Of a DNA stretch of 64,000 nucleotides, positions 1 to 64,000 are shown in pieces (positions within the stretch are counted from its first letter, which is position 1; each line of letters opens with the position of its first letter). The notes below the pieces were generated by a model, which had not been told where the DNA came from, did no database searches, and saw only the letters and a program-made list of their open reading frames with translations. The position numbers were made by a program, and so were the translations under genes. This DNA comes from Candidatus Zixiibacteriota bacterium (GTDB lineage Bacteria > Zixibacteria > MSB-5A5 > UBA10806 > 4484-95). The stretch covers positions 1-64,000 of the forward strand of contig JAOZPT010000001.1 of the NCBI GenBank assembly GCA_029932605.1, in the 5' to 3' direction.

Positions 1-457
1 AAAAATGCTGTTCTACCAACCAATTTATTTATTCAAATTGGATTGTCAAGGGAAATTGGACAATGCGGCAATGCAATCAAATTCTGTTGAAATTTGGTTT
101 AGGCTTGCAAACAGGGTATCTCCCAAAGTTAACTATCCCTTTGTAGTATTGGTGAGCATGATGTGTCTCCTCCTTTTTTAAGCTTTTTTGGAGACACCTT
201 TTGCCATTATAAACAAAATCTCAACGGAATATTTAACAAGCCTCTCAATTAGTATAGCCTTATATATGAGGAGGCAACATAAATGATGATTATCTAATCG
301 TTTCTTAGCTCATTTCGTTTTATGTTCAATAAACTATTATGTGATATATGGCATAAGACAAAATTAATGACCAACATTTTGACATTGGTATATTCATAAG
401 AATAAATAATGCCTTGTAGATGCCGATAATAATTTAAAATGAGAAAAAGGGTGAAAT

Positions 458-1090
458 ATGCATAAAGCCCCAGCCGGTTTGACATCATCAGTCAAGGTTG
501 ACGATAAAACATTTATCTTGCAAACAGAATTTTTAACCGCTCCAAAAAGCAAAAAAGATGTTGAAGATAAGCTAAGTTCTGGTGGCAAGATAGTTACCTC
601 TGTGGCTGTTGATGGTCAGATTGTTCATAAAGTTGAGAAAGTATTACATGGTTTTGTTGAATCCTCTGAATTGTTCTCAAGTATTGAGACAACAATAAAG
701 AAACAACATATTTCAGTTGCCAGGCTCATAGCCTCAAGGCCCAGGGAGTTCATTAACTCTGTCTCTGAGATAAAGATTTCACCGGCTGACAGGCTTGGGG
801 TTATTCCTGGCGTAGCCGATGTAATCGAAATCGATAAGGAGTTTTCTCAAATCCGCTTGCAACAACATAAGCTCCAACGTCCGGTGATTGAAAATATGGA
901 AAAGATACGAAATCTTTTAGTTGCTATTTCTCAAAACACTCGTCTTGGTAGGCTTAAAAAGATTGTGGGGGCAATCGAAGATAGAAAATTTTTACTTACC
1001 GGATGTGGTGGTAAATTCTATTTGTTGAATTTGAAAGATGATGTTGATATAACTAAGCTCTTAGAAGATCTTGAGATGGCCAAGCTCTAA
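458..1090 (+). CDS. Hypothetical protein with a probable C-terminal Roadblock/LC7-like domain
   Basis: 210-aa ORF with RBS-like AAGGGTG upstream. The stop overlaps the next start (TAATG). The C-terminal half has an alpha-beta-beta-alpha-beta-beta-beta-alpha-like pattern (RLGVIPGVADVIEID...TRLGRLKKIVGAIEDRKFLL). Confidence 0.6.
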   Translation: MHKAPAGLTSSVKVDDKTFILQTEFLTAPKSKKDVEDKLSSGGKIVTSVAVDGQIVHKVEKVLHGFVESSELFSSIETTIKKQHISVARLIASRPREFINSVSEIKISPADRLGVIPGVADVIEIDKEFSQIRLQQHKLQRPVIENMEKIRNLLVAISQNTRLGRLKKIVGAIEDRKFLLTGCGGKFYLLNLKDDVDITKLLEDLEMAKL

Positions 1091-1827
1091 TGGATAAGAT
1101 TCTTGAGAACATAAGGATGGTTAATGGTGTAATAGGCACCATTGTGGTTGATAAAACGCGGGCACTGACTTTTCAACTTATGCCAACATCATATACCACT
1201 GAAAATGTGAAAAATATAGCTTTATCTCTTTTGAACCTTGGTCGGTCGATTAGTAAGAACATGTCGCTCGACCTTTTTTTCGAGAAGGGTTTGGCTCGTC
1301 TTTATAATAATAAAGAGCAGATTGTAATAATCCTGGGTCGCCCGGAGTTGAATTTTAATTCCCTGGGAGTTGTCTGCCGTGAGGCGATACCGGCTATAAG
1401 CCGCAAGCTGTCGCGTGGCCAACTTGGCCTTTCTTCAAAAGCCAGAATAGACACAATTGATATTGGCCCTGGATTTCTTATAAAAGCCATAAATATCATA
1501 GCTGCCAAATGCGTCGATAAAATCGGTGCTTACATGGTAACCAAAAACCTACGTAAAAGTAGGGATGAATTGAACAAGAAATATAGCATTCTTAACAGTA
1601 TCACAGTTGATAATAATGGAATCGTATCATTTATTAAGGGAGCGACCCCTCTCACTGACAAAGAGACCTTGACCGCTTTTGCCCACTGGGCTAACCTGTT
1701 TTTATCATATTGTGCTAGGTCAACAGATAAGCTCAAACCCGATGATATAATGGAACTGACTTTTGAGATTAAGGACCGCCTTGATTTATCCGGTTTCTAC
1801 CAGCTTTATGCAGATGTTGGTATATAA
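1090..1827 (+). CDS. Roadblock/LC7 (MglB-like) domain protein with an unknown helical C-terminal domain
   Basis: The N-terminus MDKILENIRMVNGVIGTIVVDK resembles the Roadblock start motif (L..I.GV.G..VVD). Translationally coupled to the upstream ORF. Confidence 0.6.
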   Translation: MDKILENIRMVNGVIGTIVVDKTRALTFQLMPTSYTTENVKNIALSLLNLGRSISKNMSLDLFFEKGLARLYNNKEQIVIILGRPELNFNSLGVVCREAIPAISRKLSRGQLGLSSKARIDTIDIGPGFLIKAINIIAAKCVDKIGAYMVTKNLRKSRDELNKKYSILNSITVDNNGIVSFIKGATPLTDKETLTAFAHWANLFLSYCARSTDKLKPDDIMELTFEIKDRLDLSGFYQLYADVGI

Positions 1828-1897
1828 TTGATTTTTACCTGAGTAAATTATTTATCTAAGTCATCGTGTGGACGGACTGCCTATAACCTCTTTTCTC

Positions 1898-1925
1898 TTG
1901 ACACATATTATATAATGGATATATT
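1898..1925 (+). promoter_or_regulatory. Putative sigma70 promoter for the 2069 gene
   Basis: TTGACA-16 nt-TATATT in an AT-rich intergenic region. Confidence 0.45.
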
Positions 1926-2068
1926 TAAATATTAAATGATATGATGAAGCCTTTAAGGCTTTTAAGAGTAGTTAAGAATTAACCAAGTTGAAGATGACTG
2001 GGGGTTTGCAGGGGTTGAATGCAAGTCCCTTTTAGTTATTATGAACTAAAAATAACGGTGGAGCTAAG

Positions 2069-3856
2069 ATGAATACAATTTGTAAGTTCCTAAAATTTCA
2101 GGAGAAAATGTGGTTTATAACTGCCATTATCATTGTTATAATTATCTCTTTTTTCATTCAAAACTGCACCAAAGAAAAAATTGTTATTTATGGGGTACAA
2201 CCGGGTAAAGTAACACTGGTTTCTCCCCCAAATTCTCTTTCGCCTCTTGATTCCGTCCCCGTTTTCAATTGGAGACCTTTAAGAAACGCAGTAGAATACC
2301 AGATTCAGGTAGCGACCGATATCGTTTTTACGAGCCTTTTTATTGATTCTACAGTCAGCGATACGTTTTATTCGCATGGTGAAATGTTTGATAATAACAC
2401 TTATTACTGGCGGGTAAGGGCAAAGAATAGTGATAACTTCTGGGGCGACTGGTCCGAGGCAACGATCTGGCATTTTCGAATGGGTGAATTCCCGGACGAT
2501 TATGTGACATTAATTTCTCCTCCGGATGGTCTGGATTCAACTTACGTAGAAATGCCGGTTTTATACTGGCAGAGCCTTACTAATGCAATTGAATATCAGG
2601 TTAACGTAGCAAATGATGTGACATTTTACGATATGGTTATTAACACTGTCGTTAGTGATACATTTTATTACCATAGTCCTGGACTTGATAATGGTTCTTA
2701 TTACTGGCGGGTTAGAGCTAAAGATAATAACGATATCTGGGGAAGCTGGTCAGAGGCAATGGTCTGGTTATTTCATGTAAATAACAAGACGGAATTTATA
2801 GAGCTTGTGACACAGATACAAACTCCCGGAACAGCCCAGGATATACTTGTCCAGAATGGCGTTGCCTATGTTGCTGATGGCCAATCTGATCTTACCCTAA
2901 TCGATGTTGCGGATCCAACCAATCCTGCGATAATTGGCAATATCGATCTTTATGGTGATGATTTCGCCAAGGCGGTATGGAAAGTACCGGATGATGATTA
3001 TGCTTATGTTGCGGATATGGATGGTAAAGTTCAGGTTCTTGATGTGGTGAATTTAGAGTCACCTTTTAATTACAACTACGGTTTGGACCAGAACCTTGAA
3101 GAGCTCACTGGCTTGTATATCGATGATGTTGTGGATACGGTTTACATTTTTACAGTTTCGTCTCTCAGCAGAAGAAGAATGCAGTTCTATCAGTTCGTTT
3201 ATGATGAGGTAATACCCCGTCCCGGCGATATGTATGCTCCGAATGCAATTGAATTTCCAGCGGATGGAAATGGTGTGTATTTCGATAGTATGTCGGTGTT
3301 TGTTGAATATTATGGTGACTCCACTTACTATGAACAGATCATGGGTAAATTCATATTTGCTGCTGTCGGAGAAGCAGGTCTATGGATAATCAATATTTCC
3401 GACAACCACACTTTCGATAACCCCGATACAACCGTTAAGCTTATTGATGAGCCACGCCTTGTTGGTTTCCAGGATACACCATCGATATCATTGTCAGTCC
3501 AGGTTAAGGAGGGTTTTGCCTATGTGGCTGATGACCGTGGTGGGCTTCAGATATTTAACCTTCCTGATACTATCCTCGCCTTTGACCATAAGGACCCTCA
3601 CTTAATAGATCCGGTTCTTATAGCTAACCTCAATACCTCCGGCAGGACCAAGGATGTTCATCTTGTGGGCAATTATTGCTACCTTGCCGATGGTTCAAAG
3701 GGCTTGAAGATTGTAGACATAAGCGACCCTTATAACCCTGTTTTTATAGCAGCTTATGATACTCCTTATGCCTACGGACTTTGGGCTGACGAGGATTATG
3801 TTTATGTTGCCGATAGGGATAACGGGATAATGATATTCGAAAATCGTGTCATTTAG
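2069..3856 (+). CDS. Secreted protein/lipoprotein with two FN3/Ig-like repeats and an LVIVD-repeat beta-propeller
   Basis: Hydrophobic N-terminus ending IQNC. Two near-duplicate domains (VTLVSPP...YYWRVRAK...WGxWSEA) and repeated AYVAD...L.I.DV.DP.NP motifs. Confidence 0.8.
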   Translation: MNTICKFLKFQEKMWFITAIIIVIIISFFIQNCTKEKIVIYGVQPGKVTLVSPPNSLSPLDSVPVFNWRPLRNAVEYQIQVATDIVFTSLFIDSTVSDTFYSHGEMFDNNTYYWRVRAKNSDNFWGDWSEATIWHFRMGEFPDDYVTLISPPDGLDSTYVEMPVLYWQSLTNAIEYQVNVANDVTFYDMVINTVVSDTFYYHSPGLDNGSYYWRVRAKDNNDIWGSWSEAMVWLFHVNNKTEFIELVTQIQTPGTAQDILVQNGVAYVADGQSDLTLIDVADPTNPAIIGNIDLYGDDFAKAVWKVPDDDYAYVADMDGKVQVLDVVNLESPFNYNYGLDQNLEELTGLYIDDVVDTVYIFTVSSLSRRRMQFYQFVYDEVIPRPGDMYAPNAIEFPADGNGVYFDSMSVFVEYYGDSTYYEQIMGKFIFAAVGEAGLWIINISDNHTFDNPDTTVKLIDEPRLVGFQDTPSISLSVQVKEGFAYVADDRGGLQIFNLPDTILAFDHKDPHLIDPVLIANLNTSGRTKDVHLVGNYCYLADGSKGLKIVDISDPYNPVFIAAYDTPYAYGLWADEDYVYVADRDNGIMIFENRVI

Positions 3857-4172
3857 GCTGGTATTGGCAAACTTCTTAGTAAAGGCAACATTTGGATATA
3901 TCCATATAATCATCATAATCTTATAGATACATACCACGTATAATCATACAGGAAACTATATGTTAGACGGTTAATTTGTATTTTTATAAGCCCTTACGAG
4001 GTTTTTAAGATGCTATTTTTGGTAAATATGTTGAGAATTTTGTTGGCTGATTGTATTATTTTACATAAATTGCTTGAGTGTTCGTATGTTTAATTGTGTT
4101 AATGCAGTTTCCGGTTAAAAAAGACGAATTTGAAAATTTTAATTTAACGAAAATGTAAACCAGGAGGTTTTA

Positions 4173-4511
4173 ATGAAACTATCCAGCCGGGAGGAAAATG
4201 GTATTACTATTCTGGAGCCAAAGGGAAAGATGATGGGGGGACCGGATACCGATATTTTCCATGATAAATTGCACGAACTGGTTAGCCATAATAAGAAGAA
4301 AGTGATTATAGATCTTTCCAACGTAGAGTGGATGAACTCAAGAGGTCTTGGTATTTTGATTTCTGGGCTTACGACAATGCGCAATAACGGCGGAGAGCTT
4401 AAATTAGCTTGTGTTACAAACAAGATAGAGTCCCTTCTGACAATTACAAGACTCATTACGGCTTTCGAGAATTATGATTCTGTTGATGAGGCGGTGAAGA
4501 GTTTTTCATAG
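4173..4511 (+). CDS. STAS-domain anti-sigma-factor antagonist
   Basis: Motif IIDLSNVEWMNSRGLGIL (SpoIIAA/RsbV-type phospho-Ser motif); RBS AGGAGG. Confidence 0.92.
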   Translation: MKLSSREENGITILEPKGKMMGGPDTDIFHDKLHELVSHNKKKVIIDLSNVEWMNSRGLGILISGLTTMRNNGGELKLACVTNKIESLLTITRLITAFENYDSVDEAVKSFS

Positions 4512-4668
4512 CCTGTATCAGATGAATAAGAAACCAAATATATGTAAAATTTTTACAGAGTCTCAATATCTTTGCTATTTTTTATGGAGTTACATCGATC
4601 GAATCTGAACTGTTAAGGCTTAAGAACGGTTCCTGATTCAAAACATGTACTAAAGGGGATAAACCACT

Positions 4669-5319
4669 TTAACCGCGAATTCCTTCAATATCCTCATCTT
4701 TACCCAAGACCACCAGGATGTCGGAGTCTTTTATCTGGTAACCGGCGCTTGGTATGAATTGAAGTTTTCTAGTCAGCACATCCCTAATGGCAATAACTTC
4801 GATATGGTGTTTTGACCTTAATTCCAAGTCTATTAGTGACTTGCCAGCGAATTTTGGTGGCGGAACCAGCTCGGCAATTGAATATTCCTCGGATAAAGGC
4901 AAAAAGTCTAACACATTTGGGAAAGCAAGTGAATGAGCAAGTTTTAAGGCCATTTCTTCTTCTGGTATTAACGCCTCGGTAGCTCCTACTTTTAGAAGTA
5001 TCTTGACGTGGTCAGTCGAATTAGCCTTTACAACGATTTTCTTTGCTCCTAACTCTTTGAGATATAGGGAAATTAAAATTGAGGCATGAGAATCTTCACC
5101 CGTGGAGACGACGAAACAATCAAAGTTTTTAACCTCGAGGTTTTCTAGAAATTTTCGGTCAGTGGCATCAGCAATGATAGCCTGGTGGGTATGTTCCTGA
5201 AGGTCTTGCACTCGAGCTTTATTGACATCAATAGCCGTTATATTGCATCCCAACTGATAAAGTTGTTTTGCTACGGTAGCTCCAAAGTTGCCAAGGCCGA
5301 TTACGACAAACTCTTTCAT
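4669..5319 (-). CDS. ktrA: Ktr/Trk K+ uptake regulatory subunit (RCK_N + RCK_C)
   Basis: Motif FVVIGLGNFG plus a TrkA-C domain; adjacent to ktrB. Confidence 0.92.
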   Translation of the reverse strand: MKEFVVIGLGNFGATVAKQLYQLGCNITAIDVNKARVQDLQEHTHQAIIADATDRKFLENLEVKNFDCFVVSTGEDSHASILISLYLKELGAKKIVVKANSTDHVKILLKVGATEALIPEEEMALKLAHSLAFPNVLDFLPLSEEYSIAELVPPPKFAGKSLIDLELRSKHHIEVIAIRDVLTRKLQFIPSAGYQIKDSDILVVLGKDEDIEGIRG

Positions 5320-5329
5320 AATCCTCCTC

Positions 5330-6676
5330 TTAACCTATCATCACCGACTCTTCGGAATACACTATTTCGCCCTTTTTAGGGGGTTTGGCAAGGGCAAATG
5401 CCAAAGTGAGGAGACCTACTCTGCCGGTGAACATACAAATGATTATAATTATCTTACCGATTGCATGGAGCTTGGATGTAACCTCCAAAGATAACCCCAC
5501 TGTTCCAAAAGCTGAAAATATCTCAAATAGATTCTCCACAAACCATCCCTTGCTCTGATAATGTGCCAGAGGTTGTTCCTCAAAAAACATCAAAGCTGTG
5601 CTGGCAATAGCGATTACAAGAATTGCCAAAATAAAAACGGTCAAAGCCCTGATGATTGAGTCTGTGGTTATTGAGCGTTTAAAAACGGTAATCGAGCTTT
5701 TACCCATAAATCTGCTGAAGGCCAAAAATAGGATGACTGCAATGCTAGTCGTTTTTATGCCACCGCCGGTGGACCCGGGACAGGCTCCGATGAACATTAA
5801 TACAATTGAAATAAGTAAGCTCGCCTCGGTCAAATTGTTCTGGCAGGTCGTGTAAAAACCCGCTGTGCGACAGGTTACTGATTGGAAGAATGCATTTGCC
5901 AGAGCATGCGTAAAACGCATTTCTGAGAAAGATGATTTTTGTTCGGCTATAAAAAATGCGCCGGTGCCCAATACCAACAATACCACCGTAACTGAAACAG
6001 CTAACTTTGTATGAAGGGACAATCTGAATTTTTTATTCTTGATTCCATCACATAACTCTCGAATAACGACAAAGCCCAAACCTCCAGCGATTATCAGAAA
6101 TGAAAAGATTGATATCATAGATAAATCATTGTTGAAGTTTTCAAGGCTTGTCGAGAAAGTTGAAAAACCGGCGTTGCAGAAAGCTGAAACTGAATGAAAT
6201 ATGGCCACAAATAAGGCTTTCCCCGGGGTAAAATCATTTCTGAATTTAAAAAAAAGCAGGATAGTTCCAATTACTTCAATGATGAAGGTGATTAATATTA
6301 TCGCCTTCAAAAGCGATCGGATATTAATCTGGATTCCACCTCCAAGGCTCTGGTTAAATCCTAATCTTTCCCTGAATGATAACTGTGCGCCCAGAGACAC
6401 GAATAGGGCTGTAGTAAATGTCATGATACCAAGACCTCCAAGTTGAATAAGCACCAGTATTATCAATTGACCAAAAAGCGTAAAATCTTGGCCAGTGTCC
6501 ATTACGGTTAAACCTGTCACGCAAACTGCTGATGTTGCGGTGAATAGAGCATCTATAAGTTTAATAGAACGATTACTGGTACTGGCGGGTATAAGTAAAA
6601 GCATAGTGCCGATGATGATGGTGAAAGCAAAATATAATATTAACCTTCGTCCGGGATGCCTTCCAAACAATTGCAT
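5330..6676 (-). CDS. ktrB: Ktr/TrkH K+ uptake membrane subunit
   Basis: Pore motifs SAVCVTGL, SAFCNAGF, CRTAGF, GSTGGGIK and SAFGTVGLS. Confidence 0.95.
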   Translation of the reverse strand: MQLFGRHPGRRLILYFAFTIIIGTMLLLIPASTSNRSIKLIDALFTATSAVCVTGLTVMDTGQDFTLFGQLIILVLIQLGGLGIMTFTTALFVSLGAQLSFRERLGFNQSLGGGIQINIRSLLKAIILITFIIEVIGTILLFFKFRNDFTPGKALFVAIFHSVSAFCNAGFSTFSTSLENFNNDLSMISIFSFLIIAGGLGFVVIRELCDGIKNKKFRLSLHTKLAVSVTVVLLVLGTGAFFIAEQKSSFSEMRFTHALANAFFQSVTCRTAGFYTTCQNNLTEASLLISIVLMFIGACPGSTGGGIKTTSIAVILFLAFSRFMGKSSITVFKRSITTDSIIRALTVFILAILVIAIASTALMFFEEQPLAHYQSKGWFVENLFEIFSAFGTVGLSLEVTSKLHAIGKIIIIICMFTGRVGLLTLAFALAKPPKKGEIVYSEESVMIG

Positions 6677-6823
6677 AATAAAATAATATCATTAAAATAA
6701 TAAATAATCAATAATACAATTGACCCGTTTTCATGAAAGAGATTTAACTTGTCATCAGTGAGTAATCTGAAAATTAACCATTACTACTTAACAATTGACA
6801 TAAATTAAGAATTTTATCAGATA

Positions 6824-7816
6824 TTATAGTTGAAGATAGGGCACTGCATTTAAGTCAAGTGCTGAGGTCTTGCCTTTTTCGAGGTGGTAGGCTCCAGCGG
6901 CGGCAATCATGGCGGCATTATCGGTGCAAAGATTCGGATCCGGGGAAAATACCTTTATACCGTTTGCCTTGCTTCTTATAATCTCTCGTAGGCGTTTGTT
7001 CACGGCTACTCCACCCGATATCGTAAGTTTATTGATTTTTAGGACTTGGCAAGCAGTTAAGGCTTTTTGAGCCAAAACCTCACAAACAGCCTCCTGGAAA
7101 GAGGCACATATATCGGTCAAATGGCTTTTGATGAAATCATCGCTTTTATCCCTTAGATAAACCGCTACCGCAGTTTTCAGACCCGAAAAGGAGAATTCAT
7201 ATGAATCTTTGCCCATGTAAGCTCGCGGGAACCTTATAAATTTGGTATCGCCATCGCAGGCTGTTTTCTCAATCGCTGGACCACCAGGATAGGGAAGACC
7301 AAGGAGTTTGGCTACTTTATCGAATGCCTCACCCGGAGCGTCGTCACGGGTTTTGCCTAGAAGGTTATATTTTCCCCAATCAAGTACATTATATAAACTT
7401 GCATGTCCACCGGAAACGATCAATGCTATAAAAGGGGGTTGGCATTCTGGATACTGAATAAAATTTGAAAAAATATGCCCTTCAAGATGGTTTACTCCGA
7501 TAAAAGGTTTACCGAGTGCCTGAGCCATGGATTTGACAAAAGTTAACCCAACCAGAAGTGCCCCAACGAGTCCGGGACCATAGGTTACAGCAAAACCGTC
7601 TATATCAGCAAGAATGTGACCGCTCTGTGAGAGCGCTGTATCAACAATACCAATTAATCGTTTGATATGTTCTCGCGAGGCAAGTTCGGGGACAACACCG
7701 CCATATTTTTCGTGTATCAGTTGTGAATAAATAACATTGGATAATAATTTTCGGGGCGATCTTAAGACTGAAGCGGCGGTCTCGTCGCATGATGTCTCAA
7801 CGCCCAGTACAAGCAT
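6824..7816 (-). CDS. tsaD: tRNA N6-threonylcarbamoyladenosine synthase TsaD
   Basis: Motifs GVETSCDET, HLEGH, VSGGH, DDAPGEAFDK and CTDNAAMIA. Confidence 0.97.
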   Translation of the reverse strand: MLVLGVETSCDETAASVLRSPRKLLSNVIYSQLIHEKYGGVVPELASREHIKRLIGIVDTALSQSGHILADIDGFAVTYGPGLVGALLVGLTFVKSMAQALGKPFIGVNHLEGHIFSNFIQYPECQPPFIALIVSGGHASLYNVLDWGKYNLLGKTRDDAPGEAFDKVAKLLGLPYPGGPAIEKTACDGDTKFIRFPRAYMGKDSYEFSFSGLKTAVAVYLRDKSDDFIKSHLTDICASFQEAVCEVLAQKALTACQVLKINKLTISGGVAVNKRLREIIRSKANGIKVFSPDPNLCTDNAAMIAAAGAYHLEKGKTSALDLNAVPYLQL

Positions 7817-8212
7817 TTATGATTGACGTCTGATTAATTCAAAATTACATTTTTTAAGACCGACAAAGCCAGTCTTGACACCGTCTGTTCCGGGGGGGAT
7901 CGTTAGTTGGTCACATGATAGTTCCAACGAAAATTTACCCGGCTCATCGTAATTAGAAAGGTCGATAACAACATTTATGCAGTCGAAATATAGAAGCTTA
8001 AAAAGCGTCTTACCTTTGGCAGTGATTTCAATTATGGTTGATTTCTGGCTATTGGGTGACAACATCAAACCCTCAGATATATTTATGTAATCAATATCAA
8101 CCGTTATTTGCCTATTAAACTGCTGTTCGGTTGTCAGATGAAACCACAACGCCAAAGCCAGAAGTAATCCTCCAAATTTCCAGCCTAGGTTCTTGAATAA
8201 TTTTCTTTTCAC
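7817..8212 (-). CDS. YbbR/CdaR-like membrane-anchored protein
   Basis: N-terminal KNLGWK..LLLALALWF anchor followed by one beta-rich YbbR-like domain; GTG start; abuts tsaD. Confidence 0.7.
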   Translation of the reverse strand: MKRKLFKNLGWKFGGLLLALALWFHLTTEQQFNRQITVDIDYINISEGLMLSPNSQKSTIIEITAKGKTLFKLLYFDCINVVIDLSNYDEPGKFSLELSCDQLTIPPGTDGVKTGFVGLKKCNFELIRRQS

Positions 8213-8228
8213 AGTGATTTAATTTCGG

Positions 8229-8417
8229 TTACTTTTCGGTGAATTTTAAAATCCGGCCAAAGGAAACCTCTCCATTATCGATTCTTATCGAAAAACCACA
8301 CTCAAAGTTGGTGCATACCCAGGCCTTATACCTGATCTCAGACCCATCCCGACCATAATCGGACAACGGAACTAACACCCCTTTATTGCACTTCAGGCAT
8401 TCCGGAAAATTATCCAA
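8229..8417 (-). CDS. Small zinc-ribbon-like hypothetical protein (62 aa)
   Basis: CxxC...CxxxxC motif; GGAGG RBS before a TTG start; in line with the ybbR-like gene and tsaD. Confidence 0.75.
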   Translation of the reverse strand: MDNFPECLKCNKGVLVPLSDYGRDGSEIRYKAWVCTNFECGFSIRIDNGEVSFGRILKFTEK

Positions 8418-8450
8418 CTTTGCCTCCAGTTAATAAGGTTAACGTTTGAA

Positions 8451-8479
8451 TAAATACTATAGCATTTAAGCCATGTCAA
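8451..8479 (-). promoter_or_regulatory. Putative sigma70 promoter for the Zn-ribbon / ybbR-like / tsaD unit
   Basis: Minus strand TTGACA-17 nt-TATTTA. Confidence 0.45.
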
Positions 8480-8507
8480 GACTTTTTAAACCAGCTCGTA
8501 AGAGTTA

Positions 8508-9101
8508 TTAAACCTGTTGTATACCCTCAAGTAAATCATGGTTAATCAGAATATACTTATCAGCAGCCTGCCTTAGCAAGAACGAACCTCCAAGGTTAGC
8601 AACCTCGACATGTTTTCCAAGCTCTTTGACCTTCTCTACTAATATAGTGAAATCCTCATCCCCGGAGACCAGTATAGCGGTATCATAGGTGTTCTTGTAT
8701 GCGAAGGTCAACATATCGATGACGATGTGGGTATCCACCCCTTTTTCAACATAGGTTGGTGCTGAAATAAATGTGCCATCGGGAAGCGTTTGCCGGACAA
8801 TTCTTTTCTCGAGGCGACCAAATTTCTTTGTAAGATATGGCACCGAATCTAATGAATCAAAAAATGATTGTTGTTGGCGGTGCTTTTCTTCATCATCCTC
8901 TTTGTTGAGGGGGGCATTGTAATAATATGTTCGTATAAGATGCCGACCATTAGCAAGTTTTCTGGAAAATTTCTCAAAATCAAGATTTGTGTTTCCGATA
9001 ACATGTTTTAAACTATGGTATAAGTTGTTGCCATCAATAAAAATCATTACTCTCTCATTCGAACCTGATTTTGATTGGTCATCAAACATATATTGGTTCA
9101 T
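8508..9101 (-). CDS. NYN domain (LabA/DUF88, PIN-like) protein
   Basis: Acidic motifs IFIDGNNL, EKGVD and LVSGDEDF; RBS AAGGAG. Confidence 0.93.
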   Translation of the reverse strand: MNQYMFDDQSKSGSNERVMIFIDGNNLYHSLKHVIGNTNLDFEKFSRKLANGRHLIRTYYYNAPLNKEDDEEKHRQQQSFFDSLDSVPYLTKKFGRLEKRIVRQTLPDGTFISAPTYVEKGVDTHIVIDMLTFAYKNTYDTAILVSGDEDFTILVEKVKELGKHVEVANLGGSFLLRQAADKYILINHDLLEGIQQV

Positions 9102-9250
9102 TAAAAATGACTCCTTATAAAAAAGTTTACATATTTCTATAAAATCGCCACTTATTTAATTACATCAATTGCAATTTATTGTTGTATGATGGTTACTACT
9201 TTAACCGATATAGTTATAAGTTTTTTTCACCACCTCCTTTTTATCTATTA

Positions 9251-9364
9251 TTAAACCATATCCTGGACAGAAAGTTCTAAAAAACTTTCTATGATTTTTT
9301 TGTTCTCCGGATGTGAAAGATAGTTCAGGATTTTAAGATTGTTGTTAGCCATCAGATACTCCAT
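9251..9364 (-). CDS. Unannotated small ORF, 37 aa (MEYLMANNNLKILNYLSHPENKKIIESFLELSVQDMV)
   Basis: Open frame read by hand. AAGGGTGA precedes Met1 and GGAG precedes Met5. A sigma70-like promoter lies about 70 nt upstream. Confidence 0.5.
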   Translation of the reverse strand: MEYLMANNNLKILNYLSHPENKKIIESFLELSVQDMV

Positions 9365-9431
9365 TCAATCACCCTTTAACAATCCCTTATCCTGCACTTG
9401 ATTATTAAAGCTAAAACCGGTCGTATTATTT

Positions 9432-9460
9432 ATAATATATACTCCCACACGGTTAATCAA
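9432..9460 (-). promoter_or_regulatory. Putative sigma70 promoter for the 37-aa ORF / NYN gene
   Basis: Minus strand TTGATT-17 nt-TATTAT. Confidence 0.5.
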
Positions 9461-9828
9461 GAGAAAACGAAAATTGGAGTTTCCCTGAAAATTTTAAGGA
9501 GAAAACAGGTATCCTTAAAAAAAATAATTGGCAAGCCTTAAACAAACGACCTTATTAACACAACCCATCATAGCTTAAACTTGCAATGAGATGTTATTAG
9601 ATTTTGTCTGTTTTATGTAAATAATTTCACACAAACAAATTTGTTTTATGAAATGGCATGTTTTAATCTGCAACAAGTGGATTATTTTTCAAATACATAA
9701 TTTGTCTCAGACAACATATTTTATTGATATTCAACGGATTGAACTTTTGCGCCACTTTGTTTCGCAAATTGGCGTTATTTTTGATTAAAAAGAATGTAAA
9801 AGAGAAAATTTGACAAGGGGAGGAAAGA

Positions 9829-9969
9829 ATGAGAAATAGATTTATCGACCTTTTATTGGAAAAAAATCGCCAGGCCGAGAAAAAGGCCTTATCTGAATCG
9901 TTGGGATTATACGAGGAGGAAGATTATACAAAATATGATCCCTGGCAGGATGACGATAAAGAAAAATAA
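9829..9969 (+). CDS. Unannotated small acidic-tailed protein, 46 aa (MRNRFIDLLLEKNRQAEKKALSESLGLYEEEDYTKYDPWQDDDKEK)
   Basis: Strong RBS GGGGAGG a few nt before the ATG, protein-like codon composition, and an intrinsic terminator downstream. Confidence 0.7.
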   Translation: MRNRFIDLLLEKNRQAEKKALSESLGLYEEEDYTKYDPWQDDDKEK

Positions 9970-9995
9970 TATTTCAATATACTATCAGTTTCTTC

Positions 9996-10022
9996 TCCCC
10001 GTCATCAGGCGGGGATTTTTTT
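9996..10022 (+). terminator. Rho-independent terminator of the 46-aa ORF
   Basis: Stem-loop TCCCCGTC-ATCA-GGCGGGGA followed by TTTTTTT. Confidence 0.75.
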
Positions 10023-10058
10023 ATTTGAAAATAAAATGCAATTTCATATTCTTGCATT

Positions 10059-10343
10059 ATGGTAAATAATAGCGATAACCAAGTCGAGTTTCCCATAGAC
10101 GGCACGCTCGATCTGCATACATTCTCACCCAAAGAGGTAAAAGAGCTTGTGCCGGATTATATAGAGGCCTGTCTGGCAAAAGAGATTTATCAGCTCAGGA
10201 TTATACATGGCAAAGGCACCGGCACACTCAGGCGGATAGTCCACAGCATTCTCGAAAAACATCCGGCTGTGTTAAACTTTTGGCATGAAGAGGGAAGCGG
10301 TGGAGGCTGGGGAGCGACGGTGGTGAATTTGAGGAGGGTTTAA
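10059..10343 (+). CDS. Stand-alone Smr/MutS2 C-terminal domain protein
   Basis: Motifs [15 protein letters not shown] and GGWGATVV. Confidence 0.92.
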
Positions 10344-10477
10344 TCAACCTTCCACCGGTTTGAGGTATTTTCAAGTCTCCCTTTTTTGGTTTAAAAGTAG
10401 ACTTAGAATTCTTTGATTAAATCATAATATCCCTTGCCCTGAAAACTAAATATATTATATTGATGATGTAAAAAGAT

Positions 10478-10558
10478 AATGGGGTGGTTGCAGACCAGAG
10501 TCAGCGGCCTGAGATTACACCCTTTGAACCTGATCTGGGTAATGCCAGCGTAGGGAAT
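10478..10558 (+). ncRNA. TPP (thiamine pyrophosphate) riboswitch aptamer
   Basis: GGGG...CTGAGA...ACCCTTTGAACCTGATCTGGGTAATGCCAGCGTAGGGAA matches the THI-box consensus. Confidence 0.95.
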
Positions 10559-10566
10559 AATTTTAC

Positions 10567-10593
10567 GCCTCCTTCACGCTGGGAGGCTTTTTT
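10567..10593 (+). terminator. Riboswitch-controlled intrinsic terminator (expression platform)
   Basis: GCCTCCT...GGGAGGC hairpin plus T-tract. Its loop/3' arm (ACGCTGG) is complementary to aptamer CCAGCGT, giving a possible antiterminator. Confidence 0.8.
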
Positions 10594-10646
10594 CGTTTCC
10601 CCGCCGGCTCCAGAGAATGCCTTAAAAGGGCGTGAAAGGAGCTTTT

Positions 10647-13154
10647 ATGCTAATCACAAAAACCAAGTTTGTATTGTTAGGGTTATTACTCTTAACAGTA
10701 CCATCGTTTGGCGCATCCCTTACAGGTGTTGTCACCAACGCTGAAACGGGAACGCCTGTGGCCGGTGTGCTCATTAAAATAGCCGGCACAGACTTTACTA
10801 ATGTCACCGATACCGATGGTAGGTTTTTCTTTTCGGGTTTGCCTGAGGGAAAAATAACCATTGTGGCAAGTGTGATAGGGTATGAAATCACTAAAAAAAG
10901 TCTTGATTTAAAGCAGACACAGAACATTGACATACCGCTCAAACCGAAGGTTCTGAAGGGCCAGGATATAATCGTTACTGCTACCAGGGCCGAGAAGGGG
11001 AAAACACCGGCCGCTTTTTCCAACATGGGAAACGAAGATATCAAACAGCTATACTGGGCTCAGGATACACCGGTTCTTTTATCGGTTCTACCAAGTGTTT
11101 TCGCCTACTCCGATGCCGGTAATGGTGTTGGTTATTCATACTTAAAGATTCGCGGTTTCGACCAGAAACGGATCTCGGTGATGTTAAACGGTATCCCTTT
11201 AAACGATGCTGAATCGCATGAGGTTTTCTGGATAGACCTTCCCGATTTTGCTGCTAACGTTCAGGATATTCAGGTGCAAAGAGGAGTGGGGTCATCTCTT
11301 TATGGTGCTTCATCAATGGGTGGTTCGGTAAATCTCATCACCAACGACTTTTCAGCCATCCCGCAGATAAAATTCCAGACAGGTTACGGCAGTTACGATA
11401 CCAAGAAGCTGTCAATCTCTGGCAATTCAGGTTTGATAAATGATTCATACGTCTTCTACGGTCGGTATTCGCGGATTGAAACCGATGGTTACCGTGACAA
11501 CTCCTGGACGAAAATGTATTCTTATTTCATCGGGCTGGCTCGTTATGATGAGAACATGACCTTCAAATTCAACACCTATGGCGGGCCTGAAGAATCTCAC
11601 CTTGCCTATAAGGGAATCCCTTTTGAAATGCTTGATACTCTCAGGAAATACAACGAACTGCAGTATGAGGACGAAATCGACCATTTCAACCAGCCCCATT
11701 ATGAATTTATACATGATTGGGAAATCAATGATAATCTCGAGCTGGCTAATACGATTTACTATTTCCACGGTGAGGGTTATTATAACCAGAAAAGAAATAG
11801 AAAATATATTGAGGAGTATTTCCCGGAAATCCATTCGATTATGGTTTCTGACACAACACTTGCGCCACGAGATTATTATGACCTGGATGATTTGGGATAT
11901 TTTGTAGTAGATACGTCAGGATTATATATCCTCGAGAAGGTCGATCTTGTGCGTCGACGCACTGTTAAAGAATACGATTGGGGTTGGATACCAAGATTGG
12001 CACTTAAGCACAACGATGGGATGTTCACTTTTGGCGGAGAGATGCGAATTCATTCAGGTCACCATTTTGGCGAGGTGAGATGGGCAAGCGTTTATCCAGC
12101 TGGATTAGAACCCAATTCCCGTTATTACGATTATCGTGGCCAAAGCAACACTTTTACCATCTTCGCTCACGAAACTTACAACTTGACCAGTAGGCTCATT
12201 ATAATGGCTAATCTCCAGTATCAAAGGCATAACTACAAGCTTGAGAATGACAAGCGGTTTAATGTGACATTTGATCGCGATTACGACTTTATCTCACCTC
12301 GTGGAGGCATTAATTATCAGGTCAATGAAAATGTCAACGTTTTTGTCAATTTCTCAACGACCTCGCGTCAACCTGCTTTTAAGGATATTTACGACCCGAC
12401 TGATTACTGGTCAAATCCGTATTACAAAACTAACAATTTTAACGCATCAGGCGCTGACTGGGAATATGTTGGCATGGAGTTAAAACCGGAGAAACTTTTC
12501 GACTTGGAATTTGGTGCTGATTTTAGTAAAAGGACAGATAATTTGGTCTTTAAAGGTTCTCTCAACATTTATCGTATGCAGATTAACGATGAGTTGATAC
12601 CGTATGCCGGTCAGATCGATGATAATGGTTATCCTATTTCCGGTAATGCAGAAAAAACCATTCATCAGGGTCTAGAGTTATCTTTTGATGCACTTATGCA
12701 TAGCGAGTTTTCATTAACAGGCAATCTGAGTGTTAACGATGACCATTTTGAGTCCTACAAAGAATATGGATTTGATTGGGACATCTGGGAACCGATTGAA
12801 TATGACCGATCGGATAAGCGAATAGGAGGATTCCCCAAGGCGATTGCGAATTATCGGCTGGGCTATATACTGAAGAATTTGGATTTTGGTTTAAGCGGAA
12901 GATATGTTGGGGAACAATATATCGATAACGGCGAGGAATACAAGGTCGATGCTTACCACGTTTTCAATGCGGACATTTCATATGATTTGGGAAGGCTAAT
13001 CGGTTTTAATTCTATGAGAATCACTTTAAGGGCAAATAACCTTGCCGATACGAAATACGAGCAAGCTGGTTACATTGAGGAGGATGATGGATTACCTCGT
13101 TACATGGTAGGTGCCGAACGCAACTTTTTTGTTTCGCTTAGCACCGAATTTTGA
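10647..13154 (+). CDS. TonB-dependent outer-membrane receptor, probably for thiamine or a precursor
   Basis: Signal peptide, carboxypeptidase-regulatory-like N domain, plug motifs (IRGF, NGIPLND, QVQRG..SSLYG) and C-terminal Phe; lies behind a TPP riboswitch. The ORF track starts at 10632; the ATG after AAGGAG is at 10647. Confidence 0.9.
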   Translation: MLITKTKFVLLGLLLLTVPSFGASLTGVVTNAETGTPVAGVLIKIAGTDFTNVTDTDGRFFFSGLPEGKITIVASVIGYEITKKSLDLKQTQNIDIPLKPKVLKGQDIIVTATRAEKGKTPAAFSNMGNEDIKQLYWAQDTPVLLSVLPSVFAYSDAGNGVGYSYLKIRGFDQKRISVMLNGIPLNDAESHEVFWIDLPDFAANVQDIQVQRGVGSSLYGASSMGGSVNLITNDFSAIPQIKFQTGYGSYDTKKLSISGNSGLINDSYVFYGRYSRIETDGYRDNSWTKMYSYFIGLARYDENMTFKFNTYGGPEESHLAYKGIPFEMLDTLRKYNELQYEDEIDHFNQPHYEFIHDWEINDNLELANTIYYFHGEGYYNQKRNRKYIEEYFPEIHSIMVSDTTLAPRDYYDLDDLGYFVVDTSGLYILEKVDLVRRRTVKEYDWGWIPRLALKHNDGMFTFGGEMRIHSGHHFGEVRWASVYPAGLEPNSRYYDYRGQSNTFTIFAHETYNLTSRLIIMANLQYQRHNYKLENDKRFNVTFDRDYDFISPRGGINYQVNENVNVFVNFSTTSRQPAFKDIYDPTDYWSNPYYKTNNFNASGADWEYVGMELKPEKLFDLEFGADFSKRTDNLVFKGSLNIYRMQINDELIPYAGQIDDNGYPISGNAEKTIHQGLELSFDALMHSEFSLTGNLSVNDDHFESYKEYGFDWDIWEPIEYDRSDKRIGGFPKAIANYRLGYILKNLDFGLSGRYVGEQYIDNGEEYKVDAYHVFNADISYDLGRLIGFNSMRITLRANNLADTKYEQAGYIEEDDGLPRYMVGAERNFFVSLSTEF

Positions 13155-13170
13155 TTAAATAAGTTCCCGG

Positions 13171-14565
13171 ATGGGTCAGAAACATTATGGTATAGAGAGC
13201 GCAATCCTGCTGATAGCGTATCTGGTATTTCTGCTGATAGTGGGATTGCGCCTTTTTAAACGAGGGAAATCTGATGCTGATGATTATCTGGTCATGGGGC
13301 GACGGCTATCGCTTCCAGCATTTATCGCCAGCATCGTTTCCACCTGGTATGGTGGTATCCTTGGTGTTGGCGAGTATTCATACAGGCATGGTCTGTCCAA
13401 CTGGTTGGTTTTTGGTTTGCCTTATTATTTATCTGCATTTCTGTTTGCTGTATTTTTGGCTAAAAAAGCTCGGCGAAGCTATCAGCATACAATCCCCGAC
13501 CAGCTTGATAAAACCTATGGAAAGACTGTCTCTGTTATCGGGGCGGTTTTTGTATTTGTAACGACTGTGCCGGCAGCCTATGTCCTACAACTGGGTGTGC
13601 TGGCAGAAACAGCCTTCAATATACCTTTAACAATTGGTGTTGTCGGTGGAACTCTTTTTTCGACCATTTATATCTTTAGCGGGGGATTGCGTGGTGATGT
13701 CTTTACCGACAAGGTTCAATTTGCACTCATGTTCAGTTGTTTTGCTGTTATGGTTGTTGTGCTTATTTCTCGGTTTGGTGGTCTTTCTTTCCTTGAAACC
13801 AACCTTCCCGAATCTCATCTTATCTGGAGAGGTTCCAAGCCGGCATCGTATATATTCGTCTGGTATTTCATTGCCCTGGCAACTCTGGTTGAACCATCTT
13901 TCTATCAGCGTTGTTTTGCAGCCAAAAGCGAGAGGGTTGCCAGAAACGGGATTTTTGTCGCCATCGCTTTCTGGGCAATATTTGATTTTATGACCACCGC
14001 TACTGGTATGTATGCCCGGGTTTTGCTACCTGATTTAGCCAACCCGATAGCGGCCTACCCGGCTTTGGCGGTTCGTATACTACCGCGTGCTCTCCAGGCG
14101 GTGTTTTTGCTCGGTTTATTTGCTACTGTGATGTCCACCGTTGATTCATACACATTCATTGCCGGTGCAACCGTAGGCAAAGATATCATCTGGCGACTTA
14201 AAGGAGGAGACATCACAAAAAACAGCCGATGGGGATTGGTGGTTTCAGGAATACTGGCAGTAGTTATAGCTTTGTTTTTCCGCTCGGTTATCGATATCTG
14301 GTATTTATTTGGCACACTGGGCACCTGTGCCCTTTTGATCCCACTTGCCTCGTCGTTTTCGGAAAAATGGCGTATGACCCCAAAAATGGCGGCTATGTCC
14401 ATGATATTTTCACCTCTGGTAGCCCTTATATGGATTGTACCAAATCTATTTCTCGGTATAAAATATTTCTGGGGCATCGACCCCATATATCCGGGACTTT
14501 TGACGTCAGTTATAATATACATTTTCAGTTGCAATATAAAGAATCATTTCCACAAGCCCTTTTAG
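13171..14565 (+). CDS. Sodium:solute symporter family protein, probable thiamine/precursor transporter
   Basis: SSS motifs DDYLVMGRRL, GGLRGDVFTD, YQRCFAAKS and ATVMSTVDS; about 13 TM segments. Confidence 0.88.
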   Translation: MGQKHYGIESAILLIAYLVFLLIVGLRLFKRGKSDADDYLVMGRRLSLPAFIASIVSTWYGGILGVGEYSYRHGLSNWLVFGLPYYLSAFLFAVFLAKKARRSYQHTIPDQLDKTYGKTVSVIGAVFVFVTTVPAAYVLQLGVLAETAFNIPLTIGVVGGTLFSTIYIFSGGLRGDVFTDKVQFALMFSCFAVMVVVLISRFGGLSFLETNLPESHLIWRGSKPASYIFVWYFIALATLVEPSFYQRCFAAKSERVARNGIFVAIAFWAIFDFMTTATGMYARVLLPDLANPIAAYPALAVRILPRALQAVFLLGLFATVMSTVDSYTFIAGATVGKDIIWRLKGGDITKNSRWGLVVSGILAVVIALFFRSVIDIWYLFGTLGTCALLIPLASSFSEKWRMTPKMAAMSMIFSPLVALIWIVPNLFLGIKYFWGIDPIYPGLLTSVIIYIFSCNIKNHFHKPF

Positions 14566-14649
14566 ACCAGAAGATATTAACGGCAGACCAATAAGGCACA
14601 CCATAAATAAAGCTTGTAAACTTAAAAGACATCCTTTAATTTTTATTCC

Positions 14650-15939
14650 ATGTTAAATAGGCACTTCTTAACGACAATATTATCAAAGAGAACATTTAAC
14701 AGATTTAAAGATGAAAAAATAAAAAGGCTTATTGAAAACTTCTTCTCCCTATCCGTTCTTCAGGTGGTAAACTATATTTTACCGCTTGTTACACTGCCAT
14801 ATTTGGTGAGGGTATTAGGTGCTGAGAAGTTTGGTCTGGTCATGTTTGCCAACGCCTTTATTCAATATTTTATTATGCTCACGGACTACGGGTTTATTCT
14901 GTCGGCCACCAGGGAGATATCTGTTCACAGGGAGGATATAAAGAAAGTTTCGGAGATTTTCACCTCGGTTATGATAATAAAAATGGTGTTGTTTCTTGTA
15001 AGTTTGATTATCTTGTTTGGTATCGTATTCAGTTTCGATAAGTTCAGAAATGATTGGCAGTTATATTTTTTAACATCGGGCATGATTTTGGGTAATATTT
15101 TATTTCCGATATGGTTCTTTCAGGGTATGGAAAGGATGAAATATATAACCATTTTAAATATTACGGCCAAAACGATATTCACAGTCTTAATATTTGTTTT
15201 TATAAGAAATCAAGGTGATTACATATATGTACCGGTTTTCAATTCTTTAGGTTTTATAACGGCTGGCATTTTATCTTTTTGGATAGTAATAAAATATTTT
15301 AAGATCCGTTTATATCTACCCAAAATTTCTCGAATATACAGTTACTTTAAAGATAGCACTCAATATTTTCTTTCGAGGGTTTCAGTATCAGTATATACAA
15401 GTAGTAATACTTTCGTTGTCGGATTATTTTTGGGTAATACCGCAGCCGGATATTATTCTGCAGCCGAGAAGCTATTTTTGGCCTTAAGGATGGCATATAC
15501 TCCTTTGAATACAACTTTATATCCATACATGTGCAATACTAGAAACCTGAGATTGTATAAAAAGATATTCCTGCTGGCGTTTATCGTGAATTTAGCGCTG
15601 TGTTCTTCAATATTTCTATCCAGCGGGTTTATCATCGGCCTGCTTTATGGAGAAGGTTTTCAGGTAAGCGTAAAATTACTGCAGATGTTTTCAATACTGG
15701 GTCTTATAATAGTTCCTTCCATCTTGCTTGGATATCCCCTGCTGGCGGCTTTAGGCCATCCTAAATATGCAAACATGAGCGTCATAGTCGCTTCTGTATT
15801 TCATTTAATTATGTTGATGTTGATAATTCCCATAATCAAAATTTATTTCGTAGTCATAATAGCTATGATAACAGAAACCGTAGTGCTTCTGATCAGAGTC
15901 TATGGTATAAGAAAACATAAACTATGGAGAACTAGATGA
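14650..15939 (+). CDS. wzx: Wzx/PST-family polysaccharide flippase
   Basis: Motifs ENFFSLSVLQVVNYILPLVTLPYLVRVLG and WFFQGMERMK. Confidence 0.88.
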   Translation: MLNRHFLTTILSKRTFNRFKDEKIKRLIENFFSLSVLQVVNYILPLVTLPYLVRVLGAEKFGLVMFANAFIQYFIMLTDYGFILSATREISVHREDIKKVSEIFTSVMIIKMVLFLVSLIILFGIVFSFDKFRNDWQLYFLTSGMILGNILFPIWFFQGMERMKYITILNITAKTIFTVLIFVFIRNQGDYIYVPVFNSLGFITAGILSFWIVIKYFKIRLYLPKISRIYSYFKDSTQYFLSRVSVSVYTSSNTFVVGLFLGNTAAGYYSAAEKLFLALRMAYTPLNTTLYPYMCNTRNLRLYKKIFLLAFIVNLALCSSIFLSSGFIIGLLYGEGFQVSVKLLQMFSILGLIIVPSILLGYPLLAALGHPKYANMSVIVASVFHLIMLMLIIPIIKIYFVVIIAMITETVVLLIRVYGIRKHKLWRTR

Positions 15940-16619
15940 AAGCAGTTATCCTTGCCGCGGGTATGGGCTTACGAATTGGGAAACCTGTTCCCAAAGCTCT
16001 TTTAGAATTACCATCAGGGGAAAGCATTTTGAGCAGACAGGTTAGAATTTTTAAATCTGAGGGGATAGAGGATATAAGCGTCGTTGTGGGGTATAAAAAA
16101 GAACTGATCATGTCCCACATTCCTGATGTGCGGTTTATATTCAATCCCGAATACAGAAATACGAATACCGCTAAAAGTCTTTTGTGCGCGTTGGAGGGAG
16201 TAGAGGATGATATTATATGGGCAAACGGGGACCTCGTTTATGATGAAAACATTTTAACATTGTTAAAATCGCAAAGGTTTAATACAATTGTCGTTAACAA
16301 TGCTAAATGTGGTGAAGAGGAGGTTAAATATCTTGTGGATAAAAGTGGTAATGTTATCTCTATTTCCAAGGAAATTGAAAATGGCCAGGGTGAGGCGTTG
16401 GGAATAAATTTGATTAAGAAGAAGTCGATTAAAGTATTTATTGAGGCGTTAAATGAATGTAAGGACACTGATTTTTTCGAAAAGGCTATACAGATTTTGA
16501 TCGATAGGGGGGTAATCTTTAAACATCTCGATGTGTCTGATTACAGATGTATTGAGATTGATTTTGAAGAGGATTTGAACAGGGCTTTGATTTTATTTGG
16601 TCAGAATGGTAGAAATTGA
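15936..16619 (+). CDS. LicC-like NTP (cytidylyl)transferase
   Basis: Motifs AVILAAGMG.R, PKALL, NTAKSL, NGDLV and EIDFEEDL. Confidence 0.85.
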   Translation: MKAVILAAGMGLRIGKPVPKALLELPSGESILSRQVRIFKSEGIEDISVVVGYKKELIMSHIPDVRFIFNPEYRNTNTAKSLLCALEGVEDDIIWANGDLVYDENILTLLKSQRFNTIVVNNAKCGEEEVKYLVDKSGNVISISKEIENGQGEALGINLIKKKSIKVFIEALNECKDTDFFEKAIQILIDRGVIFKHLDVSDYRCIEIDFEEDLNRALILFGQNGRN

Positions 16620-16722
16620 AATCGCTATCAACCGAAAATTTATATTTGATTTCAAAAAGACATATTTGTTCGGGAGAAAACCAAATTCCCTATGAAAACG
16701 ATGGTAAACAGCATACTGAAAA

Positions 16723-17943
16723 TTGATAATGAAAGTTTTTAGAAGAACGATCACGCTTATAAAATGGCTTTTGGGGAGCATTATATATCTTATTTCATAT
16801 TTAGTACCCAAGGATAAAAATCTCTGGGTTTTCGGAGCCTGGTTTGGCGATAAATATTCTGATAACTCGAAATATTTTTTTGAGTATATGAATAGAGCTC
16901 ATCCCGAAATAAAAGCGGTCTGGCTGACCAACAACGATAAGGCTTTAAGATTGGTCAAGAACAAGGGTTTTGAGGTTTTAAGAACATACAGCTTAAAGGG
17001 GACCTGGTGCTCGATGCGGGCGACAGTAGGAATACTTTCAACATGGGTAAACGATATAAATAGATATACGATTTCAAAAACGCGTTTAATACAGTTGTGG
17101 CATGGTTCGCCGTTAAAAAAAATAGGCTATGATGATAAAATTTCTATTGAGAAGGAATTGCTGATTAAAAGGGTTGTTACAAGGTTGTTGCCGTTCTTGA
17201 AAAAGGGTTTAGAGATAAATATGATAATGGCTGCTTCTTCTAAAGTGCAAGGGATACTATCCGGAGCGTTCAGGGTTTCCAAAAGCAATGTAAAAATAAC
17301 AGGATATCCTAGAAACGATGTTTTCTTTATGGAAAACACCGAGAATTTTCCTATAAAACAGAAACTTCTAAAACTCAAAAATTGTTTTAAAATCGGTATT
17401 TATCTTCCCACACATCGCCAGAAAGGAAATATCGATATCGCTTCAATGTTTCTTGATACCATTGATGATGTAAACTCAAGATTAAAAAAAATTAATGTGA
17501 TTCTTCTGGTAAAATATCATTATTATCATCTGAGATCTCTTAAGGACAGGTTGGCAAGTTATTCGAATATCATTTTTTTAAGCGATGATGATATTAATCA
17601 GGATATCTATCCTGTCCTGCCGCTGGTTGATTTTTTGATTACTGATTATTCAAGTGTTTATTTTGATTATTTACTGACGGATAAACCTATAATATTTGCT
17701 CCATTTGATATGAGGCAGTATGTGAAGGATGATAGAGAGCTTTATTTTGACTATGATGAAGTGACACCTGGTGCCAAAGCCACAAATTGGGATGAGCTTA
17801 TATACTTTATAGACAGAGCAATCAAATACCCCGATGAATATAAACCGCAAAGAGATAAAATCAGGAGGATTTTCAATCAATATGACGACGGAAATAGTAG
17901 CCAGAGAGTCTTCGATGAGGTTATAAAATACACTCACTCTTGA
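16723..17943 (+). CDS. CDP-glycerol:poly(glycerophosphate) glycerophosphotransferase (TagF/TagB family)
   Basis: Motifs DNSKY, QLWHGSPLKK, GYPRND, YLPTHR and ITDYSSVYFDY. Confidence 0.9.
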   Translation: MIMKVFRRTITLIKWLLGSIIYLISYLVPKDKNLWVFGAWFGDKYSDNSKYFFEYMNRAHPEIKAVWLTNNDKALRLVKNKGFEVLRTYSLKGTWCSMRATVGILSTWVNDINRYTISKTRLIQLWHGSPLKKIGYDDKISIEKELLIKRVVTRLLPFLKKGLEINMIMAASSKVQGILSGAFRVSKSNVKITGYPRNDVFFMENTENFPIKQKLLKLKNCFKIGIYLPTHRQKGNIDIASMFLDTIDDVNSRLKKINVILLVKYHYYHLRSLKDRLASYSNIIFLSDDDINQDIYPVLPLVDFLITDYSSVYFDYLLTDKPIIFAPFDMRQYVKDDRELYFDYDEVTPGAKATNWDELIYFIDRAIKYPDEYKPQRDKIRRIFNQYDDGNSSQRVFDEVIKYTHS

Positions 17944-17974
17944 TAATTTTTGTTATTGACTAAACGTAAAATTT

Positions 17975-18418
17975 GTGTTAGATGTTTTTGAGATGTTAAA
18001 AAGTCTAACAATATGTTTGTGTTTGGTGGTCATTATCATAAGTTGCAATTCTCAACCATCACCGAAGGATGTGACTTTTGAGTTCATTGCTGCTGTATTG
18101 GATGGAGATACAACTACTATTTTGCAATATTTAGATCTTGAGCGGATGGCTGAAAGAAAGATGAAGGATATTGTTTTAAAAGATAGTATCCTTAACCCCG
18201 CTGACTTTAAAGCGGAAATCCTTAGTGAGCTTACCGGCCTTGGGCAAACCCGTAATCAATGGAAAAATCAAAGGATTTTGGTTAACAAAGAGATTGTCAG
18301 AGGGGATTCTGCCGAGGTGGAGATGACTTTTATTGACCAGTTCACGGGCACGATCAAATACTCGATGGTTTACCTTCATCATAAGGATAACCGCTGGTTG
18401 GTTTATTTCTATAAATGA
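17975..18418 (+). CDS. Putative lipoprotein (NTF2-like / DUF4878-like)
   Basis: Lipobox-like IIISC and a C-terminal GDSAEV...W pattern. The true start is probably the ATG at about 17993. Confidence 0.6.
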   Translation: MLDVFEMLKSLTICLCLVVIIISCNSQPSPKDVTFEFIAAVLDGDTTTILQYLDLERMAERKMKDIVLKDSILNPADFKAEILSELTGLGQTRNQWKNQRILVNKEIVRGDSAEVEMTFIDQFTGTIKYSMVYLHHKDNRWLVYFYK

Positions 18419-18744
18419 GAACGATAATTATCCTCACCGGTTCCTTTCTTTCAGCAATTTTACTTGTTGCCATTGTCGATATTTATGTTCCCGACCACTC
18501 GGTGATGGTTATCCCTCTGATGGTTATATTTTTTGTAATCTGGATGGTTGGATTCGGTTATGCCACTGTTCCTGAGAATCTCAAAAAAAAGACCATTGCA
18601 GTTTTAATAATCGAGGGTTTGGCTTTAGCTGTAACTGCCGTTTACTTTATCATCAGCATTGGATTTGAACCAAAATATATATTCGGTTTAACGCTGGGAG
18701 TTGCCTCTTTGATAATAATGATTCTGTTAAGAGAGAAACGTTAA
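18415..18744 (+). CDS. Small 4-TM membrane protein
   Basis: Four hydrophobic segments; start overlaps the upstream stop region. Confidence 0.65.
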   Translation: MRTIIILTGSFLSAILLVAIVDIYVPDHSVMVIPLMVIFFVIWMVGFGYATVPENLKKKTIAVLIIEGLALAVTAVYFIISIGFEPKYIFGLTLGVASLIIMILLREKR

Positions 18745-18746
18745 CG

Positions 18747-20024
18747 TTATTTTAAATAAGTCACTTTTGCCGTGGATGATTGGTTTTTCTGCAAAGCGAA
18801 ATTACGGCCAGAAATTTTTATAAAATATATTCCAGATACCAAATTTTCAGGATTCCATACAATAGAGTAACTTCCGTTCTCGAAAACACCTTTTTCAAGG
18901 TTAGTAACAAGTTTCCCATTGATGTTATAAATATCCAGTGAAATTGATGTTACCCTAGCAATCTCGAATCTGATTGTAGCTGCAGAATTAAATGGATTGG
19001 GATAACAACCGGTTATCTTGAAACTTACCGGCAGTAAATTATTGTTGTTATCGATGCTGTTTATATAACTAGGTAGAAGAACAAACAATGAATCGCCATC
19101 GGCTAATAACAGGTAGTCGCCATAAACAGCACTTCCGCGTGCTGTATTAGGACTATCGAATATTGCCAGCAATGAAGGATTCAAAGGGTTATTGACAGAA
19201 ACAGCGATAAGGCCTCCTGTGTCATCGGCAAGATAGGCAATTGTATCGGATATAGTAACCCTGTTTAAATAACCCGGGGTGTCGAATGTCGTCAGGCTAT
19301 CCGGGTGTAAAGGGTCGTTTAAATCAAATATGACCATCCCCTCTTGCCCGCAGGCCAAATACAGGTTTTCTGCGGTCATGGTGATATCCGAACCTCCCGT
19401 ATCGAGTCTGAATGAATCTAAGAGAACCGGATTTATCGTATCGGCAAGAGAATATGTTAAAAGCCCGTAATCCTGGTCAGCGATATAAATTGTAGTGCCA
19501 TTTACCGCAACCGATGCTGTATATCCAAATGGCGGGATATATCCCACCTGTTGCGGATTGGAGTTATCTGTGACATCAAGTATGACCAGACCATTGAGAA
19601 AGTCAGCTACATATAACAGATTTTCGTATAAAAACAGATCTATAGTGGTGCCAAGGGTATTGAAAGCTCCAATTGAATCAGGGGAAGCTGGTTGAGACAG
19701 GTCAACGATTGTCACTCCTCTGTTCCAGTGGGCAAGGTAGGCGATGTTATCTGAAACGATGATATCATTTACGAAAGCATCGTCAAAGTATGAAGAGACG
19801 TAAATGGGCACTTCAGGTATAACGATATTGAATATCGAAAGGCCGGCATCACCATCGGCAACCAAGGCGACATTGTCATATATCGCCACAGATTGGGCCT
19901 GCCCGGGAGTGTTTGTTACACCGATTACATCGAATTGCCAGTCATACTGGCAGAATGTTACTGTTGATAATAATAATATCAGTATAGTTGCAGTTGTCGG
20001 TAAATTCCGCATAAAATTACCCAT
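18747..20024 (-). CDS. Secreted LVIVD-repeat protein with a C-terminal sorting (T9SS type-A/FlgD-like) domain
   Basis: About 7 LVIVD repeats and a C-terminus CYPNPFNS...IYNINGKLV...SGIYF. Start likely 20024 or 20012. Confidence 0.85.
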   Translation of the reverse strand: MGNFMRNLPTTATILILLLSTVTFCQYDWQFDVIGVTNTPGQAQSVAIYDNVALVADGDAGLSIFNIVIPEVPIYVSSYFDDAFVNDIIVSDNIAYLAHWNRGVTIVDLSQPASPDSIGAFNTLGTTIDLFLYENLLYVADFLNGLVILDVTDNSNPQQVGYIPPFGYTASVAVNGTTIYIADQDYGLLTYSLADTINPVLLDSFRLDTGGSDITMTAENLYLACGQEGMVIFDLNDPLHPDSLTTFDTPGYLNRVTISDTIAYLADDTGGLIAVSVNNPLNPSLLAIFDSPNTARGSAVYGDYLLLADGDSLFVLLPSYINSIDNNNNLLPVSFKITGCYPNPFNSAATIRFEIARVTSISLDIYNINGKLVTNLEKGVFENGSYSIVWNPENLVSGIYFIKISGRNFALQKNQSSTAKVTYLK

Positions 20025-20292
20025 ATTAAAAACTTGCAAATAATATACCTGTTGTAAATACATTTTCCAATCGATTTGTAGTTATCGATATAAGTTGTTA
20101 TTATATATTATGATAGCGGATATGAATATGGGCAAGCCCCGGATATGTAATGACTTAAATTGTATAAACTGATAATAATGTAAGATATTTCGGATTATGT
20201 TATTGCATAATAAGATAAAATGGATTCCATGCTAATATCGAATAAACAGTTTTGTTATTGAAAATATTTTTTTGTAACTTATTATATAATGT

Positions 20293-21174
20293 ATGCAGGA
20301 AATTATAAGAAATTTGCTCAAACAAAAGGGTTTGTTTATCTGCAGGCATCCGCTTCATAGCAAATTCGATTTCGAGGTTTCCCCTTATCATATACTCAAA
20401 CAGAAAAAGTGTTTCAAGACCGGCTGTGTCGAGTTCATCTGGCGATGCAAAATTCATGGTAAAAATATCGACTGTCCTCGCGGTTATAAGCATGTCGGGA
20501 AAAACTGTTTTTCCTGCAAGCATTATTACGAGGAAAAAATCTGCAGAAAACCAGAAGCACTGGTGGATAAAGAAACCTTGCAAAAATTCTTCGACGACTT
20601 GAAGGATTATGAATACTGGCTTTCGACCGTCGAGGGGAAAAGGGTATCATTTTCAGGCATCATCACAGCTGTTTATCCCTCGCTGGTAATGACTGTTGAT
20701 AACAATAGGTCATCAGTCCGGATGAATGGATTTTTGATTAAGTTTGCCAAAGGTTATATCGGTTACGATTTATTCGATGACACTATATATTTACATATTG
20801 GTAGAAGATTCTTAGCCAAATGGCAACCGGCGCCCAGTGATGAATTGGAATTTAAAGCACGACTTACAAATAGTAGAGGTAAAGTAGTCTTAATCAGACC
20901 GACTGAAGTAGAAATTGAAAAAAACGAGGGAAAACCCATTATTGACTATTCTAAGGCCCTTATTGGTAAAACAACCGGTACTATTGTCAGGGATGATATA
21001 AGCCTTTGTCATCAATGTCCGTTCGGTGCCCTGCTTGATGTTATCGTGTTAAGGCCTAAGCGGAATATTTACCGGAGATTTTACTGTTTGAGGGGGGTTG
21101 AATACTCGAAAGATTGCCCGGTGCGATTAGAACAAGAATTAATAAAAAACAGTAATCAATCCGTCGAGATTTGA
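20293..21174 (+). CDS. Cys/His-rich hypothetical protein (several putative Zn sites, central OB-fold-like region)
   Basis: Clustered Cys/His in the first 85 aa, CHQC and C..C at the C-terminus, and a beta-rich middle. Confidence 0.7.
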   Translation: MQEIIRNLLKQKGLFICRHPLHSKFDFEVSPYHILKQKKCFKTGCVEFIWRCKIHGKNIDCPRGYKHVGKNCFSCKHYYEEKICRKPEALVDKETLQKFFDDLKDYEYWLSTVEGKRVSFSGIITAVYPSLVMTVDNNRSSVRMNGFLIKFAKGYIGYDLFDDTIYLHIGRRFLAKWQPAPSDELEFKARLTNSRGKVVLIRPTEVEIEKNEGKPIIDYSKALIGKTTGTIVRDDISLCHQCPFGALLDVIVLRPKRNIYRRFYCLRGVEYSKDCPVRLEQELIKNSNQSVEI

Positions 21175-21185
21175 TAAAATAACCT

Positions 21186-22058
21186 ATGGTACTTTTCGAT
21201 AAGAGGATTCTGGTTGTGGGAGCGACGGGTATGTTTGGCCAACCTGTGGCACAATCCCTTGAAAAATTTGGATTTAATGTGCGAGTTTTCAGCCGCTCCG
21301 AACAAAAGGCTAAAAAGTTATTCGGTGATGGCTATGAAATCGCCAGTGGAGATATCAGCGATATCGATTCTTTAAAAAATGCTCTTAAAAACTGCTACGG
21401 TGTTCATATAAACCTCAAGGGTGGACCTAAGCAAAAAGATTACGACCGTATAGAACACAAAGGAACTGCTGCTATCGTAAAAGCTGCTTCCGAGGTTGGG
21501 GTTAAACGGGTTACATATCTTTCCGGTGCCACGGTCTCAAAGGAACAATGCTGGTTTGCTGGCACCAAGGCCAAGTATAATGCTGAACAGGCTATTATGA
21601 GAAGTGGTCTGGATTATACAATATTTAGGGCTACCTGGTTTATGGAATCCCTGCCGTTATTTGTAAAGGGAAACCAAGCCTCGGTTATGGGCAAACAGCC
21701 TCACAAACTCCACTGGCTGGCCGCTGAGGATTATGCTCGTATGGTCAGTAAGGCTTATCTTTTCGATAAAGCGGCTAACAAGATATTTTACGCGTTTGGT
21801 CCCGAAGCCTATACCATGAAAGAGGCGCTGGAGATTTTCTGCGGAATAATTAATCCTGATATCAAAGTAACGATGGTTCCATTGGGCGTTCTATCGTTTT
21901 TTGCCAAGATAACTTTCAGCAAACAGCTAAAAGAGGTTTTGCCTCTGATGAGATATTTTGACAAAACAGGCGAACAGGGTGACCCATCACCTACGGACGA
22001 GATATTTGGAGCGCCACAAATAACGCTCGAACAGTGGAGTAAAGAATTTCACAAATAG
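21186..22058 (+). CDS. NAD(P)-binding SDR/NmrA-like oxidoreductase
   Basis: Rossmann motif ILVVGATGMFG; SGLDYTIFR..WFME. Confidence 0.88.
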   Translation: MVLFDKRILVVGATGMFGQPVAQSLEKFGFNVRVFSRSEQKAKKLFGDGYEIASGDISDIDSLKNALKNCYGVHINLKGGPKQKDYDRIEHKGTAAIVKAASEVGVKRVTYLSGATVSKEQCWFAGTKAKYNAEQAIMRSGLDYTIFRATWFMESLPLFVKGNQASVMGKQPHKLHWLAAEDYARMVSKAYLFDKAANKIFYAFGPEAYTMKEALEIFCGIINPDIKVTMVPLGVLSFFAKITFSKQLKEVLPLMRYFDKTGEQGDPSPTDEIFGAPQITLEQWSKEFHK

Positions 22059-22094
22059 TCGATTCGGTATCTATTGATTTTCATTACATCCGTT

Positions 22095-22500
22095 CTTTAG
22101 GTTGAGTGTGACTTGATCGGTTTGCATGATTTCATTTGGTACTAGTATTTACTCCTTCAAATGTGACCATGATGCCTTCTGGTAGGTTAAATATATTTTT
22201 TACTTGTGACTCAGGAACAGAAGCGGCAGTAATAACCGCAAAATGCGGAATATAGCCATTGTGATCTAACCTGATATGAAGCTTTATACCGCCATTACCA
22301 GATTGTAAAAAAGATAAGCCTGAGGGATAAATTCAAGACTAAGTCTCGTAAGGAATACTGCTTGGATAACTTGCAAAAAAGCATGGCCACGAAATGCGGC
22401 CATTAGTTAAAAGATATCATAAAACGACGGTTTCTACCCCCGAAAACAGCTTTTTCGAAATCGTACTGAGAAATTATTTGCCTTATCTACCCCAATAAGA
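22095..22500 (-). pseudogene. Decayed IS4-family (DUF4372 + DDE) transposase remnant
   Basis: Minus-strand hand translation gives LLG*IRQIISQYDFEKAV...SFN*WPHFVAMLFCKLSKQYSLRDL. In another frame it gives GGIKLHIRLDHNGYIPHFAVIT...NLPEGIMVTF. In-frame stops, a frameshift and an internal deletion are present. Confidence 0.75.
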
Positions 22501-22684
22501 TAAATTTCCTCTGTATGGTTAAGTCTCCTGTATCAAAGGTGTTATGTTTTGCTTCTACCCTGATTATAAAAGATCTATTAAGCCCTTTTTAAAAAGGCCC
22601 GGACATGAGTGATAATATGTAAACATTCAAGTTATACACATAATAAAGAAATGGGTAGACCGGTAAAAAACTAAAATTGACAGG

Positions 22685-23272
22685 ATGTCAGTTTTATATC
22701 AAGAGAAGATAATGGACAAAAAAATAAATAATAACAAACCACAAAATAAGGATAACTCACGAAATTCTCAGGAAAAAACTATACAAATTTCTTTTTCCTT
22801 AACCCGGGCTGATCTGCTATGGTACAACCTTTATTTTATTAGATGGATTGTTTTTGGAGCAATCGTACTTATATTGTTTTTTTTAGCCGGTCTGGTTTGG
22901 TTTTTAAACACCCCTAAAGGCGATCTGCAGACAGCGATAATCTGGATTGTGATAGGTCTTGCAGCTGGTTTTTCGGTATGCATGGGCTCAATTGTAGCAA
23001 TAATCCTGCAGATATATTTTATCAAAAGCGAGACAGTGGCTAAAGCTATGACCCCAAAAAGCTATATCATCAATAGTCAGGGCATTACCATATATGATAA
23101 AAGAAACCAAATTAATCGACCCTGGGTACAGGTTATGAATGTCATAAGGACAAAGCGCGGATTTTATATTCAGACCGGTGATAAGATTTCAATAGTTCTT
23201 CCCAGACGAGATTTCAAAGACCCAAAAGACCTGCAAACGTTCAATGATATTTTGGTCAAATACAAGTTATAA
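22685..23272 (+). CDS. YcxB-like membrane protein
   Basis: Two TM helices followed by a PH-like YcxB tail (INSQGITI...PW..V.....FYI......VLPRRDF). Confidence 0.7.
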   Translation: MSVLYQEKIMDKKINNNKPQNKDNSRNSQEKTIQISFSLTRADLLWYNLYFIRWIVFGAIVLILFFLAGLVWFLNTPKGDLQTAIIWIVIGLAAGFSVCMGSIVAIILQIYFIKSETVAKAMTPKSYIINSQGITIYDKRNQINRPWVQVMNVIRTKRGFYIQTGDKISIVLPRRDFKDPKDLQTFNDILVKYKL

Positions 23273-23830
23273 TTCAAAAGTATCTTCGAAAACATAGTAC
23301 TCTAAAATAGTTTTTCATAAAAAATCGAATAAGATATTCATAATTTAACCTGCATCATTCATAAGAATTATTTTCTTTCAAAATTAACTGAATTTAAAGT
23401 TTTTCAATATGGATTTCAATTAATAACCGAGGATATTTTGAGCTTTTGTTATAAGCACGTTTTATCTTTCAAAAGCAACAAAATAGACAACTTTTGATAG
23501 CATTCCGCCATATGATCAATATTTTCATATAAGTAGTCCTTAGTCTTTCCTTCACTTTGTTTTCTTAATCAGCTGTTAACTGGCAATAGAAGTGTATAAA
23601 AAGATTTTTTAAAGGATAGCTGCTGTCAAGGTGAACCCAAAATCTGCGGTAGCTCTGGACGATTCTGGCTCCGATCTTGACAAGCTCACAGCGTACGATA
23701 AATGTAGTTCTCATAGTAACCATAAAAAAACGATGACTGCTGGTGACCATGAACCGGATCATCTATTACACTAAATATGGCAACTTTCGCTGTGGTTGCC
23801 AAGCGTTTATTTTGCAGTGCGTTAGAAGAC

Positions 23831-23906
23831 TGGTAGCGCTACGGGGAATCGAACCCCGGTTTGATGGCTGAGAACCACCCGTCCTAGGCCACTAGACGAT
23901 AGCGCC
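23831..23906 (-). tRNA. tRNA-Glu (anticodon CTC)
   Basis: GGCGCTATCGTCTAGTGGCCTAGGACGGGTGGTTCTCAGCCATCAAACCGGGGTTCGATTCCCCGTAGCGCTACCA folds as a cloverleaf with a TTCGA T-loop and encoded CCA. Confidence 0.97.
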
Positions 23907-24078
23907 AAATTGGTCGAAATATATATTCACGATTCTATAAGTCAAGAGCTTATTGGCAAGTTTTGTAATGGAATCGAGGTTGATGGTATAAATTATGTTA
24001 TTATATTTGTAAATCCGGTTTATGTGAATTTGAATACAGAACTTGATGACGTTCTTAAAGCAATTGATTTATCTAGTA

Positions 24079-26700
24079 TTACACTTTTTCCTCGACCATA
24101 ATATGTTGTGATACGGGGTCTTGTGTGTTAGCATCAATCCAACGCATTAGTTCCAGTTTAAATTGGCCTGACATATCAGCATGAAATGGCATAATCCTGA
24201 TTGAATATCCATAAAGGCCACTCTCGTCGCAGAGAACGTATCCCTCGTATTTATACAAACCTTCCTGGAGCGTGTTGACGCATTTCATATTTTCCGATGA
24301 GCCATTTGTGATGTTGTAATCGCTATCCAGCAGACCGCTGTATATCTGTACAGTCACATCTTCAGGTTTTATTATTCCAAGCATAACCTCGGCCTCGATT
24401 TTAAGTGCAAAGCCCACCTCAACTTCTTTTTTTTGAACTGTTGTCTTGATTATTTTTACTTTGTTCCAGTGGGCTTTGATAAACTGTTTCCATTTGACGA
24501 GGTTTTTAGTTTTTATGAATTTATCAGCAGAAAGGTTTTTCCAGTTATTGAGAGCATTAATATAAAATTTCTCCGTATATTCTTTAACCATGCGGTTAGT
24601 GTTGAATATCGGGCAGAGTTTCATCATGGATTTTTTAACCTTAGCTATCCACTGGCGGGGCAATCCGTCATTGCCGATATCGTAAAAAAGTGGAACAACT
24701 TCATTTTCCAAGACGTCATAGATGGCATTGCATTCAACTTCATCCTGGTAATCCGGGTTGTCGTAATCCTCGCCAGCACCGATTGCCCAACCGGTATCTA
24801 TGTCATACCCTTCACACCACCAACCATCGAGAACGCTCAAGTTGAGACCACCATTTGGCAGAACTTTCATACCGCTGGTTCCGCTTGCTTCAAATGGTCG
24901 GCGAGGGGTGTTCAGCCAGACATCAACTCCCTGAACTAAATATCTGGCGATGTTCATATCGTAGTTTTCGAGGAACACGATATTTTTTCGTATATCCTCA
25001 AGTCGTGCGAAGTGAATTATCTGTTTTATGAGGTCCTTGCCGTTATTATCACGAGGATGGGCTTTGCCGGCAAAGATAAACTGCACGGGATGTTTCTTAT
25101 CTAAAAGTAATTTTTTTAATCTGTCGGTATTTCTTAGTAAGAGTGTGGCTCTTTTATAAGTAGCGAACCTTCTGGCAAAACCGATTGTAAGAGTTTCGGA
25201 GTTCAAAGCTTCGTAGGCATCATTTACTTCTCTGGGGCCTGCGCCTCTGCGTTTAAGTTGTTCGGCCAAGCGTTTTCGGGTAAATGCGACCATTCTTTCC
25301 CGACGACGTTCATGAATTCGCCACAATTCAACATCGGGTATATTTTGCACTCTTTGCCAAATGGATTGGTCGGCTGGTTTTTTCAGCCAATTCGGGCCCA
25401 GATATCTCGAGAATAACTCAGCCATTTCATTAGAAATCCAGGAACGCGCATGAATGCCATTTGTGACATGGGAAATTGGCACCTCATCAAGAGGAACCTT
25501 TGGCCATAACGACTGCCACATCTTTCTTGAGACATCCCCGTGTAGTCTGCTTACGCCGTTAGCATAAGCAGTTGTTCGGAGAGCCATTAGGGCCATATTG
25601 ATGGGTTCATTTACGTCATCCGGATTTTTTCGACCTAAGGCGAGAAGTTGCTCCTTCTTGATACCGGCTTTTTCGAAGAAATGGCTGAGATATTTTTCAA
25701 CAAGCAACGGGTGAAATTCGTCTATTCCTGCGGGCACCGGTGTATGCGTAGTAAAGATTGTGCCGCTACGGACAATCTCAATGGCCTCATCGGTGGACAA
25801 ACCATCTTTTGTTTTTCTGTGCCTTATTCGTTCAAAAGCCATAAAGGCGCCATGCCCTTCGTTCATATGGCAAACCCGCACATGGATACCAAGTTTTCGC
25901 AAGGCTAACATTCCACCGATGCCAAGAATCAGTTCCTGCTGGATACGGGTTTCATTGTCTCCACCATATAGCTGGTAAGTGATCTTGCGGTCGATGTCAT
26001 TATTTTGTGGTGTATTAGTATCTAGTAAATAAAGGGGTATACGGCCTACCTGGGCTTTCCAAATGCGACAGTATACATTCCGGTTTGGAAACTGTAAATC
26101 CACCAGAATCGGTATTCCATTATTGTCGACTTCAAGCTGGATTGGTAAACTACAAAAGTCGTTATCGGGATATGTCTCCTGTTGCCAGCCATCGTAGTTG
26201 AGATATTGTTGAAAATAGCCTTGCTGATAGAGCAAACCTACACCTACTAATGGTATTCCCAGCTCGCTGGCGGATTTTAGATGGTCACCGGCAAGAATGC
26301 CGAGACCACCTGAATAAATTGGTAAACATCCGGTTATACCGTACTCCATCGAAAAATAGGCGATCTGTGGAAAATCGTATTTGCCATATTTACTTTCGAA
26401 CCAGGTTGGGCTATTTAGATATTCTTGGTGATTTTTATATACTCTTTCAAGTTGAGCCATAAAAGCTTCATCATTGAGAGCCTGGCTGAGCTTGTCCTGT
26501 TTAATCATACTTAACATCTTGACAGGATTGTTACCCGAGATATTCCACAAGTCGCTATCCAAACGCCGGAAAAGCTCGATAGTATTGTGGTTCCAGCTCC
26601 AGAGCAGATTATATGCCAGCTCTTTTAATGCCGATAACTCCTCGGGAAGAGTTGCTTTGATCTGAAATGTATCAACAGCCTTTATCATATTATCTCCCAT
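24079..26700 (-). CDS. glgP: Alpha-glucan (glycogen) phosphorylase
   Basis: Motifs AYFSMEYG, YSGGLGILAGDHLK, GFARRFATYKR and the PLP lysine motif EASGTSGMK. Confidence 0.96.
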   Translation of the reverse strand: MGDNMIKAVDTFQIKATLPEELSALKELAYNLLWSWNHNTIELFRRLDSDLWNISGNNPVKMLSMIKQDKLSQALNDEAFMAQLERVYKNHQEYLNSPTWFESKYGKYDFPQIAYFSMEYGITGCLPIYSGGLGILAGDHLKSASELGIPLVGVGLLYQQGYFQQYLNYDGWQQETYPDNDFCSLPIQLEVDNNGIPILVDLQFPNRNVYCRIWKAQVGRIPLYLLDTNTPQNNDIDRKITYQLYGGDNETRIQQELILGIGGMLALRKLGIHVRVCHMNEGHGAFMAFERIRHRKTKDGLSTDEAIEIVRSGTIFTTHTPVPAGIDEFHPLLVEKYLSHFFEKAGIKKEQLLALGRKNPDDVNEPINMALMALRTTAYANGVSRLHGDVSRKMWQSLWPKVPLDEVPISHVTNGIHARSWISNEMAELFSRYLGPNWLKKPADQSIWQRVQNIPDVELWRIHERRRERMVAFTRKRLAEQLKRRGAGPREVNDAYEALNSETLTIGFARRFATYKRATLLLRNTDRLKKLLLDKKHPVQFIFAGKAHPRDNNGKDLIKQIIHFARLEDIRKNIVFLENYDMNIARYLVQGVDVWLNTPRRPFEASGTSGMKVLPNGGLNLSVLDGWWCEGYDIDTGWAIGAGEDYDNPDYQDEVECNAIYDVLENEVVPLFYDIGNDGLPRQWIAKVKKSMMKLCPIFNTNRMVKEYTEKFYINALNNWKNLSADKFIKTKNLVKWKQFIKAHWNKVKIIKTTVQKKEVEVGFALKIEAEVMLGIIKPEDVTVQIYSGLLDSDYNITNGSSENMKCVNTLQEGLYKYEGYVLCDESGLYGYSIRIMPFHADMSGQFKLELMRWIDANTQDPVSQHIMVEEKV

Positions 26701-26753
26701 AACCGCCTTGGCGTTGTTTATTTAATTTTCACTAATAAGTATCGGTGTCTATT

Positions 26754-28301
26754 TTAGATAACTATATGAGCCAGGTTGGTAATAGACTCTATAATTATCT
26801 TGTTATCGTTTTCATTTCCGGGTTTTCCTGCTAATGCGAACATAGCTTTTTTGTAGGCTTCAACTCCAGGTTGAATAAAAGGATTATGTCCAGCTAAATA
26901 TCCTGATAAAGCTACAGACATTTCCATCATGTAATAGAACTGGCCGATATTGAAGGCATTTCGCCTTGGGATATCGATTATCATGTTTGGCACTCCCCCC
27001 TGGAAGTGGGCGTAAGCCGGGCCATCGATTACCAGACGGTTTATGAAATTCATATCTTGGTTTTTGTCAGAAAGATAATTCAAACCATCAAGGTCTTCAG
27101 GGTCCGAGGGGATTTTCAGAATATTGTCATGGTTAATCAATCGGATAAAAGTTTCCAGTATATTCCTTTCACCATCCTGTATCATCTGGCCATTAGCGTG
27201 AAGGTTTTCAGAATACAATGAGGGTGAAACCCACATGCCATAGCCGTTGTGCCCTTCGCTTTCCGGGAAAAGCTGTTGCATCCAGCGGGCTAAGTGATAT
27301 GTAGCGGTAGAATTTGTGGCAACCACTTCGATCTTCTTGCCTTTCTTATATGCTAAATGACGTATTGCCGCATGAATCATAGCCGGGTTCGTCCAGAATT
27401 CATCTTTTATGAGGAGCTTTTTCATATGTTGAAAACCGGCTGTGAACTCATGTATATCGATACCAGCCACAGCTAAGCTAACAAGACCGACATCGCTCAA
27501 TACTGAAAATCTTCCACCGACATTATCAGGAATTTCAAATGTTTTATACCCCTTTTGTTGGGCTAACTTTCTTAGTGCACCTCTTACCCTATCGGTAGTA
27601 ACATAGATATACTCTGTTGAACGGTTACCAGCCCATTTTTCAATTAAATCGCGAAGTATTCTGAAAGCGATTGCTGTTTCGGTGGTGGTACCTGATTTTG
27701 AGATGACATTGATACCGACACGTTTGCCTTGAAGCATATCTAGTGTGTCCCTGAAGAAATCAGGGTCGGTGTTTTGTCCAAGAAAATATATCTGTGGAAC
27801 ATTGCCCCTTTCCCGACGGGAAAGTTGATTGAAAAAGGTATGGGTTAAGGCTTTGAATGTGGCTTCTATACCAAGGTAAGAACCACCAATGCCGAGCGAT
27901 ATGAAAACATCGATATTGTCAGATAATTCTTGGCTAGCTGATACAATATCGTCGAGTTTTTCAGCGGTTATTTCGTCGGGAAGATTCAACCAGCCCAGCA
28001 TGGGTATCCCACCATCAAGACAATCCCCTTCGCTGTTTTTCAACTGATTATGTTTCTGGATTATTGTTGGGGCGATATCATCAAGCTCGGTTTTAGATAT
28101 AAACGGCTTGTCCCCGGTGGAACTTAATATATAAGTTATATCGAGTTTGATGGTATTTTCTTTTATGAATTTTTCATTGGTTGTAAGATGATGATGTTTT
28201 TTATCTTGAGACATCTGTCTGAGACTGGTTTTATTTTTCCCGAAGGAACTGATATCCAGTCCAATATCCTGTAAATGTTTTTTCTTATGCTTTGCCGGCA
28301 C
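26754..28301 (-). CDS. pgi: Glucose-6-phosphate isomerase (start uncertain; long N-terminal extension)
   Basis: Motifs LGIGGSYLG, ISKSGTTTE, VGGRFSVLS and QPGVEAYKK. Confidence 0.92.
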   Translation of the reverse strand: MPAKHKKKHLQDIGLDISSFGKNKTSLRQMSQDKKHHHLTTNEKFIKENTIKLDITYILSSTGDKPFISKTELDDIAPTIIQKHNQLKNSEGDCLDGGIPMLGWLNLPDEITAEKLDDIVSASQELSDNIDVFISLGIGGSYLGIEATFKALTHTFFNQLSRRERGNVPQIYFLGQNTDPDFFRDTLDMLQGKRVGINVISKSGTTTETAIAFRILRDLIEKWAGNRSTEYIYVTTDRVRGALRKLAQQKGYKTFEIPDNVGGRFSVLSDVGLVSLAVAGIDIHEFTAGFQHMKKLLIKDEFWTNPAMIHAAIRHLAYKKGKKIEVVATNSTATYHLARWMQQLFPESEGHNGYGMWVSPSLYSENLHANGQMIQDGERNILETFIRLINHDNILKIPSDPEDLDGLNYLSDKNQDMNFINRLVIDGPAYAHFQGGVPNMIIDIPRRNAFNIGQFYYMMEMSVALSGYLAGHNPFIQPGVEAYKKAMFALAGKPGNENDNKIIIESITNLAHIVI

Positions 28302-29208
28302 TTCCCAGTACCTCGATTTTATGTTTTATGATTTCTTTAACCGCTTTGCGACCGGTCCCAAGAATTTTTCTTGGGTCGAATTCATCGGGTTTTATCGTGA
28401 GGGTTTCTCTGATTGCAGAAGTGAATGCCAGTCTGAGATCGGTGTCGATATTGACCTTGTTAATACCGTATTGTATTGCTTTTCGGTAAGCTTCATCAGG
28501 TACACCTTTGGCCCCGGGAATTTTGCCACCATACTTGGTTAATTTCTTTGTTAGTTCCTCGGGTACACCGCTGGCGCCATGCAAGACCAGAGGTATCCCC
28601 AATCTTTTTTTTATCGTTTTTATTCTGTCAAAGTCGAGTTTTGCTTCGCCTTTAAATTTGTAAGCACCATGACTTGTGCCCACGGCTATTGCCAGCGAAT
28701 CGCACCTGCTTTCGGTTACGAATTGTTCTGCTTCAGCGGGGTCTGTAAGTAGCGTCTCTTTGTCGTTGACTTTGACTTCATCCTCGATACCGCCGAGTTT
28801 ACCAAGTTCAGCCTCAACCGTTATGTTATGCATGTGGGCGAAATCGACGACCTCGCGGGTGATTTTTACATTTTCCTTAAATGGTAGAGCTGAACCGTCT
28901 ATCATCACCGAGGTAAAACCGGCCTCGATACATTTTTTGGCGTCCTCGAATGACGTTCCATGGTCAAGATGAAGAACCACCGGTACTGTTACATTATTTA
29001 CACCAGCTTTGACCATAGCGATTAAATATTCTAAACCTGCGTATTTTATAGCTGATTTTGATGTTGCCAGTATCACCGGCGATTTCATCTCCTGGGCAGC
29101 TTCAAGAGTAGCTTGAATGAGTTCAAGGTTGCTTACATTGAACTGGCCTATAGCATAATAGTTTTTGTTGGCATCAACATAAATCTCATGCAAAGGAACA
29201 AGTGGCAT
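28285..29208 (-). CDS. fba: Class II fructose-1,6-bisphosphate aldolase
   Basis: Motifs LHLDHG, TSVMIDGS, GTSHGAYK, LVLHGASG and KVNIDTD. Confidence 0.96.
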   Translation of the reverse strand: MPLVPLHEIYVDANKNYYAIGQFNVSNLELIQATLEAAQEMKSPVILATSKSAIKYAGLEYLIAMVKAGVNNVTVPVVLHLDHGTSFEDAKKCIEAGFTSVMIDGSALPFKENVKITREVVDFAHMHNITVEAELGKLGGIEDEVKVNDKETLLTDPAEAEQFVTESRCDSLAIAVGTSHGAYKFKGEAKLDFDRIKTIKKRLGIPLVLHGASGVPEELTKKLTKYGGKIPGAKGVPDEAYRKAIQYGINKVNIDTDLRLAFTSAIRETLTIKPDEFDPRKILGTGRKAVKEIIKHKIEVLGSAGKA

Positions 29209-29238
29209 TTTCTTCTCGTTGTTAAATGTTACATCTTA

Positions 29239-30861
29239 TTAATGACCGGTAACGGTTTCAAGGGTTCTCGGTCCTGCTTCTTTTATATCCTCTGGCACCT
29301 CTCCCTCGAATTGTTTGAAATTATTTTTAAAAAGCCCAGCCAGGTAGTTTGCTTTTCCGTCGTAGGCGTTTTTATCGTGCCATGTATCGCGCGGGTTCAT
29401 CAATTCAGATGGAACGTCCGGACAGGAACTTGGCACCATGAAACCATATATGGGATTTCTGTTCGTTGGAACATTGTCTAGCTTTCCGTTTAAAGCGGCT
29501 TTGACCATAGCCCTGGTATGGGATATTTTAATTCTTTTACCAACACCATATGGCCCGCCGGTCCAACCGGTGTTGACCAACCAGCAGTTAACGTCATGGT
29601 GCCTTATCTTTTCATCGAGAAGTTTGGCGTATTTGTAAGGGTGCAGTACCATAAAGGGCGCTCCGAAACATGCCGAAAACGTGGCCTGTGGTTCCGAACC
29701 CAACCCTTTTTCCGTTCCTCCTATTTTGGCAGTGTAGCCGGACATGAAATGATACATTGCTTGAACCGGTGTAAGTTTGGCTATTGGTGGCATAACACCA
29801 AAGGCATCACATGTGAGCATTATGATATTTTTAGGATGGTCGGCCATTGGTTCTTTAAGAGCGTTTGGGATATGTGATATTGGATAAGCGGCGCGCGTGT
29901 TCTCGGTTAGGGAATCATCATCAAGGTCGAGCCGTCTGGTCCAGATATCAATAGCTACATTTTCGAGGATGGTTCCGAACTTGCGGGTGGTCTGGTAGAT
30001 TTCCGGTTCAGCCTCTTTAGAAAGCTTTATTACTTTTGCGTAGCAGCCGCCCTCGAAATTGAATATGCCGTTTTGACTCCAGCCGTGTTCGTCGTCACCA
30101 ATTAAAGTCCGCTCAGGGTCGGCCGAAAGGGTTGTTTTACCCGTTCCCGATAAACCGAAAAACAAGGCAACGTCGCCGTCTTTGCCGACATTGGCAGAAC
30201 AGTGCATCGATAAAATGTTTTCCTGTGGCAGAAGGTAATTTAATACGGTGAATATCGATTTCTTTATCTCGCCGGCATAACTGGTACCGCCGATTAAGAC
30301 AAGCTTTTTCTGAAGGTTGAGTATGACGAAGGCTTCGGAATGGGTGCCATCGATATTGGGTAAAGCCATAAAATTTGGAACATGTAAAAGCGTGAATTGA
30401 GGTATATGGTTGATAAGAGTGTCTGGTCTGGCTTGGATAAATATATTTCGAGCAAAGAGATTATGCCAGGCGGACTCAGTGATAACTCTTATTGGAAGTC
30501 TTAATTTAGGGTCTGCCCCGGCATAACAATCCTGCACGAACAGGTCTTTTCCCTGAAGATATGCCAGCAGGCGACTGAATAAAACCTCAAACTTCTCCGG
30601 ACTGAAAGGTTTGTTTACTTTACCCCACCAGATGTTATCTTTGCTGGACGGTTCATCAACTATGAATTTGTCCTTGGCAGCTCTACCGGTGTGATGGCCG
30701 GTTCGGACGACGATTGGCCCGAGATGGGCGATATAACCCTCTTGTCTTTTAATTATCTCCTCATATAATATAGGGGTGTTGAGGTTCCAATAAACCTGGT
30801 GGACATTGGTAATACCGTGATTATCAAGCCCATATGAACTTTTTAGATGTCCTGTGGCCAT
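29239..30861 (-). CDS. pckA: Phosphoenolpyruvate carboxykinase (ATP)
   Basis: Motifs YAGEIKK, SMHCSAN, GLSGTGKTTLS and IGDDEHGW. Confidence 0.97.
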   Translation of the reverse strand: MATGHLKSSYGLDNHGITNVHQVYWNLNTPILYEEIIKRQEGYIAHLGPIVVRTGHHTGRAAKDKFIVDEPSSKDNIWWGKVNKPFSPEKFEVLFSRLLAYLQGKDLFVQDCYAGADPKLRLPIRVITESAWHNLFARNIFIQARPDTLINHIPQFTLLHVPNFMALPNIDGTHSEAFVILNLQKKLVLIGGTSYAGEIKKSIFTVLNYLLPQENILSMHCSANVGKDGDVALFFGLSGTGKTTLSADPERTLIGDDEHGWSQNGIFNFEGGCYAKVIKLSKEAEPEIYQTTRKFGTILENVAIDIWTRRLDLDDDSLTENTRAAYPISHIPNALKEPMADHPKNIIMLTCDAFGVMPPIAKLTPVQAMYHFMSGYTAKIGGTEKGLGSEPQATFSACFGAPFMVLHPYKYAKLLDEKIRHHDVNCWLVNTGWTGGPYGVGKRIKISHTRAMVKAALNGKLDNVPTNRNPIYGFMVPSSCPDVPSELMNPRDTWHDKNAYDGKANYLAGLFKNNFKQFEGEVPEDIKEAGPRTLETVTGH

Positions 30862-31039
30862 ATTTTTCCAAATCCTTTCTTAATTTTACAAGTTAGCAGT
30901 GATTAAGTTGCTGGATGTTTTAAATGAAAATTTCTGTATACTTATATTACTACCCGTTTATATATCGGCATCTATAATAACCTGTTGACCATATAAAAGC
31001 GATTGGCATAACTTATTTTTTCGAATTAACACAAAACTA

Positions 31040-31068
31040 AGGCCGGATCACGGCTGTAACCCGGCCCT
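31040..31068 (-). terminator. Probable terminator hairpin after the SWIB gene
   Basis: GGCCGG...CCGGCC inverted repeat, followed on the minus strand by TTAGTTTT. Confidence 0.55.
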
Positions 31069-31094
31069 GTAACACGGACAAACCGAATTTAAAA

Positions 31095-31517
31095 TTAATG
31101 CAGGTGTTTGGAGATCAGTTTAGTCATCTCGAACATGCTGACTTTACCCTTGCCACCGAAAATCTTTCTCAGTTTATCATCAGCATTGATCATGGTCCTT
31201 TTGAACCTATCCTGTAGTCCGTGCTTTTTAATATACGCCCAAATCTTTTTAGTGACCTGAGTCCTGGGTAGGGGCTTACTTCCGACGATTGCACTGAGTG
31301 CTAAGCTGGGTGTCCATGGCCTCATGAAAGCTGGATTTGGTTTGCGTTTGGCTTTCTTTTTTGCTACTTTCTTCTTAGCTACTTTCTTTTTCGCTACTTT
31401 CTTCTTAGCCTTTTTTTTCTTGGCAACTTTTTTCTTGGCAACTTTTCTTTTTGTAGCTTTTTTCTTTGCTACTTTTTTCTTAGCGGTTTTCTTCCTGGCC
31501 TTTTTCTTCGCTGGCAT
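31095..31517 (-). CDS. Histone-H1-like Lys/Ala repeat fused to a SWIB/MDM2 domain (140 aa)
   Basis: MPAKKK plus about 10 KKKVA-like repeats, then NPAFM...LPRTQVTKKIWAYIKKHGLQD...VSMFEMTK. RBS AGGAGAGG fixes the start at 31517. Confidence 0.9.
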   Translation of the reverse strand: MPAKKKARKKTAKKKVAKKKATKRKVAKKKVAKKKKAKKKVAKKKVAKKKVAKKKAKRKPNPAFMRPWTPSLALSAIVGSKPLPRTQVTKKIWAYIKKHGLQDRFKRTMINADDKLRKIFGGKGKVSMFEMTKLISKHLH

Positions 31518-32034
31518 ACGCCTCTCCTGGTTAAAGGTTAGTAGTTGGTTTACAAAATTTCTCTCTCGATTAAGACTCCAATCCACAACTTATTCTTCAA
31601 GAAATAGAAAACTCTACCAATCCTGCAACATTGTAGGAGTAAATTGCGAAACATTTCAAATAAAAATTATGATTTTTTTAAAAAATTACATTATAAAAAT
31701 GGATTTTAATTACAAATAATTTTATAATATGATATTTAATAATGATAATCCAAGTTTTTATCAAATAGTACAAGTTGTAATTTTTCCGTATATAGAAGGA
31801 GGGCTATTCAAAAGATGAGCATATTTGTACAAAATTATATTCAAATAGAATTATCTTTTACCTGATTTATTAGACAGCAAGATGGTATAAATAGATTTGG
31901 TTTTATATAGATTTTAAAAACCTTCTCTTGATATGATTCTTGTTTGGAAGTATCTTTTATGAAGCTGGGTTTTTTAATAGCCTGTATCGTCCAAACAGAA
32001 GTTGGGATTGACGATAATGGTAAGAGGATAAATC

Positions 32035-33012
32035 ATGGCTGATAAGGTAACAATTCGCAAATTTCTTAAAAGGCATTTCAAACATTTTAATGCTGCGGTA
32101 ATAGTTGGGGCCGCGGAGTCCTGGGTAACCCACCTTGAGAATGGGGGAAAGATGTTTTTGACTTTAGCGGGCGCGCTTAGCACCGGCGAGATAGGTATCT
32201 CATTAGCGGAGATGATTCGTCGTGATAAGGTACATGGCATATGTGCTACCGGTGCCAATCTCGAGGAGGATATATTCAACCTTGTAGCCCATAGTCATTA
32301 CCGCCGTGTTCCCGATTATCGAACACTTACTCCCAAACAGGAACAGGAACTGAAAAATCAGGGCCTGAACAGGGTAACTGATACCTGTATTCCTGAAAGG
32401 GAGGCAATGCGCCGGGTGGAGAATAAACTTATCAAACTATGGCAAAAGGCTGAAAACAATAAAGAGCGGTTTTTCCCTTACGAATATATCTACCAGCTTA
32501 TAAGAAGCAGGGAATTGGAAGAATATTATGATATAGAACCTGAGAACTCGTGGGTGTTGGCCGCCTGTCAAAAAAATATACCGATATTCACCCCGGGCTG
32601 GGAGGATTCCACACTGGGCAATGTTTATGTAGCAAATGTTATTAAGGGAAACCTTAAGTCGTACAGGCCGATCAAGGGGGGGCTTGAACAGATGGCTTTT
32701 CTGGTCGAATGGTATCGTTGGATCACCAATCGATGTTCTCTGGGCTTTTTCCAGATCGGTGGTGGCATCGCTGGCGACTTTGCTATATGTGTGGTTCCAC
32801 TTATAATGCAGGACCTAAAAGAGGAATGCCGTCTCTGGGGATATTTTGCCCAGATATCGGATAGCACAACGTCATATGGTTCTTACAGCGGAGCTATACC
32901 GAATGAGAAGATTACCTGGGGAAAACTGGATATAGATACGCCAAAATTTATTATCGAATCCGATGCCTCTATTGTCGCGCCGTTAATTTTTAGCTATGTT
33001 CTGGGTAGCTGA
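32035..33012 (+). CDS. Deoxyhypusine synthase-like protein (bacterial DHS / homospermidine-synthase-like family)
   Basis: Motifs TGANLEED, PGWEDSTLG, QIGGGIAGDF and GSYSGAIPNEKITWGK. Confidence 0.9.
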   Translation: MADKVTIRKFLKRHFKHFNAAVIVGAAESWVTHLENGGKMFLTLAGALSTGEIGISLAEMIRRDKVHGICATGANLEEDIFNLVAHSHYRRVPDYRTLTPKQEQELKNQGLNRVTDTCIPEREAMRRVENKLIKLWQKAENNKERFFPYEYIYQLIRSRELEEYYDIEPENSWVLAACQKNIPIFTPGWEDSTLGNVYVANVIKGNLKSYRPIKGGLEQMAFLVEWYRWITNRCSLGFFQIGGGIAGDFAICVVPLIMQDLKEECRLWGYFAQISDSTTSYGSYSGAIPNEKITWGKLDIDTPKFIIESDASIVAPLIFSYVLGS

Positions 33013-33080
33013 AAATGTGGATTGCTTAAAGTAAGGAATAAGTGTTTATAAAATATATCCACTACCACTTAAGCATATCA

Positions 33081-33443
33081 TCAATTTTTAGACCAGAGAC
33101 CTATTGTGTTTCCCTCAAGGTCAGAGAGCATGGCAAAATAACCGAATTCAGAGGATATTTGAGTTTTACCGACCGAGCACTTGCCACCGACCTCTTCAGT
33201 TTTTTTGATAGTTTCATCGATGCTGGCAACTTCAATATAAAATACTATACCTGGTTTTTGAGCTATCTCAAGGGTTCTTGAGAAACCACCGTTGACTCCA
33301 TCAGGAGTTTTAAAAGTGAGAAAATTCATTTCCTTGGCTTCATCGAACTGCCAGTTGAATACGTTGCCATAGAACTTTTTCGCTTTACCGAAGTCTTTCG
33401 AGGGGATCTCGATATGACAGATGCCGTTCATTTGTCCTCCCAT
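33081..33443 (-). CDS. VOC/glyoxalase family protein
   Basis: Motifs ICHIEIP..D...AKKFY..VF.W and DLEGNTIGLW. Confidence 0.9.
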   Translation of the reverse strand: MGGQMNGICHIEIPSKDFGKAKKFYGNVFNWQFDEAKEMNFLTFKTPDGVNGGFSRTLEIAQKPGIVFYIEVASIDETIKKTEEVGGKCSVGKTQISSEFGYFAMLSDLEGNTIGLWSKN

Positions 33444-33663
33444 GATTAGAGTTCAAATTTAAAACATGTTTTTAAAAATAGGAAAAAAAGCAATTGTCAA
33501 TAAAATAATTTTGAAAAGTTAGCATAAGATATATCTGGATATTAAAAATCTGCTTGTATTTGAAAGTGATTGAATATCTAAAATAGAAGATTGTTTGGAG
33601 CTGGTCTAAGCGATTTGAATTAAGTGAATTGAGCTGGATGATTTATTATCATAAGGAGAGATT

Positions 33664-34073
33664 ATGAAAGCTGTTGGTTACATGGAAGGAACAAACCGGA
33701 GTTATTGACAAACCTTATACTTGAGGGATACGATACTCTACCACTCTCAAATGGGTGGGATAACCATGGTAAATATATAGCACATATCAACCGCACCGAT
33801 AATCTGGTTTTGGTGGTTGGCTACCTTCATAAATTTATCCCTGTTATTAAGGAATACCCTGCAGGTGAGGATATACTATCATCGCTGAAAGCCTACAAAA
33901 TTTTTGTGGTATTCATCATTCCCGGCGGTAAGCAGGCTAAAGCGAAAAAGATGTTGGCAAGCAAAGGGGTGAGTTATAAACTTGCTTCTCCGGCAGGTGT
34001 GTCTAAAACAGTTATGAAAATATTAGAGCCTAAGCGCTCTGTTAAGAAAGCCCGTTCTCGTAAGAGGAGATAG
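33664..34073 (+). pseudogene. Hypothetical protein interrupted by an apparent 1-nt frameshift near 33695-33700
   Basis: RBS AAGGAG and ATG at 33664 give MKAVGYMEGTN-R-S-Y-stop. Adding one base gives ...GTNPELLTNLILEGYDTLPLSNGWDNHGK, continuous with ORF 33705-34073. Confidence 0.65.
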
Positions 34074-34198
34074 TAAAAACCTGGAATAACTTATAAATAT
34101 TGTCAGGTTATAAACATCTCTAATGTACCGTCGTTATTACTTGTGGCAAGTTACTTTTTTATGATAGATATTTGTAAATAATTTCTAATGTTTCATTG

Positions 34199-34561
34199 TT
34201 ATTTTGTTCCCACCAACAGCACGCCACCAAGTATAAGGACCAATCCGATCCATTTGGTCAAGGAAAAAGGCTCTTTGAACATAAAAAACGAGACCAGTAT
34301 AATGGCTCCGTAGGCAAGACTTGTGACAATGGGGTAGGCTATCGAGATGTCAATTTTTGATAAAAGCACCATGTAACCCCCGACAGATGATACATAGCAA
34401 AAAAGTCCAACCAGCACAGCTATATTTGTGAATATACGGGAAAAGTTCGTAAGGAAAGCTGTGGGCGTGATAGCACCCAATTGATTCATCCCGATTTTTA
34501 AAAAGACATGGCCGCAGATGTTAAAAGTAACAACGAAAAGCATTACCATATAGCGGGACAT
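34199..34561 (-). CDS. SMR/EamA (ArnE/F-like) small membrane transporter or flippase
   Basis: Four TM segments with motifs GHVFLK.G, LLSKIDISIAYP and KEPFSLTKWIG. AAGGAG supports the ATG at 34561. Confidence 0.8.
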   Translation of the reverse strand: MSRYMVMLFVVTFNICGHVFLKIGMNQLGAITPTAFLTNFSRIFTNIAVLVGLFCYVSSVGGYMVLLSKIDISIAYPIVTSLAYGAIILVSFFMFKEPFSLTKWIGLVLILGGVLLVGTK

Positions 34562-34694
34562 TTCAGGCTCCTTTAAAAGAAAAGATTCTAAATTTGTTAA
34601 CACTCCATAGAGATATTTTGATTGGGCTGATAAGTGTATTATAATGTATTTTTACGATGATGAACATGATGCTTGTATATTGGTTTCATGTTTA

Positions 34695-35780
34695 CTAATA
34701 TTTTTGAAAGAGCTGGCCCCAATCTGTTTCTTTCAGCCATTTATTAAAAATCTTTTTACCCTTGGTTGGATACCACAATTTATCATGGAAAAGAGCAGAG
34801 GCAAAAACGAATATATAAACGATAGGAGTGTGAAACATAAGTTTCTGGAGTACCTTAAGAGGAGAGAACCATAAAATATCACCTACTTTCGAGGCCATGT
34901 TATCACCGACCGAAAAGCCGAAATTCATCTTCGAGATATCCTCACCGATGATCTCTATTTGACTTACATCGCCACAGCCTAAGCCGGCATCGTGTCCCAT
35001 TCTTATATATTTAATTGACATTGGTTCAAACCCCATGATTTTGGTGGCGACTGCATCTATAGCTACTTGGTCGGCAGAGGCGAGGATGATATCTTTTTTG
35101 TGTGGCGTCATTGTCCGCGGTCCAGGTCCCGAGCCGGCTGTTGTACCATCCATGAAACAGAAAATACCTGAATGTATCTCTTTTTGAATTTGCAAAAGGT
35201 CAACCAGGGTCTCGTGTATAACAGAGTGGGTGTAATGGCGCTTGGTATTTAAAAGACCACCGAAAGCATTTTTCATAGCGCCGGTAGTGGTCGTGTAAAT
35301 ATGAGTTTTTACGGTGGGTAGGTGGACGATGTTTTTTCCTATGAAAAATTCAGGTATCTTTATACCCCTTGAGAAAATCTTGTCTAAAACGAGCATCTTT
35401 GCTTTTGGTTTATATTCTATCCATTTTAAATCGGATGGGTCGTTGTTATATCTTTCAGGGATAGAATATTTTTCATATACTGGTTTTAGTTTGAGGAGCT
35501 TACCGCCGGTATAGGGATTAGTAACCACGGTATCATTGTGAACTGCTACAATATCAGTAATACCGGCTTTTTTTAGGGCTTTAATTGTTCCCTCGACTTG
35601 CCAGGGAACTGAGTTTGCACCTGGAAACGGCAGATGCCACGAGATATTGTCTTTTAAAATGGTTGTATTATCAGCCACCAGAGAATCCTTCAATCCGGCA
35701 ACCTGCCCCGCCCTTATATAGTCATCTATAACTTTATCAGGAGAGGTTTTTAATACAGCGACTTTTGTTTTACTGCTCAT
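34695..35780 (-). CDS. DUF362 domain protein
   Basis: Motifs LKDNISWH, HLPTVKTH...TTGAMKNAFG, DGT.AG.GPGP and DQVAIDAV. Confidence 0.85.
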   Translation of the reverse strand: MSSKTKVAVLKTSPDKVIDDYIRAGQVAGLKDSLVADNTTILKDNISWHLPFPGANSVPWQVEGTIKALKKAGITDIVAVHNDTVVTNPYTGGKLLKLKPVYEKYSIPERYNNDPSDLKWIEYKPKAKMLVLDKIFSRGIKIPEFFIGKNIVHLPTVKTHIYTTTTGAMKNAFGGLLNTKRHYTHSVIHETLVDLLQIQKEIHSGIFCFMDGTTAGSGPGPRTMTPHKKDIILASADQVAIDAVATKIMGFEPMSIKYIRMGHDAGLGCGDVSQIEIIGEDISKMNFGFSVGDNMASKVGDILWFSPLKVLQKLMFHTPIVYIFVFASALFHDKLWYPTKGKKIFNKWLKETDWGQLFQKY

Positions 35781-36658
35781 ACTTTACCCTCAAACTGTAA
35801 AATAATTAAAACAGTGGTTATCCATAGTGCCACACATATTAAAAGGGGTATGTCCGTAACAAGTAATTTTGTGGGATTGCCTCCCTGCTCTTTCTGGTGG
35901 ATAAGATACAGATATCTGAATATCCCATAGAGCACAAACGGCACTGTTAGAACTAGATTACCTGTCCCTAACTTTTCCTTTACATCAGGTGAAAGGGTGT
36001 AAAATGTGTACGCCACCACGGTGGAGGCGGTAACCACACTTATCATTTGGTCTAAAAAATATTTTGAATAATGTGCCAACGATTGCCGGTGCGAAACGGC
36101 TCCGTTTCCAAGAATCTCCAGTTCATGTCGTCTCTTGGAAAATCCTAAAAAGAGGGCTAAAAGAATTGTACATACTAAGAGCCAGGCCGAGATCGGCACT
36201 TCTATAGCGGCCGCTCCAGCAACGGCCCTTAGTACAAAACCCAGCGCCAAGCTCATGACGTCTATAATAACCACATTTTTCAAACCTATGTTGTAAGCTA
36301 GATTTAAAATGATATAGATACCAAGATAAATCATAAATGTTAAACCCAGGGAATAACCGACCAGTATACTGAGAGCAAGTAGAAATAAGATGGTTATAGA
36401 AGCTGTTTTTACAGGGAGTTGGCCTGATGCTATCGGTCTGTATTTTTTGGTTGGATGATGCTGGTCTTTGCTGAGGTCTGTGATATCGTTGACATAATAA
36501 ATTGCCGATACGGCGAAGCAGAATGCCAGAAACCCTTTTATAGCCAGCATCACCGAGATGGGTTCGCTATATTTTTTGGCAAATATTAAAGCTGCAAATA
36601 CAACGAGGTTTTTAACCCAGTGATGAGGCCTAGCGGTTTTGATGATAGCACTAAGCAT
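35777..36658 (-). CDS. UbiA-family prenyltransferase (decaprenyl-phosphate phosphoribosyltransferase-like)
   Basis: Motifs RPHHWVKN, YYVNDITD...D..HPTKK.RPIASG, KRRHEL and YGIFRY. Confidence 0.88.
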   Translation of the reverse strand: MLSAIIKTARPHHWVKNLVVFAALIFAKKYSEPISVMLAIKGFLAFCFAVSAIYYVNDITDLSKDQHHPTKKYRPIASGQLPVKTASITILFLLALSILVGYSLGLTFMIYLGIYIILNLAYNIGLKNVVIIDVMSLALGFVLRAVAGAAAIEVPISAWLLVCTILLALFLGFSKRRHELEILGNGAVSHRQSLAHYSKYFLDQMISVVTASTVVAYTFYTLSPDVKEKLGTGNLVLTVPFVLYGIFRYLYLIHQKEQGGNPTKLLVTDIPLLICVALWITTVLIILQFEGKV

Positions 36659-36833
36659 AAACCGTTATTAATTAAAATTGGTTTTTATGTCAAGAAATAA
36701 AAGGCATGTCTGTTTCGATTGTAATGTAAACACCTTGTTTAAAATGCGGGTCGGGTTCCTTTAGAAACCAGATGTAGGAACTATGGATTATTGTAATTAT
36801 TATCTGCTTAGTTTTCGGGCTGCTGTTTGTGGA

Positions 36834-37799
36834 TTATAGTTCTTCTTTATCGTTGTTGGATAATGGATTTTTATCAAAATTTATTTCACGTGTTTTTCCG
36901 AAATTAATGGTGAATGAAAAGAAATGCGTCTGGCCTAAGTCCTGGCCGGGGTTGAATGCATAATCGATACGTCCCCACATGAACTTTAGCCCGGCACCAA
37001 AATTAACCATGTTAGATTGGTTATCGATACCGAGGTCACCAAGACCTGTTCTTAAGTTTAAGGCATTGCCCAGATTGTATTCCATTCCAGCGGAAAAGCT
37101 TGTTTCACCTGTAAATGCTACTTTTGTTCCCACCATCATCGTTATAGGAATATTTATGGGGCTGAAAGAACTACCAACGGAGACCGAGGAGGGAAGCTTG
37201 TAGCTCTGCTCATCATATTTAACTTTGGGGCCAAGATTATTAACAACGAAACCGAACGTAAATGTATTAATCAAATATTGAATTCCCATATCCAGAGCAT
37301 AACCAGAGGCTTTAATATCTGCCAACTTTTCCTCTATGTATTTCCCGCTTAGGCCAAGGTATAAAGCTCCTGACAATCTCCGGCTATAAGAGGCGATTGC
37401 CGTTAAACTATAAGGTCTGATACTTCCATATTGCTGGTCATACATATTGTAAGTATCGATCTGTCCCATGTGAAGATAAGAAGCTGATACTCCGATTGTT
37501 GAGTTGGTTTTCATGGGAATAGCTACAGCTATAAATTCATATGATATATCCTGAAGCCATGAATTGTGCATAAAATTTAAGCCTGGTTGCTCAATTGAAG
37601 ATAAACCAGCTGGATTGAAGTATGTTGAGGCTATGTCATTACTTATCGCCCAGCTTGCTCCACCCAAAGCAGCATGTCGAGCAGATACACTTATGTTTAG
37701 GAAATCTGCGGAGGTAATACCTCCAGCGGTAGCTGTATTTATTAGGGTAATGCTCAGTATTATCGTAATAATAGAAATAAATTTCATTTGTTTTATCAT
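36834..37799 (-). CDS. PorV/PorQ (FadL-like, UPF0164) outer-membrane beta-barrel
   Basis: Signal peptide, FLNISVSARHAALGGA, YFNPAGL and alternating beta strands. RBS GAGGAGG supports the start at 37799 (ORF track 37877). Confidence 0.82.
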   Translation of the reverse strand: MIKQMKFISIITIILSITLINTATAGGITSADFLNISVSARHAALGGASWAISNDIASTYFNPAGLSSIEQPGLNFMHNSWLQDISYEFIAVAIPMKTNSTIGVSASYLHMGQIDTYNMYDQQYGSIRPYSLTAIASYSRRLSGALYLGLSGKYIEEKLADIKASGYALDMGIQYLINTFTFGFVVNNLGPKVKYDEQSYKLPSSVSVGSSFSPINIPITMMVGTKVAFTGETSFSAGMEYNLGNALNLRTGLGDLGIDNQSNMVNFGAGLKFMWGRIDYAFNPGQDLGQTHFFSFTINFGKTREINFDKNPLSNNDKEEL

Positions 37800-37827
37800 T
37801 AGAACACCCTCCTCTGATGATGGAATA

Positions 37828-37843
37828 TGCAAATGATATGCCA
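37828..37843 (-). promoter_or_regulatory. Putative sigma54 (-24/-12) promoter
   Basis: Minus strand TGGCAT-ATCAT-TTGCA matches TGGCAC-N5-TTGC, just upstream of the RBS. Confidence 0.65.
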
Positions 37844-37868
37844 TCAAGCAGACCCCCCTGGAGGTTGT

Positions 37869-37889
37869 TTGTAACATATTCTGTTACAA
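37869..37889. promoter_or_regulatory. Palindromic putative transcription-factor site
   Basis: Perfect 8-bp inverted repeat TTGTAACA-N5-TGTTACAA. Confidence 0.5.
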
Positions 37890-38207
37890 CAAGATAAATG
37901 TTGCACCAAGATAACAGTTAGTCGGGGTGTTTGGGATGTATTTGGTTTAATATTTTGGCAATAATTAAGAACTAATGGCATTTTTAAAGACACAATCCTT
38001 TTGAACCTTATAACTCATTGATACTTATGGTGTTCAAGCCCTTTATCAAAACGATTTTTACTTGCTTAATTGTTGAACAAATCCATCTTTTGAACATATT
38101 TTTTTACTATCATGGTTATTGGTTAAAGTCAATAGTTAATTTATAAAACTCCCCAATTTTACCGGAAATACAATTATAGAAATGTAAGCATGGCGGTGTG
38201 TAATCAT

Positions 38208-39488
38208 TTATAGCCTGGAAGCTAATAGTTTTAAGAACAATCCAACGTCCGTAACGATACCGGTCGTTTGTTTTGATCCCCTGTCGGCAAGTTTTGTAAC
38301 AACTGAGGGATTGATATCCACGCAAATGGTACTTACCCAGGCGGGAATCATGTTACCGGTGGCAATTGAATGGAGCATGGAAGAAAGCATGATTACTAAT
38401 TCGACACCTTTGAGAGCCCTGGCATAAGCAGCTTGGGCCTGAATCATGTCATTTATTGTCTCCGGGAGAGGACCATCATCACGGAGCGAGCCGGCGAGAA
38501 CAAAAGGGACATTAAACTTAATACAACTATACATTATTCCGCTGTGAAGCACTCCGGCTTGAACCATCTTTTTTATTGAGCCATATTTATAAACCTGATT
38601 GATGGCCCTGATATGGTTTTTATGGCCCTCCTCGCGTGGCTTACCCGTTTTTATATCCACTCCCAGGGAGGTGCCGTAAAGAGCCTGTTCGATGTCGTGG
38701 ACAGCAAGGGCATTTCCCGATAGCAGAACATTTATGAAACCTTTCCTGATCAGCTTGCATATCGAATCACCGGCACCGGTATGTACAGCCACCGGTCCAA
38801 CCACAAATGCCACCTTCTTTTTGTTACTTTTTAGCAAATCGGCGATATTACTTACCGCCAGCTCCACCTTCTTCTCGGAGGAGACCTCTGCCGACATGAA
38901 TTGAAAATCGCTTCTTTCACGTTGTTTGAATTCTGGGGTGATTTTTATTCCGGATAGACCGCAAACTATCTTATCACCCTTTTTGATATCTCGAAGCTTA
39001 ATACATCGGGGGATTCCATTTTTGACAACAATCACTGAATCCATACGCTGGTTTCGCACCCTGCGCCATCTCCCGTTCAGGCGAATATGGGAAAGGTAAT
39101 TTGTGGTAGAATAGAAATCTTCAGGAGCACAACCATCCTTTGGAGCATTTTTTACAATTGCTGGTTTATTGTCAACGATAATACAACCGAGGTTGTGAAG
39201 CTGTTCAACGATGTATGAAAGTTTTTTTGAAGAAGTGGCTTTTACAAGTATAGAGGCTTTAGTTTCATCGGTGTTGGTTCGTCCCATGACAAATGAGGTT
39301 ATCTCAAATTTTCCACCCAGACCTATGATTTTGTCGAGGATATTGGACATTATGCCCGAATCAACCAGGTGTCCATGGGCGGTCACCTCGCGGCTATACC
39401 AGCGTTTGGGAGGATAAACTTTCACATCGTTGTTATCGGCGAGTTTATTTTTTTGATTAATAATGTGACTCACCAGCCAGCTATGCAA
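38208..39488 (-). CDS. TIGR00300 / LOR-SDH-region protein (ornithine cyclodeaminase-like, ArgZ/AgrE C-terminal homolog)
   Basis: Motifs GHLVDSG, APKDG.APEDFYSTTN, GNALAVHDIE, LAGSLRDDGPLP and KLADRGS. Start uncertain. Confidence 0.85.
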   Translation of the reverse strand: MHSWLVSHIINQKNKLADNNDVKVYPPKRWYSREVTAHGHLVDSGIMSNILDKIIGLGGKFEITSFVMGRTNTDETKASILVKATSSKKLSYIVEQLHNLGCIIVDNKPAIVKNAPKDGCAPEDFYSTTNYLSHIRLNGRWRRVRNQRMDSVIVVKNGIPRCIKLRDIKKGDKIVCGLSGIKITPEFKQRERSDFQFMSAEVSSEKKVELAVSNIADLLKSNKKKVAFVVGPVAVHTGAGDSICKLIRKGFINVLLSGNALAVHDIEQALYGTSLGVDIKTGKPREEGHKNHIRAINQVYKYGSIKKMVQAGVLHSGIMYSCIKFNVPFVLAGSLRDDGPLPETINDMIQAQAAYARALKGVELVIMLSSMLHSIATGNMIPAWVSTICVDINPSVVTKLADRGSKQTTGIVTDVGLFLKLLASRL

Positions 39489-39573
39489 ACGGTGATGTAT
39501 ATTTTAAAGGCAGAAAGGTTATAACAATAAACTCGTTAAAAAATATGATATCATCATCGATTCCTTTGGGATT

Positions 39574-40095
39574 TTATTTATTCAAACCGCTTTTATATTT
39601 TTCTCTGGTTTTTTCCAGAAAGGTAATGAATTCATTTTCAAGATAATCCGGATATGTCCATGGTAATTTCTGGAATTTGCCATCGGCGTAAATCAGTGTG
39701 ACCTCAGCCCAGATGCCCTGGCTGAGGTAAATTCGATGGGAGAAATTTTTAGTGGAGGCTAAAACAAATTTGGATGTCTCAAGGTATCCTGGGTCAAGGT
39801 TGACCTGGCGCTTGCCGTCTTTAGTGTAAATGTATTCTATATCGATAGTCGTGCGTTTGGCCAGCCAGAGATTATCTGCCAGGAAAGGTCTTTCGAAGCT
39901 GAGAAGTAGTTTTTTTAGATTTGGCCCCATCTCCTTTGTGTAATAATCAGTGTGAGTGAAATCGATTAGCTTTGATCTGTCCTCGACCAGGCCGAAAGCG
40001 TTTTCAAGGTTGGTGATGATATCCTCAAGGTTGACTTTCGGAGATATGGTCACACCACAGATCAGTTTCACCGTGGGCGGATTTAGATCAATCAT
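39574..40095 (-). CDS. DUF4416 family protein
   Basis: Motifs TDYYTKEMG, RQVNLDPGY, LASTKNFSHRIYL and PWTYPDY. Confidence 0.88.
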   Translation of the reverse strand: MIDLNPPTVKLICGVTISPKVNLEDIITNLENAFGLVEDRSKLIDFTHTDYYTKEMGPNLKKLLLSFERPFLADNLWLAKRTTIDIEYIYTKDGKRQVNLDPGYLETSKFVLASTKNFSHRIYLSQGIWAEVTLIYADGKFQKLPWTYPDYLENEFITFLEKTREKYKSGLNK

Positions 40096-40762
40096 TATTT
40101 ACTCCTTTGCAGGCCTTAATACACATACCGCATATCATTACACCTATGCCCCGTCTTTTTTCGAATTGCTTTAATAGCTCGAAGCAGGCTTTACCATTGA
40201 ACTTCTCAATACCATCGGGTGAAATCGCCTTTGCCGGGCAGGCGGTGATACATTCATAGCAGGCACCGCAGTCAGCTGTTACTGGCGAATCCGTTTTGAG
40301 GGGCATATCTGTCAAAAGGCTGGCTAAGCGGATAGCCGCGCCATACTCTGGATGCACGATTAGCCCATTTCTGCCGAGAAAACCAAGGCCAGCATGCAAG
40401 GCGGCGTGCCTTTGCGATAGATGCGAGCGCTGGTTGACCCAATCGGTGATTACACTGGCGGGGATGGGCAAGGCCTCGAACCCTTGTGATTGAATAAACT
40501 GGCCAAGACCGAATGTGATTTTATCCAAAAGATTATTTGCCTGCCGGTAGTGAGCTTTATAGATAAGATTAGGGCCGTCGATCAAGGTTTCTAAAACTTT
40601 TCGCTGTATTCGAACAGCAATACTTACTATGAATGGTAATGTTTGAGCCACCTCTTTAATTTCATCGTTGATATAGTCATATATTTTAGTTGTTTTTGTT
40701 ACGCCGAAGAGGTCGGCGCCAAGGTCTGTGGCTTTCTGTTTTAGCATATCGTAATTGTCCAT
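40088..40762 (-). CDS. Epoxyqueuosine-reductase-like / reductive-dehalogenase-domain Fe-S protein
   Basis: Motifs GADLFG, HAALHAGLGFLGRNGL..PEYG, CxxCxxCxxxCP and CGMCIKAC. Start set at MDNY (ORF track 40858). Confidence 0.8.
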   Translation of the reverse strand: MDNYDMLKQKATDLGADLFGVTKTTKIYDYINDEIKEVAQTLPFIVSIAVRIQRKVLETLIDGPNLIYKAHYRQANNLLDKITFGLGQFIQSQGFEALPIPASVITDWVNQRSHLSQRHAALHAGLGFLGRNGLIVHPEYGAAIRLASLLTDMPLKTDSPVTADCGACYECITACPAKAISPDGIEKFNGKACFELLKQFEKRRGIGVMICGMCIKACKGVNND

Positions 40763-41040
40763 ACAGAGAAAGTAAATGATTGAGTTAGGTATGTCAATTG
40801 GGATGTTGTTCCATTTCGTCGTAGGTAAAAACCGTAACCTTGCTGTTAGTATAAACACCTTTAAGTTAAAACTAAAAAGCTATTAACTTCCAGAACATAA
40901 GGGATATCGATTGGAATTATATATTATTCCCAACATATAATAATAACTATTTAACTTCCCTAATTTTTAGTTGATATATACACCCACTAATACTTAATTA
41001 ATGTTAGTGATATGTTATTTTAATGATTACTGGAGGTATC

Positions 41041-42729
41041 ATGGATTTAACAAAAATAAAAGCCCCGATCGGGACATCGATTACCTGCAAAAGCTGGCAG
41101 ACGGAGGGGGCATTAAGAATGTTATTAAACAACCTCGATTCTGAGGTTGGAGAAAACCCCAAGGAATTGGTTGTCTATGGTGGACGGGGCAAGGCCGCCC
41201 GAAATGTCGATTGTTTGAAGGCGATAATCAAGTCCTTAAGGGAGCTGGAATCGGATGAAACCCTTTTGGTTCAATCGGGCAAGCCGGTAGGTATCTTCAA
41301 GACTCATCCTTATTCGCCGCGAGTGCTTATCGCCAATAGCAATATGGTGCCGGCCTGGGCTACACCGGAGAAATTCCGTGAACTGGAGGAACTAGGCCTT
41401 ATCATGTTCGGTCAGATGACCGCTGGCTCGTGGATTTACATCGGCACCCAGGGGATTTTGCAGGGGACTTATGAGACATTTAACGCCGCCGGTCAGAAAC
41501 ATTATAATACCGACCTTGCCGGTAAATTTATACTTACCGGTGGCATGGGTGGAATGGGTGGCGCTCAACCGTTAGCGGCGACGATGAACAACGCCGTTAT
41601 TCTGGTGGTTGAGGTTGACCCTTCACGTATAAAGAAACGCCTCGATACCGGTTATTGCGATATCATGGAAACTGACCTTGATAAAGCCCTTGCCCGGATA
41701 GACAAAGCCAGATCGGCTAAACAGCCGTTGTCGGTGGGGCTTGTTGGCAATGCCGCCGATATCTTTCCTGAACTGTTGAAACGCAACATCGTCCCCGACT
41801 TGGTTACTGACCAGACCTCCGCCCATGATGAGCTAAACGGCTATATCCCCGCCGGTATAACGTTAGAGAAGGCACTGAAACTTCGACACAGCAACCCGGA
41901 TAAATATATCAAAATGGCTTATGAATCGATGGTTAAGCATACCGAGGCGATGGTTGGTTTCTCTAAGGCTGGCGCTCATGTTTTTGACTATGGCAATAAT
42001 CTCAGAGGACAGGCCTACAAGGCCGGTTATAAAGATGCGTTTGCATACCCCGGTTTTGTGCCGGCATATATCAGGCCACTTTTCTGCGAGGGTAGAGGCC
42101 CATTTCGCTGGGCGGCTCTATCGGGCGACCCTGAGGATATCGCGGTAACCGATGAAATGGTGCTGAAGATGTTTTCTTATAATGAGCCGTTGGTGCGGTG
42201 GATCGAGATGGCACAAAAGAAAGTTCATTTCCAGGGTCTGCCAGCTCGTATCTGCTGGCTGGGTTATGGTGAGCGCGATAAGATGGGGCTTGAGATAAAC
42301 CGCTATGTAAGAGAGGGCAAGCTTAAAGCTCCGATTGTCATCGGCCGCGACCATTTAGATAGCGGTTCGGTTGCCTCGCCATATCGCGAGACCGAGGGCA
42401 TGAAAGACGGCTCTGACTGTATAGCCGACTGGCCGGTTTTAAACGCCCTGTTGAACACAGCCAGCGGAGCCTCATGGGTGAGTTTCCATCACGGCGGCGG
42501 TGTTGGCATAGGTAATTCACTTCATGCCGGACAGGTATTAGTCTGTGACGGCACACCGGAGATGGATATCCGTATCGAGCGGGTGCTAACCAACGACCCG
42601 AGTATCGGAATAGCTCGCCATGTCGACGCCGGCTATGATGAGGCAGTCAAAGTGGCAGATGAAAAGAATGTGAAGATACCGATGAGGATGTATAGGGAGT
42701 TTGTTGAATCGGATAATAACTTAGTGTAA
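41041..42729 (+). CDS. hutU: Urocanate hydratase
   Basis: Motifs [36 protein letters not shown] and HHGGGVG. GGAGG RBS precedes the ATG at 41041. Confidence 0.97.
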
Positions 42730-42794
42730 GGGTATACTGATTATACACTTTAATGTGGGAATCCAATAACATGGATAAATAAAAGAGCAGTAAC

Positions 42795-43316
42795 TTGACA
42801 AAATCAACCACCGCTAAGGCATTGATACCAATCGAGATTATAGAACGGAAGATATTCCTCCTCCGCAGGCAAAAAGTTATGATTGATAAAGACTTGGCTG
42901 AACTTTATGGTGTAACAACCGGAAACCTTAACAAAGCAGTAAGCAGAAACATTGATCGATTCCCTGAGGACTTTATGTTTCAATTAACAAAGGTTGAGTT
43001 TGAAAACTTGAAATTCCATTTTGGAATATCAAGTTGGGGTGGTACTCGAAGGTTACCCAGAGCATTTACTGAGCAAGGTGTAGCTATGCTCTCCAGTGTG
43101 CTAAGAAGTAAACGGGCTGTTCAGGTTAACATTCAAATAATGAGGACTTTTGTTAAACTCCGGGAATTAATATCATCACATACGCAATTGGCTAAGAAGG
43201 TACAAGCTTTGGAAAAGAGATACAACTCCCAGTTCAAAGTTGTGTTTGATGCTATTCACAAATTGATTGAATCGCCCAAAAAGGATAAAAGACGTATTGG
43301 CTTTTACAGAAAGTAG
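42795..43316 (+). CDS. ORF6N (KilA-N-like) DNA-binding domain protein
   Basis: Motifs KVMID.DLAELYGV, RNIDRFPEDFMFQLT and AFTEQGVAMLSSVLRS. Confidence 0.92.
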   Translation: MTKSTTAKALIPIEIIERKIFLLRRQKVMIDKDLAELYGVTTGNLNKAVSRNIDRFPEDFMFQLTKVEFENLKFHFGISSWGGTRRLPRAFTEQGVAMLSSVLRSKRAVQVNIQIMRTFVKLRELISSHTQLAKKVQALEKRYNSQFKVVFDAIHKLIESPKKDKRRIGFYRK

Positions 43317-43339
43317 GTCAAAACCCCTGCGGTTTTGAC
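43313..43339 (+). repeat. GTAG-type REP-like palindrome overlapping the ORF6N stop codon
   Basis: GTAG-GTCAAAACC-CCTGC-GGTTTTGAC. Confidence 0.6.
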
Positions 43340-43350
43340 ATATATTATGA

Positions 43351-44018
43351 GATAATAGCCAATAGCACAAGGCTCGTGGCCTACGGCTCTACTAATAGCT
43401 ATTACAAAATATGGCATGTATTTTTTATTCTTTTAACTTTTCCTCAAATTCCGTAAAATAATTGTTTATAACCCTTAAATTAAATTTCGAAGGTACGGTA
43501 GGACAGACTTTTAGTCTGTCCGGTCAGACAGGAATGTCTGACCTACCAGCAATCTTGAATTTGGAGTTGTTGAGGTTTTCGTTTCACTCAGACACCGACC
43601 TACGATTACCCTCAACGATTCTGGACAGCATTTTTTGCTGACCCTACATGAATCTACACTTTTATATGATAATAGCCAATAGCACAAGGCTCGTGGCCTA
43701 CGGCTCTACTAATAGCTATTACAAAATATGGCATGTATTTTTTATTCTTTTAACTTTTCCTCAAATTCCGTAAAATAATTGTTTATAACCCTTAAATTAA
43801 ATTTCGAAGGTACGGTAGGACAGACTTTTAGTCTGTCCGGTCAGACAGGAATGTCTGACCTACCAGCAATCTTGAATTTGGAGTTGTTGAGGTTTTCGTT
43901 TCACTCAGACACCGACCTACGATTACCCTCAACGATTCTGGACAGCATTTTTTGCTGACCCTACATAAATCTACACTTTTATATGATAATAGTCAAGAGC
44001 ACAAGGCTCGTGGCCTAC
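43351..44018. repeat. Tandem direct repeat: 2 x 317 bp plus a 34-bp partial third copy, made of REP-like palindromes
   Basis: Units start at 43351, 43668 and 43985. Copies 1 and 2 differ at one seen position (43650 G vs 43967 A). Confidence 0.92.
43497..43547. repeat. Inverted REP doublet (REPIN-like); second copy at 43814-43864
   Basis: GGTAGGACAGAC-TTTTA-GTCTGTCC followed by GGTCAGACA-GGAA-TGTCTGACCTACC. Confidence 0.75.
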
Positions 44019-44441
44019 TTATTGTTCCACTTTTACTGGTTTATAAATTGCGCCGACGATCAGCCCAAGAATGATCATTTCTATCATTCCGAATAATATC
44101 CATAGCCAGAGCAATGCTCCAGGAATAGGAAATATTGGCCAGCACATAAAGGAGCCAACCACTATATAGAACAGGCCTATATAGATACCATAGCGGAATC
44201 CTTCAATGACCCCTTTGCCTTTAACACCGTAAGTATATATCCATACGAATAACAAGGTGAAAAAGAAGGCGCCGATATAATAAGCCCACATTTTCGAGTT
44301 CATATCCGCTTCGCTGCGAAGTAGCGTGCCGGTGAGGGGTTTGTAAATTTCGCCAAGTATCAACACATGTATGATTAAATCCATCACGAACAAAGCTACA
44401 AAGCCTACGATTACGGCATTGATGAATCTTTTCCAATTCAT
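44019..44441 (-). CDS. 4-TM membrane protein (DUF1761-like)
   Basis: Four hydrophobic helices, motif EGFRYG...G, RBS AGGAGAG. Confidence 0.7.
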   Translation of the reverse strand: MNWKRFINAVIVGFVALFVMDLIIHVLILGEIYKPLTGTLLRSEADMNSKMWAYYIGAFFFTLLFVWIYTYGVKGKGVIEGFRYGIYIGLFYIVVGSFMCWPIFPIPGALLWLWILFGMIEMIILGLIVGAIYKPVKVEQ

Positions 44442-44574
44442 TTTTCTCTCCTAAATGTTTGATTTTTTCTGTCTGATTGTGGGAGTTTTTGCAGGGATTT
44501 TCAAGCGAAATTTTCGATATTTTCAGAGGATATTATACCGCCATGAATTAATATGCGGATTTAGATTTGTTCGT

Positions 44575-46176
44575 TTATAAAAGGTATTTCCTTGGGTCAG
44601 CAATAGCGCCCTCAAGGGCAGAGGCAGCCGCGGTAGCTGGAGAAGATAGATAAACTTCCGGATTCTTTGAGTTGGTTTGCCGGATTAAATCACAGCTGTT
44701 GGTAGTAAGGATTCTTTCATCTGCAGCAAGCATATCCTTGTGAGCTCCCGCACATGAGCCGCAACCCGGACTTAACATGACACACCCCGACCCAACTAAA
44801 GAACGGATATAACCTTTATCGATTGCGGCAAGATATGTTTTGCGGGAAGCGGGTACGATTATCATCCGGGTGTCGCGGTGGATACGTCTTCCCCGGAGTA
44901 TGGAGACAACCATTTCCAGGTCATCTAAACGACCACTTGAACATCCGCATAATACAATCTGGTCTATTTTCTTACCCGCTACATCTTCCACCGGTTTAAC
45001 ACAATGCTTTTTATTCAGACATGCGACCTGAGGTGTGAGATATGAGACATCTATTTCGATTTCGTTTTCGTATTTGGCATTGATGTCAGGAGCAATTGGA
45101 GAGAATCTTTCTTTGGTAATTTTTTTTAAGTATCTTTGAGATACATCATCAAAGGGAATTATGGCTGATTTTGCCCCGATTTCCAAGGAGGAACTGGTTA
45201 AAATAAGTCTTTGTGGCACCGTCATTGTGGAGACCGCATCACCATAGAATTCCAGCGCCTTATAATTTATATCCTCAAAATGAAGGTCTCGGGATAATTT
45301 AAGGATGATATCTTTTGCGAATACACCCCGGGTGGGTAAACCGTTTATAACCACCTTGATAGTTTTGGGTACTTTCAGCCAGATTCTGCCCGAGGCCCAT
45401 ACTACCGCCATATCCAGTGGGCTTATACAGGTTGAGAAAGCACCAATACTTCCGTGGGATGTGGCTTGGTTATCGGTTGCCACAATCAGGCGGCTGGGAA
45501 GTATTAATCCCTCTTCGAGGGTAATCTGGTATGGTATTCCCCAACCGATATCGTAAAATTTTTCTATTCTTTGTTTTTTAACAAATTTGCGGATTCTTTT
45601 GTGGACATCGGCAATCTTCCCAAATTCATTTTGTGTCCAGTCATTCAAAATTATAGTGATTTTTGAATTGTCCCACACTTTGGGAAAGCCTGTCAGTTTA
45701 AACTGTTTTATAATTTGTTCGGTATCGTCAACTGATACAGCTAGGTCGGGTCGGACGCTTATGACCTGACCCTCTTCTACTGATTTCAGCCCGGACTTTT
45801 TTGCCAGTAATTTTTTGATAAATGTTTCTCTTCGGGAATCTCTGCTTTTCCTGTAGGTTCCTCTTAAGTCCAGTTCAAGTTGTTCCATTTTCAGTTGAAC
45901 CGGTTTTTTCTTGATGCCGTATTTGATGCGCCATTGGCGGAAGCCGGGACCGGATATCCCCAGCTCTGCTCCGGCTAATCTATCATCACCATAGCGTTCC
46001 CAGAGTTCTATTATTTTCTCATGTGAATATTTTGAGAAGCTGTATTGTCCGATATTTTTCTTCGAGCGCCAGTATGCGACCAAACGGCTGGGCACTCCAT
46101 AGACCTCTGCAATTTTCTTGTCGGTTCGGTATTTCTTTTGAAGCTCTAAGAGCTCTTTTTTCTTGGGTATTTTCAC
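44575..46176 (-). CDS. Aconitase/LeuC-like large subunit with two N-terminal HTH repeats; catalytic motifs degenerate
   Basis: Motifs WLKVPKTIKV, GVFAKDIIL, GAKSAI, CGCSSGRLDDL, PGCGSCAG and YLSSPATAAASA. Residues 1-90 are two HTH-like repeats. GTG start. Confidence 0.85.
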   Translation of the reverse strand: MKIPKKKELLELQKKYRTDKKIAEVYGVPSRLVAYWRSKKNIGQYSFSKYSHEKIIELWERYGDDRLAGAELGISGPGFRQWRIKYGIKKKPVQLKMEQLELDLRGTYRKSRDSRRETFIKKLLAKKSGLKSVEEGQVISVRPDLAVSVDDTEQIIKQFKLTGFPKVWDNSKITIILNDWTQNEFGKIADVHKRIRKFVKKQRIEKFYDIGWGIPYQITLEEGLILPSRLIVATDNQATSHGSIGAFSTCISPLDMAVVWASGRIWLKVPKTIKVVINGLPTRGVFAKDIILKLSRDLHFEDINYKALEFYGDAVSTMTVPQRLILTSSSLEIGAKSAIIPFDDVSQRYLKKITKERFSPIAPDINAKYENEIEIDVSYLTPQVACLNKKHCVKPVEDVAGKKIDQIVLCGCSSGRLDDLEMVVSILRGRRIHRDTRMIIVPASRKTYLAAIDKGYIRSLVGSGCVMLSPGCGSCAGAHKDMLAADERILTTNSCDLIRQTNSKNPEVYLSSPATAAASALEGAIADPRKYLL

Positions 46177-46194
46177 TTTTTTTGGTGTTTATCT

Positions 46195-46680
46195 TTACTG
46201 GAGTTTTTTTAGATGTTTTTTTAAAGAGTCGTATATATCCAGTAAAGCAAGCGATTGGACTTTTGTTAACCCCACAACTGGCATAAAATTGGTGTCTCCC
46301 TGGAAACGTGGTACAACATGTATATGCAGATGGTCAGTGATGCTTGAACCGGCCACCTCGCCGATATTGATACCGATATTTAAGCCGTCAGCCGGCATGG
46401 CGATATTGAGAAGTTTTGAGCTGAGAATCATGAGTCTAAACATCTCTGTATATTCAGCTTTAGTCAATTTATCAAGGTTGGATTTATGTTTATTGGGAGC
46501 TATCATTAAATGCCCACTGTTATAAGGGTAGCGGTTTAAAATGATAAAAGCATTTTTACCCCTGTATAAGATCAGATTTTGCCGGTCTCTTTTTTGTTTT
46601 AACCGACTGCAAAATATACATTCTTTTTCTTTTGAGCCAATAATATATTCAGCACGCCAGGGTGCCCAGAGCTCTTCCAT
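46195..46680 (-). CDS. HIT family nucleotide hydrolase/phosphorylase (Ap4A-type)
   Basis: Motifs LWAPWR, CIFC, NRYPYNSGHL and the histidine triad HLHIHVVPR. Start set at MEELW. Confidence 0.92.
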   Translation of the reverse strand: MEELWAPWRAEYIIGSKEKECIFCSRLKQKRDRQNLILYRGKNAFIILNRYPYNSGHLMIAPNKHKSNLDKLTKAEYTEMFRLMILSSKLLNIAMPADGLNIGINIGEVAGSSITDHLHIHVVPRFQGDTNFMPVVGLTKVQSLALLDIYDSLKKHLKKLQ

Positions 46681-46884
46681 GTTATACAAGTTAAATAGAA
46701 TGATTTTAAAATCAAGAATTTTTTGAGAATTATTATTTCTTGTGAGAAGAATTGACAAAAAGTTGACATCCGATTTATTATAATAATATATTAATGTCAG
46801 ATGACTACTCCCCGATAGAATACAGAAGAACTTGACATGGTAAAAGACAATGGTTATTTTGTTTTTTTATTGAAGGATTAAATT

Positions 46885-49560
46885 ATGACTGAGATTGCGA
46901 AAGCTTATAACCCCAAACTTGTAGAGGATGCCATTTATCAAAGATGGCTTAAAATGGGCATATTTCATGCCCGCCTTGATTCTGATAAGAAACCTTATTC
47001 AATTGTCATCCCCCCACCCAATGTAACCGATGTTTTACATTTGGGACATGCCTTAAACAATACTCTTCAGGATATAATGATACGCTGGAAGAGGATGCAG
47101 GGTTACGAGGTAGAGTGGCTTCCAGGTGTTGACCATGCCGGTATCGCCACCCAGGTTGTAGTGGAAAAAACCCTTGTGCGCGAGGGGCGTTCACGGCATG
47201 ATATTGGCCGTGAGAAGTTTGTTCGGAGAATCTGGAAATGGAAAGAGGAAAAGTTTAACATCATCATAAGACAGCTCCAGAAAATAGGTTGTAGTTGTGA
47301 TTGGGACCGTATTCGTTTTACTATGGATAAGCAACTTTCACGAGCCGTTATCGAGGTGTTTTGCAGGCTTTATGAAAAAGGCTTGATATATCGCGGCGAG
47401 AGGATAGTTAATTGGTGTCCCGAATGCCTAACCACTCTTTCTGACGATGAGGTTGAAAGGGAGGAGGTTGATTCGTTCCTCTGGTACATTAGATATAAAC
47501 TCAAAGGTTCAGATGAGTTTTTAACTGTTGCTACCACACGTCCGGAAACAATGCTTGGCGATACCGCAATTGCGGTTAACCCTGATGATGGGCGTTTTAA
47601 AAGATATATCGGAAAATCAGCAATATTGCCATTTCTCGACCGTGAATTGCCAATAATAGCTGATGATTACGTTGATCCGGAGTTTGGCACAGGCGTACTG
47701 AAGATTACACCTGCTCATGATGCTAATGATTTTGAGGTTGGTATACGCCATAACCTGGATAGAATTAATATCTTAAATAAAAATGGCACACTCAATGAAA
47801 ATGCTGGGAAATTCGCAGGGCTGGACAGGTATGAAGCCCGTAAGAAGATAGTTGAGGAGCTTAAACAGAAAGGTCATCTGGAAAAGATTGAGAACTATTC
47901 TTTGATATCTGGTTCTTGTTATCGTTGTCATTCAGTTGTTGAACCCTATCTTTCCAAGCAATGGTTTGTGAAGATGAAGCCATTGGTTAAGCCGGCCATA
48001 GAATCGGTCAAGTCGGGAAGGATCAAATTTCATCCGGAGCATTGGGTTAAAACGTATCTTCATTGGATGGAGAACGTACGTGATTGGTGCATCTCGCGCC
48101 AACTCTGGTGGGGACATCGTATTCCGGTGTATTATTGTAATGACTGCAACGAGATTATAGTTGAGCGAGAAAAACCGAGGGAATGTTCAAGATGTAAGAG
48201 TAAAAATATCGTCCAAGATGAGGATGTATTGGACACTTGGTTTTCCTCATGGTTATGGCCATTTTCAACTTTTGGCTGGCCGGAGAAGACAGCTGAACTG
48301 GATAAGTTTTTCCCGACAAATGCCTTATTTACTGCAAATGAAATTATATATTTATGGGTTGCCCGGATGGTGATGGCCTCACTTGAGTTTATGGGTAAGG
48401 AACCGTTCTATGATGTATATATTCATGGCACCGTGCGAGATGCTGATGGTATCAAGATGTCCAAATCACTTGGTAATGGAATTGATCCATTGGAAATTAT
48501 CGATAAATTTGGAGCTGATGCTTTGAGGGCTTCGTTGATTCTGACCACTCCTGAGGGGCAGGACCCATCCATATCAGAAAGAACTTTCGAGATAGGACGT
48601 AATTTCGCTAACAAGCTCTGGAGTGCCTCAAGGTTTGTAAGGCTTAATATTGGCGATTTTAAGCTTACTAAAGATATTAATGTTAATGCTAATTATCTGG
48701 AGATGTCTGATAGATGGATACTCTCACGTTTAGCTAAAACTATTGGCCAGATAAATAATTATCTTTCGGGATTTCGTTTTTGCACTGCTGCCAAAGCTGT
48801 TTATGATTTTACCTGGAACGACTATTGCAGTAATTACTTAGAGATGATTAAGCCACGGTTGGCTGCCGAGAGCAATGATAAAAATCCTCAATTGCAAAGA
48901 TCGAAAATGGCGGCGCGTCTGTGCTCAGGTTTTACCCTTCTGCAGATATTGAAAATCCTTCACCCCTTTATGCCGTTTGTCACATGTGAGATCTGGATGT
49001 TGTTATTAGGTGATGATAAGGCCGGAACGATCTCAATCGAGAACTGGCCTGAACCGCAGTTGAAATTCATTGATGATAACCTTGAAAAAGAGATGGAGAA
49101 AGTGATAAGGCTGGCCGAAGCTGTGAGAACGGCCTGTGCCGAGCTTAACGTTCCCCCCTCGAAAAAACCGCATATATTGATTAAGTGTGAGGATGGTAAA
49201 CTGGCTGATATATTTAATGCTCACCGACAGGAGATAAAAAATCTGGCTCGTTCGGGTGATGTAAGGGCAAATATCGACATTGCCAAACCACCGCTGTCTG
49301 CTTCAGCTGTTATACCCGGGGCAGAGGTATATATACCACTTGAGGGACTTATCGATATCGAACAGGAAAAGGTTCGCCTTGAAAAACAAATTGAGGAGAA
49401 ACGGATTTATTACGAGAAGCTCACCAAGAAGCTAAACAATAAGGATTTTACAGAACGTGCTCCATCTGAGGTAGTTGAGGCGGAGAAGGCTAAATTATTA
49501 AAAACTGAGAAGCTGATCGAGAAACTCAATAAAAACCTCGAATCGCTGGCAGGGTGGTAA
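46885..49560 (+). CDS. valS: Valine-tRNA ligase
   Basis: Motifs PPPNVT..LHLGHA, DHAGIATQ, WCISRQLWWGHRIP and KMSKS, plus a C-terminal coiled coil. Confidence 0.98.
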   Translation: MTEIAKAYNPKLVEDAIYQRWLKMGIFHARLDSDKKPYSIVIPPPNVTDVLHLGHALNNTLQDIMIRWKRMQGYEVEWLPGVDHAGIATQVVVEKTLVREGRSRHDIGREKFVRRIWKWKEEKFNIIIRQLQKIGCSCDWDRIRFTMDKQLSRAVIEVFCRLYEKGLIYRGERIVNWCPECLTTLSDDEVEREEVDSFLWYIRYKLKGSDEFLTVATTRPETMLGDTAIAVNPDDGRFKRYIGKSAILPFLDRELPIIADDYVDPEFGTGVLKITPAHDANDFEVGIRHNLDRINILNKNGTLNENAGKFAGLDRYEARKKIVEELKQKGHLEKIENYSLISGSCYRCHSVVEPYLSKQWFVKMKPLVKPAIESVKSGRIKFHPEHWVKTYLHWMENVRDWCISRQLWWGHRIPVYYCNDCNEIIVEREKPRECSRCKSKNIVQDEDVLDTWFSSWLWPFSTFGWPEKTAELDKFFPTNALFTANEIIYLWVARMVMASLEFMGKEPFYDVYIHGTVRDADGIKMSKSLGNGIDPLEIIDKFGADALRASLILTTPEGQDPSISERTFEIGRNFANKLWSASRFVRLNIGDFKLTKDINVNANYLEMSDRWILSRLAKTIGQINNYLSGFRFCTAAKAVYDFTWNDYCSNYLEMIKPRLAAESNDKNPQLQRSKMAARLCSGFTLLQILKILHPFMPFVTCEIWMLLLGDDKAGTISIENWPEPQLKFIDDNLEKEMEKVIRLAEAVRTACAELNVPPSKKPHILIKCEDGKLADIFNAHRQEIKNLARSGDVRANIDIAKPPLSASAVIPGAEVYIPLEGLIDIEQEKVRLEKQIEEKRIYYEKLTKKLNNKDFTERAPSEVVEAEKAKLLKTEKLIEKLNKNLESLAGW

Positions 49561-49723
49561 AAGTTTTGCTGTTTTAGCCATTACTTTAAGAACACAACTG
49601 AAATATCGCATAAATTATTTCCCTTGCATTTGAAATTCGTTTAAAATAAAATTTCTTAAAGAATATTATTTGACTCCTAAGCGTATCATCTATAAATTGA
49701 AAGATTTAAAAGAGGAGGAAAAG

Positions 49724-51106
49724 ATGAGAAAGTGGCTGGTTATTTTAATAGCGGTTGTTTTTATCGCCACCGTTAACGCAGGTGGTTCCAAAGAGGTGTC
49801 CATTACCATTTATAACAATGACCTAGGGCTTGTTAAAGATGTCCGAAGTCTCGAGTTTAAAAGGGGAATCAATAATATCGATTTCGATGAGGTAGCCTCG
49901 CGTATTGACCCAACCAGTGTTAATTTTCGCTGTATTGATGATAAGAATGTAGCGGTGCTCGAGCAAAACTTTTTATATGATTTGGTTTCAACCGATGCTT
50001 TATTGAAGCGTTACCTTGGCAAAAATATCGAGGTTATTGCTGAGGATGACAGACGCTATCGGGGAGAGCTTCTCTCTTTTGATGGTAAAAATGTAATACT
50101 GGGTAGTGATGATGGCGAGGTAATGATGGTGTCGTTGGCTAAAATCGCCGATTACACATTCCCCTCACTTCCTGAGGGGCTAATGTTGAAACCCACACTG
50201 TGCTGGTTAGCCGACTCGCCATCTGGGGGAGCGAAACGATGTGAGGTAAGTTACCTTACAAACGGAATCAACTGGCATGCCGACTACGTGGCGGTGGCTT
50301 CAGCCGATGATAGACAGCTTGACCTGTCAGGTTGGGTGACTATCAACAACAAAAGCGGAGCCACTTATGAAGATGCGACATTGAAACTGGTCGCCGGGGA
50401 TGTCCATCGGGTTGAAGAGCGCCGTCGCCCCAGGATGGATCTGGCGGAGGCTAAGTTTAAAGGTGGGGCCGGCAGGCCACAGTTTGAAGAGGAAGAATTT
50501 TTCGAATACCATCTGTATTCACTCTCCAGACCGGCAACGATTAATGACAAAGAGATAAAACAGCTTTCACTATTTCCATCCACTCGCACCAAGGTTAAGA
50601 AGGTGTATATATTTGATGCTGCCAGACAGGTGTATTTTCGCACTGATGGTGACAAGATTAAGATTAAAGTCAATCTTGAGTTTGAAAATTCTGAAGAGGC
50701 CGGACTGGGTATACCTTTACCAAAAGGCAAAATAAGGGTTTACAAGGCTGATTTAAAAGGAGCACTTCAGTTTATAGGCGAGGATTTGATAGACCATACT
50801 CCCAAGGATGAAAAGGTGCGGGTATATCTGGGTGATGCTTTTGATATCACCGGTACTCGAAAGAAAACTAATATAGAAGACCTCGGCAAAGATAGGGTTC
50901 GTGAAAGTTATGAAATTGTCTTGAAAAATCATAAAAAAGAAGATATAGTGGTCACTGTGGTTGAGCATACTCGAGGCTGGAGGGAATGGGAGATAAAAAG
51001 GAGTAGTCTGGAATACAGGAAAATAGATAATTATAGAATCGAGTTTGACGTTGAAGTTGCTGCTGAAAGTGAGGCAACGCTAACCTATACAATTCAATAT
51101 TATTAA
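49724..51106 (+). CDS. Secreted DUF4139 (+DUF4140) domain protein
   Basis: Signal peptide; motifs SITIYNNDLGLVKD, SYLT.G..W.ADY and FEYHLY. GAGGAGG supports the ATG at 49724. Confidence 0.85.
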   Translation: MRKWLVILIAVVFIATVNAGGSKEVSITIYNNDLGLVKDVRSLEFKRGINNIDFDEVASRIDPTSVNFRCIDDKNVAVLEQNFLYDLVSTDALLKRYLGKNIEVIAEDDRRYRGELLSFDGKNVILGSDDGEVMMVSLAKIADYTFPSLPEGLMLKPTLCWLADSPSGGAKRCEVSYLTNGINWHADYVAVASADDRQLDLSGWVTINNKSGATYEDATLKLVAGDVHRVEERRRPRMDLAEAKFKGGAGRPQFEEEEFFEYHLYSLSRPATINDKEIKQLSLFPSTRTKVKKVYIFDAARQVYFRTDGDKIKIKVNLEFENSEEAGLGIPLPKGKIRVYKADLKGALQFIGEDLIDHTPKDEKVRVYLGDAFDITGTRKKTNIEDLGKDRVRESYEIVLKNHKKEDIVVTVVEHTRGWREWEIKRSSLEYRKIDNYRIEFDVEVAAESEATLTYTIQYY

Positions 51107-51119
51107 TTTTGGAGGGATA

Positions 51120-52175
51120 ATGAATCAAGGATTGCAAGTAAAAAGGGCGTTTACGCTTGGAGCTTCGATGGTGATTTTGGCGCTGATACTTGGTGGTTGT
51201 GTCCCAAAAGAGATTAGAACATCAAGGATTGAACTAGGTACTGTGAAGAAGCCAAGAAATAACCCTGACCTTAACCGTGTAAAAAGGAATCTTGAAGAAG
51301 CGATGAAATTGTATCCGGATAATGCTGAGGTTTATCATCTCTGGGGAAGAGTTTATGCTATGGAAGGCAAGTATAAAGACATGGACATTGCTTTTACCAA
51401 GTCGGAGGAGTTGGATCCTAAGTTTGAAAAGGATAATGAATTTATAAGGCAGATAAACTGGGAAAAACTTTTTAACCAAGGGAAAGCCCTTGCACAAAAC
51501 GACGAACTCGATTCAGCCCTGGTGAGTTTTGAAAACAGTGCTATTTGCTGGCCCGAGAGGTATGAATCTTTGATAAATGCGTCGGTTTTAGCTCACCAGC
51601 TTGGACGTAACGAGGAAGCATACGAATTAAGTAAAAAAGCCTACGACATAGATTCCAATACGGTATTGGTCATGGAACAATATGCTTCAATGTGTATGGT
51701 TAATAATAAATATAATGAGGCAGAACCGGTTTACAAGCGAATTCTTGAAAAGGATCCCACCAATGCCGAGGTTATGTTCCAGCTTGGCAATATCTACCGA
51801 ATTGAAAACGATACCACTAAGGCTATAGAATATTATACTCAGGCTCTTGATATCGATAAGAACAACTCCGATGGTTGGTTCAATCTCGGCCTTATATATT
51901 TCCATAAGAAAGATTTCTGCATGGCTGCTGAGTGTTTCGGCCGTGTTTGTTCGCTTATTCCTGAAGATACGGATGCCAGAGTGGACTATTTGCTGTCGCT
52001 TGTCCAGTGTGGTAAGTTGGATACTGCTCGGTCCGAACTGGAGAAATTTACAATGGAACATCCTGATAACTGTGATGGTTGGGACCTTCTCTCACAGACA
52101 TATCTCAAACTGAAGATGAAAAAGGAAGCTAACGAAGCTTATAAAAAGTTCGAGAGTTGCAAAAAAGAACATTAG
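51120..52175 (+). CDS. TPR-repeat lipoprotein
   Basis: Lipobox LGGC and multiple TPR motifs (e.g. DPTNAEVMFQLGNIY). Confidence 0.85.
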   Translation: MNQGLQVKRAFTLGASMVILALILGGCVPKEIRTSRIELGTVKKPRNNPDLNRVKRNLEEAMKLYPDNAEVYHLWGRVYAMEGKYKDMDIAFTKSEELDPKFEKDNEFIRQINWEKLFNQGKALAQNDELDSALVSFENSAICWPERYESLINASVLAHQLGRNEEAYELSKKAYDIDSNTVLVMEQYASMCMVNNKYNEAEPVYKRILEKDPTNAEVMFQLGNIYRIENDTTKAIEYYTQALDIDKNNSDGWFNLGLIYFHKKDFCMAAECFGRVCSLIPEDTDARVDYLLSLVQCGKLDTARSELEKFTMEHPDNCDGWDLLSQTYLKLKMKKEANEAYKKFESCKKEH

Positions 52176-52498
52176 GTTTTGATGTTATTAATATTTCTGA
52201 GGTTGGAACGCTAACTGAGGTTAGAGTAGAAAAGGCAAATAAATTATGTAAGGATACCGATAGCGCGAAAGCGACATGTATCCTGGTAGATGGTGAGGGT
52301 TAAGAAATTACATCTTAAAACATTACGTAACTTATTCTAGTAAGTGGGCCTTGGTGGTCTTGGAAAAAACTTATTTCGATTATATGACTTCAGATGTGAA
52401 ATATGTTGATTTGAGAGACGTTGTATTTCAAATTGAAGGCATTAACTACAAATGAGTTAATTCTTGGCTATAAGGTACTTATATCTAAATAGACTTAA

Positions 52499-52526
52499 GT
52501 AGGGGCGTATTGCAATACGCCCCTAC
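52499..52526. repeat. Perfect GTAG-type REP palindrome
   Basis: GTAGGGGCGTATTGCAATACGCCCCTAC, immediately before priA. Confidence 0.8.
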
Positions 52527-52535
52527 AGATTTATT

Positions 52536-54938
52536 ATGTATGCAGAGGTAGCATTACCCGGCACAGGTTTCAAGACCTTTACATATATCATTCCCCCAAA
52601 GCTGAAATCATCGATAAGGCCGGGTGTACCGGTGATGGTTCCTCTTCGGAATTACTCAGCGGTCGGCGTTGTAATGGCGCTGAGCGATAAGAATCCTGCA
52701 AAAGAAAAAGAGTTAAAGGAAATCAGCGGCTTAATCGATCCGGTCTTCACTTTGACAGCAAAACACCTTACTCTGATTAACTGGATTGCCGATTATTACA
52801 TTTGTCCTGTTGGTGATGTCTTAAAAGCCTCATTCCCACCTGATGTAATCGGGCGGACAAAAATGAGGGTTTTTGCAAGCAAAAAGATTCCACATGAACC
52901 AAAATGGAATTATGTTTATGAAAGAATAAGGTCTAAGACCGAAGGCTATGCTTATAAAAAGAGCAAACCTATTGTTTCGGGGGTGTCAAATGCCCTTGTT
53001 AATAAAATGATAAAGGCTGGTTTTCTATACTTATCCGTTGATTACAGGGTTCAGAAACCGGTTGCCAGATTATTCGCTTGTATTAAGCCTGATATCGATA
53101 TCTCATCTTCAGGGCAACAGTTATCTTCTCGAAGGAGAGAACTTCTGGAGCTTATGTGGGGTTACCCGTCAGGCATGGCTGTTTCAAAGCTGGTTGCTTT
53201 AGGTTTTTCGAGAGCCTTGATCGAGGCTATGGCAAGAGATGGATTTTTAGAGATTAAAGCACAGTACGATAGTGCGATTGTATCGCCAAAAGATGATTTC
53301 TTAAAAGATTTCGTGTTAAATAAAGACCAACAAAAGGCGGTTGAATCGATTAACGAATCGCTGGAGAAGAATATCGTCAACACTTACCTGCTTTTTGGAA
53401 TAACTGGCTCTGGAAAAACGCAGGTTTATATAGAGGTTGCCCGTAAGGCATTGACCATGGGCAAATCAGTGTTGATACTTCTGCCTGAGATATCGTTAAC
53501 CCCACAGGCAATTAAGAGATTTTCTGAGTCATTAAGATGTCCAATTGGGATATGGCATTCAAGAGTCACTGTTGCTCAGCGTGTTGATATTTATAAGCGG
53601 GCCAAAAAAGGTGAGTTGAGAGTTATACTCGGTGTAAGGTCAGCGGTTTTTGCCCCGTTAGAGAATCTTGGCCTTGTGGTAATAGATGAGGAACAGGATG
53701 ATTTGTATAAACAGTCGGATCCGGCGCCCCGGTATAATGCTCGTGATGTTGCTTTGATGAAAGCGAAAATCGAAGGGGCAACCACTGTGATGGGTTCGGC
53801 AACACCGTCGATGGAGAGTTTTTACAATGCCGAAATAGGAAAGTATAAGCTTTTAAGGCTTCCTAAAAGATATGGTGGGGCTAAACTCCCCCGTGCTTAT
53901 GCTATCGATTTAAAAAACGTTGAGGTGAATAAAAAATATTGGCCATTGTCCGAGCCTTTCATTGATAGGATTTGTAATAACATCGCTGATGGCAAACAGG
54001 TGATTATCCTTCTTAATCGCCGTGGTTACTCGGGGTTATTATTATGCAAGGGATGTGGTTATATTGCGACCTGTCCAGATTGCCAGGTGGCAATGACATA
54101 TCATAAACCAGGCGGGCAATTGCGTTGTCATTTTTGTGGCCTGGCGGTTAAAGCTCCTACTATCTGTCCTGAGTGTAAGGGTGTATCCTTTGATTATCGT
54201 GGTATAGGCACCCAGAAATTAGAGGAATTGTTGATTGAGATTCTTGGTGAAAAAGGGATTATAAGAATGGATTCCGATTCCACCTCACGCAAGGGTGCCC
54301 TGGAGAAAATAATATCAACCTTTGAGGTTGGTGAAAAACCAGTTCTATTAGGTACCCGGATGGTAACAAAGGGCCATCATTTTCCTAAGGTTGGTCTGGT
54401 TGGCGTTGTTTTGGCAGATACCGGCTTGCACCTGCCGGATTTCAGGGCTTCGGAGAAAGTGTTTCAACTGTTGGTCCAGTTTGCCGGTCGTGCCGGACGG
54501 TCTGGTAACAGTGATGGCCAGGGTGAGTTTATTGTTCAAACTTTTGACCCTTCCTCGGGGATTTTAGAATTTGCCACCGGTCAGGATTATGAGTTATTTT
54601 ATCGCAAAGAGCTGTTACATCGCCGTGAACTTGGTTATCCGCCGTTTGGTAAAATAATACGAGTTGTGTTTTCAGGTAGCGATGGTTCTTATACCCGGTG
54701 GGTGGCAAGGAAATCAGCCGATGAATTTACCTCTAATTTAAAGACGGGCAAAATATTAGGGCCAGCGCCCACAAGAGTATTTCGGCTTGGGAAAAAATAT
54801 CACTACCAGGTTGTTTTAAAAGGTAAGTTTTCTGCCGATTTCAAAGAGTGGTTGAAAGGTTTTTTAGGTGGTGGGCACTCATGGCAGAAAAAGTCGGTTA
54901 TTATTAAGATCGATGTCGACCCGAGGGAGATGATATAG
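52536..54938 (+). CDS. priA: Primosomal protein N' (replication restart helicase)
   Basis: Motifs GITGSGKT, LPEISLTPQ, DEEQD, NRRG, four CxxC pairs, Q.AGRAGR and IDVDP. Confidence 0.96.
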   Translation: MYAEVALPGTGFKTFTYIIPPKLKSSIRPGVPVMVPLRNYSAVGVVMALSDKNPAKEKELKEISGLIDPVFTLTAKHLTLINWIADYYICPVGDVLKASFPPDVIGRTKMRVFASKKIPHEPKWNYVYERIRSKTEGYAYKKSKPIVSGVSNALVNKMIKAGFLYLSVDYRVQKPVARLFACIKPDIDISSSGQQLSSRRRELLELMWGYPSGMAVSKLVALGFSRALIEAMARDGFLEIKAQYDSAIVSPKDDFLKDFVLNKDQQKAVESINESLEKNIVNTYLLFGITGSGKTQVYIEVARKALTMGKSVLILLPEISLTPQAIKRFSESLRCPIGIWHSRVTVAQRVDIYKRAKKGELRVILGVRSAVFAPLENLGLVVIDEEQDDLYKQSDPAPRYNARDVALMKAKIEGATTVMGSATPSMESFYNAEIGKYKLLRLPKRYGGAKLPRAYAIDLKNVEVNKKYWPLSEPFIDRICNNIADGKQVIILLNRRGYSGLLLCKGCGYIATCPDCQVAMTYHKPGGQLRCHFCGLAVKAPTICPECKGVSFDYRGIGTQKLEELLIEILGEKGIIRMDSDSTSRKGALEKIISTFEVGEKPVLLGTRMVTKGHHFPKVGLVGVVLADTGLHLPDFRASEKVFQLLVQFAGRAGRSGNSDGQGEFIVQTFDPSSGILEFATGQDYELFYRKELLHRRELGYPPFGKIIRVVFSGSDGSYTRWVARKSADEFTSNLKTGKILGPAPTRVFRLGKKYHYQVVLKGKFSADFKEWLKGFLGGGHSWQKKSVIIKIDVDPREMI

Positions 54939-54991
54939 CCCTTGACTGGTAGGTAGTAACCTTTTACATTGAAGTTCATTATGGAGGCAAG

Positions 54992-55651
54992 TTGATTACT
55001 TTAAATGACGTAAAACAAAACGAAAAAGTGGCTTTGTTGATATCCAAAGCTGATGAATTTCTGGGTATCATCGGTTACACGGAGCATGGTGAGAGGCACA
55101 GTTCGCTGGCATCCAATATTGCCTATAACATTATGATTCGTCTTGGCAAGGGGGAGAAACGTGCCCAGCTTGCCGCTATTGCTGCCTATTTACATGATAT
55201 CGGCAACGTTATCAACCGTGACTACCATGCCCAGACGGCCTCGATTATAGCTATGAATATCCTTGATGAGATAGGTATGGAGTATAGTGATATTATCGAG
55301 GTCATCGCTGCTATTGGCAATCATGATGAAAAGGATGGTAGCCCCATTTCGGATATTTGTGCGGCGGTTATTTTGGCTGATAAGTCCGACGTTCATCAGT
55401 CACGTGTGCGCAATCCCGAATTCATCAAGACGGATATTCATGATCGGGTAAACTGGGCTGCCAAATCGTCATTTTTAAGAGTCGATGAGGTTAAGAAAAA
55501 GGTGATCTTGGAGATAAAGATCGATACTTCCGTATCCTCGGTAATGGAGTATTTTGAGATATTTTTATCACGAATGGTGGTTTGTCGTAGGGCGGCTGAA
55601 TTTTTAGGATTAAAGTTTGAACTTGAAATCAACGGGTATAAACTTCTTTGA
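54992..55651 (+). CDS. HD-domain phosphohydrolase
   Basis: Motifs GYTEHG.RH, YLHDIGN, IGNHDE and ADKSD; GGAGG plus TTG start. Confidence 0.9.
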   Translation: MITLNDVKQNEKVALLISKADEFLGIIGYTEHGERHSSLASNIAYNIMIRLGKGEKRAQLAAIAAYLHDIGNVINRDYHAQTASIIAMNILDEIGMEYSDIIEVIAAIGNHDEKDGSPISDICAAVILADKSDVHQSRVRNPEFIKTDIHDRVNWAAKSSFLRVDEVKKKVILEIKIDTSVSSVMEYFEIFLSRMVVCRRAAEFLGLKFELEINGYKLL

Positions 55652-56691
55652 AAAATCCTGCTTCTGAGTACGCTAAATCAGGCGTTGATATAAAAGCCTC
55701 TGATAAAGCCAAGTTGCTGATGAAAAAGCTGGTGGAGGGCACCTTTAATGGTAATGTTATCGGTGGCCATGGGGGTTTCGGCGGTTTGTATTCAATTAAG
55801 GAGCTTACCGGTGTTGACAAGATATTGGTAGGTTCAACAGATTCTGTTGGTACCAAACTGAAACTTGCGTTTATGACCGGCCGACACGACACAGTAGGGC
55901 AGGACCTGGTTAACCATTTAGTCAATGATATCTTGTGCTGTGGGGCTAAGCCGATGTTCTTTTTCGACTACTTAGGGCTTGGGAGTATTTCGCCTGATAC
56001 GGTTGTTGATATCGTAAAAGGCTTGGTTAAGGCTTGCGAGGAAAACAACACGGTATTGCTTGGGGGTGAAACCGCCGAGTTGCCCGGTTTTTACAACGAG
56101 GGTGAATATGACTTGGCTGGTTTTATCATTGGCTGGGTGGATAAAGATAGAATTATTGATGGCAAGTTAATTAAACCCGGGGATAAAATAATCGGTTTGG
56201 CCTCGTCTGGTCTTCATACAAACGGTTATTCATTGGCCAGACGGGCTTTTTTCGATATCGCTGGAATGAAACATGGCGATAAAATCGAGGAAACAGGCAC
56301 TGAGGTTACCACAGAGCTTATGAAGGTCCATTATTCATATTTGGATGTCGTTACGCCTTTGCTTGATTTAAGATTAATCAAGGGAATATCCCATATAACC
56401 GGTGGTGGTTTTGAGGGAAATATCAGAAGAATTATACCTGATGGTATCTCAGCAGTTATCAAAACAGAAACCTGGCCGGTGCCTGGGATATTTAAGGCTA
56501 TCCAGAGAATAGCTTCAGTTTCAGATTCTGAGATGTACAGGGTGTTTAATATGGGTATAGGAATGGTTTTAGTTTGTAATACTCAGGACAGCGGTAAGGT
56601 AATTTCCTTTATAAAAGATGCAAATATTGACGTTTATGAGATAGGATTTTGTGAGAAAGGGAGGCGAAGAGTGGTGGTTGAATTTGGTTAA
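55648..56691 (+). CDS. purM: Phosphoribosylformylglycinamidine cyclo-ligase (AIR synthetase)
   Basis: Motifs Y.KSGVDI, D.VGTK, GGETAE, SSGLHTNGYSL, HITGGG and FNMGIG. Confidence 0.96.
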   Translation: MKNPASEYAKSGVDIKASDKAKLLMKKLVEGTFNGNVIGGHGGFGGLYSIKELTGVDKILVGSTDSVGTKLKLAFMTGRHDTVGQDLVNHLVNDILCCGAKPMFFFDYLGLGSISPDTVVDIVKGLVKACEENNTVLLGGETAELPGFYNEGEYDLAGFIIGWVDKDRIIDGKLIKPGDKIIGLASSGLHTNGYSLARRAFFDIAGMKHGDKIEETGTEVTTELMKVHYSYLDVVTPLLDLRLIKGISHITGGGFEGNIRRIIPDGISAVIKTETWPVPGIFKAIQRIASVSDSEMYRVFNMGIGMVLVCNTQDSGKVISFIKDANIDVYEIGFCEKGRRRVVVEFG

Positions 56692-58246
56692 CGATTCTCA
56701 TACAATCAGGCGTCCGATTATGCTTCTTATAATGGATGGATTTGGTTTGAGCCAATCCGATTATTATAATGCTATAAAAGCCGCTAACACACCGAATTTT
56801 GATAGATTGTGGGCTAAATATCCTCATACGGCCCTGGGCGCTTCAGGATTATCGGTAGGTCTTCCTGATGGCCAGATGGGTAATTCTGAGGTGGGCCATC
56901 TTAATTTAGGTGCTGGGCGAATCGTTTACCAGGAGGTTACCCGTATTGATAAGTCAATCAGCGATGGCAACTTCTTTAACAATCCGGTGCTCGTTAATCT
57001 TATAGATAGACTTAAAAATCAGGATAAACCGCTTCATTTAATGGGTCTTTTATCTGATGGTTGTGTTCATTCATCATTAGATCACCTCTATGCTATACTT
57101 GAACTTTGTCTAAAAGAAGGTTTGAAAAAAGTGTTTATCCATGCTTTTCTTGATGGTCGAGATACTTCCCCATACGGAGGTGCCGATTATATCAACCAGC
57201 TAATCGGGAAATGTAAAGAGATAGGTATCGGCAAGCTAATGACGGTGATCGGTAGGTATTATGCCATGGATCGGGATAAGAGATGGCAGAGGACACAGGT
57301 GGCATATAACCTTATCTGTAAGGGTATCGGGGAAAAAACGGATGATTTTATAAAAACCGTCAAACAGCACTATGACCGGCAAAACACTGATGAGTTTATG
57401 GAACCTTTAATATTCTCAGAAGCCTTAGGAGAAAATGGTCTTGTGCGTTCGGGTGAAGGTGTTATTTTCTTTAATTTCCGTGCCGATCGTGCCCGTCAGT
57501 TATGCCATGCTATAACAGATGATAAGTTTGACAATTTTGTTCGCCGTCCGAAAGTTATCGTGAATCTTGTTTCTCTGACGCATTACGATGATACTTTAAG
57601 GGCGGAGGTGGCTTTTCCCCAGGTAAAATTGGAGAAGATATTACCGGAGGTCATTTCAGAGGCTGGCCTAAAGCATTTGAAAATTGCTGAGACGGAAAAG
57701 TATCCTCATGTTACGTTCTTCTTTAATGGTGGCGTAGAGCGCACTCTTGAGGGTGAGGACAGGGTTTTAATCCCCTCGCCTAAAGTAGCTACATACGATC
57801 TGAAACCGGAGATGTCGGCACTGGAAGTCACCCAGGAGGTTTTAAAACGCATTGAATCTGGCAAGTATGATGTAATCATACTTAACTTTGCCAACTGTGA
57901 TATGGTTGGCCATACTGGTATATTTAAGGCGGCTATTAAGGCAGTTGAGGTAGTAGATAAGGGGTTGGGCGAGGTTGTTAACGCTGTTAGAGACGAAGGC
58001 GGTGTGGTGATGGTTACTGCCGACCATGGTAATGCCGAGGTTATGATGGGAAAAGATGGTAAGCCTTTTACTGCACATACGACCTCGCCGGTACCGTTTA
58101 TTCTCGTAGATGATGAATACAATGGTCCACTTAGAAGCGGCGGGATTTTAGCCGACGTGGCTCCAACCATAATAGAATATCTGGGTTTAAAACAGCCATC
58201 AGTGATGACCGGGGGGTCGCTTATAGAGAAGGTTAAAGTATCTTAG
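56651..58246 (+). CDS. gpmI: 2,3-bisphosphoglycerate-independent phosphoglycerate mutase
   Basis: Motifs GQMGNSEVGH, GRYYAMDRD, NFANCDMVGHTG and TADHGNAE. The true start may be the TTG at about 56684. Confidence 0.96.
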   Translation: MRKGGEEWWLNLVNDSHTIRRPIMLLIMDGFGLSQSDYYNAIKAANTPNFDRLWAKYPHTALGASGLSVGLPDGQMGNSEVGHLNLGAGRIVYQEVTRIDKSISDGNFFNNPVLVNLIDRLKNQDKPLHLMGLLSDGCVHSSLDHLYAILELCLKEGLKKVFIHAFLDGRDTSPYGGADYINQLIGKCKEIGIGKLMTVIGRYYAMDRDKRWQRTQVAYNLICKGIGEKTDDFIKTVKQHYDRQNTDEFMEPLIFSEALGENGLVRSGEGVIFFNFRADRARQLCHAITDDKFDNFVRRPKVIVNLVSLTHYDDTLRAEVAFPQVKLEKILPEVISEAGLKHLKIAETEKYPHVTFFFNGGVERTLEGEDRVLIPSPKVATYDLKPEMSALEVTQEVLKRIESGKYDVIILNFANCDMVGHTGIFKAAIKAVEVVDKGLGEVVNAVRDEGGVVMVTADHGNAEVMMGKDGKPFTAHTTSPVPFILVDDEYNGPLRSGGILADVAPTIIEYLGLKQPSVMTGGSLIEKVKVS

Positions 58247-58257
58247 GGTTAGCCTGA

Positions 58258-59763
58258 GTGGTTATATCCCAAATAAAAAAAAAGGTCTTACTGGCAGCCA
58301 TTTCTGCGCTACTTACAGTATTTGCCTTCCCTCCGTATAAAACCGGTTTTTTTATTTATCTTTCTCCGCTTTTGTTACTATATGCTCTTGATGATATTTC
58401 ATCTAAAACGTCTTTTGTTATTGGTTATATTTGGGGGCTTGTGTTCAATCTTGGCATTTTATACGGCGTATTCTGGGCGACCATTCCCGGAACATTTGGC
58501 ATTCTTGCCATAATGTCTTTACTGCCGGCTATTATTTGCGCTATATACAAGTTCGTCTCCGCCAGGTCGAAAGTTTTAAGTTATATTATGTGGCCCTTGC
58601 TCTGGGTTGCCTGGGATTACCTTCGAACATTAACCCAGCTTAATTTCCCATGGGCGGATTACGGTTACACTCATAGTTATTATCTTGCCATGATTCAAAT
58701 TGCTGAGATATTTGGCGTCTATGGTATTTCACTGATGATACATATTGTCAATATCCTGTTATTTATATCGTTTAAATCAGATGTGATAGTTGTCAGGCGG
58801 CGGATTGCCTTTATAGTAGCGGTATTGTTGCCATGCGCATTTCTGGTTTATGGTTTATTCCGTTTGCCAGGTGAAGCGGAGGATGGCACATTGAAAGTCG
58901 CCATAGCCCAGGGTAATGTTACTCGTGACATAAAATGGAAAAAGGGAGGAGTAGAGTACAGCCTTAACCTATTTTCCCAGATGACTCGCCAAGCAGCGGG
59001 TAAAGGAGCTGATTTGGTTATCTGGCCTGAAACTGCTATCCCGTTTTATTTATTGCATGAACCAAATAAATTAAACCGGGTAAAAAAGCTTGTGGATAGC
59101 GCTGATGTAAGATTGTTGACCGGCACTCCAGAGTATTATAAGGTTGGAAAAAACGAGTATATTTATTTTAATGCTGCGGTTATGATTTCCCCCGCGGAAG
59201 ATTCAATACCTGTTTATGAGAAGATGAAGCTGGTGCCGTTTAGCGAGCGGATACCTTTTTCCGAAAGGTTTAAGAAGCTGAGAGATATTCACCTTGGCCA
59301 GGCGGATTTTTCCCCGGGAAGGTATATGACGATTTTCTCATTTGACGATATTAAATATGCAACCGTGATTTGTTTTGAGTCAGTTTTTCCCGGTTATTGT
59401 GCTGAATTTTGCCGGAAGGGAGCCCAGTTTTTGGTGGTTATCACGAATGACATGTGGTTTGGTCCATCATCGCTTCCATACCAACATGCTCAGATGTCGA
59501 TCTATCGAGCAATAGAAAATCGTCTACCTCTGGTTAGATGTGCTAACACTGGGATATCGATGTTCGTTGATCGATGGGGGAGAGTTTACAATCGCACAAA
59601 GATGTTTGAGAGAAAGCTGATAATGGGTACTATCATACCTGAACAATCTACGAGTATCTATAACCGCGTGGGTGATTTTTTGCCAATTTGTTGTATATTT
59701 GGTAGTATTCTGGTAATTGCCGTTGTGGTTTTTATGAAGGGGAGATATGATGGGAAATTTTAA
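58258..59763 (+). CDS. lnt: Apolipoprotein N-acyltransferase
   Basis: TM domain plus nitrilase-fold triad motifs WPETA, K..LVPF.E and ICFES; RAIENR. Confidence 0.95.
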   Translation: MVISQIKKKVLLAAISALLTVFAFPPYKTGFFIYLSPLLLLYALDDISSKTSFVIGYIWGLVFNLGILYGVFWATIPGTFGILAIMSLLPAIICAIYKFVSARSKVLSYIMWPLLWVAWDYLRTLTQLNFPWADYGYTHSYYLAMIQIAEIFGVYGISLMIHIVNILLFISFKSDVIVVRRRIAFIVAVLLPCAFLVYGLFRLPGEAEDGTLKVAIAQGNVTRDIKWKKGGVEYSLNLFSQMTRQAAGKGADLVIWPETAIPFYLLHEPNKLNRVKKLVDSADVRLLTGTPEYYKVGKNEYIYFNAAVMISPAEDSIPVYEKMKLVPFSERIPFSERFKKLRDIHLGQADFSPGRYMTIFSFDDIKYATVICFESVFPGYCAEFCRKGAQFLVVITNDMWFGPSSLPYQHAQMSIYRAIENRLPLVRCANTGISMFVDRWGRVYNRTKMFERKLIMGTIIPEQSTSIYNRVGDFLPICCIFGSILVIAVVVFMKGRYDGKF

Positions 59764-61966
59764 GTATAATATGGTTTTGGCATTGATATTATTAAGTTTT
59801 TTATTAGGCTCTTCGCTTCTTTTTTCCGCTATTGGCGATTGGCAAAGTTTTACTTATTCTGATGATAGCAAAGATATCATAGCCGATAGTCAATTTGTAT
59901 GGTGTGCTACTACCGGAGGTTTGATAAGGTGTGATATCGAGACTGGGGAGCTTAAGAAGTTTCTGAACTCCGATGGTTTGGGTGATATTGAACTCTGGTC
60001 GGTTGAAATAGATACTGCTGGTGCCTTATTTGCCGGAGGCAGTAATGGGACGATTACTAAGATTGCAACCGATGGAGAGATAACCGTTTATGATTTTGAA
60101 TACGACCCGGAGGTCCATTATGGCATTTTGGATATGGTCACTGATGGAGAAAAGTTATGGGTGGCTACCGAGGTCTGTGTGGCTGAATTTCTTATATATC
60201 ACTATGGAGGAGAGTTCAGAGATAAAGCGGTTCAGCTTGGTGAAATTCCACGGGGCATTCCCGTTAATACTGTTCAGATTGTTGGTGATTATTTATGGGC
60301 TGGTACTGACAGCGGTGTAGCCTTTATCGACAAAGATAACTATCTTCCTCAAGACCCGCAGAACTGGCGTTCCTATCGTCTTGATGAAAATGGTTTGACC
60401 GATGCCAGTATACATTCAATAACTTCTGTTGCGGATACCGTATTCATTGGCACAGGTGATGGTGTGTTTATGTTCGGGCAGGATTCAGTCTGGTATAATA
60501 TTGGTCCCATTTCTGGGGTGATTTATGCTCTGGAAAATTTCGGTGAAGAGCTCTATGCTGCAACCAACAACGGTATTTACCATCGTTACTTATCGGGTTG
60601 GGAGCTTTTACCCAATGATGGATTATTGAGTATCCAAGCTCGAGGGCTGGCTAAGGATAACCGAGGAGATATCTGGGCAGCTTTTCATCAGGGTGGGTTT
60701 TCTATGTATAACCAAACATCCTGGGATGTTTTTACTGTTCCGGGACCGGCGACAAACTTCATAATTGATATAGCCATCGACTCATCGAGAAATGTCTGGT
60801 TAGCTCATACCGTACCTGGTTATCTCTGTCTTGAGGGTGTTTCCAAATTTGATGGTTCAAATTGGTATATATATAATAGTTCAAATTCGGGAATCGGCAA
60901 TAATGGAGCTGTTGCAGTTGAATACGATGTTTTCCATGACCTTGTCTGGTTTGGTAGCTGGGGTGATGGTCTCTTCGGCTTTGACGGTGACACGCTTTGG
61001 GTAAATTACGATGAGACCAATAGTCCTTACAGGGGCTTGGTTGATGATACTTTTTATGTTGCCATCCCCGATATAGCTATTGATGAGCGAGGAAATATCT
61101 GGGGATTAAATCTCAAGGCGGCAAATCCTGAAGTTGTTATGGCCGTGTTTGACCCTGATGATTCTGTTTGGCTGGCTTATTATGAGAATCCTCAAGAGCA
61201 AATCCACAGGAATTATCAATTTGTAATGCATATAAATGATAATAATGTTTATGTTGGCGGTGAGTATGTATACCGTCTGGATTTTGGATATAATTCTACT
61301 GATACTACTGATGACGAGTGGTTTGATGCGTTGGTTAAGATTGTCGATGTCTCGGCTTTGGCTTTTGATCAATCGGGGAGACTTTTTGTTGGTAGCGCCT
61401 CCGGTTTGATTTACTACGATTTCTTATTTGGCGATACTTTTACGGTAGAGCTTCCCGATGGTTACCGTAGTTCGGTTAATACGATAGAAATCGATGGACT
61501 GGGTAACAAATGGATTGGCACCGATTCGGGGATTGTGGTATTAGCGAAAAATAATATAGCCTGGATAGATAGCTTCAAAACCTCAAATTCTTACCTTTTA
61601 GAAAATGAGGTTCAGGAGATAGAAATCGACAAAACGACCGGCATTGTTTATGTTGGCACATCAAGGGGGCTTTCGATCTATGAATCGGGTTATGCTGCGG
61701 CATCGCCTGATTTGGAGGATATGGATGTTTATCCAAATCCCGTAAAACCAGATGATAACAGAGTTAATTTTTTGCGTGTGCCTGCAGATGCCGAAATATT
61801 TATCTACACCACCGCCGGTGAATTAGTCAGGAGGTTTAAATATGAGAACACGAACTACTGGGATTTACTCAACGAGGGGAGACAAAAAGTTGCAGCCGGT
61901 ATATACATTTTTTATGTTCGGTCTGGCCAACGATCGGGAACCGGCAAGATTGCTGTAATAAGATAA
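59747..61966 (+). CDS. PorZ-like secreted beta-propeller protein with a C-terminal sorting domain
   Basis: Repeated IAID..GN.W.GT..G propeller blades, GNKWIGT, and C-terminal VYPNPV...IYTTAGELV...AAGIYIF...GKIAVIR. Confidence 0.75.
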   Translation: MMGNFKYNMVLALILLSFLLGSSLLFSAIGDWQSFTYSDDSKDIIADSQFVWCATTGGLIRCDIETGELKKFLNSDGLGDIELWSVEIDTAGALFAGGSNGTITKIATDGEITVYDFEYDPEVHYGILDMVTDGEKLWVATEVCVAEFLIYHYGGEFRDKAVQLGEIPRGIPVNTVQIVGDYLWAGTDSGVAFIDKDNYLPQDPQNWRSYRLDENGLTDASIHSITSVADTVFIGTGDGVFMFGQDSVWYNIGPISGVIYALENFGEELYAATNNGIYHRYLSGWELLPNDGLLSIQARGLAKDNRGDIWAAFHQGGFSMYNQTSWDVFTVPGPATNFIIDIAIDSSRNVWLAHTVPGYLCLEGVSKFDGSNWYIYNSSNSGIGNNGAVAVEYDVFHDLVWFGSWGDGLFGFDGDTLWVNYDETNSPYRGLVDDTFYVAIPDIAIDERGNIWGLNLKAANPEVVMAVFDPDDSVWLAYYENPQEQIHRNYQFVMHINDNNVYVGGEYVYRLDFGYNSTDTTDDEWFDALVKIVDVSALAFDQSGRLFVGSASGLIYYDFLFGDTFTVELPDGYRSSVNTIEIDGLGNKWIGTDSGIVVLAKNNIAWIDSFKTSNSYLLENEVQEIEIDKTTGIVYVGTSRGLSIYESGYAAASPDLEDMDVYPNPVKPDDNRVNFLRVPADAEIFIYTTAGELVRRFKYENTNYWDLLNEGRQKVAAGIYIFYVRSGQRSGTGKIAVIR

Positions 61967-61968
61967 TT

Positions 61969-62931
61969 TTGCCAGAGCTTGAGATAATAAAAGCGGATAA
62001 GACCCAATATCGAAACTGGGTTACTTCGGAACAACTTGATTTTTCAGGCTCGATATTTTATCACCCCGATTTTCTGGAGGTCGCCGCTGATATTTTAAAC
62101 CTGCAGTTTAAACCGCTTATTTGCCTGTCATCGGGGAAGTTAACTGGTATCGTAAACCTCCTTATCGGCAACAGATTTAATGTCAAAACCGCTCTGATAC
62201 CAAGGCTTTTCCAATATTATGGACCTGTGGCTATTGCCGGTAATACCGACGTCTTTGAATACGTAACAAAAACAATCGAGAATGAAATTGACACGGCTGT
62301 TTTTTCTATCAGGCCGGAGGAAAGTTTAAAGCCTGATTTGTGCGGTTGGCATTTAAAAAATCGACTGACCTATTATCTTAGACCGGATACATTTGAAAAT
62401 ATGAAAAGCGATTGTTTTCCTGATGTAAAAAATAAAATCAATAAGGCTGTAAAGGTTGGAATCAAGGTTGAGAACATCTCGCAATTTCCATATGAAATTT
62501 ATCAGGCAAGCTTCAAAAGACAAAGAGCCACACCCCCTCTTGGAAAAGAGCTTTTGTCAGTTTGGGTGGAGCGTTTAACGAATTTGAATCTGGCCGCAAC
62601 TTTTATCGCTGTCTTTGAGGGCAAACCAGTGTCCTTCAGGACCCAGCTTGTTTGGGGTGGTTATGCTTATGATTGGTTGGCGGGAGCTTATCCTGATTAT
62701 AATCATCTCGGTGTAAATCAACTTCTAATTTTGAAAATCGGTGAACAGTTTTATCGCAAAAGTGTTAAAAATTGGGACCTGCTTGGTGGAGATATTAAAT
62801 CGATAGCTGGTTTTAAAAGATCTTTTGGCTCAATCCCCAAAACACATGTTCAGCTTGAAAAAAATTTCAGTATGAAAGGCAGAATTTACCGCTTGTTGAT
62901 GAGGTTGAAAGCGGGTTTGAGACGTTTTTAG
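61969..62931 (+). CDS. GNAT/FemAB-like acyl(aminoacyl)transferase
   Basis: Motifs KINKAVKVG, AYDWLAG and DLLG....I..FKRSFG. Confidence 0.75.
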   Translation: MPELEIIKADKTQYRNWVTSEQLDFSGSIFYHPDFLEVAADILNLQFKPLICLSSGKLTGIVNLLIGNRFNVKTALIPRLFQYYGPVAIAGNTDVFEYVTKTIENEIDTAVFSIRPEESLKPDLCGWHLKNRLTYYLRPDTFENMKSDCFPDVKNKINKAVKVGIKVENISQFPYEIYQASFKRQRATPPLGKELLSVWVERLTNLNLAATFIAVFEGKPVSFRTQLVWGGYAYDWLAGAYPDYNHLGVNQLLILKIGEQFYRKSVKNWDLLGGDIKSIAGFKRSFGSIPKTHVQLEKNFSMKGRIYRLLMRLKAGLRRF

Positions 62932-62935
62932 TTTT

Positions 62936-64000
62936 ATGTTTAAGCTGACCTGCAGTTTTTATTGCCCACCTCGGGCTGAAAAGATAGCAATATACATGCT
63001 CAATTTGATTGCTTCAGTAACTGGCATTCGTTTTCGGCGAGTTAACGGTCAGGCTGATATCGTTTATGGTGGGGTATCTAATAGTAATTCTTTTTATATA
63101 CCGTATAGGGAAACGGATAAAAGATTCGTCCATGGTGATATCGACAGCTGGTATCTACACGAGGATGGTGAGCTTAGGATTGCGTTGCCGAAGAGTATTA
63201 AAAAGATAAATATCCATAATAATGAAATTGATTTTGATATTTTTTCGGTGATGTTCAATTTTTTACAGACAGCACTTTCTGTTCATAACAAACATTTAGA
63301 ATTTTTTCGGAAGTTCAAAAATGACGACATATTTATTCCGCCTGTTTTTGATGATTACATCAGTTATTTTTTGCAGGTTTTAAAATCATGCCAGAAACTT
63401 CCCAATGATTTTAAGAGAAAATCACCCTGGCCAGAGGAGGCCGATTTTGCTCTGGGTATAAGCCATGATATCGATATTTTTAAAAGAAAGATTCCCGGAA
63501 GCGTGGCCATGTTGATGAAATCCTTGTTCTCAAATGAAGTCCCTGGAGGAGTAAGGGGTTCATTGAAAGGCCTTTTTAAATCTGTATCAACAGCTTTGAC
63601 AGGCGAGACAAATCCCTATAGTGCAATTGAAAAATGGTTTGATATTGAGAGTGAAAATACATTTTTTATTCATGCCGGGGTTAGGAGGTCGGTTGAGGAC
63701 CCGACCTATGCTCCTGAGGATATCCGGAGAGTTCTGGTGGGATTAGGTATGGACGGTATTGAGATCGGGTTACACAACAGCATTGGTTCCTGGACAGATA
63801 AAGAAGATTTAAAAGAGCAAAAAGATAGGCTGATGAATATTTTCAATACAGAGATAGAGGGGATCCGCCCTCACTATCTTGATTGTCGGTATCCGGATTA
63901 TTGGAGAAACGCTGAGTCATTTAAGTATTCGTCATCGGTTGGTTCGGATGCCATTGCTGGTTTTACCTGCGGTATCAATTTTCCATTTTTTGGTTTCGAT
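62936..64000 (+). CDS. Polysaccharide deacetylase family protein (partial, runs off the window)
   Basis: Open frame from the ATG at 62936 to the window end, read by hand; motifs FALGISHDID, EIGLH and GIRPHYL. Confidence 0.8.
   Translation, partial: MFKLTCSFYCPPRAEKIAIYMLNLIASVTGIRFRRVNGQADIVYGGVSNSNSFYIPYRETDKRFVHGDIDSWYLHEDGELRIALPKSIKKINIHNNEIDFDIFSVMFNFLQTALSVHNKHLEFFRKFKNDDIFIPPVFDDYISYFLQVLKSCQKLPNDFKRKSPWPEEADFALGISHDIDIFKRKIPGSVAMLMKSLFSNEVPGGVRGSLKGLFKSVSTALTGETNPYSAIEKWFDIESENTFFIHAGVRRSVEDPTYAPEDIRRVLVGLGMDGIEIGLHNSIGSWTDKEDLKEQKDRLMNIFNTEIEGIRPHYLDCRYPDYWRNAESFKYSSSVGSDAIAGFTCGINFPFFGFD

Follow-up and report, generated by a model that had tools for sequence, protein, structure and literature searches.

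The gene at positions 44575-46176 on the reverse strand of the window, by which we mean the whole 64,000-nucleotide stretch of DNA analysed here, encodes a protein of 533 aa, with no internal stops in its ORF, in which two HTH units, a candidate clamp-binding motif and a LeuC-like body follow one another. Our preferred reading, which draws on sequence and structure prediction and which we hold at a little under an even chance, is that this would be a core DNA-binding protein docked on the sliding clamp, with the LeuC body as a retired enzyme scaffold. The gene is annotated as '3-isopropylmalate dehydratase', a label behind which its core function would be hidden, and pathway reconstructions that count it toward leucine synthesis are probably in error. 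Should the clamp motif prove genuine, DNA-binding regulators would join the known classes of clamp partner.

The architecture of the protein was examined by profile search, alignment and structure prediction. Residues 118-529 (44590-45825, reverse strand) were assigned by profile and alignment to a LeuC/HacA-type large subunit with degenerate substrate motifs. This body scored 399.7 bits on the NCBIfam model NF001614 (cut-off 385) and aligned end to end with the M. jannaschii large subunits 4nqy and 4kp1 (E 3e-82). In the alignment, the positions of the cluster ligands of 4nqy/4kp1 are occupied by C412 (44941-44943), C472 (44761-44763) and C475 (44752-44754), all lying in the stretch 44752-44943 of the reverse strand, which agrees with the original prediction that the three ligands are kept. 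That prediction had also listed altered catalytic motifs, most of which were recovered by alignment: HD is replaced by VD (149-150), DH by ND (178-179), GVCH by GIPY (213-216) and DSHT by DNQA (235-238). One pairing had to be corrected, as the NRNF position corresponds to S494-C-D-L497 in the window protein and not to NSCD. The window protein keeps 2 of the 10 scored catalytic or substrate residues. By these comparisons, the body is a LeuC/HacA large subunit that has lost its substrate motifs.

AlphaFold2, run on an alignment of 111 rows, modelled two three-helix bundles, a low-confidence linker and a confident body. The bundles correspond to HTH unit 1 (residues 6-39, 46060-46161) and HTH unit 2 (residues 52-86, 45919-46023), both on the reverse strand. 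The two HTH-like repeats that had been proposed at the N-terminus were thus borne out.

We examined the distribution of the family with the N-terminal head as the query. The head was detected in 265 of 285 Zixibacteria genomes and in 194 of the 198 good ones, almost always in a single copy; two head matches were found in 3 genomes. Single-copy retention in 98% of the good genomes, with a head better conserved than the enzyme part that carries it, points to a core function. The head search returned 115 proteins among 397 candidates, all of them (293-933 aa) containing PF00330, and the names that bear an organism were Zixibacteria names, except for one 'bacterium'. When one genome per prokaryotic species was taken, 219 relatives were found; among the best 80 of them, 42 titles name Zixibacteria, and the other 38 carry another label or none, mostly 'Ignavibacteria'. 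The family is likely restricted to the phylum. Two sets were used for the family comparisons, one of 81 phylum-wide rows and one of 111 long proteins.

A head-only AlphaFold2 model repeated the two bundles, with a pLDDT of 86-95 per ten-residue block. Its closest structural matches in VIA-align were HTH DNA-binding domains, with the phage repressor 7tz1 (Z 6.3, rmsd 2.0 over 43 residues) at the top and FapR (Z 5.3), GcrA (Z 5.2) and NtrC4 as further neighbours; these scores (Z of at most 6.3) fall within the range of common arrangements, and the matches cover HTH unit 1. Foldseek with the head gave no match at E ≤ 0.001, its top rows being mostly HTH or homeodomain proteins, and the head profile yielded chance matches only when run against PDB sequences. 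HTH unit 2 is also supported by Pfam matches in family members, as HTH_23 was matched by 63 of 81 family heads and HTH_Tnp_1 by 68 of 81 (E ≤ 0.05); the window head itself matched HTH_23 with 12.4 bits (E 0.15), below the cut-off of 24.6. A profile search of 1.84 billion proteins linked the head to HTH_23 repeat arrays that exceed the Pfam cut-off (41 proteins scanned), and the best ESM Atlas score, 0.83 with HTH_23 clusters, serves as a lead only. We consider it very probable that the head binds DNA.

The original prediction had pointed to the HIT-valS promoter region as a target of the protein. Upstream of the HIT-family gene (250 bp, 73 loci, 16 families), no 7-9-base word and no inverted or direct dyad stood clearly above shuffles, a weak negative given that the start is misplaced in some families; a conserved operator in that region was thus not found. 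Searches with the head also brought up unnamed tandem arrays of its HTH unit (P0145, P0153, P0154, P0157, P0159, P0160 and P0163-P0166), and one array protein among the P0145-P0166 set is fused to TFIIB repeats. Tandem heads without LeuC occur in the short proteins P0148, P0162 and P0167; the C-terminus of P0148 is a clamp-like motif, and P0162 and P0167 lack the motif. Nine short stand-alone head matches resemble fragments.

The head had been described as joined to the body by a basic linker. The linker is present, but a near-invariant motif, Q99-L-E-L-D-L104 (45865-45882, reverse strand), had been overlooked. By pattern and conservation this is a candidate hexameric beta-clamp-binding motif; the conserved head stops abruptly at it, and the linker that follows is variable. 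Q99 is invariant in all 81 phylum-wide rows. The strict pattern Q[LIVM]x[LM]x[FL] was found in 65 of 81 phylum-wide rows and in 95 of 111 long proteins, and a loose pattern, which allows Phe at position 4 and Ile at position 6, in 80 of 81 and 109 of 111, respectively; the exact word QLELDF was present in 3 of the 81 rows and in 5 of the 111 proteins. Position 5 is free across the family, as it is in hexameric clamp motifs, and in this the motif follows the clamp pattern. As a chance background, the genome's crude ORFs contained 150 pattern matches in 745,775 residues, with 135 of 2029 ORFs carrying any match, and the pattern was found in 2 of 104 other tandem-HTH proteins. The motif is kept despite changed spacing in P0152, and it closes the 106-aa head-only protein P0148. 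In the full-length AlphaFold2 model the pLDDT was below 50 for linker residues 101-113 and 67 for residues 91-100, and in the head-only model residues 97-106 were drawn as a helix (pLDDT 53-67). P92 and L95 are invariant as well and K/R96 is almost so; this invariance exceeds the needs of a clamp motif, and the stretch may make another contact.

The review PMC11139829 defines the hexameric clamp-binding motif as Q-aliphatic-x-[L/M]-x-[F/L], gives LQLELDF as a phage-display clamp binder and associates Phe at hexamer position 4, which was found in 13 of 81 members here, with weaker clamp binding. The window protein resembles the hexameric binders covered there, Hda and Pol IV, in that its motif has the same pattern, sits in a linker modelled with low confidence and stays conserved next to a variable C-terminal flank. 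The clamp partners in the passages considered were polymerases, repair enzymes, ligase, the clamp loader and Hda, and no HTH protein built on an enzyme scaffold was among them. Hexameric motifs were about tenfold weaker on the B. subtilis clamp in a second source (bioRxiv 10.64898/2026.05.27.728225), indicating that clamp binding depends on the species.

On the clamp side, the pocket motifs were invariant or almost so in 31 DnaN sequences, and we infer from their sequence that they correspond to the E. coli clamp pocket. The DnaE of the genome carries QTLLF and its MutS carries QISLF, which are pentameric-type motifs, and its MutL, second DnaE and MutS2 showed no convincing clamp motif. Hda and YabA were not found in the genome, which is 99.96% complete, and a single DnaA-family match was present. 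The placement of the gene relative to dnaN followed no pattern on 7 long contigs (0.09-0.90 of the half-contig). We give the QLELDL motif an even chance of binding the beta sliding clamp. At G004:C5:546782-547847, dnaN was matched as two pieces in different frames, which is probably due to an assembly frameshift.

We investigated the state of the LeuC body in the window and in 80 further regions, which together represent 19 families. An intact active site was confined to families f4, f14, f15, f16 and f17, and the ten intact rows formed one short-branched group in a quick tree, the deep branches of which are unsure. A LeuC of the intact clade scored 595.5 bits on NF001614, carried all catalytic residues and had an intact LeuD adjoining it. 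In the 63 full-length loci whose downstream sequence reached 900 bp or more, LeuD was the next gene in 26; these include every one of the 18 loci whose active site is complete, and the 37 loci that lack LeuD keep at most 6 of the 10 scored residues. GSSRE was present in all 19 LeuDs beside intact LeuCs, versus none of the 9 beside degenerate LeuCs. LeuC and LeuD decay together outside the intact clade. The possibility of catalytic, LeuD-paired homologs, raised alongside the original prediction, is partly realised in one clade, where the residues appear intact and LeuD is intact, and elsewhere both partners are degenerate. LeuD is absent near the window gene, as had been noted; the two Aconitase_C matches of the genome sit on other contigs, and its intact LeuD lies on another contig after its own intact LeuC.

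IlvD was looked for in 47 Zixibacteria genomes and found in none, which makes a role in standard leucine synthesis improbable even for the intact form. Branched-chain amino-acid auxotrophy is likely in the phylum, and the LeuC/LeuD annotations in these 47 genomes probably serve other pathways. Each of the same 47 genomes has 1-4 Aconitase_C matches. The intact LeuC of the window genome (L004:1405-3192, on G000:C28) lies between a malate-dehydrogenase-like gene and LeuD and has a C-terminal tail of some 170 aa, the last part of which is lysine-rich and histone-H1-like. With this tail as a possible DNA-contacting appendage, it would be a second such protein of the aconitase family.

To describe selection on the parts of the protein, we compared identities and dN/dS. 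Median identity to the window protein was 76% for the head, 31% for the linker (residues 105-117) and 49% for the body. Median dN/dS was 0.042 for the head and 0.113 for the dead body in the 8 usable pairs of 18 degenerate ones (10 were dropped for saturation or a dS of at least 2), and the dead-body values spanned 0.07-0.22 across the 8 pairs. The intact pairs (n = 3) gave medians of 0.073 for the head and 0.072 for the body, and the window's own dN/dS was saturated against both relatives tried. P442, D364, G312, E309 and D289 were retained in all 65 degenerate members, and the protein was full length in 75 of the 76 members examined, the remaining one ending at a contig edge. The body was 30-50 residues shorter in several families (proteins of 478-509 aa), and the active-site replacements differed lineage by lineage. 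Purifying selection on the dead body indicates that it is kept as a fold and not as a catalyst. A decaying pseudogene, the caveat attached to the original prediction, was ruled out by the median dN/dS of about 0.11 for the dead body, with about 0.04 for the head.

The cluster cysteines were scored in 65 degenerate members from 13 families. None of the three was kept in 39 members, one in 8, two in 5 and all three in 13, and they ranked 69th, 81st and 87th of 119 LeuC-invariant positions in these members. Seven of the 13 scored families keep none of the three, with the head equally conserved, and in family f2 all three are present in 8 of 10 members. In the 111 long proteins, a set richer in close kin than the 65-member set, three cysteines were found in 59 (7 of which are intact enzymes), two in 9, one in 27 and none in 16. 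The sister clade (50 rows) has all three in 46 rows (C412 in 48, C472 in 47 and C475 in 47), and its catalytic residues are kept in few (H179 in 6, S236 in 9, R495 in 8 and R500 in 2). All three cysteines are found in the window protein and its three closest rows; the window's own clade has them in 6 of 33 rows and C472 in 8 of 33. The expectation that the cysteines would be conserved while catalytic residues vary thus held for the sister clade and the window's closest rows but failed for the family as a whole, as the ranks show.

An extra Cys at 492-497 was found in 33 of 52 degenerate three-Cys rows, compared with 13 of the 43 rows that keep at most one Cys and none of 7 intact rows, counts that come from kin rows and are not independent. 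Close to the cluster site, the window protein carries two further cysteines, C410 (within 44941-44949) and C495 (44692-44694); where it has C410, 64 of the 65 degenerate members have Gly, and C495 replaces a substrate Arg. No Rrf2/IscR protein scored above the cut-off in the genome, and two Fur-family matches were found. Since 39 of 65 degenerate members lack the cluster cysteines, Fe-S sensing cannot be the shared job of the family, and the conserved head cannot depend on a cluster. Judged from its residues, a cluster in the window's own protein is plausible. The protein had been viewed as an iron, oxygen or Fe-S sensor; from that view the dead active site, the HTH and a regulator-like role were retained, and Fe-S sensing as a family property was not. 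With the same head throughout, the family forms a natural series from enzyme to pseudoenzyme, in which members are intact with LeuD, keep the cysteines only or have nothing left.

These features can be combined into the preferred reading as follows. The ancestor was probably an active HTH-LeuC/LeuD dehydratase encoded in a HIT-LeuC-LeuD operon; catalysis would have become dispensable in several lineages, and the lasting function would reside in residues 1-104. The two HTH units are predicted to bind DNA and the QLELDL motif to dock the protein on the beta sliding clamp, and the LeuC body, its catalytic motifs lost, is likely kept as a folded scaffold. A head docked on the clamp could reach forks or freshly replicated DNA, where it might tie the control of genes or replication to the cell cycle. 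The cluster may persist as a local extra in the window's protein and the sister clade. A bolder version, in which a phylum-wide, sequence-specific regulator would ride the clamp and couple expression or replication to fork passage, replacing Hda/YabA-type factors, appears doubtful to us.

Other explanations were weighed against docking on the clamp. The invariance of P92 and L95 and the near-invariance of K/R96, beyond the clamp pattern, together with the weak helix at 97-106 in the head-only model and the structural neighbours FapR, GcrA, NtrC4 and the phage repressor, would suit an ordinary global transcription regulator, in which the stretch 92-104 serves dimerisation or contacts RNA polymerase or another partner and the body is a scaffold or a metabolite pocket. 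We consider this somewhat unlikely; with its invariant Gln and unconstrained position 5, the motif stays close to the clamp pattern, it survives changed spacing or upstream residues in P0152 and P0148, no operator appeared upstream of the family's own operon, and the residues that line the body's pocket change freely from lineage to lineage. The cysteine counts pull both ways on a lineage-limited sensor of Fe-S, iron or oxygen, in which cluster occupancy would switch DNA binding. The three ligands in the window protein and its three closest rows, the 47-48 of 50 per cysteine in the sister clade, the 8 of 10 in f2, the extra Cys in 33 of 52 degenerate three-Cys rows and the lack of an Rrf2/IscR protein above the cut-off are set against the absence of every ligand Cys from 39 of 65 degenerate members and seven of 13 families, the low counts in the window's clade (6 of 33 with all three, 8 of 33 with C472) and the two Fur-family matches in the genome, and on balance such a sensor is improbable.

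Slow erosion of a neutral passenger body, with the head doing all the work, would account for active-site replacements that differ per lineage, for the loss of 30-50 residues in several families and for the head-only P0148. It is, in our estimate, highly improbable, as dead-body dN/dS is 0.07-0.22 in 8 pairs, 75 of 76 members are full length and five residues are retained in 65 of 65. It is most improbable of all that the protein is an active dehydratase relying on a LeuD from the LeuCD pair elsewhere in the genome, possibly with a new substrate. That LeuD is intact and lies on another contig, but it has its own intact LeuC; the window protein keeps all three cysteines and scores above the family cut-off, but it retains only 2 of 10 catalytic residues, its relatives share no fixed new motif, and GSSRE is missing from all 9 LeuDs that adjoin degenerate LeuCs.

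We compared the protein with known systems that combine similar parts. Regulators that join an HTH to an enzyme fold are common. NagC/Mlc, DeoR/SorC and PutA consist of an HTH and an enzyme-derived domain, the enzyme part being dead in several of them, and these regulators and FapR keep a conserved ligand pocket. The window protein shares with HTH regulators on enzyme folds, such as FapR, the fusion of an HTH to an enzyme-derived domain; it differs from the FapR/NagC type in that its pocket varies freely, its head consists of two tandem units with kinship to HTH_23 repeat arrays, and its family has dead and intact states side by side. IRP1 and the bacterial aconitase switches are four-domain enzymes that are active when holo and bind RNA without an HTH. 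The IRP1 chains 3sn2 and 2b3x were matched at E 1e-7, and the likeness is that of an aconitase fold in regulatory use. Compared with IRP1, the window protein is without domain 4 (no Aconitase_C domain was found in it), has lost the substrate motifs and carries DNA-binding-type domains, and the cluster ligands are not a constant of its family. The body aligns end to end with the archaeal-type isopropylmalate isomerase/homoaconitase (M. jannaschii 4nqy, 4kp1 and 4kp2; NF001614, TIGR01343); relative to the M. jannaschii large subunit, the window protein has 117 additional N-terminal residues, with the two HTH units and the clamp-like motif, and lacks both the substrate motifs and LeuD. No description of the HTH-on-LeuC architecture was found in the searched literature, which lay largely outside subscription journals; an HTH on an enzyme fold is itself known.

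The neighbourhood of the gene was also examined. A HIT-family gene encoding 161 aa (46195-46680, Pfam HIT) lies 18 bp upstream on the same strand; its best NCBIfam match, ATP adenylyltransferase, is below the cut-off. Of 80 related loci, 76 have a HIT gene, usually directly upstream. A likely sigma-70-type promoter was recognised by eye at 46688-46715 (reverse strand), 7 nt before the HIT start. This promoter is too weak for a consensus scan, which did not list it, but its -35-like word recurs at a similar distance in all 9 same-family loci. HIT translation likely starts at the ATG at 46680; the longer reading from the TTG at 46758 would overlap the promoter, and the HIT transcript would be leaderless. 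An SMC/Rad50-like ATPase gene closely precedes HIT in 27 of 76 loci (5 families), with an SbcD-like gene ahead of it in 13 of 80 longer loci; the window is without both. At L045:2209-3321 and L056:3174-5273, an SbcD/Mre11-like gene, a weak match in which the first metal motif is apparently degenerate, is followed by an SMC/Rad50-like ATPase gene, an arrangement found upstream of HIT in several families. At 43345-44018 the window contains a tandem duplication, two 300-nt copies that are 99% alike and the start of a third, with a spacing of 317 bp and paired hairpins, and one of the hairpin words occurs only there in the genome.
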